DNA from: an uncultured Candidatus Poseidoniales archaeon | GTDB taxonomy: Archaea > Thermoplasmatota > Poseidoniia > Poseidoniales > Thalassarchaeaceae | Length of the DNA: 35,216 nt | NCBI GenBank assembly: GCA_964342715.1 | Contig: CAYFGD010000003.1 | Coordinates: forward strand, 1 to 35,216 | Reading direction: 5' to 3' | Part shown: positions 1 to 35,216 of the stretch, piece by piece | How the letters are laid out: each line of letters opens with the position of its first letter | Position numbering within the stretch: position 1 is the first letter of the stretch | The notes under the pieces: model-generated | Told to the model about the DNA's origin: nothing | Seen by the model: the letters and a program-made list of their open reading frames with translations, nothing else | Database searches by the model: none | Made by a program: the position numbers and the translations under genes

Positions 1-772
1 TGGTCCCCCTCTTGAACACGGGAATCGGCTTCATCTTGTGGGAATTGGCGCTGTTGAGCTGGAGGTACCTATCCATCACCTGTCTCTGCCTCTCAGTGAG
101 TTCTTTCCCCGATGGGCTTCCTATCTCCATCATTGCCCACTCCAATTCCTCGTATGTTGCACCCATCTGCTCCTCATCAGTTCTGCCGTCATCCCACAGG
201 CCGTCAGTGGGATCGGCATCCTGGATTTCCTGGATGATTCCAAGAGCCTTTGCCAGGGAGTAAACTTCTGATTTGTATAGGTCTGCGATTGGTGAAATGT
301 CGACTCCCCCGTCACCGTACTTCGTGAAGAAGCCGACTCCGAAGTCCTCGACCTTGTTACCAGTACCTACAACGATGCCGTTGATGGCGTCCATGCCTGC
401 TATGTTGTAGAGAGCTGCCATCCTAAGCCTAGCTCTAGAGTTTGCCAAGGTAAGTGGCGTATTGTAATTGCCGACTGCTCCTACAAAGGCATCGAATGTT
501 GCTGTAAGGTCGAAAGTATGATCGATGACATTTTGGAAGTTCGATTGGAGCCAAGAAATGTGACGATTGGATAGTTCCGTTTGCTCGGGGTTTTGATGGA
601 TCGGCATATTCAGTACATGGGTAGGCAGCCCGGTACGAGCAGAAAGTGTGGAGGTAACGGCTGAGTCAATTCCCCCTGACACTCCAATGACCAATGAGGA
701 AATACCGTTACTTTCAGCGTAATCTCTAATCCACGCAGTTATTTCATCAGCCAGAATAGTCCAATCTACCAA
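1..772 (-). CDS. nadE: NH3-dependent NAD+ synthetase (3' end runs off the window)
   Basis: Not in the ORF track. Manual minus-strand translation from TTG at 772 (GGTGAT SD-like element just upstream) gives MVDWTILADEITAWIRDYAESNGISSLVIGVSGGIDSAV...ANSRARLRM...GTGNKVEDFGVGFFTKYGDGGVDISPIADLYKSEV...PTDGLW. SGGIDS and TKYGDG are NadE motifs. Confidence 0.95.
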   Translation of the reverse strand, partial: MVDWTILADEITAWIRDYAESNGISSLVIGVSGGIDSAVTSTLSARTGLPTHVLNMPIHQNPEQTELSNRHISWLQSNFQNVIDHTFDLTATFDAFVGAVGNYNTPLTLANSRARLRMAALYNIAGMDAINGIVVGTGNKVEDFGVGFFTKYGDGGVDISPIADLYKSEVYSLAKALGIIQEIQDADPTDGLWDDGRTDEEQMGATYEELEWAMMEIGSPSGKELTERQRQVMDRYLQLNSANSHKMKPIPVFKRGT

Positions 773-783
773 ATTATCACCAC

Positions 784-1431
784 TCAATGACAGGCCACGC
801 CGTACTTCTTCAGCCGCCAGTAATTATATGGCCATGGAGTCAAGAATCCAGCTACCAGCATTGGCACAATTACCCACAAAGTAAGCTTGGCCCCTCCGGT
901 CAGAACGACATCAACAATATTCATCGCCGCTTCCATAGAAATCATCGAGATCAGGGACATCCCAATCGCAACTCTGAAAGCTTCCCTCAATGCCATTTGG
1001 GCTGACAGGATTATGGTCTCGAGAGCGATAGAGGTCATTATCCCGTTGAACATCGCAAGAAGCATAATCGACATTGTGGACCAACCAAGGGCATCAAGAT
1101 AGGGAATAAATTGGAATGCTGCAATGGTGCCAAAATCACCAATTGAACAACCGACCAGGCACCACTTCGTATTATGCGCAGACTGCCTCCATACTGGCCC
1201 ATCCGACCAGTCGAATGGCAGTTCCTCACCATCTACCGAGTAGCCCGAGGCTAGGATGGCCCTGACCAACAATTCCCTGTCCGCACCTCTGTGCTCCACG
1301 ACTGCCAATCCCGTTTCATGGGAAACCTCCACCGATGTCACTTCTGCTAGCGAGGAAAGCGCCGATGACACGTTTCCCGAACAGCCGGTGCAAGTCATGC
1401 CGCCAACCGAAAATGTGGTGGTTTCCGACAT
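784..1431 (-). CDS. Heavy-metal-associated (HMA) domain fused to a DUF4396-like membrane domain
   Basis: The N-terminal ~68 aa carry the GMTCTGC metal-binding loop of CopZ/HMA domains. The C-terminal part has WCLVGCSIGD, SMISMEAAMN and PWPYNYWRL plus about 4 hydrophobic helices, resembling DUF4396. Confidence 0.8.
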   Translation of the reverse strand: MSETTTFSVGGMTCTGCSGNVSSALSSLAEVTSVEVSHETGLAVVEHRGADRELLVRAILASGYSVDGEELPFDWSDGPVWRQSAHNTKWCLVGCSIGDFGTIAAFQFIPYLDALGWSTMSIMLLAMFNGIMTSIALETIILSAQMALREAFRVAIGMSLISMISMEAAMNIVDVVLTGGAKLTLWVIVPMLVAGFLTPWPYNYWRLKKYGVACH

Positions 1432-1466
1432 GGTTGGTCGTCTCGATTGACCTTATTGAATGCTAC

Positions 1467-1526
1467 TAAGGCGCCTTATCGCCCTTCGGGCGACCGAGTC
1501 ATATTCAATACGGCATCGTCGGTCGC
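1467..1526. promoter_or_regulatory. Divergent promoter region with dyad elements between the HMA gene and ileS
   Basis: Perfect palindrome TAAGGCGCCTTA (1467-1478), hairpin TCGCCC-TTC-GGGCGA (1479-1493), and inverted repeat GCGACCGA (1490-1497)/TCGGTCGC (1519-1526) around AT-rich ATATTCAATA (1501-1510), about 25 nt before the ileS ATG. Confidence 0.4.
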
Positions 1527-1533
1527 ATTGCCA

Positions 1534-4500
1534 ATGGGAGTGCCTGAGCCAGCCGGAGACCTCGACCCCGTATCCCTAGAGAATTCTCTAATCGGACTAT
1601 GGGCGAGCGAGGGGACGTTCGCCCGTTCGATTGATTCTAGAAGGGCGTCTGGTAGTACATTCACTTTCCTCGAGGGACCCCCAACTGCAAATGGTAAGCC
1701 TGGCATCCACCACGTCATCTCCAGGCTGTTCAAGGACATGGTTTGCAGGTGGAAAACGATGGAGGGGCATGTGGTCGAGAGGAAGGCTGGATGGGACACT
1801 CACGGACTCCCGGTCGAGATCGAGGTGCAAAAGCAACTAGACCTCATGTCGAATGAGGCCATAGAAGAATATGGGATGGAAGCTTTCAATCAGAAGTGCA
1901 AGGAGAGTGTGTGGACATACGAGGAAGCATGGAGGGAGATGACGGAGAGGATGGCATTCTGGGTGGACATGGATAACCCATATGTCACGCTTCACGACGA
2001 ATACATCGAGTCCGCATGGTGGTCACTGAAGCAGATGTTCGAAAAGGGGCTTCTTTTCCGTGGTCACAAGGTCCTGCCGTATTGCCCCCAAACAGGTACT
2101 AGTTATTCTAGTCACGAGGTCTCCCTAGGCTACAAGGAGGTGTCGGAGCCAGCCGTCTTTGTCAAATTCCAACTAGTGGATGATGGGGCTAGTGTGCTGG
2201 CATGGACCACCACCCCCTGGACTCTTCCGGGGAACGTTGGTCTAGCAGTGGGCCCGGATGTAACATACTGCAGGGTCCGCATCACTGCTGAACCCTCCAA
2301 GGGCTGGGAAGGCAGAGGCGGGGCAAAGGTCGGTGAAGAGCTGATCCTTGCTAAGGACCTATTGAGTACAGTGCTTAGGAACCAGGTCGAAGTCGTTTCA
2401 GAATTCCCTGGCTCTGAATTGATTGGTAATTCGTACAAGCCACTCTTCCCCGGGGCGATAGACGGCTCGGGCCACGAGAGTGCTTGGACCATAGTTGGTG
2501 CTGATTTCGTGACCACGACCGATGGAACTGGCGTTGTTCACACCGCTGTAATGTACGGAGAGGACGACTACAGGCTTGGGATGGAAGTTGGATTCCCTGC
2601 ACAACACACCGTTGGCATGGATGGAAAATTCGTTTCTGGGACGCATGAAATCCTAGACGGGAAGTACGTGAAGGACTGTGACGATCCGATAATCGACTTG
2701 CTGGACGGGAAGGGTCAGCTATACAGGGAGCAAGAATACACGCACGACTACCCTCACTGCTGGAGAACGGATCATCCATTGCTGTACTACGCGATGGACA
2801 GTTGGTTCGTCAGAATGACCGCTGTAAAGGAACAAATCCTCCAATACAACTCAGAAGTTGAGTGGGCCCCTGAGTGGACTGGCAGTAAAAGGATGGGGGA
2901 GTGGCTTTCCAACATCAAGGATTGGGCCATTAGCCGAGAAAGGTATTGGGGGACCCCGATTCCAGTTTGGATTTGTCCCGAATGCGGAAACGAACATTGT
3001 GTTGGCAGTATTGAAGAGATGGCTTCAATGAAAACCAGTTCTTCGCCTATGCCCCCAGAGCTCCATAGGCCGTATGTAGACGATGTATTGCTTCACTGTA
3101 CTGCTGAGGGCTGCAATGGCGAGATGGTGAGGGAGCCCTATGTCATGGATTGCTGGTTTGACTCGGGCTGCGCCACTTTTGCTCAGTGGCACTATCCGTT
3201 TGAAAGGGAGGAGAAGTTCGAAGGAGCTTTTCCCGTGGACTACATTTGCGAAGCGGTCGACCAGACTAGGGGTTGGTTCTACTCCCTACTAGCGGTATCA
3301 ACTACGGTTTTCGACAGCATCTGCTACAAGAGATGCCTATCTTTGGGCCACATCTTGGACAAGGAAGGCAAGAAAATGAGTAAGTCAAAGGGCAACGTGG
3401 TGAATCCATGGGACCACTTCAACAAGGAGGGTGCGGATTCAATCCGCTGGTACATGACAACCCAGAGCGCCCCATGGTCCCCCACGAATTTCGACCCGAA
3501 TGGAGTCAGGGAGTCTTATGCCAAGATGTTCCTTACCCTGTGGAACGTATATCGGTTCCATGCCGACTATGCCGCTCTGGATGGTTTCGACCCTGAGAAT
3601 GAAGAGTCTTACGTGCCGGTTTCTGAAAGGAGCCCGTTAGATCGTTGGATCCTATCGAGGGTTGCTTCTATGTCTGAAGAGTACCACAACCACTTCGTGA
3701 CTTGGGACTTTCACAAGGGGGGGAGGGAGCTTGAGGCGTTCGTGGTCAACGATCTATCGAACTGGTATGTCAGGAGGTCCAGGAGGCGTCTCTGGGATGA
3801 AGGCGAGAGTTCGGACAAGAGGTCATGCCAGCACACCCTGCATGAGGTCTTGTTGATTGTTTGCAGGCTGATGGCACCAGTATCACCTTTCATTCCCGAT
3901 CAGATCCACAGGGGACTCACAGGATCCTCGGTGCACTTGGCTGATTGGCCAGTAGGCTCTGAGTTGGTCGAGAGGAGCCTTCCGCCTACAGACGGCATTC
4001 TTGAGAGGGAGATGGATCTGGTCAGGTCGCTGGCAGAGACTGGGAGGCGAGTCAGGGTCGAGGCGGGGAGAAGGCAGAGGCTCCCATGCAGGAGTGGTTG
4101 GATTGTCGGGGGCCCTGACATCTCCCGGTTCCATGAGATCCTTGCAGAGGAATTGAATGTAGAGGAATTGACCACAGAAGACGATTTAGACAGATTCCAG
4201 AAAATCGAAGTTCACCCCAATAGGAAGGCCCTGGGTGCAAAGTGTAGAGGTGATCTGCCAGCAGTCCTCTCTGAAATACAGAGTGCTGAACCGGAGGCCC
4301 TACTTCTTGAGATAGAAGCCGGAATAGCCGCTCTTGCTGGATACGAAATTACTTCAGATGACATAGATATCAGGAGGGTAGAGAAAGATGGTTACGCGGC
4401 TTCTACCCTGTCTGAATACGGGGATGTCTCTCTGGTCCTTGACATGGGCATTGACGACGAACTACTTTCCAAGGGCCTTGCTAGGGACATCATAAGGAGG

Positions 4501-4713
4501 GTGCAAGCGAAAAGGAAGGATCTAGACCTCGAAATCGAAGCCACAATATCGCTTTCTGTTTGGACTGATGGATTGGATCTCCACGAGGGAGACTGGAAAA
4601 GACTGGTTTCTGAGACCCGAGCTAGTAATTTCTCAATGAATGAGGGAGAGTTCCCCGCTGATTCCGAAAAATTCGATGTTGACGGGGTTTCCGTTAGATT
4701 TGTCATATCCTAG
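1534..4713 (+). CDS. ileS: Isoleucine--tRNA ligase (type 2, archaeal/eukaryote-like)
   Basis: EGPPTANG, GWDTHGLP, WTTTPWTLP editing motif, DWAISRERYWG, DQTRGWF and KMSKS. The signature reads GIHH. Start moved from TTG 1447 to ATG 1534 (MGVPEP). Confidence 0.97.
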   Translation: MGVPEPAGDLDPVSLENSLIGLWASEGTFARSIDSRRASGSTFTFLEGPPTANGKPGIHHVISRLFKDMVCRWKTMEGHVVERKAGWDTHGLPVEIEVQKQLDLMSNEAIEEYGMEAFNQKCKESVWTYEEAWREMTERMAFWVDMDNPYVTLHDEYIESAWWSLKQMFEKGLLFRGHKVLPYCPQTGTSYSSHEVSLGYKEVSEPAVFVKFQLVDDGASVLAWTTTPWTLPGNVGLAVGPDVTYCRVRITAEPSKGWEGRGGAKVGEELILAKDLLSTVLRNQVEVVSEFPGSELIGNSYKPLFPGAIDGSGHESAWTIVGADFVTTTDGTGVVHTAVMYGEDDYRLGMEVGFPAQHTVGMDGKFVSGTHEILDGKYVKDCDDPIIDLLDGKGQLYREQEYTHDYPHCWRTDHPLLYYAMDSWFVRMTAVKEQILQYNSEVEWAPEWTGSKRMGEWLSNIKDWAISRERYWGTPIPVWICPECGNEHCVGSIEEMASMKTSSSPMPPELHRPYVDDVLLHCTAEGCNGEMVREPYVMDCWFDSGCATFAQWHYPFEREEKFEGAFPVDYICEAVDQTRGWFYSLLAVSTTVFDSICYKRCLSLGHILDKEGKKMSKSKGNVVNPWDHFNKEGADSIRWYMTTQSAPWSPTNFDPNGVRESYAKMFLTLWNVYRFHADYAALDGFDPENEESYVPVSERSPLDRWILSRVASMSEEYHNHFVTWDFHKGGRELEAFVVNDLSNWYVRRSRRRLWDEGESSDKRSCQHTLHEVLLIVCRLMAPVSPFIPDQIHRGLTGSSVHLADWPVGSELVERSLPPTDGILEREMDLVRSLAETGRRVRVEAGRRQRLPCRSGWIVGGPDISRFHEILAEELNVEELTTEDDLDRFQKIEVHPNRKALGAKCRGDLPAVLSEIQSAEPEALLLEIEAGIAALAGYEITSDDIDIRRVEKDGYAASTLSEYGDVSLVLDMGIDDELLSKGLARDIIRRVQAKRKDLDLEIEATISLSVWTDGLDLHEGDWKRLVSETRASNFSMNEGEFPADSEKFDVDGVSVRFVIS

Positions 4714-6173
4714 AACATTGGAGTCTGGGAAATATACTCTATTGGAAGCATTAGCTCCAATCCGAAAAGTGGGTCTGGATCCGATGAGTCGTGATATGCA
4801 ATGAAGGAGCCTCCATCCGGTAGGATCCCCATACTGGCGAAGTCGAACCTGATGTCGTTTCCAGCGCCAGAAGTGGAGTCTAGGTCACCTAGTCCCAAGT
4901 ATGTCCTGTAGTCCGGGAGCATGCTATCTGAGAAGTCCCTCACATGCCATGCCAGGTCGACGTCGGGGCCCGTAGAGCTCTGATAACGGACATTTAGGAC
5001 GAACAAATCGTGAACACCATTGGAGTGGAATTCCCATTCCTCCAATTCGATAGCCTCGGATGAGAGATTGTAGGATTGGTTACTCCAACTCTCCCCACCA
5101 TCCCATGAGATCATGTGTTTTAGGTTGGTTCCGCCTGCTGAAACGCAATGCAATGCAGTAGAGGAATCAAACGCACAGTACTGTGATGGGAGAGAAGACC
5201 CATTCAGGGTGACCCCGGTCCACCAATTGAGAGATGTGTCCAAGAATGCGTCTCTGCCATCAACGAAGTAGTCCGGGAAATATAGTCCGCCAGAAGGGAC
5301 GGGGAAAGCCCTCATCTCCTTGTGCGGCTTTGTGAAGTCCCATTCGGGGCCTAATTCCTGAGGATCCAAGTCAACCTCCATGAGATCGAGATTAGCGTCC
5401 CTGTCAGGGAAATCGAAATAATCGTAATTGAGCCCGTCAGTTGAAATCTGCCCCCCTATGTTCTGAACCTGATGCCAGAAGTTCGAAATCACTAGGCTGG
5501 CCCATGGCCCGTTGCCATACAACCCACCATTTATCGGGCCGACGACCTCCACTTGCCACGATCTGTCATAGAAAGGCTCGGGGGTCCTGTTGAAGCACCA
5601 ACTCCATTCCTTGTCGTCAGCATCGTAGAAGAAGGCATAGAACTGATCTGCCCCACTCGAACTTGGATATGGGAACCACCCCATGGATATCAGATCGCCA
5701 TTTGTCGCCTGTACAATGCTCCCCTCACCCAGGCCCTCCTGCCCGGGAACGGTAGGCTTCGGCTCCATGCACCCTATCTGCGAAAATACGGATGGCCTGT
5801 ACTCTTTCCAAGTATGGCCCCTATCCTCGGACCATGTTGGGTATTCCCCGCCAAAGTTTAGAATCCACCCTTCCTTAGTGGCAGCTAGATAGTGTTCACA
5901 GCAGTTCCCCCCTTCCACGTTTCCAAACACGGCCCACGAGGAGTTTCCCCATGTGTCATTTGAGAAGGGCTCCCCAGCCGTGAATGGCCTAACGCAGGGT
6001 GTGCTGGAGCATGAGTCAGTGTAACTGGATGGGGAATCGACGTATTCCATCCCCTCGTCCCAATCAGGGCCACTGTCTTCTGAGCCAATTACTTGACTGA
6101 AACACCCCGAAAGTGAGGTGCTAGCGAGCATTATGGCAACAAGGGCCACTTGCGCTGCCACGGCACGCCTCAT
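4710..6173 (-). CDS. Putative lipoprotein with Asp-box (BNR) repeats, sialidase-like beta-propeller
   Basis: Signal peptide ends in the lipobox LSGC. Two Asp-box motifs (WSEDRGHTW, SWDGGESW). Acidic, aromatic-rich composition. Confidence 0.6.
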   Translation of the reverse strand: MRRAVAAQVALVAIMLASTSLSGCFSQVIGSEDSGPDWDEGMEYVDSPSSYTDSCSSTPCVRPFTAGEPFSNDTWGNSSWAVFGNVEGGNCCEHYLAATKEGWILNFGGEYPTWSEDRGHTWKEYRPSVFSQIGCMEPKPTVPGQEGLGEGSIVQATNGDLISMGWFPYPSSSGADQFYAFFYDADDKEWSWCFNRTPEPFYDRSWQVEVVGPINGGLYGNGPWASLVISNFWHQVQNIGGQISTDGLNYDYFDFPDRDANLDLMEVDLDPQELGPEWDFTKPHKEMRAFPVPSGGLYFPDYFVDGRDAFLDTSLNWWTGVTLNGSSLPSQYCAFDSSTALHCVSAGGTNLKHMISWDGGESWSNQSYNLSSEAIELEEWEFHSNGVHDLFVLNVRYQSSTGPDVDLAWHVRDFSDSMLPDYRTYLGLGDLDSTSGAGNDIRFDFASMGILPDGGSFIAYHDSSDPDPLFGLELMLPIEYISQTPMF

Positions 6174-6271
6174 GAGTATGGGTTAGCAGAGAGCTATTTC
6201 GCACTTCGCACCTGATGCGTCTTCGTCGTAGGGCGGTGGGGTTCAAAACTGGAAGCGCTGCTTCGTTGGTC

Positions 6272-8875
6272 ATGCGCGCCTCTGTGATGACTGCCGCCCT
6301 CTTGATTGTAATAACCGGCTTAAGCCCGGGGATGCTGGCATCTGGTCAGAACACATCGGACGTTTCATCCTCCTCCGATTCGATTTACATCAACGAAATC
6401 TATGTCTCACCAAACAGTGAGGCGTATGGAGGGATAGACTGGAATGGAGATGGAGAGATTAGTCGCTACTCTAACCAGTTTGTCGAGTTGCACAATCCTT
6501 CCGAGGAGGCGATAGACATAGGGGGATGGTGGATCGACGACATAGCTGACGGCGGTTCGCCGATGTGCAGCATTGCTTGGGGCACAGTTATTGATTCCGG
6601 GGCATACCTAGTATTCTACAGGGCTCAGACGAACATAGAATTCGACTACTTCGCCGGAGACACAGTCTCGATCCTTGATGGATCTGGTTTCGTTGTTGAT
6701 TCTGTCAGCTATGAGGCCGAGGATTCCGATTACGGGATACCCTATGGATACGATTCGAGTGGCACTTGGGCGAAACTTTCGGATGGTAGCCCCACCCCGG
6801 GAGGGTCAAACAATGAGGAATGGGTAGGGGTTAACCACCTCATGGGGAATTGCTACCCTCCTCAAGACCACATACACAATGGACAGTATGTACTCGAAGG
6901 CAGAGTTGTCACAATGGTTTCCCAGGATGACGTTATTGACGATGGGAGAATATTGGTCAGAGATGGGATGATAGAAGCGGTATGGAGCTCCTCGGAGGAT
7001 GCCCCTGCTGCGGCTGAAGGCGTAGTACACGTGCCCACTAGTGGCACCATTTATCCCGGATTTGTGGATCCTCACAATCATGCGAAGTACAACCTCATAC
7101 CGTTGTGGGATCATGGAACTGATGGGTGGGACAATAGATACCAGTGGCAGTCATACTCCGGGTACGGTGATGCTAAGGACATTGGTTGCTCACTCTACGA
7201 CTCTTCAGCAATGAGATTTGCAGAATTGAGGGCGGTAGCTGGCGGCAATACCGCATTGCAGGGTAGTTCGACGTCGAACACGGATACTTTCGAGACAATG
7301 CTCGCTAGGAACATAGAGCTCTACAATTTTGGAGGGGACAACATCTGGACAAAGGTGACTGAATTAGAATCGAACTATGAGGGGAATCACATCAAGGATG
7401 GGAATTCATCGGGGAACCTTGACGCTTGGTTCATACACCTTGCCGAGGGGGTAGATGAGTCCAGCAGAGCGGAGTTTGACGTACTGGTTCAGAACGATCT
7501 GCTCGTGGGAGAAATAGTGGTAATCCATGGAACTGGCCTAACCCAACCGGAGTTCTCGGCTTTGGGGGACGTTGGGGGTAGCCTCGCTTGGTCGCCAACG
7601 TCCAATCTCCTGTTGTATGGTGAAACCACTGACATCGCTACGGCGAAGGCTGAAGGGGTCAACATCATGATAGGTCCAGATTGGTCGCCTTCGGGCTCAA
7701 AGAGTTCTTTGCATGAGCTCAAGACCGCTGACTGGTGGGACGAAAAAGTCCTTGGGAATATTTTCTCAGACTTCGAATTGTTGCAGACTATATCGACAAA
7801 TGTAGTAGATGCCATAGGTTGGTCGGAGTATACCGGGAGGATTCAAGAGGGCCTGGCTGCCGATTTAGTGGTTTTGGATACCTTCGAAGCGGATCCATAT
7901 CGTAACGCGATAAATGCGGTGGATCCGGATATCAGGCTAGTTGTTGTGGGCGGACTACCCGTTTTCGGGGACGTCGATATCATGCAAGCCATGGATAACG
8001 AGGTCGAGGTTATTGAGGGCGAAGGCTTCAGGAAAGCTACCGACATAACCTATGATGGAGTACCTGAGGCCCAGCAGACATACGCAGAGATGTTCGCCTA
8101 CCTGCAGGAATGCAATCAAGGAAAGAGCGTCCCAATAGAGTACCTTTTCACCCTAGGTGATGACCGATACTTCGATGTTCTGAATCGCTCACTGACATTC
8201 CAGAAGGATAGGACAATCGATCTGTGGTCAGATTACTACGACATTGAACTTGACGAAAACGGCCACAGGGTCGGCGGCACTGTTGGCGGTGCAGAACCGA
8301 TTGAGACTAATCTTACAGGAAACAATGGCAACGGCGGAAATAATGCTCCGACGACGCCTCCTCCTGACCTTCCAACAAGTTTCTCGACGTTCGGCCCCAG
8401 AGGTGGCTCCATTCCACATCCCACAACAATATCCGAAGGGATTCACATCGAAGAATGCGTTTCAGATGGGATCCCGGATGCCGTCGAGGGGGAAATGATA
8501 CTCTGCGGCTCCATTCTGGTGGTGATGCAGGATACCGATGAGTGCATCTCCTCGTGGTTCATGACCCAGTTCTGTAATCTTGAAGTGGCTGACTCATTTA
8601 CGGTTCCGGGAAGGATTTGCACCGACGCCCTAGTTCCAGCTTCGGATGAAGACTGGATGGAGTGCAGGCATGACGTCGTTTTCATGGAGTTTTCTTCCGA
8701 GGAGGCTTCCAATAATCATGAGGAGGGGGGCGCTGATGATGAGTCTTGGATGGATGGGCCGTTTTATTGGATAGCGATAATTGCCGCTTTAGCTGTGATT
8801 ATTGGTTCTGTGGCTACAATAAATAACAATTTGAGAGGGCGTGTTTTGGACGATTCAGGCATAGAGGAAGAGTAG
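6272..8875 (+). CDS. Secreted, C-terminally anchored lamin-tail-domain + metal-dependent amidohydrolase protein
   Basis: Signal peptide, then LTD motifs (IYINEIY, FVELHNP, IDIGGW, PTPGG), amidohydrolase motifs (PGFVDPHNH, IHLAEG, IHGTG, GPDWSPSG, GRIQEGLAADLVVL) and a C-terminal TM helix (WIAIIAALAVIIGSV). Start moved from 6215 to ATG 6272. Confidence 0.8.
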   Translation: MRASVMTAALLIVITGLSPGMLASGQNTSDVSSSSDSIYINEIYVSPNSEAYGGIDWNGDGEISRYSNQFVELHNPSEEAIDIGGWWIDDIADGGSPMCSIAWGTVIDSGAYLVFYRAQTNIEFDYFAGDTVSILDGSGFVVDSVSYEAEDSDYGIPYGYDSSGTWAKLSDGSPTPGGSNNEEWVGVNHLMGNCYPPQDHIHNGQYVLEGRVVTMVSQDDVIDDGRILVRDGMIEAVWSSSEDAPAAAEGVVHVPTSGTIYPGFVDPHNHAKYNLIPLWDHGTDGWDNRYQWQSYSGYGDAKDIGCSLYDSSAMRFAELRAVAGGNTALQGSSTSNTDTFETMLARNIELYNFGGDNIWTKVTELESNYEGNHIKDGNSSGNLDAWFIHLAEGVDESSRAEFDVLVQNDLLVGEIVVIHGTGLTQPEFSALGDVGGSLAWSPTSNLLLYGETTDIATAKAEGVNIMIGPDWSPSGSKSSLHELKTADWWDEKVLGNIFSDFELLQTISTNVVDAIGWSEYTGRIQEGLAADLVVLDTFEADPYRNAINAVDPDIRLVVVGGLPVFGDVDIMQAMDNEVEVIEGEGFRKATDITYDGVPEAQQTYAEMFAYLQECNQGKSVPIEYLFTLGDDRYFDVLNRSLTFQKDRTIDLWSDYYDIELDENGHRVGGTVGGAEPIETNLTGNNGNGGNNAPTTPPPDLPTSFSTFGPRGGSIPHPTTISEGIHIEECVSDGIPDAVEGEMILCGSILVVMQDTDECISSWFMTQFCNLEVADSFTVPGRICTDALVPASDEDWMECRHDVVFMEFSSEEASNNHEEGGADDESWMDGPFYWIAIIAALAVIIGSVATINNNLRGRVLDDSGIEEE

Positions 8876-8878
8876 GTG

Positions 8879-10312
8879 TCACTCGATTCTCCATGTTGGC
8901 CCTTCGGCCCCGTCCTCGACGACAATGCCCATTGAAGTGAGTTCTTCTCTTATCTCATCTGCCCTTGACCAGTTCTTCGTCTGCCTAGCGGACTCTCTCT
9001 CCTCCAGGAGGGCCTCTACAACCGAGGAAATTTCGGATCTGGCTGCTTCTTCTGACGCAGTGATGGACAATGCCTTTTCATCGGGAGGGAGAATTCCAAG
9101 AACGTCGCCCGCAAACTCTGCGAGCCATCCCACTGCAGCAGAAATTTTGGATTTCTCGGAGTTTGATTCTATCATCTTCCTGAGGGATTTGGCGACCTTC
9201 TGAACTTCTACCAGTGCTACTCGAGTGTTGAAGTCGTCATTCATTCCAGAGGAGAACCTCTCGGCGGCTTCCGATAGTTTCCCGTTATCTGCCCATCCTC
9301 CTGGCTCCGCCATAGATAGGCCCGCAGAATAGGCCCTAAGCAGCCTTCCGTGATTCAACCTAGAGTCTTCTATCATTACTTGATTGAAATCCACTGGTTG
9401 ACGGTATGGGGCATTTATCAGAGTGTACCTGAGAACTAGAGGGTCGACCTGCTGCAAAGCGTCTCTGACAGTCCAGAAGTTCCCTTCTGACTTACTCATC
9501 TTCTCTCCATCGACGTTGATCATCCCATTATGTAACCAATACTGGACAACCGGTTCATGGCCAAGACAACACTCAGACTGGAAAATCTCTGCCTCGTGAT
9601 GAGGAAACATCAGGTCTGAACCCCCTCCATGGATGTCGAATCTCTCACCAAGGTGTTTCAGTGACATTGCAGAACACTCGATGTGCCAACCAGGCCTCCC
9701 TGCACCCCATGGGCTACTCCATTTTGGCTCGCCAGACTTGGCCGATTTCCACAATGCGAAGTCCCTATGGTCCCTCTTACCAGACCCGGTTTCGTCGACT
9801 CTTCCGCCGGCCCCCTCCCTTACCATCTCCAAGGTCTGCCCTGTCAATTGGCCATATTTCTCCGGGGCAGTATCTATTTCGAAGTATACGCCGTCGTTGG
9901 CGACGTATGCGAAGCCCTTGTCGATTAGGTCGCTGATCATTTCTATGATTTCGGGCATCGTTTCCGTGACACGGGGATAGGCATCTGCCCTAATTACGTT
10001 CAAGGCGTCCATGACATCGAAGTAGTCTTCGATATTCCTATTTGCAACCTCCAAGAAGTCAACGCCCTCCTGAGAGGCAACGGCAATGATTTTGTCATCT
10101 ATATCGGTGAAGTTGGCAATGTAATTGACCTCTAGTCCGCTCTTGCGAATCCATCTCACAATTATGTCGAATGCAATTGCCTGCCTGGCATGTCCGATGT
10201 GACTGGGGGAGTACGGAGTTATACCGCAAGCGTAGATACCGATTTGCCCCTCTTTCAAGGGAATTAGGTCACGCTTCGTGCGCGAACGAGTGTCGTATAC
10301 CCTAAGCGCCAT
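8879..10312 (-). CDS. cysS: Cysteine--tRNA ligase
   Basis: CGITPY..HIGHAR, NFTDIDDKII, DFALWK, GRPGWHIECSAM, HGGGSDLMFPHHE, KMSKS. Confidence 0.98.
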   Translation of the reverse strand: MALRVYDTRSRTKRDLIPLKEGQIGIYACGITPYSPSHIGHARQAIAFDIIVRWIRKSGLEVNYIANFTDIDDKIIAVASQEGVDFLEVANRNIEDYFDVMDALNVIRADAYPRVTETMPEIIEMISDLIDKGFAYVANDGVYFEIDTAPEKYGQLTGQTLEMVREGAGGRVDETGSGKRDHRDFALWKSAKSGEPKWSSPWGAGRPGWHIECSAMSLKHLGERFDIHGGGSDLMFPHHEAEIFQSECCLGHEPVVQYWLHNGMINVDGEKMSKSEGNFWTVRDALQQVDPLVLRYTLINAPYRQPVDFNQVMIEDSRLNHGRLLRAYSAGLSMAEPGGWADNGKLSEAAERFSSGMNDDFNTRVALVEVQKVAKSLRKMIESNSEKSKISAAVGWLAEFAGDVLGILPPDEKALSITASEEAARSEISSVVEALLEERESARQTKNWSRADEIREELTSMGIVVEDGAEGPTWRIE

Positions 10313-10339
10313 CGGCCTTTCTGCTGGGCTTACCCGTCA

Positions 10340-11029
10340 TCAACCCCTCGCTGCTTCTACTAGGGCAGCGAACAGTAAGTCATGTCCCTTGCGCTCGGGA
10401 TGCCACTGAACGCCCAGACAGAATTTCTTGTCCCTCCTCTCGACAGCTTCGATTAGTCCGTCATGCTCGGCGATTGCGGTAACGGTTAGTGAGCCTGGGT
10501 CTGCGACCCCTTGGTGATGTGTAGAGTTGACGATGAAAGAATCCCCCATGAGTCCTGCTAGAATCGAGTCTTTCTCGACTATGACGCCATGATCGGTGGA
10601 ATTTCCGTCATAACCACCATGGCCCTCATGCCCAGGGGTATCGTCGAGATGCTGGTGTAGTGAGCCCCCATGGGCTATGCTGAGAATCTGCATCCCCCTG
10701 CAGACTCCGAGAAGGGGCATGTCCATTTCCAGAGCGGAAGAAATTAGGGCAATCTCAGTTTTATCCTGCTCTGGATAGAACTCCTTTGTCATGGGGCCCG
10801 GTATCTGGCCGTATATAGAAGGAGAAACGTCTGGCCCGCCTGAGACGATTAGTCCGTCGATGCTACTCAGGAGACGGGTCATGTCCCCTGCTGGAGGTAT
10901 GATCAGAGGAGTCCCCCCTGCCCTGTCGATCATTGAGACATATGCCGATGGCAATATTGCTGCATGCCTCTGCCAGTTGCCATACTGGGTATCACGCATG
11001 AAACATGTGATACCGATAACTGGACGCAC
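10340..11029 (-). CDS. Class I glutamine amidotransferase, peptidase C26 / PuuD-like gamma-glutamyl hydrolase
   Basis: RPVIGIT, GGPDVSP..YG, nucleophile motif GVCRGMQ, VNSTHHQ, GVQWHPE. GTG start directly after the upstream stop codon. Confidence 0.88.
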   Translation of the reverse strand: MRPVIGITCFMRDTQYGNWQRHAAILPSAYVSMIDRAGGTPLIIPPAGDMTRLLSSIDGLIVSGGPDVSPSIYGQIPGPMTKEFYPEQDKTEIALISSALEMDMPLLGVCRGMQILSIAHGGSLHQHLDDTPGHEGHGGYDGNSTDHGVIVEKDSILAGLMGDSFIVNSTHHQGVADPGSLTVTAIAEHDGLIEAVERRDKKFCLGVQWHPERKGHDLLFAALVEAARG

Positions 11030-11431
11030 TCAACCACCTGATGATTCCCTGAGTTTCCGAGCGTGTCTGAAAGACTTGATTCCTGCGGTCATGAAAGTGA
11101 CCCCCATGAGAACCAAAATTAGATGTGAGCCTATTGAAAGATTGGACTTCCCCTCAATTACAATGAGGCCTTGTGCCCCGCCTATGACCATGAATAGGGC
11201 TACTACCATTGCAGCGTGCATGTAATGGTGACGGTTTTCCTCATTTCTTTCGGCCAATATTCCCAGTAATAGAAGTGGAGCTCCAAAGAAGGCGGGAATC
11301 ATTGCAGTGATCGAAGGTGGATCCGAGCTCTGCAAGAAGTAAGCTGCTAAACCCCAGAGAACTAAGATTCCGCCGGCTACCTTGGCTAGATTTGGCACTG
11401 TCAATCCCGAGAAAGTAAATGTGTCTTCCAT
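11030..11431 (-). CDS. Small four-helix membrane protein (TMEM14-like)
   Basis: Four hydrophobic segments, SITAMIPAFFG and RHHYMH motifs, basic C-terminus. Abuts the downstream gene. Confidence 0.65.
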   Translation of the reverse strand: MEDTFTFSGLTVPNLAKVAGGILVLWGLAAYFLQSSDPPSITAMIPAFFGAPLLLLGILAERNEENRHHYMHAAMVVALFMVIGGAQGLIVIEGKSNLSIGSHLILVLMGVTFMTAGIKSFRHARKLRESSGG

Positions 11432-11470
11432 GCCCTTGGCTGGGCGTTGCCACTTATGACACTCACTATA

Positions 11471-13477
11471 CTAAGCCGTGGAATCGGCACTAGCGGCCTC
11501 ATGAATCTCCTGGTCCCTAGCGACAATTTGCTCCCAGAGCAATTCTGCAACATCGAGAACCTCCATCTCTGCTCCGACTGCATCCAGGCCATCCTTTACC
11601 ATGACAGAACAGAAAGGGCAACCTACTGCGACAGTGTCACATCCGGTTTCTGCCAACTCGGCGGCCCTGATCTCGTTAACCCTCTTGTCTGCATCTTCCT
11701 CCATCCACATCTGTGCCCCTCCTGCTCCACAGCAGAACGAGGATTTTCCGTGCCTCTCTGGTTCCGCGTCGACCCCGCCAATGACAGACCTAGGCTCTTC
11801 AACGACGCCACCCATCCTCCCCAAATAACAAGGGTCGTGGAATGTAACGCTTCGTCCATTCTTCTCAGCATCTGGTAGTTTTCCCTCCTCCTGTAGCTTG
11901 GCGATAATTTCCGAGTGATGGAATACCTCCAGTTCATCCCCTCCAAAGTCACCATACTCCTTACCGAGGGTGTGGAAGCAATGCGGGCAAGATGCAACTA
12001 TCCTCTTGACACCGAGCTCTTGGAAGGTCATCATGTTGGTCTCGGCCAGCATTTGGAATAGGTATTCATTTCCAGCTCTCCGGGCAGGGTCCCCGGAACA
12101 CCCCTCTTGCATTCCCAATATTCCTACATCCAGGCCGGCTTCCTTTAGAAGGGAGATTGTGGATCTTGCGACTTTCTGATTCCTTTCGTCGAAGCTTCCT
12201 GCGCAACCTACGAAGTAGATGTACTCAGCGGGCTCCCCTACTTTGACATCCAGATCTGATGCCCAGTCTGCCCTCTCATGTGCCCCGAATCCATATGGGT
12301 TGGATGCAGACTCTATGTTGCCCATGGCCGTATTCAGAACCTCTGGATACTCCATAGTCTCCATCATAGCGTTCCTCCTGAGGTCAGTCAGTTTTGGTAC
12401 GTGCTCTATGTATAGGGGGCAAACATCGACACATGCGTTGCATGTCGTGCACGCCCATACAGCGTCCTCTGTAATCCTAGTCATCATTGTCTCCGACGGT
12501 TCCCCTCCAGAAAGAAGGATTGGGGCATGCTCGTTTGCATAATCTCTAACGTCATGAATGACTTGCATTGGATTCAGTGACTTTCCTGAAGCATAGGCGG
12601 GACAGACGTCCTGGCATCTGGCGCAGGAAGTACACGACCAACCATCTATGAGTTGTCTCCAAGTGTACTGGGTATAGGAGCTGACTCCGAATGAGTCTAT
12701 ATCGAGGTCTTCCAGTGGTACTGCCTTTCCGTCGTCGCCAATTGCCATGGGCCTCATCTTTCCAGGGGGCTCGATATCGTGGAAGAATACGTTTGGCACT
12801 GCCATAACCAAGTGCATGTGCTTAGAAACTGGGATTAGGAAAAGGAACATGGAAATTGCGACCATGTGAGCCCAGTATGCAGCGACAACAGTGCCGTCGG
12901 AAAGGCCCATTTCGGCGAACATATGACCGAACGGTTCCCAGAATGGAGAGGGGTCTTCATACGACTCAACCACAAATGAAGTGGTGGTGATCGTCAGAAT
13001 CAGAAGGAGGATTACGTTACCCTCAAGCTGGGGCTTGCCCTTCAGCTTCTCGGGTGTGAAGGCAACTCTTCTGACAAGGGCAGCGGAGCAACCTATGAGA
13101 GCCATGGTGTAGCCTAGCTCGACCATTCCATTCCATGGGCCATTAAGGGCCGGGGGAAGGACGTGCTCTGAGAATGCATTGGCGGTTGCCAAATCAAACA
13201 TGTCGGATGCCAACATCAGGAATCCCCAGAACATCAGGACGTGCATGGTACCTGCAACTCTATCCCTCAGGACTTTCGTCTGTCCCAGCCATCCCGAAAG
13301 AAAAACGCTAATCCTAGTTCCCCATGAGTCAAATCTATCGTCGGGGGAGCCAATCATCACAAGCCTCACTGCTTTTTGGACCTGGTATGTGAAGAAACCA
13401 ATGGAAATAGTGCCGATAATAGCCAAAATTTGCCAGCCCTCGAAGGGGCCGTATGATTGTAGGAGGGGATGTTCCAT
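11471..13477 (-). CDS. Membrane-bound Fe-S oxidoreductase (FadF / HdrED-like: membrane domain + 2x[4Fe-4S] + CCG domains)
   Basis: About 5 TM helices with His residues (MHVLMFWGF, WAHM, SKHMH), CTSCARCQDVCP and CTTCNACVDVCP, and CCG-domain motifs (GCSGDPARRAG, CPHC, HDPCYLGR, CCGAGG, CPFC). Start moved to ATG 13477. Confidence 0.9.
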   Translation of the reverse strand: MEHPLLQSYGPFEGWQILAIIGTISIGFFTYQVQKAVRLVMIGSPDDRFDSWGTRISVFLSGWLGQTKVLRDRVAGTMHVLMFWGFLMLASDMFDLATANAFSEHVLPPALNGPWNGMVELGYTMALIGCSAALVRRVAFTPEKLKGKPQLEGNVILLLILTITTTSFVVESYEDPSPFWEPFGHMFAEMGLSDGTVVAAYWAHMVAISMFLFLIPVSKHMHLVMAVPNVFFHDIEPPGKMRPMAIGDDGKAVPLEDLDIDSFGVSSYTQYTWRQLIDGWSCTSCARCQDVCPAYASGKSLNPMQVIHDVRDYANEHAPILLSGGEPSETMMTRITEDAVWACTTCNACVDVCPLYIEHVPKLTDLRRNAMMETMEYPEVLNTAMGNIESASNPYGFGAHERADWASDLDVKVGEPAEYIYFVGCAGSFDERNQKVARSTISLLKEAGLDVGILGMQEGCSGDPARRAGNEYLFQMLAETNMMTFQELGVKRIVASCPHCFHTLGKEYGDFGGDELEVFHHSEIIAKLQEEGKLPDAEKNGRSVTFHDPCYLGRMGGVVEEPRSVIGGVDAEPERHGKSSFCCGAGGAQMWMEEDADKRVNEIRAAELAETGCDTVAVGCPFCSVMVKDGLDAVGAEMEVLDVAELLWEQIVARDQEIHEAASADSTA

Positions 13478-13534
13478 CAGAAAACCTCGCACCGTTCTAT
13501 CTACTAGCCTAGGGGACTCGGCGTATTCTTGAAG

Positions 13535-13567
13535 CAGGTGCAATAATTAAAGCAACAGGTAATAATT
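13535..13567. promoter_or_regulatory. Imperfect direct repeat in AT-rich divergent intergenic region
   Basis: CAGGTGCAATAATT (13535-13548) and CAGGTAATAATT (13556-13567), between the Fe-S oxidoreductase and mvk. Confidence 0.3.
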
Positions 13568-13658
13568 GAGAGAGTAGATGCAAATTACTACACCGAATCT
13601 ATAGAACCGATTGTTTACAGAACCCAACCCTCATTTCCCATGTGCCACAGCGAGAAGC

Positions 13659-14630
13659 ATGGCGCGTGCGTTCGCTCCGGGAAAATGCATTCTCTTCGGG
13701 GAACATGCTGTGGTCTATGGGCACCCTGCCGTTGCAGTAGCTATAGATGCTGGAGTAGAGGTTTCCATCGAGGAATCTTCCAAATGGACAATAGAAGGAA
13801 TGGACTTTGATCCGAGCCGTCACCCTCACATCACGCATATCCTCAGGGACGTTTTCAAATACAACGGAGTGCCACTGGAAATAGACGTCAAGAGTGGTCT
13901 TTTCTCTGCGGCTGGGCTTGGTTCATCCGCTGCGATTTCAAATGCTATGGGAGCGGCGCTACATTTCCATCTCAACCCCGACAGGGAGCTTGACAGGATT
14001 GAGCTAGCTAGGATGGGTCACTCTGCGGAGGCTATTGCGCAGAAGGGGAGGGCGAGCCCTACTGATACTGCAACAAGTGCCCTAGGAGGATGTGTCGTGG
14101 TATCCGGAGATCCAGTAGATGGGACCACTCATATTTTCGATGCCAGCCTTGAAACTCTAGAGGGGGAGAGGACTTGGTCGGTAAGCAGGACTCTAGTGCC
14201 TGAAGGACTGGATGCTTGGATAGTGCTTGGCTTCACCGGAGTTGGCTCTCCCACTGGCAGGATGGTGGCCGGGGTTGCGAGCCTACTCGAACAGGACCCC
14301 TCCAAAGAAATGGAGATGGAGGCCATCGGGAAAATTACCCATGCGGGATTAGCGGCGCTTTCTGCTGGGAATCTTGAGGGCGTTGGAATTGCAATGAATG
14401 CATGTCACGAGAAACTCAGATCCCTAAATGTCAGTAGTCCGGAGCTAGAGAATCTGATCGATGCCGCCAAGCCTCATTCACTCGGAGTTAAATTGACTGG
14501 GGCTGGAGGCGGCGGCTGCATGGTCTCCCTTACCAGAAATCCTCGCAGGGTAGCTGAGGCGATCGAGGTTGCTGGAGGTAAGCCATTGATTTCCAAACTA
14601 GGCGCGGATGGCGTGAGAATTCTCACATGA
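13659..14630 (+). CDS. mvk: Mevalonate kinase
   Basis: APGKCILFGEHAVVYG, AGLGSSAA, KLTGAGGGG (GHMP family, mevalonate kinase type). Start moved to ATG 13659. Confidence 0.9.
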   Translation: MARAFAPGKCILFGEHAVVYGHPAVAVAIDAGVEVSIEESSKWTIEGMDFDPSRHPHITHILRDVFKYNGVPLEIDVKSGLFSAAGLGSSAAISNAMGAALHFHLNPDRELDRIELARMGHSAEAIAQKGRASPTDTATSALGGCVVVSGDPVDGTTHIFDASLETLEGERTWSVSRTLVPEGLDAWIVLGFTGVGSPTGRMVAGVASLLEQDPSKEMEMEAIGKITHAGLAALSAGNLEGVGIAMNACHEKLRSLNVSSPELENLIDAAKPHSLGVKLTGAGGGGCMVSLTRNPRRVAEAIEVAGGKPLISKLGADGVRILT

Positions 14631-14675
14631 AGTCCATAAAACTGGACAACTGACAGTCTATTAGCACAACTATCC

Positions 14676-14694
14676 TTTATAAGAAGAATATAAG
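14676..14694 (+). promoter_or_regulatory. TATA box(es) of tbp
   Basis: TTTATAAG at 14676-14683, 22-29 nt upstream of the ATG (archaeal leaderless spacing). A second ATATAAG lies at 14688-14694. Confidence 0.6.
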
Positions 14695-14704
14695 TGGGCG
14701 GCCC

Positions 14705-15436
14705 ATGCTTAGTGACGAGGAGCGTCTTACAGTTGTGAATGTCGTAGCATCGACAAGAGTTGCCGAGGAGTTGGACCTGCCAGATATTGCAATCCAACTC
14801 AATTGCGAGTATGAACCAGAACAGTTCCCTGGTGTGGTCTACAGAGTGGTCGACCCGAAGCTCGCGATACTCATGTTTAGGTCTGGCCGAGCGGTATGTA
14901 CCGGTGGGAAGAACCAAGCAAATATCGAGACAGGGATAGAGAGGATGATTGGTGATCTAAGGGCTGCTGGGATAACCACCTGGGACCTAAAAGATGTGGA
15001 GATTGAGGTACAGAACATGGTGGCAACATACTCATTGTTCTTCCCGGAAGACTACGATGGAGTGGCCAAGATGGATGACATCAACACCAAAGTAATCGAT
15101 GTTGACGGTGGCGGAATAAGGGCTGCTACAGATGAAGAAGTAGAGGAAGAGGACGAGAGGATTAGAGGGATCAAGCAAGGAGAGCCCCTAGCAGCACTGC
15201 CTAGGAGGTTGAACCTAAACAATCTGACCTTCCACCTACCATTCGACAAGGTAGAATACGAGCCTGAGCAGTTCCCTGGACTGATTTACAGGCTTGATTA
15301 CCCCAAGGTAGTTTGCCTAATCTTCGGAAGTGGGAAGATGGTGATAACAGGGGCTAGGCACAAGGACGAGATTCTTGAAGCGGTTCAGTTTATTCAGGAT
15401 GAGCTTGCTGACCTACCCGATTACAGAGCTATGTAA
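14705..15436 (+). CDS. tbp: TATA-box-binding protein with an internal insertion
   Basis: Two TBP repeats: NVVAS..EYEPEQFPGVVYR..LMFRSGRAVCTG and NMVAT..EYEPEQFPGLIYR..LIFGSGKMVITG. Confidence 0.97.
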   Translation: MLSDEERLTVVNVVASTRVAEELDLPDIAIQLNCEYEPEQFPGVVYRVVDPKLAILMFRSGRAVCTGGKNQANIETGIERMIGDLRAAGITTWDLKDVEIEVQNMVATYSLFFPEDYDGVAKMDDINTKVIDVDGGGIRAATDEEVEEEDERIRGIKQGEPLAALPRRLNLNNLTFHLPFDKVEYEPEQFPGLIYRLDYPKVVCLIFGSGKMVITGARHKDEILEAVQFIQDELADLPDYRAM

Positions 15437-15477
15437 TCTTAGACACATTGATTTGGGCGTTGCGCTCAGAGGCCGGC

Positions 15478-18400
15478 ATGCGCAGCGCACGGATGATAGC
15501 AATTGGACTAGCGGTTCTCCTATCTTCACAGTACTGTATACTGCTAATTGACGGTGGACAAGAGGCCCTAGAGGAAGAAGAAAAGCACTTCTCGACCTCA
15601 CGGAATACAGGAATAGTTGACTTGCCCACATGGAGAATAAATGACAGGTGGACGTACAATGGGGAGTTGGACGTAAGAGACTTTATCGCAACTTCCGGAG
15701 TGAGTACGAACGTTGACTTCTTGGAAGGTTCCTTGGTCAAGAATATCGACGACATCTATGTCCTAGAGGGAGTGGACAATAGATCAACCCTGGTCTATGA
15801 GGCGGCTTCAGATGGTACCTACGAGGCCGAAGATATCGAGCTTGACGGAAACGAAGGGGACCTAGTTGTGGAAATTGACACTACAGAGATAGTTAGGGCG
15901 TCTGATCTTGCTATCGTCAGTCAAGAAGCTACTATTGACATAGACTTCCAATACCAAATCCTCTGGTGGACAATCAACATAGACGTAGCGGACCTGGTAA
16001 TTTCGCAAACATTCTCGCCACCCACGGAAGGATATGATTTCCCTCTGAGCGTGGGTGACGAGTGGTCCACAGACTACTATCAGGAGACGGAATACACCGG
16101 CTCAAGCGACTATGTTGACATTCCTGCTGATGAGTCTTCCCACGAGTCAGCAAGCTGGGAAGTCGTGAGCAGGGGGGCGCCTGGTGTCAGCTATGCAACT
16201 TGTCAACAGTCGTACAACATCACGAATTACGACTCTAACGGCGATCCAACTGGATACAGGTGGTTTTGCCCCGCTGTTCGAGGGGACGTTTACTCCTCGT
16301 TTACCCAAAGCATTGGTTTCCTGGCCAATCACGAGTTGGTCATGTATCAAGCAGCACCCAGGAGCAAGCAAATCTCTGTTGAGCTTGAGTTCCCACTTTC
16401 CCCTCTGAATATGGAACAATCCGTTTTCGCCAACGTCACTCAGAATAACCAGGGTGTTTCTGGCCAGTCCGTTGAGTTCAGATATGGAATAGAAGAGGAT
16501 GTTGGCACATACGCAACCGGCTCAGATGGTTCGGCGGAAATTACATTCAACTCGGGCAGTGAGTCTGATGACTCCATTGGAGGGCCTGACACAGGAAGCC
16601 ATGGGGTGATAGTCTGGATACCCGGCCAGAAGATCATCGGCGCATCTACGATAACGATAGACCCTAACACATACCCTGTTGACCTAATTGCCAGATCGGA
16701 GGGAGTTACTGTAGAGAGGGTCAGGGGCAATCAAACTACTACCCTAGATCCCATAGTGGGATTCAACGCGATCCCCGGGGACATGCTGACATTCAGCATC
16801 CCTGTTCAGAATAGAGGGATACTGGGCTCTCCAGCCACTACTATGTCGGTAGAGGCACCCGATGGGACCTCTGAGAGCGTTTCTGTGCCGCCACTTTCGA
16901 GCCTTAGCCAGTCGAGAGTCGAGGTTGGCTGGTTGGTTCCTCAGACTCAGGCCATAGGCGAAGTATCGCTATCCTTCACTGTAGATCCAAACGAGGAGGT
17001 CTACAATGATGGCAATAGGAGCAATAATCATGGTTCATTCTCTCTGTTCATAGGCAGGGCCCCTACGGCTAGCCTCAGTGCCCCTTCGCAATCGTTGACT
17101 CTTGACCAGGTTAGCTTCAACGGACTTTCTTCTTACGACCCAGATGGCGGGGAATTATCATGCGAATTTATTGTGGAGACCCTGGAAGGGGGGCATGTCT
17201 CATCTGTGGAGGATGACTGCATCCATGAGTACACGTGGGACGACGACGGCGTCTTCTCAGTGAGGCTGGTGATCACAGATGATGAAAATGACCAAGGTTG
17301 GAGCGAGTCAGTAGTGACCATACTGAACCGAGAGCCGTATGTTACCGTCAACTCTGAGTATGAGTGGACTCCGGTACTTTCCCCGATTGAGTTCAATGTC
17401 GAAGATTCCGTTGGCGACATCGACACACAGAACCCGTCTGCGCCAGTTGACATACTATGGAAGCAGCCTTGCGAGGAGGGTCAAGTCGGGTTCTACTGTA
17501 CCGTGACGCCGACATCGGAGGGCGAATACACCGCTGAGATCGAAGTGATGGACGACGACGGGGCCGTCGTTTCTTCGACCAAGACAATAGAAGTCAGGAA
17601 CATCGCCCCTACTAATCCGAGATCCGAGATTTGGCTAGGCGATAATCGGATGATAGCCGACAGCAGGGGCGTCTTCATCGTGAATGAGGGAGACTCGCTC
17701 AGATTCGAGGGTTGGGCCGACGATTCTGAAAATGACATGGACACCCTAGTACACATTTGGTCACCTGACGCTGAGAAAAATCCGGACATTGTTATGGAGA
17801 CTACAGGCAGGAAGAGTACCATGGAGTATACCTACCACACGTCGGGAATGCATCTCGCGACGCTTCAGGTCGTCGATGACGACGGAGAAAGCACAGAAGC
17901 ACTAATTGTCCCAATAGAAGTGATGAACATTGAGCCTTACATTTCACCAATCTCTCCGCCACTCCCAGCCGCAGAAGACTCGTTGCTAGACATCCTAATC
18001 CAAGTTACTGATACTAGTGGTGACATGCACACACTTACCAGATGCTTCGACCTTGATCCACTTTCGAACAGTGATGGAGAGGGGACTTCAGCAGATGACT
18101 GTGACTTGGAGTCGGACCACCTGTCTAGATCTTGGCCCGATGCCACAACTGCGCCAGAGATGATAATTTTCCACGTCACTGATGACGATGGCGCAACGGC
18201 ATCCGTAGAAATTCCGCTAGACATCAGGAACGTCAAGCCAGTTCCAAAGGCCGATTCCAGTGCATTTTTGGATGTTCAGGAGGGGGATGTGTTATTCTTT
18301 ACCGCTAATGGGACAACTGACTCAGAGCATGATATGGCAAATATGCTGTACAACTGGGACATGGACACGACAGTAGACAGCGATGGTGATGGCGATCCTG

Positions 18401-18969
18401 AGAACGACATCGACATTCAAGGCCAGTGGATCGAATGGACATTCAACGGATATGGTTCGAGAACGATAAAAATGACTGCATTGGATGAGGGCGAAGGAGC
18501 TTCGGTTACGCTCACTGTAGTTATCCTTGAAGCTCCCTTCAGCATGAGTGAATTTGTATCCGACTATGGAATAATCCTGGCCTTCGTCCTGATCGTTGTA
18601 GTTGGCGCTGCTGTAGTTCTGCAAAAGAGAGGGAGTGCTGACAGAAGGGCTAGGCCTGACTCGGTGCAAGGAAAGAGGAGAATATCAATGGATGATGCGT
18701 TTGACGATCCTCAATATGATCCCTTCACCAAGGAGGAGGTGTCCCTCGAATCTCCTGCCGATGGAAATGATGGAGGGTCAAAGGAAGTCTATGAAAGCGT
18801 CGAATCCGGAGTTGATAGGTTCTCGGGAGAAGGAGTAGCAGAGGCCTTCGAGGAGCTTACGGGGGAGACAGTCGAGGAGAAAATTGACCAAGAGGGCCCG
18901 GAGGACGTTGCAGTGTCCGTAGAAGAGGCTCTAGACGACGAAGACATCGAAGCACTCTTTGAGGATTAG
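15478..18969 (+). CDS. Large cell-surface protein with CARDB and multiple PKD/Ig-like domains, C-terminal TM anchor and acidic tail
   Basis: Signal peptide, CARDB-like segment (VQNRG...VDPNEEV..NRSNN), repeated PKD motifs (SYDPDG, LVITDDE, VMDDDGA, LQVVDDDG, VTDDDGA), DSDGDGD Ca-binding-like motif, and a TM helix GIILAFVLIVVVGAAVVL. Start moved to ATG 15478. Confidence 0.82.
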   Translation: MRSARMIAIGLAVLLSSQYCILLIDGGQEALEEEEKHFSTSRNTGIVDLPTWRINDRWTYNGELDVRDFIATSGVSTNVDFLEGSLVKNIDDIYVLEGVDNRSTLVYEAASDGTYEAEDIELDGNEGDLVVEIDTTEIVRASDLAIVSQEATIDIDFQYQILWWTINIDVADLVISQTFSPPTEGYDFPLSVGDEWSTDYYQETEYTGSSDYVDIPADESSHESASWEVVSRGAPGVSYATCQQSYNITNYDSNGDPTGYRWFCPAVRGDVYSSFTQSIGFLANHELVMYQAAPRSKQISVELEFPLSPLNMEQSVFANVTQNNQGVSGQSVEFRYGIEEDVGTYATGSDGSAEITFNSGSESDDSIGGPDTGSHGVIVWIPGQKIIGASTITIDPNTYPVDLIARSEGVTVERVRGNQTTTLDPIVGFNAIPGDMLTFSIPVQNRGILGSPATTMSVEAPDGTSESVSVPPLSSLSQSRVEVGWLVPQTQAIGEVSLSFTVDPNEEVYNDGNRSNNHGSFSLFIGRAPTASLSAPSQSLTLDQVSFNGLSSYDPDGGELSCEFIVETLEGGHVSSVEDDCIHEYTWDDDGVFSVRLVITDDENDQGWSESVVTILNREPYVTVNSEYEWTPVLSPIEFNVEDSVGDIDTQNPSAPVDILWKQPCEEGQVGFYCTVTPTSEGEYTAEIEVMDDDGAVVSSTKTIEVRNIAPTNPRSEIWLGDNRMIADSRGVFIVNEGDSLRFEGWADDSENDMDTLVHIWSPDAEKNPDIVMETTGRKSTMEYTYHTSGMHLATLQVVDDDGESTEALIVPIEVMNIEPYISPISPPLPAAEDSLLDILIQVTDTSGDMHTLTRCFDLDPLSNSDGEGTSADDCDLESDHLSRSWPDATTAPEMIIFHVTDDDGATASVEIPLDIRNVKPVPKADSSAFLDVQEGDVLFFTANGTTDSEHDMANMLYNWDMDTTVDSDGDGDPENDIDIQGQWIEWTFNGYGSRTIKMTALDEGEGASVTLTVVILEAPFSMSEFVSDYGIILAFVLIVVVGAAVVLQKRGSADRRARPDSVQGKRRISMDDAFDDPQYDPFTKEEVSLESPADGNDGGSKEVYESVESGVDRFSGEGVAEAFEELTGETVEEKIDQEGPEDVAVSVEEALDDEDIEALFED

Positions 18970-18983
18970 TCATCGGCGCCATC

Positions 18984-19454
18984 ATGGCCAACCTATTCCG
19001 ACTACTGGGATTGCCTGACCCATCGAAGGTTAGTGGAGCGAGTATTTCGAAGAAGGGAGTGACGGTTGACCCTGAGCCACAAGCGGAAGACGTTTTCCAC
19101 TACCTGGATGAGCAGGGGTGGTCTGACAGAACAAGAAGGATGACTCCAGAGGCCCAAAGACAGGTGGTCTACCTAAAGCCCGACACGCTCCATAGGCTCC
19201 ACACGGAGGGGATGTCCGATGTTCTTTCGGGAGGCAATATGATTCTTGTCGACCTAGGCTCCTTAGTACATATGCCCAGTCAAAGAGACGTCTGTAGGAG
19301 GAGGGTGCAAGAGATGGCGACTAGACTAGGACTTCCAGTGTTTGCCATTAATGACGATGACACGCTTCTAATGGTCGCAGGGGCCGGAATGAGGGTGGAT
19401 ACCAAAAGGCACGAATTGGGCATAGGTGGAATGGACCAGCTTACTGAGCCCTAG
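18984..19454 (+). CDS. sepF: Cell division protein SepF (archaeal type)
   Basis: N-terminal amphipathic helix (MANLFRLLGL) and C-terminal SepF-like core (GNMILVDLGSL...RRVQEMA..LG.PVFAI...LLMV..GMRVD). Confidence 0.7.
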   Translation: MANLFRLLGLPDPSKVSGASISKKGVTVDPEPQAEDVFHYLDEQGWSDRTRRMTPEAQRQVVYLKPDTLHRLHTEGMSDVLSGGNMILVDLGSLVHMPSQRDVCRRRVQEMATRLGLPVFAINDDDTLLMVAGAGMRVDTKRHELGIGGMDQLTEP

Positions 19455-19678
19455 GTTTCTGGATCATAAGACACAGGTCCGTCTTCGAGCCATGAGTCCA
19501 AGTCCCCTGATGCAACTTCATCTACGGCATGAGCTGTGAAGTCCCTGTAGGCGACCCATTTGGATATCTCTTCCTCACTATCGCCCCTCTGACGCTTCCT
19601 GCGAATTGACTCGTCAGCATACTTGACGCAACGCCTGAGGAATCGCTCTACAATTTCTCGTCTCGAGTCCTGATTCAT
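19451..19678 (-). CDS. Small hypothetical protein (75 aa, helical, charged)
   Basis: ATG 2 nt after the bcp stop, preceded by a GATGGTG SD-like sequence. Protein-like motif KWVAYRDFTAHAVDEVASGDLDSWL. Confidence 0.7.
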   Translation of the reverse strand: MNQDSRREIVERFLRRCVKYADESIRRKRQRGDSEEEISKWVAYRDFTAHAVDEVASGDLDSWLEDGPVSYDPET

Positions 19679-19680
19679 TC

Positions 19681-20163
19681 TCACACCATCTCTAATTCTT
19701 CGATCAACTTCTCTACGTGCCCCTTGGTTCCGACCTTGTATCCGACCCACTGGAGAATCCCATCAACTCCTATGGCAAATGTTGACCTCAGAGTCCCCAT
19801 GTACGTCTTTCCATACATATTCTTCTCCCTCCATGTCCCATATGCCTGGTGGAGTTCCGCCTCTTCATCGACAATTAGATCAAATGTTAGTTCGTGTTTG
19901 GAGATGAATTTCTCATGAGACTTGGCAGAGTCTGTGGAGACTCCCAAAACAGCCCATTTGTTATTTTCCAACATTCCCATATTGTCTCTGAAATCACAAG
20001 CCTGAACAGTGCAACCAGGTGTATTGTCGCGTGGGTAGAAGTACAATATCAGCCCTCTTCCCGAGGATAGTATTTCAGAGAGAGTTATTGTCGAACCATC
20101 GGTCAAGACGGCCTCGAAGTCTGGGGCTTTGTCTCCGATGGAGAGAGTCACGGGTTCTGCCAT
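19681..20163 (-). CDS. bcp: Thioredoxin-dependent peroxiredoxin Bcp/PrxQ
   Basis: GDKAPDF, LYFYPRDNTPGCTVQACDFRD, GVSTD, RSTF. Confidence 0.95.
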   Translation of the reverse strand: MAEPVTLSIGDKAPDFEAVLTDGSTITLSEILSSGRGLILYFYPRDNTPGCTVQACDFRDNMGMLENNKWAVLGVSTDSAKSHEKFISKHELTFDLIVDEEAELHQAYGTWREKNMYGKTYMGTLRSTFAIGVDGILQWVGYKVGTKGHVEKLIEELEMV

Positions 20164-20194
20164 GTACGCCGGAGAGGGGGCACAATGATGACCT

Positions 20195-20767
20195 TTACTT
20201 CTGGATAATGGAAGAGAGCGTGACGGCCGCGGGCCTAATCGGTGGTTCGCTGAATCCGAAACATGCCGAGTCTAGTCGCCTGGACATAATCCCCAAGTCT
20301 TTTCCTGAAACCTTTGCGCTTGCGCTCTTGAGCCACGAGATTCCCCTTACTGAGTACCATTCCTCATTCCCATTGTTGGCCATTCCATGGGTCTTCGTTC
20401 CGAACAAAATCCTTGCAAAGAAGTTCTCTACAGATGAAATAAACCAGAGTGGGCGAGGAATTGGGATTGGGATCGTGTATCCCCAGTGCATTGTGACGCT
20501 CAAGTCATCGGCCTGGACTGATATCGATTTACCGGAAATCTTGACGTCGATGGGGGTGATCCTGATCTCCTCAAATGTGTAGAGTGATGATACATATTCA
20601 GAATGTTTCTCGGAGGGAGAGAGGAGTGTCCTTTTACCGCTGGGATCAGCCCACATTACATTTGTGAATTTACCTAATGGGCTCTCTTCCCAGTTTCCGA
20701 TAACGATCCTGTCCCCCCTCCCAAAGGACGAAGAAAAAATCATTCCCCTGAATGTGTCCTTCACCAT
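20195..20767 (-). CDS. Hypothetical protein (190 aa)
   Basis: ATG overlaps the nth stop (ATGGTGA). Globular-looking sequence GDRIVIGNWEESPLG.F.NVMWA; no function recognised. Confidence 0.7.
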   Translation of the reverse strand: MVKDTFRGMIFSSSFGRGDRIVIGNWEESPLGKFTNVMWADPSGKRTLLSPSEKHSEYVSSLYTFEEIRITPIDVKISGKSISVQADDLSVTMHWGYTIPIPIPRPLWFISSVENFFARILFGTKTHGMANNGNEEWYSVRGISWLKSASAKVSGKDLGIMSRRLDSACFGFSEPPIRPAAVTLSSIIQK

Positions 20768-21411
20768 CTCTTCTTCTCCTCTGCCATCCTCTTCTTTGTT
20801 GAAGCCCATGAGCAGATAGGGCACCCTTCCAAATCGTGCCTTCTTGCCGGGCAATGCTCTCTTCCGAAGTAAATTATCTGCAAGTGTCTGCGATTCCACG
20901 TCTCCTCCGGAAAGACTCTTTTCAGGTCCCTTTCTGTTTTTTCCACACTCCTCCCATCCGAGAGTCCCCATCTGGATGCTAGGCGATGAATGTGCGTATC
21001 AACTGGGAATGCGGGTATTCCAAACGCCTGAGACATTACAACGCTGGCGGTTTTGTGACCTACACCAGCCAGAGATTCAAGGAACTCCCAGTCTGGAGTG
21101 ATTTCCCCTCCTGCGAGGACAATCTGTTGGGCCATTCTTCTCAAGTTTCGGGCCTTTGTGGGAGCGAGTCCGATCTGTCGGATGTGATGTTGTATTTCAT
21201 TGACTTCTAGTTTCATCATTTCATGGGGCGTACTTGCAGCTGAGAAGAGCTGGGGAGTCACCTCGTTCACCTTCTTATCGGTGGTCTGAGCGGATAGCAT
21301 TACCGCAACGAGGAGCGTGTAGGGGTCGTGATGGTCCAGTGGTATCGGAGTTTCCGGATACATCTCATCCAGTAGTTCACCGATGATTTTGGCCTTCTCG
21401 GACCTTTTCAT
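20761..21411 (-). CDS. nth: Endonuclease III
   Basis: LLVAVMLSAQTTDKKVN, HhH motif LAGVGHKTA, PVDTHIHR, C-terminal Cys cluster. The start at 21411 overlaps the upstream stop (TGATG). Confidence 0.95.
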   Translation of the reverse strand: MKRSEKAKIIGELLDEMYPETPIPLDHHDPYTLLVAVMLSAQTTDKKVNEVTPQLFSAASTPHEMMKLEVNEIQHHIRQIGLAPTKARNLRRMAQQIVLAGGEITPDWEFLESLAGVGHKTASVVMSQAFGIPAFPVDTHIHRLASRWGLSDGRSVEKTERDLKRVFPEETWNRRHLQIIYFGREHCPARRHDLEGCPICSWASTKKRMAEEKKRW

Positions 21412-21617
21412 CACTCGACCTCCGGATCGCCTCTCATCCCAAGGATGAATGCGGCGCCAATGAAAAGCATCGGAACGCCATAGCATGGCAAGAACATGAA
21501 ATCGGAAGAGTCTGTGGAGTTAGTATTGCCTCCCAAGAGGATGTAAGCCAACAAACCTAGGAATAGGCCTGGAAGAAGCGCAATAGCGGCTAGTACGAGT
21601 CCGCGCATCAACCCCAT
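21411..21617 (-). CDS. Small two-TM membrane protein
   Basis: Two hydrophobic helices; stop codon overlaps the nth start, suggesting translational coupling. Confidence 0.65.
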   Translation of the reverse strand: MGLMRGLVLAAIALLPGLFLGLLAYILLGGNTNSTDSSDFMFLPCYGVPMLFIGAAFILGMRGDPEVE

Positions 21618-21723
21618 GATGCTCGCTGATTGAACTACAAGATGAAGGTTCGTTAGCCTCCGTCAGTTGGGAAATGAGGAAAATCAACCCAATCCTCTCA
21701 AGTAAACACCCCTTGGACCGTGC

Positions 21724-22062
21724 ATGGCCATAGAAATCGTCGATTTCCTTGAGGGTTTGTCAGTAAGCTTCTGCGGGGTGGCCATCCTCCTTTGGATGTC
21801 AATTGGAACATTCGCAAGAACGGAGAAAGGAGAAGTCCTGGCACAGCGCACAATTGCTTCTCTTTGCGTAATCTCGGCGGTGATGCTAATCATTCTAAAT
21901 TCCATGGGGGGCGAACTCTGGGGTTCGAGTTCGATGGCCTTGCCCATGGCAATGGTAGCAGTCATAGTTGCGATTGCGGCGACCCTCAATCTGAAGGGAA
22001 AGGATGTGCAGGGCGAGGCTAATCCGCACAACATTAGGAAGATGCGTCGCGAAGAGAAGTGA
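21724..22062 (+). CDS. Small three-TM membrane protein
   Basis: Three hydrophobic helices and a basic C-tail (QGEANPHNIRKMRREEK). Fills the gap between flanking genes. Confidence 0.7.
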   Translation: MAIEIVDFLEGLSVSFCGVAILLWMSIGTFARTEKGEVLAQRTIASLCVISAVMLIILNSMGGELWGSSSMALPMAMVAVIVAIAATLNLKGKDVQGEANPHNIRKMRREEK

Positions 22063-22347
22063 CTACTGGGAGTCCTCTCCGCCGATCTTGTCATCAATGA
22101 ATGCCCTCATGTACGCAGGTAGTTCGCCGTTGACGAACAGAACATCATTTACTTCTTCTAATTTCATCAGCGAGTAGTAAATTTGCATAGCAGTCATGGG
22201 AGTTGCACTGCATCCGGTACAACCCCCCTCAAGAGAGATGGAAATTATTCCGTCAGATGTATCAATCACATTGACGACACCGTCATGGGCGTCCAAGACT
22301 GCTTGCACGGGGCCAACTGAGTCTAGAATCATCTGCTTGTCCACCAT
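22063..22347 (-). CDS. NifU/Nfu C-terminal-domain Fe-S carrier protein
   Basis: V..VLDAHDG.VNVI...GIISISLEGGCTGC (Nfu CxxC motif). Start moved to ATG 22347. Confidence 0.85.
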   Translation of the reverse strand: MVDKQMILDSVGPVQAVLDAHDGVVNVIDTSDGIISISLEGGCTGCSATPMTAMQIYYSLMKLEEVNDVLFVNGELPAYMRAFIDDKIGGEDSQ

Positions 22348-22410
22348 GAAGCCGCCCTCGTGCCCCTGTACAAGCGGGGGGCTTTCAAACAATCGCCCCT
22401 TCCGAGTGGC

Positions 22411-23313
22411 ATGGGCGGCACATTGAGGGTCCTCATCATTGACCTCCTTGTGGAAAGATCCGAATTCGGACATGGGGGGAATCAGGAGGTCATTATCCCC
22501 ATGGCAAAAGAGGATGATATCGAAGTCCTGCTGGTCACTCCACAGATGCAGTCTATCGAATCGGGGGAGAGATCAGCTAGAGAGGGAATTGTTCATCTTT
22601 CGGAGGGAGACGTGCCAAACTGGGACCACGACTACGAATTCTGGGGGAGTTGTGAAGTCGAAATGAATGGGAACTTGGCTAAATTCATGAGAATTGCACT
22701 TCCGAGCAATTTGGAAGATAGTGAAATGAGGGACTGGCTCGAGTTGATCGACGTAGATGCGGTGGTTTGCTCGGGATCCCGAAGAAATGTGACCATGTGG
22801 GAGGAGTGGATGAATAGTGCCGCTTCCCTGATGAGGGTTGCATCCACTTCTGGAATGCCGACACTCGGAATTTGTTTTGGGCATCAACTACTGTGCAAAT
22901 CCCTTGGTTCCGAGGTTACCAGAGCAGAAAAGATGTCTAGCGGAGTTTGGGACTTGTCGCTAAATGAGTCCGGAATGGAAGATGAGTTGTTTGAACTCAG
23001 GTCGGAGAGAGAAGGTGGACCTGTGGTCCTTTACTCCCACCAGGACCATGTCATTACAGTCCCAGAGTGCTGTGAATTACTTGGATCAGCTGAACACAAC
23101 TTAGTTACTGCGGTGAGAGTAATTGGGCCAGAGGGGGAAAAAATGCCTGCATGGGGCCTGCAATTTCATCCAGAGGCCGCGAAGCACAGGATAGAGAGGT
23201 CATTTGGATGGGGGCATATCACCGAGGAAGAAATGAGGAGCTTTCAGAGAGAACACGATGGTGCCGGAGTTCTCCAAGCCTTCGCCAATGTGGTTTTGAG
23301 CCATCGGAGATAG
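22411..23313 (+). CDS. Stand-alone class I glutamine amidotransferase (GMP-synthase-like domain)
   Basis: VVCSGS, LGICFGHQLL, HQDHV, GLQFHPE. Start moved to ATG 22411. Confidence 0.88.
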   Translation: MGGTLRVLIIDLLVERSEFGHGGNQEVIIPMAKEDDIEVLLVTPQMQSIESGERSAREGIVHLSEGDVPNWDHDYEFWGSCEVEMNGNLAKFMRIALPSNLEDSEMRDWLELIDVDAVVCSGSRRNVTMWEEWMNSAASLMRVASTSGMPTLGICFGHQLLCKSLGSEVTRAEKMSSGVWDLSLNESGMEDELFELRSEREGGPVVLYSHQDHVITVPECCELLGSAEHNLVTAVRVIGPEGEKMPAWGLQFHPEAAKHRIERSFGWGHITEEEMRSFQREHDGAGVLQAFANVVLSHRR

Positions 23314-23346
23314 GTCGCCCCTCCGGGGCGGATTCTATGACTTGAA

Positions 23347-23357
23347 TTATAAGTGGG
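23347..23357 (+). promoter_or_regulatory. Probable TATA box of hppA
   Basis: TTATAA at 23347-23352, about 40 nt upstream of the ATG, with a GGTTGA SD-like element before the start. Confidence 0.5.
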
Positions 23358-23390
23358 ACTTTTGTCCGCGGGCCGAAACAGGTTGATATT

Positions 23391-25442
23391 ATGGACGGAG
23401 AACAACTAGGAATGTATGGAATGATGGCAGGGGTTTTCGGCCTTGTCGTCGCATTCATGCTCTATAGAAAGGTAGACTCGATTGAGATTGAGAACAAGAC
23501 TGTGGCAAAAATCACTGAGCGCATCCAGGACGGGGCTATGGCCTTCATGATGGCTGAATACAGGATGTTGTCCGTATTCATTGCCGTCGTTGCAGCTCTG
23601 CTGTTTGTTGGCGGGAACTACAATGACGACCTAGGCATGGAGACCACGATTGCTTTCGTCATTGGTGCGCTCTGCAGTGGTGCTGCGGGATTTAGCGGCA
23701 TGCGCTCAGCAACTAGCGCGAACGGGAGGACTGCACAGGCTGCAGCTAGCGGAGGCCAGGCGGATGCACTTACCACATCATACAACGGGGGGGCAGTAAT
23801 GGGCCTTGCAGTCGGAGGGTTGGGGCTCTTCGGAATATCAATGATGTACTACTTTACAGAAACTGAATTCCTCTCTGTAAGCAACATAGCAGGATTCGGG
23901 ATGGGTGCATCTTCCATCGCGCTCTTCGCCCGTGTTGGTGGTGGAATATACACCAAGGCTGCTGATGTTGGGGCAGATCTTGTGGGCAAGGTCGAAGCAG
24001 GCATTCCAGAGGACGATCCTCGAAATCCAGGCGTCATCGCTGACAACGTCGGTGACAACGTCGGTGACGTGGCTGGAATGGGGGCCGACATCTTCGAGTC
24101 CTTTGTCGGCTCAATAATCGCAGCAATGGTGATTGCTGCAGCTAGCAGTGAGTTGGGGGATGAGTACCTGAAGATTCCAATCGCTCTTGCCATAATTGGA
24201 TACCTAGCGTCTATTATCGGAGTCTTCTCGATTTCAGCAATGAAAAACATGGATGCTGGTGCGGCTCTCAGGAACACCACCTTCATCGGCGCGGGCCTGT
24301 TCATCGGGGGAGGCTATCTCGCCCTGGGGGAGCTAGGCCTCGATCAGACGGTGGTTTGGGCGGTTGCTATTGGAAGCATGGTAGGAATACTGATCGGACT
24401 TGTTACCGAATATTACACGGGAATAGAGCCTGTATTTGGTTTCCAAGTAAAGGCGATTCCCTACATTGGGGAGGCTTCCAAGACCGGTAGTGCAACTAAT
24501 GCCATAGCAGGCCTTGCTGTTGGTATGGAGTCTGTACTGGTTCCCGTAATTCTAATGGCAGCCGGAATTTATGGTGCGAATGACGTGATGGGCGGCGGAG
24601 ATGCCGGACTTTACGGAATCGCAATGGCAGCAATGGGAATGCTGGGAACCGTTGGAGTTACCATGACTGTTGATGCCTACGGGCCCGTGGCTGACAACGC
24701 TGGAGGCATAGCTGAGATGTCCGGTCTCGGGAAAGATGTGCGTGACATCACCGATGGGCTCGACTCCATTGGAAACACAACTGCCGCCATCGGGAAGGGT
24801 TTCGCAATAGGTAGTGCCGCTCTTACAGCTCTGGCCCTATTCGCTGCCTACAAGACGAGTGCAGGTTTGGATGCAGCATCGCTTTCGCTTACCAATCCAG
24901 AGGTGGTCATAGGTCTACTAATTGGAGGGGCCCTTCCTTTCGTGGTAGCGGCCATGACAATGAAGTCCGTTGGACGAGCTGCTGAAGACATGATTACTGA
25001 GATTCGCAGACAATTCAGGGAGATTGATGGGCTCCTTGAGGGTCGAGAAGGAGTCGAGCCGGACAGCGCCACATGCGTTGACATATCGACTCAGGCCGCT
25101 CTTAGGGAGATGGTGATGCCAGGACTTGTGGCAATCTCTAGCCCCGTGATCATTGGCAAGGCCCTCGGTCCTGCTGCCCTGGGTGGGACCCTAGCTGGAG
25201 CTACTGCAGCGGGTGTTCTCATGGCTCTATTCATGGCTAATGCGGGAGGAGCCTGGGACAACGCGAAGAAGGCCATCGAGCAAGGTGAGATATCGGGTGC
25301 TGAGAAGGGCGATGAAGCGCATTCTGCAGCAGTTGTAGGCGATACCATAGGGGATCCTTTCAAGGATACGAGCGGGCCATCCCTGAACATCCTGATCAAG
25401 TTGATGTCAATAGTCTCAGTTGTTATCGCTGGATTACTCTGA
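23391..25442 (+). CDS. hppA: Membrane-bound K+-dependent, probably Na+-translocating pyrophosphatase
   Basis: [69 protein letters not shown], about 16 TM helices. Confidence 0.97.
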
Positions 25443-25481
25443 TAGTCGAAGCGTCAGTCTCTTGACTGCGGCCCCCCTCGC

Positions 25482-26450
25482 ATGTCCATGAGGGGCGGGT
25501 CAGCAATTGGCATGGCCTCATTGATGGCGATGTGCATTCTCTCCGGTTGCATCGAGACAGGAGATTCTGGACAATCGGAAGAATCTGCGGATGTCGACAT
25601 GGCGCTCCCAGAATGGGAAGTTGGAAATAATTGGCTATACACATTTATCACGCCTCAATTCGGAGAAGACAGCGCAAGGCTAGTTGTTGCAGAAATTGAT
25701 AACGAATCCGGGGATTACCAAGTCGGAATCTCTTCTGAGAGAGAGGCTCAAAGACACGCGGTAATCAACCATAATCCATTTCTGGGACGAATGACAATTG
25801 ATGGCTTGTCTGTATACGAAAATGGAGTACCTCAGAAAGTATTCTCATTCCCATGGGTCATCGGCGATGAGTGGTCATTCACCCTATTCGGTCAAGAATG
25901 GAGTGCTACTACTGTTTCTATTAACAATGGAAATGCCAGAGTGAGTGCGGGATCTTCAGAAGGCCATGAATTGCAATATACATTCAGCGGAAGTGATGGT
26001 TTCCTAGAAAGGCTAGTTTGGGAGGACTCGGAGGGGCGGAACCAATTACGAATGGAATTGAATGTCGCCAGATCGAACTACCAAGGAGACGTGTTTTTCT
26101 ACAGGGCTAGGGACCTAATTGATCGACTGTATGAGGAGAATGACCAGGAGATATATGACTCATTTTTCGACGATGGGCACCCATCAGATGGAGATTGGGA
26201 TACCTTGGTTTGGTATCTTGATGTGGAAATTGCATCCAATGGGGCCTCGTCTGGTTCACTAACGATGAAGGATCATGCTGGAGCTTCCCCCCTTACTCGC
26301 GCATGGGGATCTGGGGCGACTGAAAAGGGGGCGATAGGCACCATACCTTCCAACTCTGGAGAGTACTCTCTTACAGTGACGGTCCGTGGCCAATCATCAT
26401 TCGTCCACCTCAAGGTTGCTGGGGCATTGGTTTTCCAATGGAATCTGTGA
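25482..26450 (+). CDS. Putative lipoprotein of unknown function
   Basis: Signal peptide with lipobox LSGC; acidic, beta-rich body with LPEWEVGNNWLY and FPWVIGDEW motifs. Confidence 0.7.
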   Translation: MSMRGGSAIGMASLMAMCILSGCIETGDSGQSEESADVDMALPEWEVGNNWLYTFITPQFGEDSARLVVAEIDNESGDYQVGISSEREAQRHAVINHNPFLGRMTIDGLSVYENGVPQKVFSFPWVIGDEWSFTLFGQEWSATTVSINNGNARVSAGSSEGHELQYTFSGSDGFLERLVWEDSEGRNQLRMELNVARSNYQGDVFFYRARDLIDRLYEENDQEIYDSFFDDGHPSDGDWDTLVWYLDVEIASNGASSGSLTMKDHAGASPLTRAWGSGATEKGAIGTIPSNSGEYSLTVTVRGQSSFVHLKVAGALVFQWNL

Positions 26451-26459
26451 GGTGACAGT

Positions 26460-27059
26460 ATGAGTCATGGGACTCTGGTAATGATGCATGGCATGACTGG
26501 AACCGCTGAAATGATGAAGCCGCTTGCAGAAAGCCTAGTTCCTAAGGGGTGGTCAGTAATGTGCCCCCAGGCGACAATAAAGCACCCTGCTAGTGGAGGT
26601 TTTGCATGGTGGCTGAGGGCCGATGACCCAGCCCTTCCCCTTGACGAGGTTTCCCAGGCTCAAGTTGATGAGTCGCTAATGCACGTTCGGGAGTCGCTCC
26701 CAGATGAGCCGGTGATAGTTGGAGGGTTTTCCCAGGGAGGGGCTATCGCATCGGCCCTAATGGGGACTGATTCAAGTGACAATATCGTTGGATTGGTCCT
26801 TATTGGAACCAAGACTGTTCGTGACGAATCACTCAGGGGCTCTCTTCCTTTCCTAAGGCCTCGTCCCATAGTGTGGATGCACGGGACCGGTGACCACCTT
26901 GTTCCGATCGAGCTAGCCAGAGAGCATGCTGACATCTTCGAGGATGCAGGATGGCCAATTACTAGGCTGGAGCATGAGAAGGGGCACATGGTGAATCTGA
27001 ATCAGTTAGATGAACTGAGGAATGCCATTCAAGATATGGCAGAAAACGCTCATAGATAG
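26460..27059 (+). CDS. Alpha/beta hydrolase, phospholipase/carboxylesterase family
   Basis: MMHG, GFAWW, nucleophile elbow GFSQG, HGTGDHLVP, KGH. Confidence 0.9.
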   Translation: MSHGTLVMMHGMTGTAEMMKPLAESLVPKGWSVMCPQATIKHPASGGFAWWLRADDPALPLDEVSQAQVDESLMHVRESLPDEPVIVGGFSQGGAIASALMGTDSSDNIVGLVLIGTKTVRDESLRGSLPFLRPRPIVWMHGTGDHLVPIELAREHADIFEDAGWPITRLEHEKGHMVNLNQLDELRNAIQDMAENAHR

Positions 27060-27316
27060 TCCATCAGGTGGTCGGACCCGCCTACAAAGATTGGGTCTTC
27101 ACCTCTAGTGTCGAAAACAACTGGTACGGTACGATGCCCTGTCTCCATGACGAGTTCCCTCCTCATTCCCTCGTAATGGTCAAGATTGACCTCGACATAG
27201 GTTAGGCCGTTGGCTTCCAATGTCCTGGATGCCCTGACGCAGTACGGACATATCGTCTGGCTGAAGAAAACGAAGTCCGTATCGGCGGACGTTAGATGAT
27301 CAAGAAACGACGCCAT
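27050..27316 (-). CDS. Glutaredoxin
   Basis: CPYC active site, TVP and GGSD glutaredoxin motifs. The ATG at 27316 lies within the last codons of the upstream S8-MFS gene. Confidence 0.9.
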   Translation of the reverse strand: MASFLDHLTSADTDFVFFSQTICPYCVRASRTLEANGLTYVEVNLDHYEGMRRELVMETGHRTVPVVFDTRGEDPIFVGGSDHLMDYL

Positions 27317-30300
27317 CCCTTCCCACACTCTCATTTTCTTCCTCCCACCAACCATCTGGAGTCTCGCCGAGATCGCCATCCGGCTCATCGTCGCCGCCTA
27401 AACGTCCCTCGAGGACACGGTCGCATTCGTCCGGATCGATGAAGACTAGAATCACTACGGTGAATAGGGTCAATGCCGCTCCCAAGTAAAGTGCTGAGAT
27501 GTAGTCAAAAATCTCAACCATTCTGCCGGTGAATTGGTATGCAATTACTGCGGAGAGATTGAACATCGACATATATGCTGTGAACTGGGTTCCTCCTGCC
27601 TTGCTGTAAGTGAGTCTCATCGAAACCGAGATGATACAAATCCATGCAAGGCCACTAATTATGGCCCTTAAACAAAGATAAACGGTCATTATTCCGGTAT
27701 TGGTCCAATAAGGCTCAAGCATTGCGAGGCCAGCATTCCCAAGAGCAAGTAGAGTGAATCCTACCATTGCAACTTCCCTTACTCCAAACCTATCGCCCAG
27801 GAAACCGCCCAGTATCTGCCCCGCCATAAGGAAGAGAATCACAATTCCTCCCATGATTCCGTTGTACTTCGTCTGTGTCCATCCTGCCTCATTGATGAAG
27901 ATATCAACCACTATCGGATCGACGAAGACGTACATCTCAGAAAGGAGGCAGAGGAATATGAGCAAGAAAGAGGACCTGAGAGAGAACCCCTTGACTATAT
28001 TGTAGGCAGGAACTGCAAGTCCAGACCTAGCCTGACCGCCCAGGGGGTTCGATATACGGAAGTCGGAAACGGCTGGCAAAAGGAATTTTCCAATCGCTAT
28101 TCCCGACATTGATAGCAAGAAGGCGTACCATCCCACTTTCTTTAGTGGTGAGGCTACGGTGTCGAATGAGTCCACGCCCGAAACGAGGTAGATTATTCCC
28201 AATGCGCCTCCAATAAGCATCACTACTATGCTTGCCCATAGGAGTGCAGCGATACCCTGTATCTGGTCCCCATACAGGTTTCCGGAGACCCAGCTGGCGA
28301 CTCTGAAATCATCTTCGTGATCATCTTCCCACGGGAGAGCCTCTTCGGCTTCCCACAGATTCTCCTGGGAGGCGTCAGAGTCGTCATAATTATCTTGCCC
28401 GGGAGAGGACCTCTGCCATGGGAACAAGCGATCACTAGGCCTCTCTCTAAGGAAGAGGGGTAGACACATTATCAGGGCCAGAAGAGGGAGTTGGACCATA
28501 ATTGCGGCTTTAATGCCAAAGTCCAATACTAGCATTCCGACCACTGCTCCTCCAATTATTATCCCACCCCTCTTTGCTGCGAACATGAAGCCGTTAGCCT
28601 TCGCAACCTCGTCGGGCTGGAGAACGTCGACTGCCAAGGCGTCCACGCTCACATCTTGTAGTGACGAGAACAGGTTGTGTACGAATAACATCAGGGTCAC
28701 GAGTTCTATTGATGCATTCAGATCGGGTACGAAAAGTAATGCACCCAAAGTAACAATCATTCCAGTCTGAGCAAAGAGGATCCAAGGCCTCCTTAGTCCG
28801 TAAGAAGGGAACTGGACTGCATCGACCACTGGCCCCCAAATGAACTTGAAAGTCCAAGGTAGTGCTATGGTTGCAAATAGGGCAGCTATCTGCTCCGGAG
28901 ACGCTCCGTTAGCAACCAGGAAGGCGACGAATGTCACCGAGGTGAATCCTGCAGGCAGGCCCTGGGCAGTGTAGAGTATGGAGAGAGAGACGTACCTTCT
29001 GAATTGGTTCTCAACCAGAGACTTGCCATCGTTCCAGGAATCCCTAGCTGAGTTCCACCTGCCTGGAATTAGACGGGGGTCAATTGCTGAACCGACTTTA
29101 CTTGCAATGGTGTAGATGCCCATATGTTCCGATACGACGAGTTCGTCTTTACCTCTGATCTTTGAAATCCAACGCTCCCTTACCGAAACGAAGCCGATAA
29201 GTGCAACTGAAGCTATGAATGGAATCCAGAATATTGAGCTGCTCAATTTTGTTAATTGCCCCGAGGAACTACCCGAGGCCTCTCCATCGATGAGTATGAC
29301 TCTTCTGGAATCAATGGGGGAGATACTGTTCTCTGAAGCGACTAGGCGTGCGTAAATTGTGGAGTTGCCAGACTTTTCATGCGGATCTAGCTTGACTCTC
29401 CACTGTCCCCAGTCGCCGGAAATGTCTGCTGCCCCCTTCCACTCGCCACCTCCAACGCGAACCTGCACTAGGCCCATTCCCGGTGCCACTCCTGATGCAG
29501 TTCCTGAGATATACGACTCGTTTCCTATATGCTGCAGAGTTTCTACATACATGCTAACATTGAGTGATCTGTCGATGCTGCCTGCTGCCTCGACAAACGC
29601 TAGTGGGTCGGCCTGACCGAACCCGAACTCGTTGTCCGGGCGAGTCTCCAAGATGCTGCAGTCATTGAATCCAGGGTCATCCAGCAACTGGAGATCCCTC
29701 TCGATGGAGTGTGCAGAGATGATGTCCTTGAACTCAGAGGGGGTGATGTCAGGATTGGCCTCGACCATCAGGGCGGCTATGCCTGCCATCAAGGGGGTAG
29801 CCATGCTAGTTCCCGACTTGCTGGTATATCCATCGCTAGTCGCAGCGTCTGGAGCCATGATGCTGGAGCCTATGGTAGCGACGTCTGGCTTGACCCTGCC
29901 ATCTGATGTGTACCCTCGACTGCTGTAAATAGCTAGGGCGAGATCCTTGTCCAAGCTCGCCACTGTTACTGGAAGATTTGCATCGCCTGGACTGTCTATC
30001 GTGTTACATCCGGCAAATGTTGCACCTCCGAACTCATTACCTGCTGACAGTGTGGTGATTATTCCAGCCTCCACCACGGCATCCATCTGTCTGCTCCAAG
30101 CTGAGCTTCCGTCGTTGTCGAAGTGTATCTCCAACTGCTGCTCGCCAAGAGATGAAGTGACTATGTCGATGCCATACTTGTCCTTGTTATCTATGGCCCA
30201 CTGGGCCCCTTGAATGACGTCCTCTATGTCCCCATCACAACATGCTAACAAATTGATCAGGAATGCTCCGGGAGCGGCTCCCACATATCTGAGGCCTGTG

Positions 30301-31130
30301 GTTGGTTCTGTCTGCCCTCCCCCTGTCCCAGCGGCTATCCCTGCCACGTGACTCCCATGAGTTCCTGAGTCGTAAGATGTGGAAGGGTCCTGCTCTGAAT
30401 CTGTGAAAACGGAATCGAAGAATGCAATAATCTTGGGATCACAATCAATCGGGATTGGATTGGGATTGGTTGGGTCCGGATCTGGCTGATCGCATCCCAT
30501 AGTGAATGGCTCATCATCCATGTCGTTGAGGCCCTCGTGATCCCCCCTAACCCCTGTATCGAGGATAGCAATGACTGAACCCGTGCCGTCGAACCCGAAG
30601 TCGTTCCACACCTGGTCAACTCCCATGTTTGGAGCAGCCTCGTGCATGTTCGCCTCTGCAAGACCGAGGTCCTCGATCATGACCACTCCTGGAAGGGAAA
30701 GTATGCCATTACCAGAAAGTATCGAGGCGAAGGGCGCTGTTGCTATTACGGCGTCGAGGTATTTCGGCCTGAAGGTGGTCGTCACCCCCAGTTCCTCGAG
30801 AGCTGAAACGTCTGCATCAGTTGGGTGGTGATTGTAGTCAACGAAGATCCTGGCGCTCCCCTCTGGGGCCCTCCTCCACCATTCTTGCTGAACCTGTTCT
30901 GGTTGTTGCAATAACCACTCAAGTCGGTCGTCGATTGAATCTGAGTCCTTGTCCCTGCTCCAGTGTAGCCACCACTCAGCGTGCAATTCGGACTCTGCGC
31001 TAGGAGCCCATTTACCATCCGCATCCAATCCTCCCTTTCCATGCTCGACTGGTGAAATCGATGATGAGGCAAGTGGGATGATGAATAGCAGCACCAGAGC
31101 TGATGCTATCGCTGACGAACGCCCCACCAT
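27300..31130 (-). CDS. Fusion protein: secreted subtilisin-like S8 serine protease + AmpG-family MFS transporter
   Basis: Signal peptide and propeptide, S8 triad ILDTG (D191), HGSHVAG (H258), GTSMATP (S442), oxyanion AGN (N365). Then an Ig-like domain and a TM helix (~633-650). From ~aa 712, AmpG-like motifs LYTAQGLP, LPWTFKFIWGPVVD, RRPWIL, QDVSVDALA, GGFLGDRFG, GTQFTAYMS. Confidence 0.9.
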   Translation of the reverse strand: MVGRSSAIASALVLLFIIPLASSSISPVEHGKGGLDADGKWAPSAESELHAEWWLHWSRDKDSDSIDDRLEWLLQQPEQVQQEWWRRAPEGSARIFVDYNHHPTDADVSALEELGVTTTFRPKYLDAVIATAPFASILSGNGILSLPGVVMIEDLGLAEANMHEAAPNMGVDQVWNDFGFDGTGSVIAILDTGVRGDHEGLNDMDDEPFTMGCDQPDPDPTNPNPIPIDCDPKIIAFFDSVFTDSEQDPSTSYDSGTHGSHVAGIAAGTGGGQTEPTTGLRYVGAAPGAFLINLLACCDGDIEDVIQGAQWAIDNKDKYGIDIVTSSLGEQQLEIHFDNDGSSAWSRQMDAVVEAGIITTLSAGNEFGGATFAGCNTIDSPGDANLPVTVASLDKDLALAIYSSRGYTSDGRVKPDVATIGSSIMAPDAATSDGYTSKSGTSMATPLMAGIAALMVEANPDITPSEFKDIISAHSIERDLQLLDDPGFNDCSILETRPDNEFGFGQADPLAFVEAAGSIDRSLNVSMYVETLQHIGNESYISGTASGVAPGMGLVQVRVGGGEWKGAADISGDWGQWRVKLDPHEKSGNSTIYARLVASENSISPIDSRRVILIDGEASGSSSGQLTKLSSSIFWIPFIASVALIGFVSVRERWISKIRGKDELVVSEHMGIYTIASKVGSAIDPRLIPGRWNSARDSWNDGKSLVENQFRRYVSLSILYTAQGLPAGFTSVTFVAFLVANGASPEQIAALFATIALPWTFKFIWGPVVDAVQFPSYGLRRPWILFAQTGMIVTLGALLFVPDLNASIELVTLMLFVHNLFSSLQDVSVDALAVDVLQPDEVAKANGFMFAAKRGGIIIGGAVVGMLVLDFGIKAAIMVQLPLLALIMCLPLFLRERPSDRLFPWQRSSPGQDNYDDSDASQENLWEAEEALPWEDDHEDDFRVASWVSGNLYGDQIQGIAALLWASIVVMLIGGALGIIYLVSGVDSFDTVASPLKKVGWYAFLLSMSGIAIGKFLLPAVSDFRISNPLGGQARSGLAVPAYNIVKGFSLRSSFLLIFLCLLSEMYVFVDPIVVDIFINEAGWTQTKYNGIMGGIVILFLMAGQILGGFLGDRFGVREVAMVGFTLLALGNAGLAMLEPYWTNTGIMTVYLCLRAIISGLAWICIISVSMRLTYSKAGGTQFTAYMSMFNLSAVIAYQFTGRMVEIFDYISALYLGAALTLFTVVILVFIDPDECDRVLEGRLGGDDEPDGDLGETPDGWWEEENESVGRDGVVS

Positions 31131-31167
31131 GGGTGGGGCGATGAATGGTCACGTTTATGGGTTCGGA

Positions 31168-32019
31168 CTAAAGTATCTGAAAGCCTTCATCCTCGTAATC
31201 CCAGTCTAATATATCCCAATCAGCCGATTTCAGTGATTTTCGGACGTCTTCGGTGGCTGAGGGGTGGCAAATCAACGCAGCGAAGCCTCCTCCTCCGGCA
31301 CCGACCGCTTTCCAAGAGGAGACCATCCCTGAGTCAACCATCAGTTCGAAGGTTTCTCTGAAAGGTTCGTGGATTCCTCGGTCTATGGCGTCGACGCCCT
31401 CTGAAGTCCTCCTCATTGAATCGACGATCAGATCTCTTCTATCCTGTTGAAGTCCTGTTGCCATGCCCCTAACAGCCGAACGGATGGCGTGCAAACCCTC
31501 GATTACATCCTTATCGCCCTCAGAATACCTGGACCATACGGGACCGTGGAGGTTTCCTGACTTCCTACTTATTCCGGAATTTACCAGCAATAGATGCTTG
31601 TGAAGCCATGCTCTGGACGATCTCATTGGCTCGAAGGGCATACGTTCAACTCTTTCACCGAAGAAGATTAGGTGGTTGAATCCCCCCAGGGCCGATGCCC
31701 ACTGATCCTGCCTGCCACCTAGGTTTCCTGCTCTTGCTTCGATTTGGTAAGCCCTCTCTGCGATATCCTCTGGCGTGTCATTAGGGGAAGAAAGGGCGGC
31801 TCTAGCTACGTTCATTGCGCCGCTAGATCCTAGTCCTGAACCGGAAGGGACTCCAAAGGAGAAACTCACTGAGGAGTCGTTTGATGTTGCCTTGACGTAT
31901 CTGTTAATGGTGAAATTGACTACCTCTCCACCGAAGTCTTCGGTATAGGGCGGAACGTCAGTCCACCCTCCAGCCAAGTCAACCCTGACTGGAGCAATGA
32001 CTTCCCTTTTCCCCTCCAT
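31168..32019 (-). CDS. GHMP-family sugar kinase (HddA / fucokinase-like)
   Basis: APVRVDLAGGWTD, PSGSGLGSSG, GGRQDQWASALGG, KAVGAGGGG. Start moved to ATG 32019. Confidence 0.85.
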   Translation of the reverse strand: MEGKREVIAPVRVDLAGGWTDVPPYTEDFGGEVVNFTINRYVKATSNDSSVSFSFGVPSGSGLGSSGAMNVARAALSSPNDTPEDIAERAYQIEARAGNLGGRQDQWASALGGFNHLIFFGERVERMPFEPMRSSRAWLHKHLLLVNSGISRKSGNLHGPVWSRYSEGDKDVIEGLHAIRSAVRGMATGLQQDRRDLIVDSMRRTSEGVDAIDRGIHEPFRETFELMVDSGMVSSWKAVGAGGGGFAALICHPSATEDVRKSLKSADWDILDWDYEDEGFQIL

Positions 32020-32109
32020 GTTTCGCCGCCAACGTAAGTGAATGAGAATGATTCGGTCCGCAGAAGTCATGACCGAAAATAAGGGGTATGAATGGCCCCT
32101 CCGGGGAAC

Positions 32110-32811
32110 ATGGATTCCGACGTGGCAACTGCGATCAAGGCATTCGCATCGGGTCGACCTGTGATGATTTTCGACTCAGATTTCAGGGAGAAAGAGACTG
32201 ATCTCCTTTGGCCGGCGACCGCTGCTACTCCAGAGGTCATGAGGAGGCTGAGGAAGGATTGCGGTGGCCTCCTCTTCCTGGCCATTGGGGATGAAGTGGG
32301 GGAGCTGTTTGGCCTGCCATGGCTTCAAGACATTCACACGCATGACTCTCTGGTAAAGGAAAATCCTGTGTTATCCAGGCTTGTTACCAACGACCTTCAG
32401 TATGATAGCAGGTCTGCATTCACACTGTCACTCAACCATCGTGAAACGTATACGGGAATTACCGATAGGGACAGGGCACTAACCACTCGAAGATTCGGTG
32501 AGCTTTCTGGGGAATTATTGGGGGGTGACGGTGATTCTGCAATGGATGCCCTCGGACGTGAGTTCAGAACTCCAGGGCACATCCCTCTCTGCCGTGAGTC
32601 TCCGGGAGGCCTCTCTACACGGCAGGGTCACACTGAATTGGCCGTTGCGATGGCTAGGCTTTCCGGCCAAGTTCCTTGCACCATTGGGGCAGAAATGCTT
32701 GAGCCGGAGGGCGATGGTGCACTATCATTGGATGGTGCTCGTGAATATGCATTAAAGCATGGAATCCCAATGATAACTGGTGACGATATACTGTCTTCTA
32801 TGGGGATATAA
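32110..32811 (+). CDS. ribB: 3,4-dihydroxy-2-butanone-4-phosphate synthase (archaeal type)
   Basis: FDSDFREKETDL, SAFTLSLNH, TGITDRDR, FRTPGH, RQGHTE. Alternative start at 32092. Confidence 0.93.
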   Translation: MDSDVATAIKAFASGRPVMIFDSDFREKETDLLWPATAATPEVMRRLRKDCGGLLFLAIGDEVGELFGLPWLQDIHTHDSLVKENPVLSRLVTNDLQYDSRSAFTLSLNHRETYTGITDRDRALTTRRFGELSGELLGGDGDSAMDALGREFRTPGHIPLCRESPGGLSTRQGHTELAVAMARLSGQVPCTIGAEMLEPEGDGALSLDGAREYALKHGIPMITGDDILSSMGI

Positions 32812-32849
32812 CAGGGCAATAACTAGACGTCGAGACAAGAGGGGGATGC

Positions 32850-33308
32850 ATGGCACGAGTGATGGCGGTCGGTGTTTTCGATCTCCTCCATGCCGGCCAT
32901 CTTCACTATCTAGAGCAGGCTAAATCACTGGGTGATGAATTGGTCGTAGTTGTAGCGCATGATGACACAGTTAGGGCTCAGAAGCATGAGCCTGTGACGA
33001 ATCAGGATCTGAGGTGCAGGATGGTAAAGGGTCTGAAGCCGGTTGATGACGCAATAGTTGGGAATCCCCCTGGGACTCCAATATTCGACATTCTCAAGGT
33101 TGTGAAGCCGGACGTGATCGCATTGGGATATGATCAGAAGCACTCTATCGACTCTGTAAGGAGCGGATTAGACGGTCACGGATACTCCAATGTCGGACTG
33201 ACAAGAGTTGAGGGGCTTTCAGATGACCTGGATGGAACGAGGAAAATCATCGCTAGGATTCTGGATCTTTGGCCGACCTCCGAAGGTGGGCCATACGAGG
33301 AGGACTAG
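32850..33308 (+). CDS. ribL: Archaeal FAD synthase (cytidylyltransferase family)
   Basis: VMAVGVFDLLHAGHLHYL, VVVVAHD, PDVIALGYDQ; position inside the rib operon. Confidence 0.88.
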   Translation: MARVMAVGVFDLLHAGHLHYLEQAKSLGDELVVVVAHDDTVRAQKHEPVTNQDLRCRMVKGLKPVDDAIVGNPPGTPIFDILKVVKPDVIALGYDQKHSIDSVRSGLDGHGYSNVGLTRVEGLSDDLDGTRKIIARILDLWPTSEGGPYEED

Positions 33309-33309
33309 A

Positions 33310-33912
33310 ATGTACACTGGGATAGTCGCAGGGGTCGCTCCGGTCTCCAATATTGAGCAGGGCGACAGTGTTCTGAAAATTACAATTGGCCTAGATGGTT
33401 TTGATGAAGGGATCAAGGTCGGCGCTAGCGTTTCCCTGGACGGTGTTTGCATGACAGTTGTCAGCATTAATGGGAGCAGTGTTAGCTTCGATGCGATAGA
33501 GGAGACCCTACGAAGGACCACACTCGGGAGCCTAAAAAAGGGAGATTTGGTGAATGTAGAGAGGTCACTTAAGGTTGGAGATGAGTTGGGAGGGCACATC
33601 TTGTCTGGGCATGTTATGAGCAAGGCGCGTATTATCGAGAAAATGGAAAGGGGAGAGGGTCTTGACTTGAGAATCGAGAGTCCGAGTGGGGCTTCACCTT
33701 ACATCCTTGAGAAGGGATTCATTGCAGTTGACGGGATGTCGCTGACCGTTGGAGAGGTTTCCGACAATTCGTTCAGCCTCCATATTATCCCCGAAACGAT
33801 CAGATCCACTACTATAGGAAGCAAGGGCGAGGGGGACATGGTGAACATAGAGATAGACTCCAGGACCCAAGCCGTTATTGACACTATTAGGAGAATGGAG
33901 GTCGAAGGATGA
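33310..33912 (+). CDS. ribE: Riboflavin synthase, bacterial/eukaryote-type (alpha chain)
   Basis: N-terminal MYTGIV, GASVSLDGVCMTV, VNVERSL, GGHILSGH, KGFIAVDGMSLT, VNIEID. Start at ATG 33310, 1 nt after the ribL stop. Confidence 0.93.
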   Translation: MYTGIVAGVAPVSNIEQGDSVLKITIGLDGFDEGIKVGASVSLDGVCMTVVSINGSSVSFDAIEETLRRTTLGSLKKGDLVNVERSLKVGDELGGHILSGHVMSKARIIEKMERGEGLDLRIESPSGASPYILEKGFIAVDGMSLTVGEVSDNSFSLHIIPETIRSTTIGSKGEGDMVNIEIDSRTQAVIDTIRRMEVEG

Positions 33913-34304
33913 GGATGGGGATAGTTTGTGGGTCATTCCACAAAGGTGAGGTCAGCAAGATGCTTGATTTCGCCATAGATGAAGCAGAGTCCAAGAAATG
34001 GGAGGTCGCTGAAACTGTGTGGGTCCCTGGTTCGATGGAGGCCCCCTTGGCCCTAGACAGATTGCTTCAACGGGAAGACATCCATGGAGCAGTGGTACTC
34101 GGCATAATTGAGAAGGGAGAAACTGACCATGGAATGGTGATGGGTCAATCCGTTACCAGGGCAGTAATTGAGTTGCAAATAAAGCACGGAAAGCCAATAG
34201 GACTGGGAATCATTGGTCCTGGGGCAGAGCCGGAACACATTGAGCCTCGACTGGAGCCACACGCCAGAGCAGCGGTTGGGGCGGTTGCCTCTATGGTGGA
34301 ATGA
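33909..34304 (+). CDS. ribH: 6,7-dimethyl-8-ribityllumazine synthase
   Basis: GIVCGSF, VPGSMEAP, LGIIEKGETDH, KPIGLGIIGPG. ATGA overlap with ribE. Confidence 0.9.
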   Translation: MRMGIVCGSFHKGEVSKMLDFAIDEAESKKWEVAETVWVPGSMEAPLALDRLLQREDIHGAVVLGIIEKGETDHGMVMGQSVTRAVIELQIKHGKPIGLGIIGPGAEPEHIEPRLEPHARAAVGAVASMVE

Positions 34305-34344
34305 CAGAGGTAGAGTTGAAGGACGTCCCTACATTGGGAGGCTC

Positions 34345-35216
34345 GTGGCCGAGGGTGTTCGCAACGTCATCATCATTGGGTCCGGGCCTGCCGGTTACAC
34401 TGCCGGACTGTACGCAGCTAGGGCACTTTTGGAACCACTGATGTTTGCTGGATACATGTCCGGAGGCCAACTGATGCTAACTTCCGATGTAGAGAACTTC
34501 CCCGGTTATCCATCGGGAGTCGGTGGGCCGGAGATGATGGTACATATGAGGGAGCAGGCAGAGAGATTCGGCCTCGAAGTCCATGATAGGAATGTGGAGA
34601 GGGTGGACTTCTCCAGCCGCCCTCACAAAGTTTGGGTCGAGGGCGAGGAGTTCAGAGCTGAGTCGGTAATCATCTGCACAGGTGCCGAGGCCATCTGGCT
34701 AGGGGCCGAGGGGGAGGAGGCCCAGAAGGGCAGAGGAATCTCCACATGTGCAACCTGCGATGGTGCGTTTTTCAGAGACGAGGAAGTCATAGTAGTAGGG
34801 GGCGGAGACTCTGCCATGGAAGAGGCCACGTTTCTTACCAGATTCGCGAGCAAGGTCACAATAATCCACAGAAGGGATGTTTTCCGGGCATCCAAAGTAA
34901 TGTATGAGCGTGCCGATGCCCATCCAAAGATCGAAATCAGAACTTTCAGGCAAGTGAAATCTTGGACTTCTGACGAAAATGGCCTAACTGGCGCGATACT
35001 GGAAGATCCTAGAGATGGGAGTGAGGAGGAGATTTCATGCAGTGGGGCGTTCATTGCCATAGGTCACAAACCAATCACCCAGTATCTCGAGAACCAGGTC
35101 GAGATGGACGACGAGGGGTACATACTGCATAAGTCGAATACTATGACCAGTGTGGAAGGCGTCTTCGCGGCGGGGGATGTTGTGGATACGAGATACAGAC
35201 AGGCCATTACGGCGGC
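34345..35216 (+). CDS. trxB: Thioredoxin-disulfide reductase (3' end runs off the window)
   Basis: Not in the ORF track. From GTG 34345 (GGGAGG upstream): IIIGSGPAGYTA, GGQL, VENFPGY, CATCDG, VVGGGDSAMEEA, IHRRD, GVFAAGDV. Confidence 0.96.
   Translation, partial: MAEGVRNVIIIGSGPAGYTAGLYAARALLEPLMFAGYMSGGQLMLTSDVENFPGYPSGVGGPEMMVHMREQAERFGLEVHDRNVERVDFSSRPHKVWVEGEEFRAESVIICTGAEAIWLGAEGEEAQKGRGISTCATCDGAFFRDEEVIVVGGGDSAMEEATFLTRFASKVTIIHRRDVFRASKVMYERADAHPKIEIRTFRQVKSWTSDENGLTGAILEDPRDGSEEEISCSGAFIAIGHKPITQYLENQVEMDDEGYILHKSNTMTSVEGVFAAGDVVDTRYRQAITA

What the first reader, a model, noticed from the sequence alone, without database searches (positions are those of the whole stretch)
27300..31130. 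Subtilisin protease fused to a complete AmpG-family MFS transporter: candidate one-chain 'digest-and-import' system
Seen: one uninterrupted 1276-codon frame. It encodes a signal peptide, a DKDSDSID Ca-loop-like motif and propeptide, an S8 domain with all catalytic residues (D191/H258/S442, N365), an Ig-like domain (~520-615), one TM helix (~633-650) followed by basic residues, a ~60-aa linker, and a full MFS from ~aa 712 (nt ~28997 to 27300). The topology is self-consistent: the extra helix puts the protease outside and the MFS N-terminus in the cytoplasm, where MFS N-termini normally lie, which argues against an accidental join. Known: AmpG/SLC33-type permeases move muropeptides, siderophores and related peptide-like solutes and are normally stand-alone, and marine Thermoplasmatota are thought to live on proteins. 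Inference: tethering the protease to the importer would capture cleavage products before they diffuse away in dilute seawater. I know of no characterised S8-MFS fusion, although S8 fusions to ABC transporters exist (Dictyostelium Tag proteins).
Basis: partly seen in the sequence, partly recalled or inferred. Interest (0 to 1): 0.9.

Follow-up and report, generated by a model that had tools for sequence, protein, structure and literature searches.

The report
Protease fused to membrane transporter
A marine planktonic archaeon makes one long protein that joins a protein-cutting enzyme on the cell surface to a membrane transporter, a conserved design that may let the cell cut up and take in food in one step.

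Summary
Window 27300-31130 (-) is one 1276-codon frame. In order it encodes a signal peptide, a propeptide, an S8 protease (D191/H258/N365/S442), a beta-sandwich, one extra helix (TM0, 632-651), a ~57-residue linker and a 14-helix AmpG-like MFS.

It is not an assembly accident. All 120 listed relatives (65-94% identity, several sources) carry both domains. I counted 41 of 201 genomes of the order with both halves in one frame of at least 1233 aa. A second order of the class also has the fusion. Both halves are under strong purifying selection (dN/dS about 0.03 and 0.05).

The gene belongs to a wider set of 'ectodomain-TM0-MFS' proteins in these archaea. The ectodomain can be S8, an M28 peptidase, an unknown jelly-roll domain or a cupredoxin. 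In some lineages the S8 part has become a separate anchored gene.

'Digest-and-import' is my best reading (about 0.5) but is untested. In its favour, two unrelated peptidases sit on the same transporter scaffold and the AmpG proton-symporter motif is kept. Against it are the cupredoxin fusions, the split forms and the presence of OPT transporters.

My literature searches found no description of this fusion. I file it as a new variant of known kinds.

The parts
27300..31130 (-). Whole ORF, 1276 codons plus stop: S8 protease - TM0 - AmpG-like MFS
   Evidence: full-length homologues
31056..31130 (-). Residues 1-25, Sec-type signal peptide (MVGRSS..LASSSI). This is read from the sequence; no predictor was run.
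   Evidence: hydropathy peak 7-25; translation
30588..31055 (-). Residues 26-181, N-terminal propeptide region. It includes the conserved D-K-[DN]-x-[DN]-x-[LI]-D-D motif at 60-68.
   Evidence: model pLDDT 84-94 with a beta-alpha-beta fold, and a fold match to ProN-Tk-SP 3afg; motif conservation
29616..30587 (-). Residues 182-505, Peptidase_S8 catalytic domain. D191 = nt 30558-30560, H258 = 30357-30359, N365 = 30036-30038, S442 = 29805-29807.
   Evidence: Pfam E 4.5e-43; residues checked; kept in 32 of 32 fused homologues
29292..29561 (-).
   Evidence: six strands in the model; match to 3afg over 606 columns
29238..29291 (-). Residues 614-631, Ser/Gly-rich stalk (IDGEASGSSSGQLTKLSS)
   Evidence: low pLDDT
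29178..29237 (-). Residues 632-651, extra transmembrane helix TM0 (SIFWIPFIASVALIGFVSVR). It is followed by ERWISKIRGK.
   Evidence: hydropathy 2.16; helix in the model; the 'F[FW]IPF...RE[RGD]W' pattern is shared with X-MFS and M28-MFS proteins
29007..29177 (-). Residues 652-708, variable cytoplasmic linker
   Evidence: lowest conservation of the chain; dN/dS 0.16-0.24; length varies 19-87 residues among 32 fused loci with the frame always kept
28452..29006 (-). Residues 709-893, MFS N-half (TM1-6). It holds the AmpG-type extended motif A (K762..W783, nt 28782-28847) and the TM4 acid pair D826/D830.
28038..28451 (-). Residues 894-1031, central acidic loop plus two extra helices (about 959-984 and 987-1016)
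   Evidence: poorly conserved
27438..28037 (-). Residues 1032-1231, MFS C-half (TM7-12)
   Evidence: fold match to AmpG 8zgz, TM-score 0.70 on the target
27303..27437 (-). Residues 1232-1276, acidic C-terminal tail

Best explanation
This is a single-chain surface protease plus importer. Steps read from the sequence, not tested: the signal peptide sends the N-terminal half across the membrane, the propeptide helps the S8 domain fold, and the propeptide is then cut off. Because the tether is C-terminal to the protease, the mature enzyme and its beta-sandwich stay attached. An 18-residue Ser/Gly stalk joins them to TM0. TM0 crosses from outside to inside, and a ~57-residue cytoplasmic linker leads into a 14-helix MFS. 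Inferred mechanism: the tethered endopeptidase cuts dissolved or particle-bound protein within nanometres of the outward-facing mouth of a proton-coupled, AmpG-like symporter. That symporter takes up the resulting oligopeptides before they diffuse away. The same scaffold (TM0 plus MFS) carries other ectodomains in related archaea, so the S8 form is one module of an exchangeable 'outside domain plus transporter' set.
For: Shown:
- One open frame.
- All 120 listed homologues carry PF00082 + PF07690; 118 of them are 1255-1317 aa, and they come from ENA, NCBI, JGI, Logan, Tara, MGnify and metaclust records.
- By my count of the listed rows, 41 of 201 genomes of the order hold both halves in one frame of at least 1233 aa. 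These lie in genera g1, g4, g6, g8 and g13 and in part of g5 and g12.
- The fusion is also present in 5 of 5 genomes of genus g27 in another order of the class.
- That lineage is sister to the family f1 forms in both the S8 tree and the MFS tree.
- The catalytic tetrad is kept in 32 of 32 fused homologues.
- dN/dS is about 0.03 for the S8 part, 0.045-0.055 for the MFS and 0.16-0.24 for the linker.
- The linker varies from 19 to 87 residues in 32 of 32 intact loci, always in frame.
- An independent study's contig spans 28855-29344 with three one-base insertions, +3 nt in all, so the frame is kept.
- The fold matches ProN-Tk-SP and AmpG, then SLC33A1 and PepTSt.
- Nine of the 10 AmpG residues checked (extended motif A, P67 included, and the TM4 cluster) are kept: K762, P767, D770, R780, R781, W783, D826 and D830 in 32/32 and W765 in 31/32. 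AmpG is described as a proton symporter that imports (PMC11568325, passages).

Support for coupling:
- An unrelated M28 peptidase is fused in the same way, through a homologous TM0, to the sister MFS in both families of the order. It appears in 43 of the 120 listed homologues.
- S8 and M28 are the extracellular peptidases the literature reports for these archaea (PMC6864105, passages).
- Canonical peptide importers are rare in the order: an Opp/Dpp-type binding protein in 37 of 201 genomes and POT in 1 of 201.
- An AmpG paralogue in Acinetobacter is reported to bind a periplasmic hydrolase and so couple cleavage with import (PMC13507758, abstract).
Against: - No transport or protease assay exists.
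- The family does not fix the direction of transport. SLC33A1, a relative, moves acetyl-CoA out of the cytosol; I recall this from general knowledge, not from a call.
- The same scaffold carries a cupredoxin in 36 of 120 listed homologues and domains without a Pfam match in 41 of 120. It also carries a jelly-roll domain of unknown role. None of these obviously makes a substrate.
- The fusion has been undone. At least 14 genomes have a stand-alone anchored S8. Thirteen have a full-length X-MFS in its place, with three more partial. In the trees these forms are nested inside the fused clade.
- OPT-family transporters are present in 3 of 5 good genomes, including 2 of 2 from the window's genus, so other peptide routes exist.
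- The AmpG K132 equivalent is Ala in 32 of 32 fused homologues, and the C-half barely matches AmpG in sequence.
- Neighbouring genes are housekeeping and give no functional clue.
- The AlphaFold2 model has pTM 0.52 and patchy confidence in the S8 core. It says nothing about whether the protease sits over the transporter.
Confidence: 0.5

Rival explanations
1. Display scaffold. The TM0-MFS acts mainly as a membrane platform that holds assorted ectodomains at the cell surface. The protease and the transporter work independently, and the transporter's substrate has nothing to do with proteolysis.
For: Ectodomains on the same scaffold include a cupredoxin (36 of 120), domains without a Pfam match (41 of 120) and a jelly-roll domain of unknown role. 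Stand-alone copies of S8 and of X exist with their own anchors; the X copies end in a PGF-CTERM-like tail. The S8 part has separated from the MFS at least twice.
Against: A 14-helix transporter is an expensive anchor in a 1.2-1.5 Mb genome when a single helix does the job for the stand-alone forms. The MFS half is under strong constraint (dN/dS about 0.05) and keeps its motif A and acid pair. Two unrelated peptidases sit on the scaffold.
Confidence: 0.22
2. One gene, two products. The chain is cut after translation near the stalk or TM0, by itself or by a sorting enzyme. The protease and the MFS then act as separate proteins, and the fusion serves only co-expression and co-insertion.
For: The Ser/Gly stalk and the linker are flexible and poorly conserved. 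Stand-alone X proteins of relatives end in LPGFG...basic tails that resemble an archaeosortase signal, so such processing may exist in the group. A weak exosortase-like hit occurs in the window's own genome: 18 bits against a cut-off of 25.7.
Against: TM0 has no PGF motif, and no NCBIfam sorting-signal model matched it or the stand-alone S8 tail at E up to 10. Known sorting signals are C-terminal, which I recall from general knowledge. TM0 is conserved together with the MFS, not with the ectodomain.
Confidence: 0.12
3. Export and processing. The MFS exports a peptide or other precursor and the tethered S8 matures it outside. This would resemble the Dictyostelium Tag protease/ABC proteins or the extracellular leader peptidases of lantibiotic systems.
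For: Tag proteins are serine protease/ABC transporter fusions that act in signal processing and export (PMC3743828, passages). MFS direction cannot be read from sequence.
Against: No precursor or biosynthetic genes lie nearby. The nearest solved relatives by sequence and fold are the importer AmpG, and PepTSt also matches by fold. An M28 peptidase on the sister scaffold fits nutrition better than signal maturation; this point is inference.
Confidence: 0.08
4. Artefact: a misassembly or a missed stop or frameshift joins two genes.
For: None was found. Only short Logan contigs, not raw reads, could be laid on the junction.
Against: Searches show the same fusion in many independent assemblies, with in-frame length variation and purifying selection across the join.
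Confidence: 0.01

Closest known systems
Tk-SP, subtilisin-like protease of Thermococcus kodakarensis (PDB 3afg, 9ues)
   Same: Best solved relative of the N-terminal half, by sequence (E 1.6e-38) and by fold (E 1.5e-15 over 606 columns). That span is long enough to take in the propeptide, the S8 domain and the beta-sandwich.
   Different: As I recall, Tk-SP is a soluble secreted enzyme. Here the C-terminus of the beta-sandwich runs into a stalk, a membrane helix and a transporter.
AmpG anhydromuropeptide permease (PDB 9c3f, 9j9z, 8zgz, 8zbb), PAT family of MFS
   Same: Best solved relative of the C-terminal half (E 2.5e-11 by sequence; fold TM-score 0.70 on 8zgz). The equivalents of K62, W65, P67, D70, R79, R80, W83, D125 and D129 are kept. 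AmpG is a proton-coupled importer of a peptide-bearing solute (PMC11568325, passages).
   Different: The score is far below NCBIfam's AmpG cut-off (127.7 against 350 bits). The K132 equivalent is Ala. The C-half is barely alignable by sequence. The two extra helices are central, whereas AmpG's TM13/14 follow TM12. There is an extra N-terminal helix and an ectodomain. As I recall, the host is an archaeon without murein, so muropeptide recycling is not the role.
Acinetobacter baumannii AmpG1 with its periplasmic domain that binds the lytic transglycosylase Slt
   Same: An AmpG-family permease physically coupled to an extracytoplasmic hydrolase, so that cleavage and import are linked (PMC13507758, abstract only).
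   Different: There the coupling is non-covalent and the enzyme is a glycan-cleaving one for cell-wall recycling. Here the enzyme is a protease in the same polypeptide.
Dictyostelium TagA/B/C serine protease/ABC transporter fusions
   Same: A serine protease domain and a membrane transporter in one chain, with the protease shown at the cell surface (PMC3743828, passages).
   Different: The transporter there is an ABC exporter, not an MFS. The organism is a eukaryote and the role is processing and export of developmental signals, not nutrition. Homology of the fusion events was not tested and is not expected.
M28-TM0-MFS, X-TM0-MFS and cupredoxin-MFS proteins of Poseidoniales (P0129, P0125, P0133)
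   Same: The same scaffold: homologous TM0, linker start and MFS (46-54% identity in the MFS). The same clade of organisms and the same fused/split polymorphism.
   Different: The ectodomain differs. My literature searches found none of these described. They carry only automatic names such as 'MFS transporter' or 'PAT family ... AmpG'.

Membership tests
Peptidase S8 (subtilases) | Pfam Peptidase_S8 match above the curated cut-off | tested here: met
   148 bits against 21.8, residues 182-505
Peptidase S8 (subtilases) | Catalytic triad in the order Asp-His-Ser, plus the oxyanion Asn | tested here: met
   D191, H258, S442 and N365; kept in 32 of 32 fused and 10 of 10 stand-alone rows
Peptidase S8 (subtilases) | N-terminal propeptide of the subtilisin type | tested here: inconclusive
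   The fold match to ProN-Tk-SP covers the region and the model is confident there. No Pfam propeptide family matched.
Peptidase S8 (subtilases) | Proteolytic activity | not testable with these tools
   needs an assay
Major facilitator superfamily | MFS_1 match above the cut-off, and two six-helix bundles | tested here: met
   87.8 bits against 33.4; 6 + 2 + 6 helices in the model and in the hydropathy profile; fold matches to AmpG, SLC33A1 and PepTSt
Major facilitator superfamily | Motif A between TM2 and TM3 with the central Asp and the Arg pair | tested here: met
   D770, R780 and R781 in 32 of 32
AmpG family (NCBIfam TIGR00901 / PAT family) | Score above the curated family cut-off | tested here: not met
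   127.7 bits against 350; the equivalog models for muropeptide transporters score 67 and 51 bits against 656 and 756
AmpG family (NCBIfam TIGR00901 / PAT family) | AmpG-specific extension of motif A (K62, W65, P67, W83) and the TM4 cluster D125/D129/K132 | tested here: inconclusive
   Nine of the 10 residues checked (with D70, R79 and R80 of motif A) are kept. The K132 equivalent is Ala in 32 of 32. Residue roles are taken from PMC11568325 passages.
AmpG family (NCBIfam TIGR00901 / PAT family) | Two extra helices, TM13/14, after TM12 | tested here: not met
   The chain ends in an acidic tail after the last helix at about 1213-1231. The two extra helices lie between TM6 and TM7. The position of AmpG's TM13/14 is inferred from the residue ranges in the PMC11568325 passages.
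AmpG family (NCBIfam TIGR00901 / PAT family) | Transports anhydromuropeptides | not testable with these tools
   needs an assay; as I recall, the host lineage lacks murein
Dictyostelium Tag-type protease/transporter fusions | Serine protease domain joined to an ABC transporter | tested here: not met
   The transporter half here is MFS, and no ABC family matched

The most novel reading that the evidence does not exclude
Poseidoniia (Marine Groups II and III) may have evolved a modular one-chain 'outside enzyme plus importer' platform. It would be a TM0-AmpG-like MFS on which ectodomains are exchanged by recombination at TM0: S8 endopeptidase, M28 exopeptidase, a jelly-roll binding domain and a cupredoxin. 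In this reading the platform, rather than Opp or POT systems, is their main route for taking up protein-derived organic matter. The tethered protease would sit over the outward-open cavity and hand its products straight to the transporter. That would be a single-polypeptide equivalent of the 'selfish' uptake known for polysaccharides.
Probability: 0.25. Interest if true: 0.85.

Novelty: new variant of a known kind. Interest (0 to 1): 0.66.

Why it matters
Marine Group II archaea are among the most abundant planktonic archaea. They are thought to live on dissolved protein, yet they are uncultured, and how they capture the products of their extracellular peptidases is open. The papers I read list S8 and M28 as their surface peptidases but do not link them to a transporter.

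A conserved gene that welds such a peptidase to an AmpG-like MFS gives a concrete, testable candidate for that link, with a parallel M28 version beside it. It is also a rare natural case of an extracytoplasmic enzyme covalently joined to a secondary transporter. That bears on how cells in dilute media avoid losing the products of external digestion.

The fused and split forms in sister lineages offer a natural experiment on whether the covalent link matters.

Tried and rejected
Misassembly was rejected.

Read mapping at the junction. Only Logan contigs were available, not raw reads. They tile the region. X4 and X6 contigs at 28989-29231 and 29207-29649 are identical to the window, and one X9 contig from another study spans 28855-29344. 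No single listed piece spans the whole gene.

Expression. No RNA holder was listed. One 167-nt contig identical to 30040-30199 lies in a metatranscriptome of the same sample as a DNA holder. That cannot exclude carried-over DNA.

Neighbourhood. The neighbours are H+-pyrophosphatase, an alpha/beta hydrolase, glutaredoxin, a GHMP kinase and riboflavin genes. There is no operon clue.

Sorting signal. No NCBIfam sorting-signal model matched TM0 or the tail of stand-alone S8 P0123. Exosortase PF09721 reached only 18 bits in the own genome.

X domain. There was no Pfam match. The protein atlas returned only unnamed Thermoplasmatota clusters at 0.89-0.91. The fold search returned generic jelly-rolls such as the cocaine esterase C-domain, BcsB and MAM, with TM-score on the query of at most 0.43. 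The X domain was not found in the window's own genome, which is 79% complete.

'Type B' junction. L029, L030, L031, L038 and L039 have a different TM helix and a 19-residue linker. I considered that this helix derives from the anchor of stand-alone S8. The similarity is weak (z 1-4.7), so an independent second fusion is not shown.

Sole peptide importer. I considered that the fusion is the only peptide importer. This is rejected, because OPT is present in 3 of 5 good genomes.

Docking of protease on transporter. The job was not folded, so there is no result.

Supplementary tables of PMC11237513, PMC9723583 and PMC6864105 could list this gene or its transcripts. I could not see them.

Full report
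**1. What is in the sequence**

The minus strand of window 27300-31130 holds one open frame of 1276 codons.

- Pfam finds Peptidase_S8 at residues 182-505 (E 4.5e-43). It finds MFS_1, BT1 and the acetyl-CoA transporter family from residue 716 on.
- NCBIfam's best model for the C-terminal half is the AmpG family, TIGR00901, over residues 711-1229 (E 4.4e-37). The score is 127.7 bits against a curated cut-off of 350. The next model is the RhtX/FptX siderophore importers.
- Hydropathy shows an N-terminal signal-like segment at 7-25 and one isolated helix at 632-650. About 57 residues further on begins a dense run of helices from 722 to 1231.
- The helix is followed by ERWISKIRGK.

The order of parts gives a coherent topology. 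The signal peptide and protease lie outside. TM0 runs from outside to inside. The MFS therefore starts from the cytoplasm.

**2. Structure**

I modelled residues 36-1235 with AlphaFold2 on a 63-row alignment. Mean pLDDT is 75.8 and pTM is 0.52.

- Confidence is high in the propeptide (84-94) and in the MFS (mostly 85-95).
- Confidence is patchy in the S8 core and low in the stalk, the linker and the central loop.
- The model shows a beta-sandwich at about 524-613 and TM0 at 632-651, followed by short linker helices.
- The MFS has 6 + 2 + 6 helices. The two extra helices lie between the halves, at about 959-1016.

Foldseek against the PDB ranks these matches:

| Match | Score |
|---|---|
| ProN-Tk-SP, 3afg | E 1.5e-15, 606 columns |
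| AmpG, 8zgz | TM-score 0.70 on the target, rmsd 3.9 |
| SLC33A1 | lower |
| PepTSt | lower |

Sequence searches of the PDB agree. The MFS half matches AmpG at about 1e-11 and SLC33A1 at about 1e-8. The protease half matches Tk-SP at 1.6e-38.

I aligned the MFS to E. coli AmpG and took residue roles from the AmpG cryo-EM paper (PMC11568325, passages).

- The equivalents of K62, W65, P67, D70, R79, R80, W83, D125 and D129 are K762, W765, P767, D770, R780, R781, W783, D826 and D830.
- These are kept in 31-32 of 32 fused homologues and in 19-21 of 21 other MFS rows.
- The K132 equivalent is Ala in all 32.
- The C-half aligns to AmpG only below significance.
- AmpG's own extra helices, TM13/14, follow TM12. 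Here nothing but an acidic tail follows the last helix.

**3. Is it an artefact? No.**

- A search of 5.8 billion proteins listed 120 homologues at 65-94% identity. All 120 carry PF00082 and PF07690. Of these, 118 are 1255-1317 aa; the other two are 1069 and 1184 aa. They come from several archives, on contigs up to 317 kb.
- Source names in that list include 'MAG ... Euryarchaeota archaeon', 'Candidatus Thalassarchaeaceae archaeon' and, from JGI, 'subtilisin family serine protease/MFS family permease'.
- In 201 genomes of the order, by my count of the listed rows, 41 hold both halves in one frame of at least 1233 aa. By genus: g1 12 (own genome included), g4 4, g5 5, g6 5, g8 9, g12 3 and g13 3.
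- All 32 fused loci that I fetched have an intact frame of 1236-1340 codons.
- The stretch between TM0 and the MFS varies from 19 to 87 residues, always in frame.
- Nei-Gojobori dN/dS against the three closest orthologues is 0.03 for the protease part, 0.045-0.055 for the MFS and 0.16-0.24 for stalk + TM0 + linker. More distant pairs are saturated at synonymous sites.
- Public contigs of other samples tile the gene. One contig from a different study spans 28855-29344, that is MFS start, linker, TM0 and the end of the beta-sandwich. It carries 27 substitutions and three single-base insertions that together keep the frame.

**4. Range and history**

At the level of 50%-identity clusters, 2 of the best 150 matches in a 1.84-billion-protein library carry both halves: P0122 (1289 aa) and P0124 (1176 aa, 48% identity).

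P0124 belongs to a family (f4) of another order of the same class.

- 5 of 5 genomes of genus g27 have it fused, with frames of 1168-1210 aa.
- 4 of 4 genomes of g25 have the S8 part alone.
- None of the genomes of the other families in the sample of 401 from the phylum matched at 1e-80. That sample also includes f3, with 0 of 58.

I built quick maximum-likelihood trees of the two halves (LG+G4, SH-aLRT support).

- The f4 forms are sister to all f1 forms in both trees (support 100 and 99).
- So the fusion either predates that split or moved as a whole.

Within f1 some genomes lack the fusion.

- At least 14 have a stand-alone S8 orthologue of 663-726 aa with its own C-terminal helix.
- Their copy of the MFS (50-54% identity) instead carries an unknown ~235-residue N-terminal domain, which I call X, followed by a TM0 homologous to that of the fusion. 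Thirteen are full-length and three partial.
- In the five g5 genomes where I compared the listed places of both genes, they lie 12-14 kb apart on one contig. In three g12 genomes they are on different contigs.
- In the MFS tree the X-MFS forms are one clade nested inside the S8-MFS forms. In the S8 tree the stand-alone forms are two clades nested inside the fused ones.
- AU tests reject one clade for the fused MFS rows (p 2e-53), for the stand-alone S8 rows (p 3.6e-5) and for the fused S8 rows (p 1.8e-5).
- These groups were named after I had seen the trees, and the trees come from quick searches.

With the outgroups used, the simplest reading is that the fused state is ancestral in this clade. 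It was later replaced at least twice by 'S8 alone plus X-MFS'.

Genus codes are scattered in both trees, and the two halves disagree locally (for example L030, L024 and L033). That points to recombination or transfer among lineages. I did not test this further.

Five fused loci (L029, L030, L031, L038, L039) have a different TM helix and a 19-residue linker. Their origin is unresolved.

**5. The wider family**

The MFS of this gene is one of a set of 'ectodomain-TM0-MFS' proteins.

- P0129 (869 aa) has a Peptidase_M28 domain, a homologous TM0 and the MFS.
- P0133 has a plastocyanin/azurin copper-binding domain.
- P0125 has X. P0126, P0130 and P0134 have N-terminal domains without a Pfam match.
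- More distant relatives carry C-terminal glycoside-hydrolase-type domains (P0250, P0157) or FG-GAP repeats (P0258).

M28-MFS fusions occur in both large families of the order. At least 8 of 201 genomes have near-full-length matches in one frame, and 6 more have frames of 904-976 aa with partial matches. Elsewhere the M28 part stands alone at 415-490 aa.

Of the 120 listed homologues of the P0129 MFS, 43 carry M28, 36 carry the cupredoxin and 41 carry no Pfam domain besides the MFS families.

X is an all-beta jelly-roll (pLDDT 78, pTM 0.73) with only generic structural neighbours. Where X stands alone it ends in LPGFG..., a hydrophobic stretch and basic residues. That resembles a PGF-CTERM signal as I recall it. 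No model confirmed this.

**6. What it most likely does**

These parts rest directly on the results above:

- a secreted, propeptide-bearing S8 protease with a complete catalytic set;
- a permanent tether at its C-terminal end to a membrane helix;
- a conserved AmpG-like MFS in the same chain that keeps the residues AmpG uses for proton-coupled gating;
- selection on both halves.

The inference is that the transporter imports the oligopeptides the protease releases. I put this at about 0.5.

In favour of coupling:

- Two unrelated peptidase families are attached to the same scaffold.
- The literature names S8 and M28 as the extracellular peptidases of these archaea, and 'subtilase' as highly transcribed (PMC6864105 and PMC9723583, passages).
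- The classic peptide importers are rare in the order. PF00496 is in 37 of 201 genomes and in 3 of 13 in the window's genus. PF00854 is in 1 of 201.
- A recent report describes an AmpG paralogue whose periplasmic domain binds a hydrolase and so couples cleavage to import (PMC13507758, abstract).

Against it:

- The cupredoxin and X forms show the scaffold is not reserved for substrate-making enzymes.
- The split lineages show the covalent link is dispensable.
- OPT transporters are present in 3 of 5 good genomes, including 2 of 2 from the genus.
- The neighbours are uninformative.
- Transport direction and substrate cannot be read from sequence.

The rivals are a pure display scaffold, post-translational separation, and export with processing. 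They are scored in their own sections.

**7. Comparison and novelty**

The halves are ordinary members of S8 and of the MFS. The MFS is AmpG-like but fails the curated AmpG threshold and lacks AmpG's C-terminal helix pair.

Known protease-transporter fusions are the Dictyostelium Tag proteins, which join a protease to an ABC exporter for signal processing (PMC3743828, passages). As I recall, there are also the C39-peptidase ABC exporters.

My literature searches gave the following:

- 'Marine Group II' + subtilisin + 'major facilitator': no papers.
- Poseidoniales + peptidase + transporter + fusion: three papers. The archaeal fusion survey PMC11237513 has no S8 or MFS mention in its main text.
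- Thalassarchaeaceae / protease / AmpG: nothing that describes the fusion.
- Peptidase_S8 + MFS_1 + fusion: one paper, on fungal transposable elements, seen as a listing only.
- Poseidoniales + subtilisin: one paper, without 'MFS' or 'fused'.
- 'MFS transporter' + fused + 'extracellular protease domain': no papers.

So I found no description in print. The proteins do sit in public databases under automatic names, and the supplements I could not open might list them.

I file the finding as a new variant of known kinds. Interest is moderate to high. It concerns an abundant uncultured group, it offers a clear testable mechanism, and its fused and split forms give a natural experiment.

Noticed in passing
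L018 (G155:C75), L019 (G132:C45), L020 (G152:C158); protein P0129: These are M28 peptidase-TM0-MFS fusions of 868-880 aa, a second and unrelated peptidase on the sister transporter. They occur in both large families of the order and show the same fused/split polymorphism; the stand-alone M28 is 415-490 aa.
   Followed up: partly
P0133, P0320-P0384: A plastocyanin/azurin-type copper-binding domain is fused N-terminally to the same MFS (628-688 aa). It appears in 36 of 120 listed homologues, some named 'Candidatus Poseidoniales archaeon'. Its role with a transporter is unexplained. The related RhtX/FptX importers carry metal chelates, which is only a thought.
   Followed up: no
L014-L017, L041-L048 (X-MFS); L062-L068 (stand-alone X); L069-L074 (family f3): X is an unknown ~200-residue domain. 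Four Cys are invariant (C53, C86, C188, C201) and the model is a jelly-roll. It is found fused to TM0-MFS, or standing alone with a C-terminal LPGFG... + hydrophobic + basic tail that looks like an archaeosortase (PGF-CTERM) signal.
   Followed up: partly
L029, L030, L031, L038, L039: These loci show a second kind of S8-MFS junction: a different TM helix (for example NILIIGV...LYNRE) and only about 19 residues before the MFS. This could be a second fusion event or a remodelled junction.
   Followed up: partly
P0250, P0157, P0258: More distant relatives of the MFS carry C-terminal domains: an MGH1-like glycoside hydrolase + GH65 C-terminal domain + F5/8 type C; a 3-keto-disaccharide hydrolase; and FG-GAP repeats. 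Their source organisms are unknown to me.
   Followed up: no
201 genomes of the order: The Opp/Dpp-type binding protein PF00496 is found in 37 of 201 genomes (1 of 99 in family f3) and POT PF00854 in 1 of 201. OPT PF03169 is in 3 of 5 good genomes. The peptide-uptake repertoire of these 'protein-eating' archaea looks unusual.
   Followed up: partly
window 27050-27388 (-): The glutaredoxin ORF, as listed from its first ATG, overlaps the 3' end of the fusion gene by 89 nt. The Pfam domain starts at its residue 40, so the true start is probably later.
   Followed up: no
window 23391-25442 (+): A membrane H+-pyrophosphatase (E 2e-243) lies 1.9 kb downstream of the fusion gene's stop codon (27300), on the other strand. 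The family is reported as highly transcribed in these archaea (PMC9723583 abstract).
   Followed up: no
G000:C64:1214-1396 (L061): There is a weak exosortase/archaeosortase-like match (PF09721, 18 bits, below the 25.7 cut-off) in a 346-aa frame of the window's own genome.
   Followed up: no
trees: Genus codes are scattered in both gene trees, and the S8 and MFS halves of some genes sit in different places (L030, L024, L025, L033, L028). This suggests recombination or transfer of this gene among genera, or binning errors.
   Followed up: no
window 30927-30953 (-), residues 60-68: A conserved acidic motif, D-K-[DN]-x-[DN]-x-[LI]-D-D, sits at the start of the propeptide region. It looks like a calcium-binding loop. 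Binding was not tested.
   Followed up: partly
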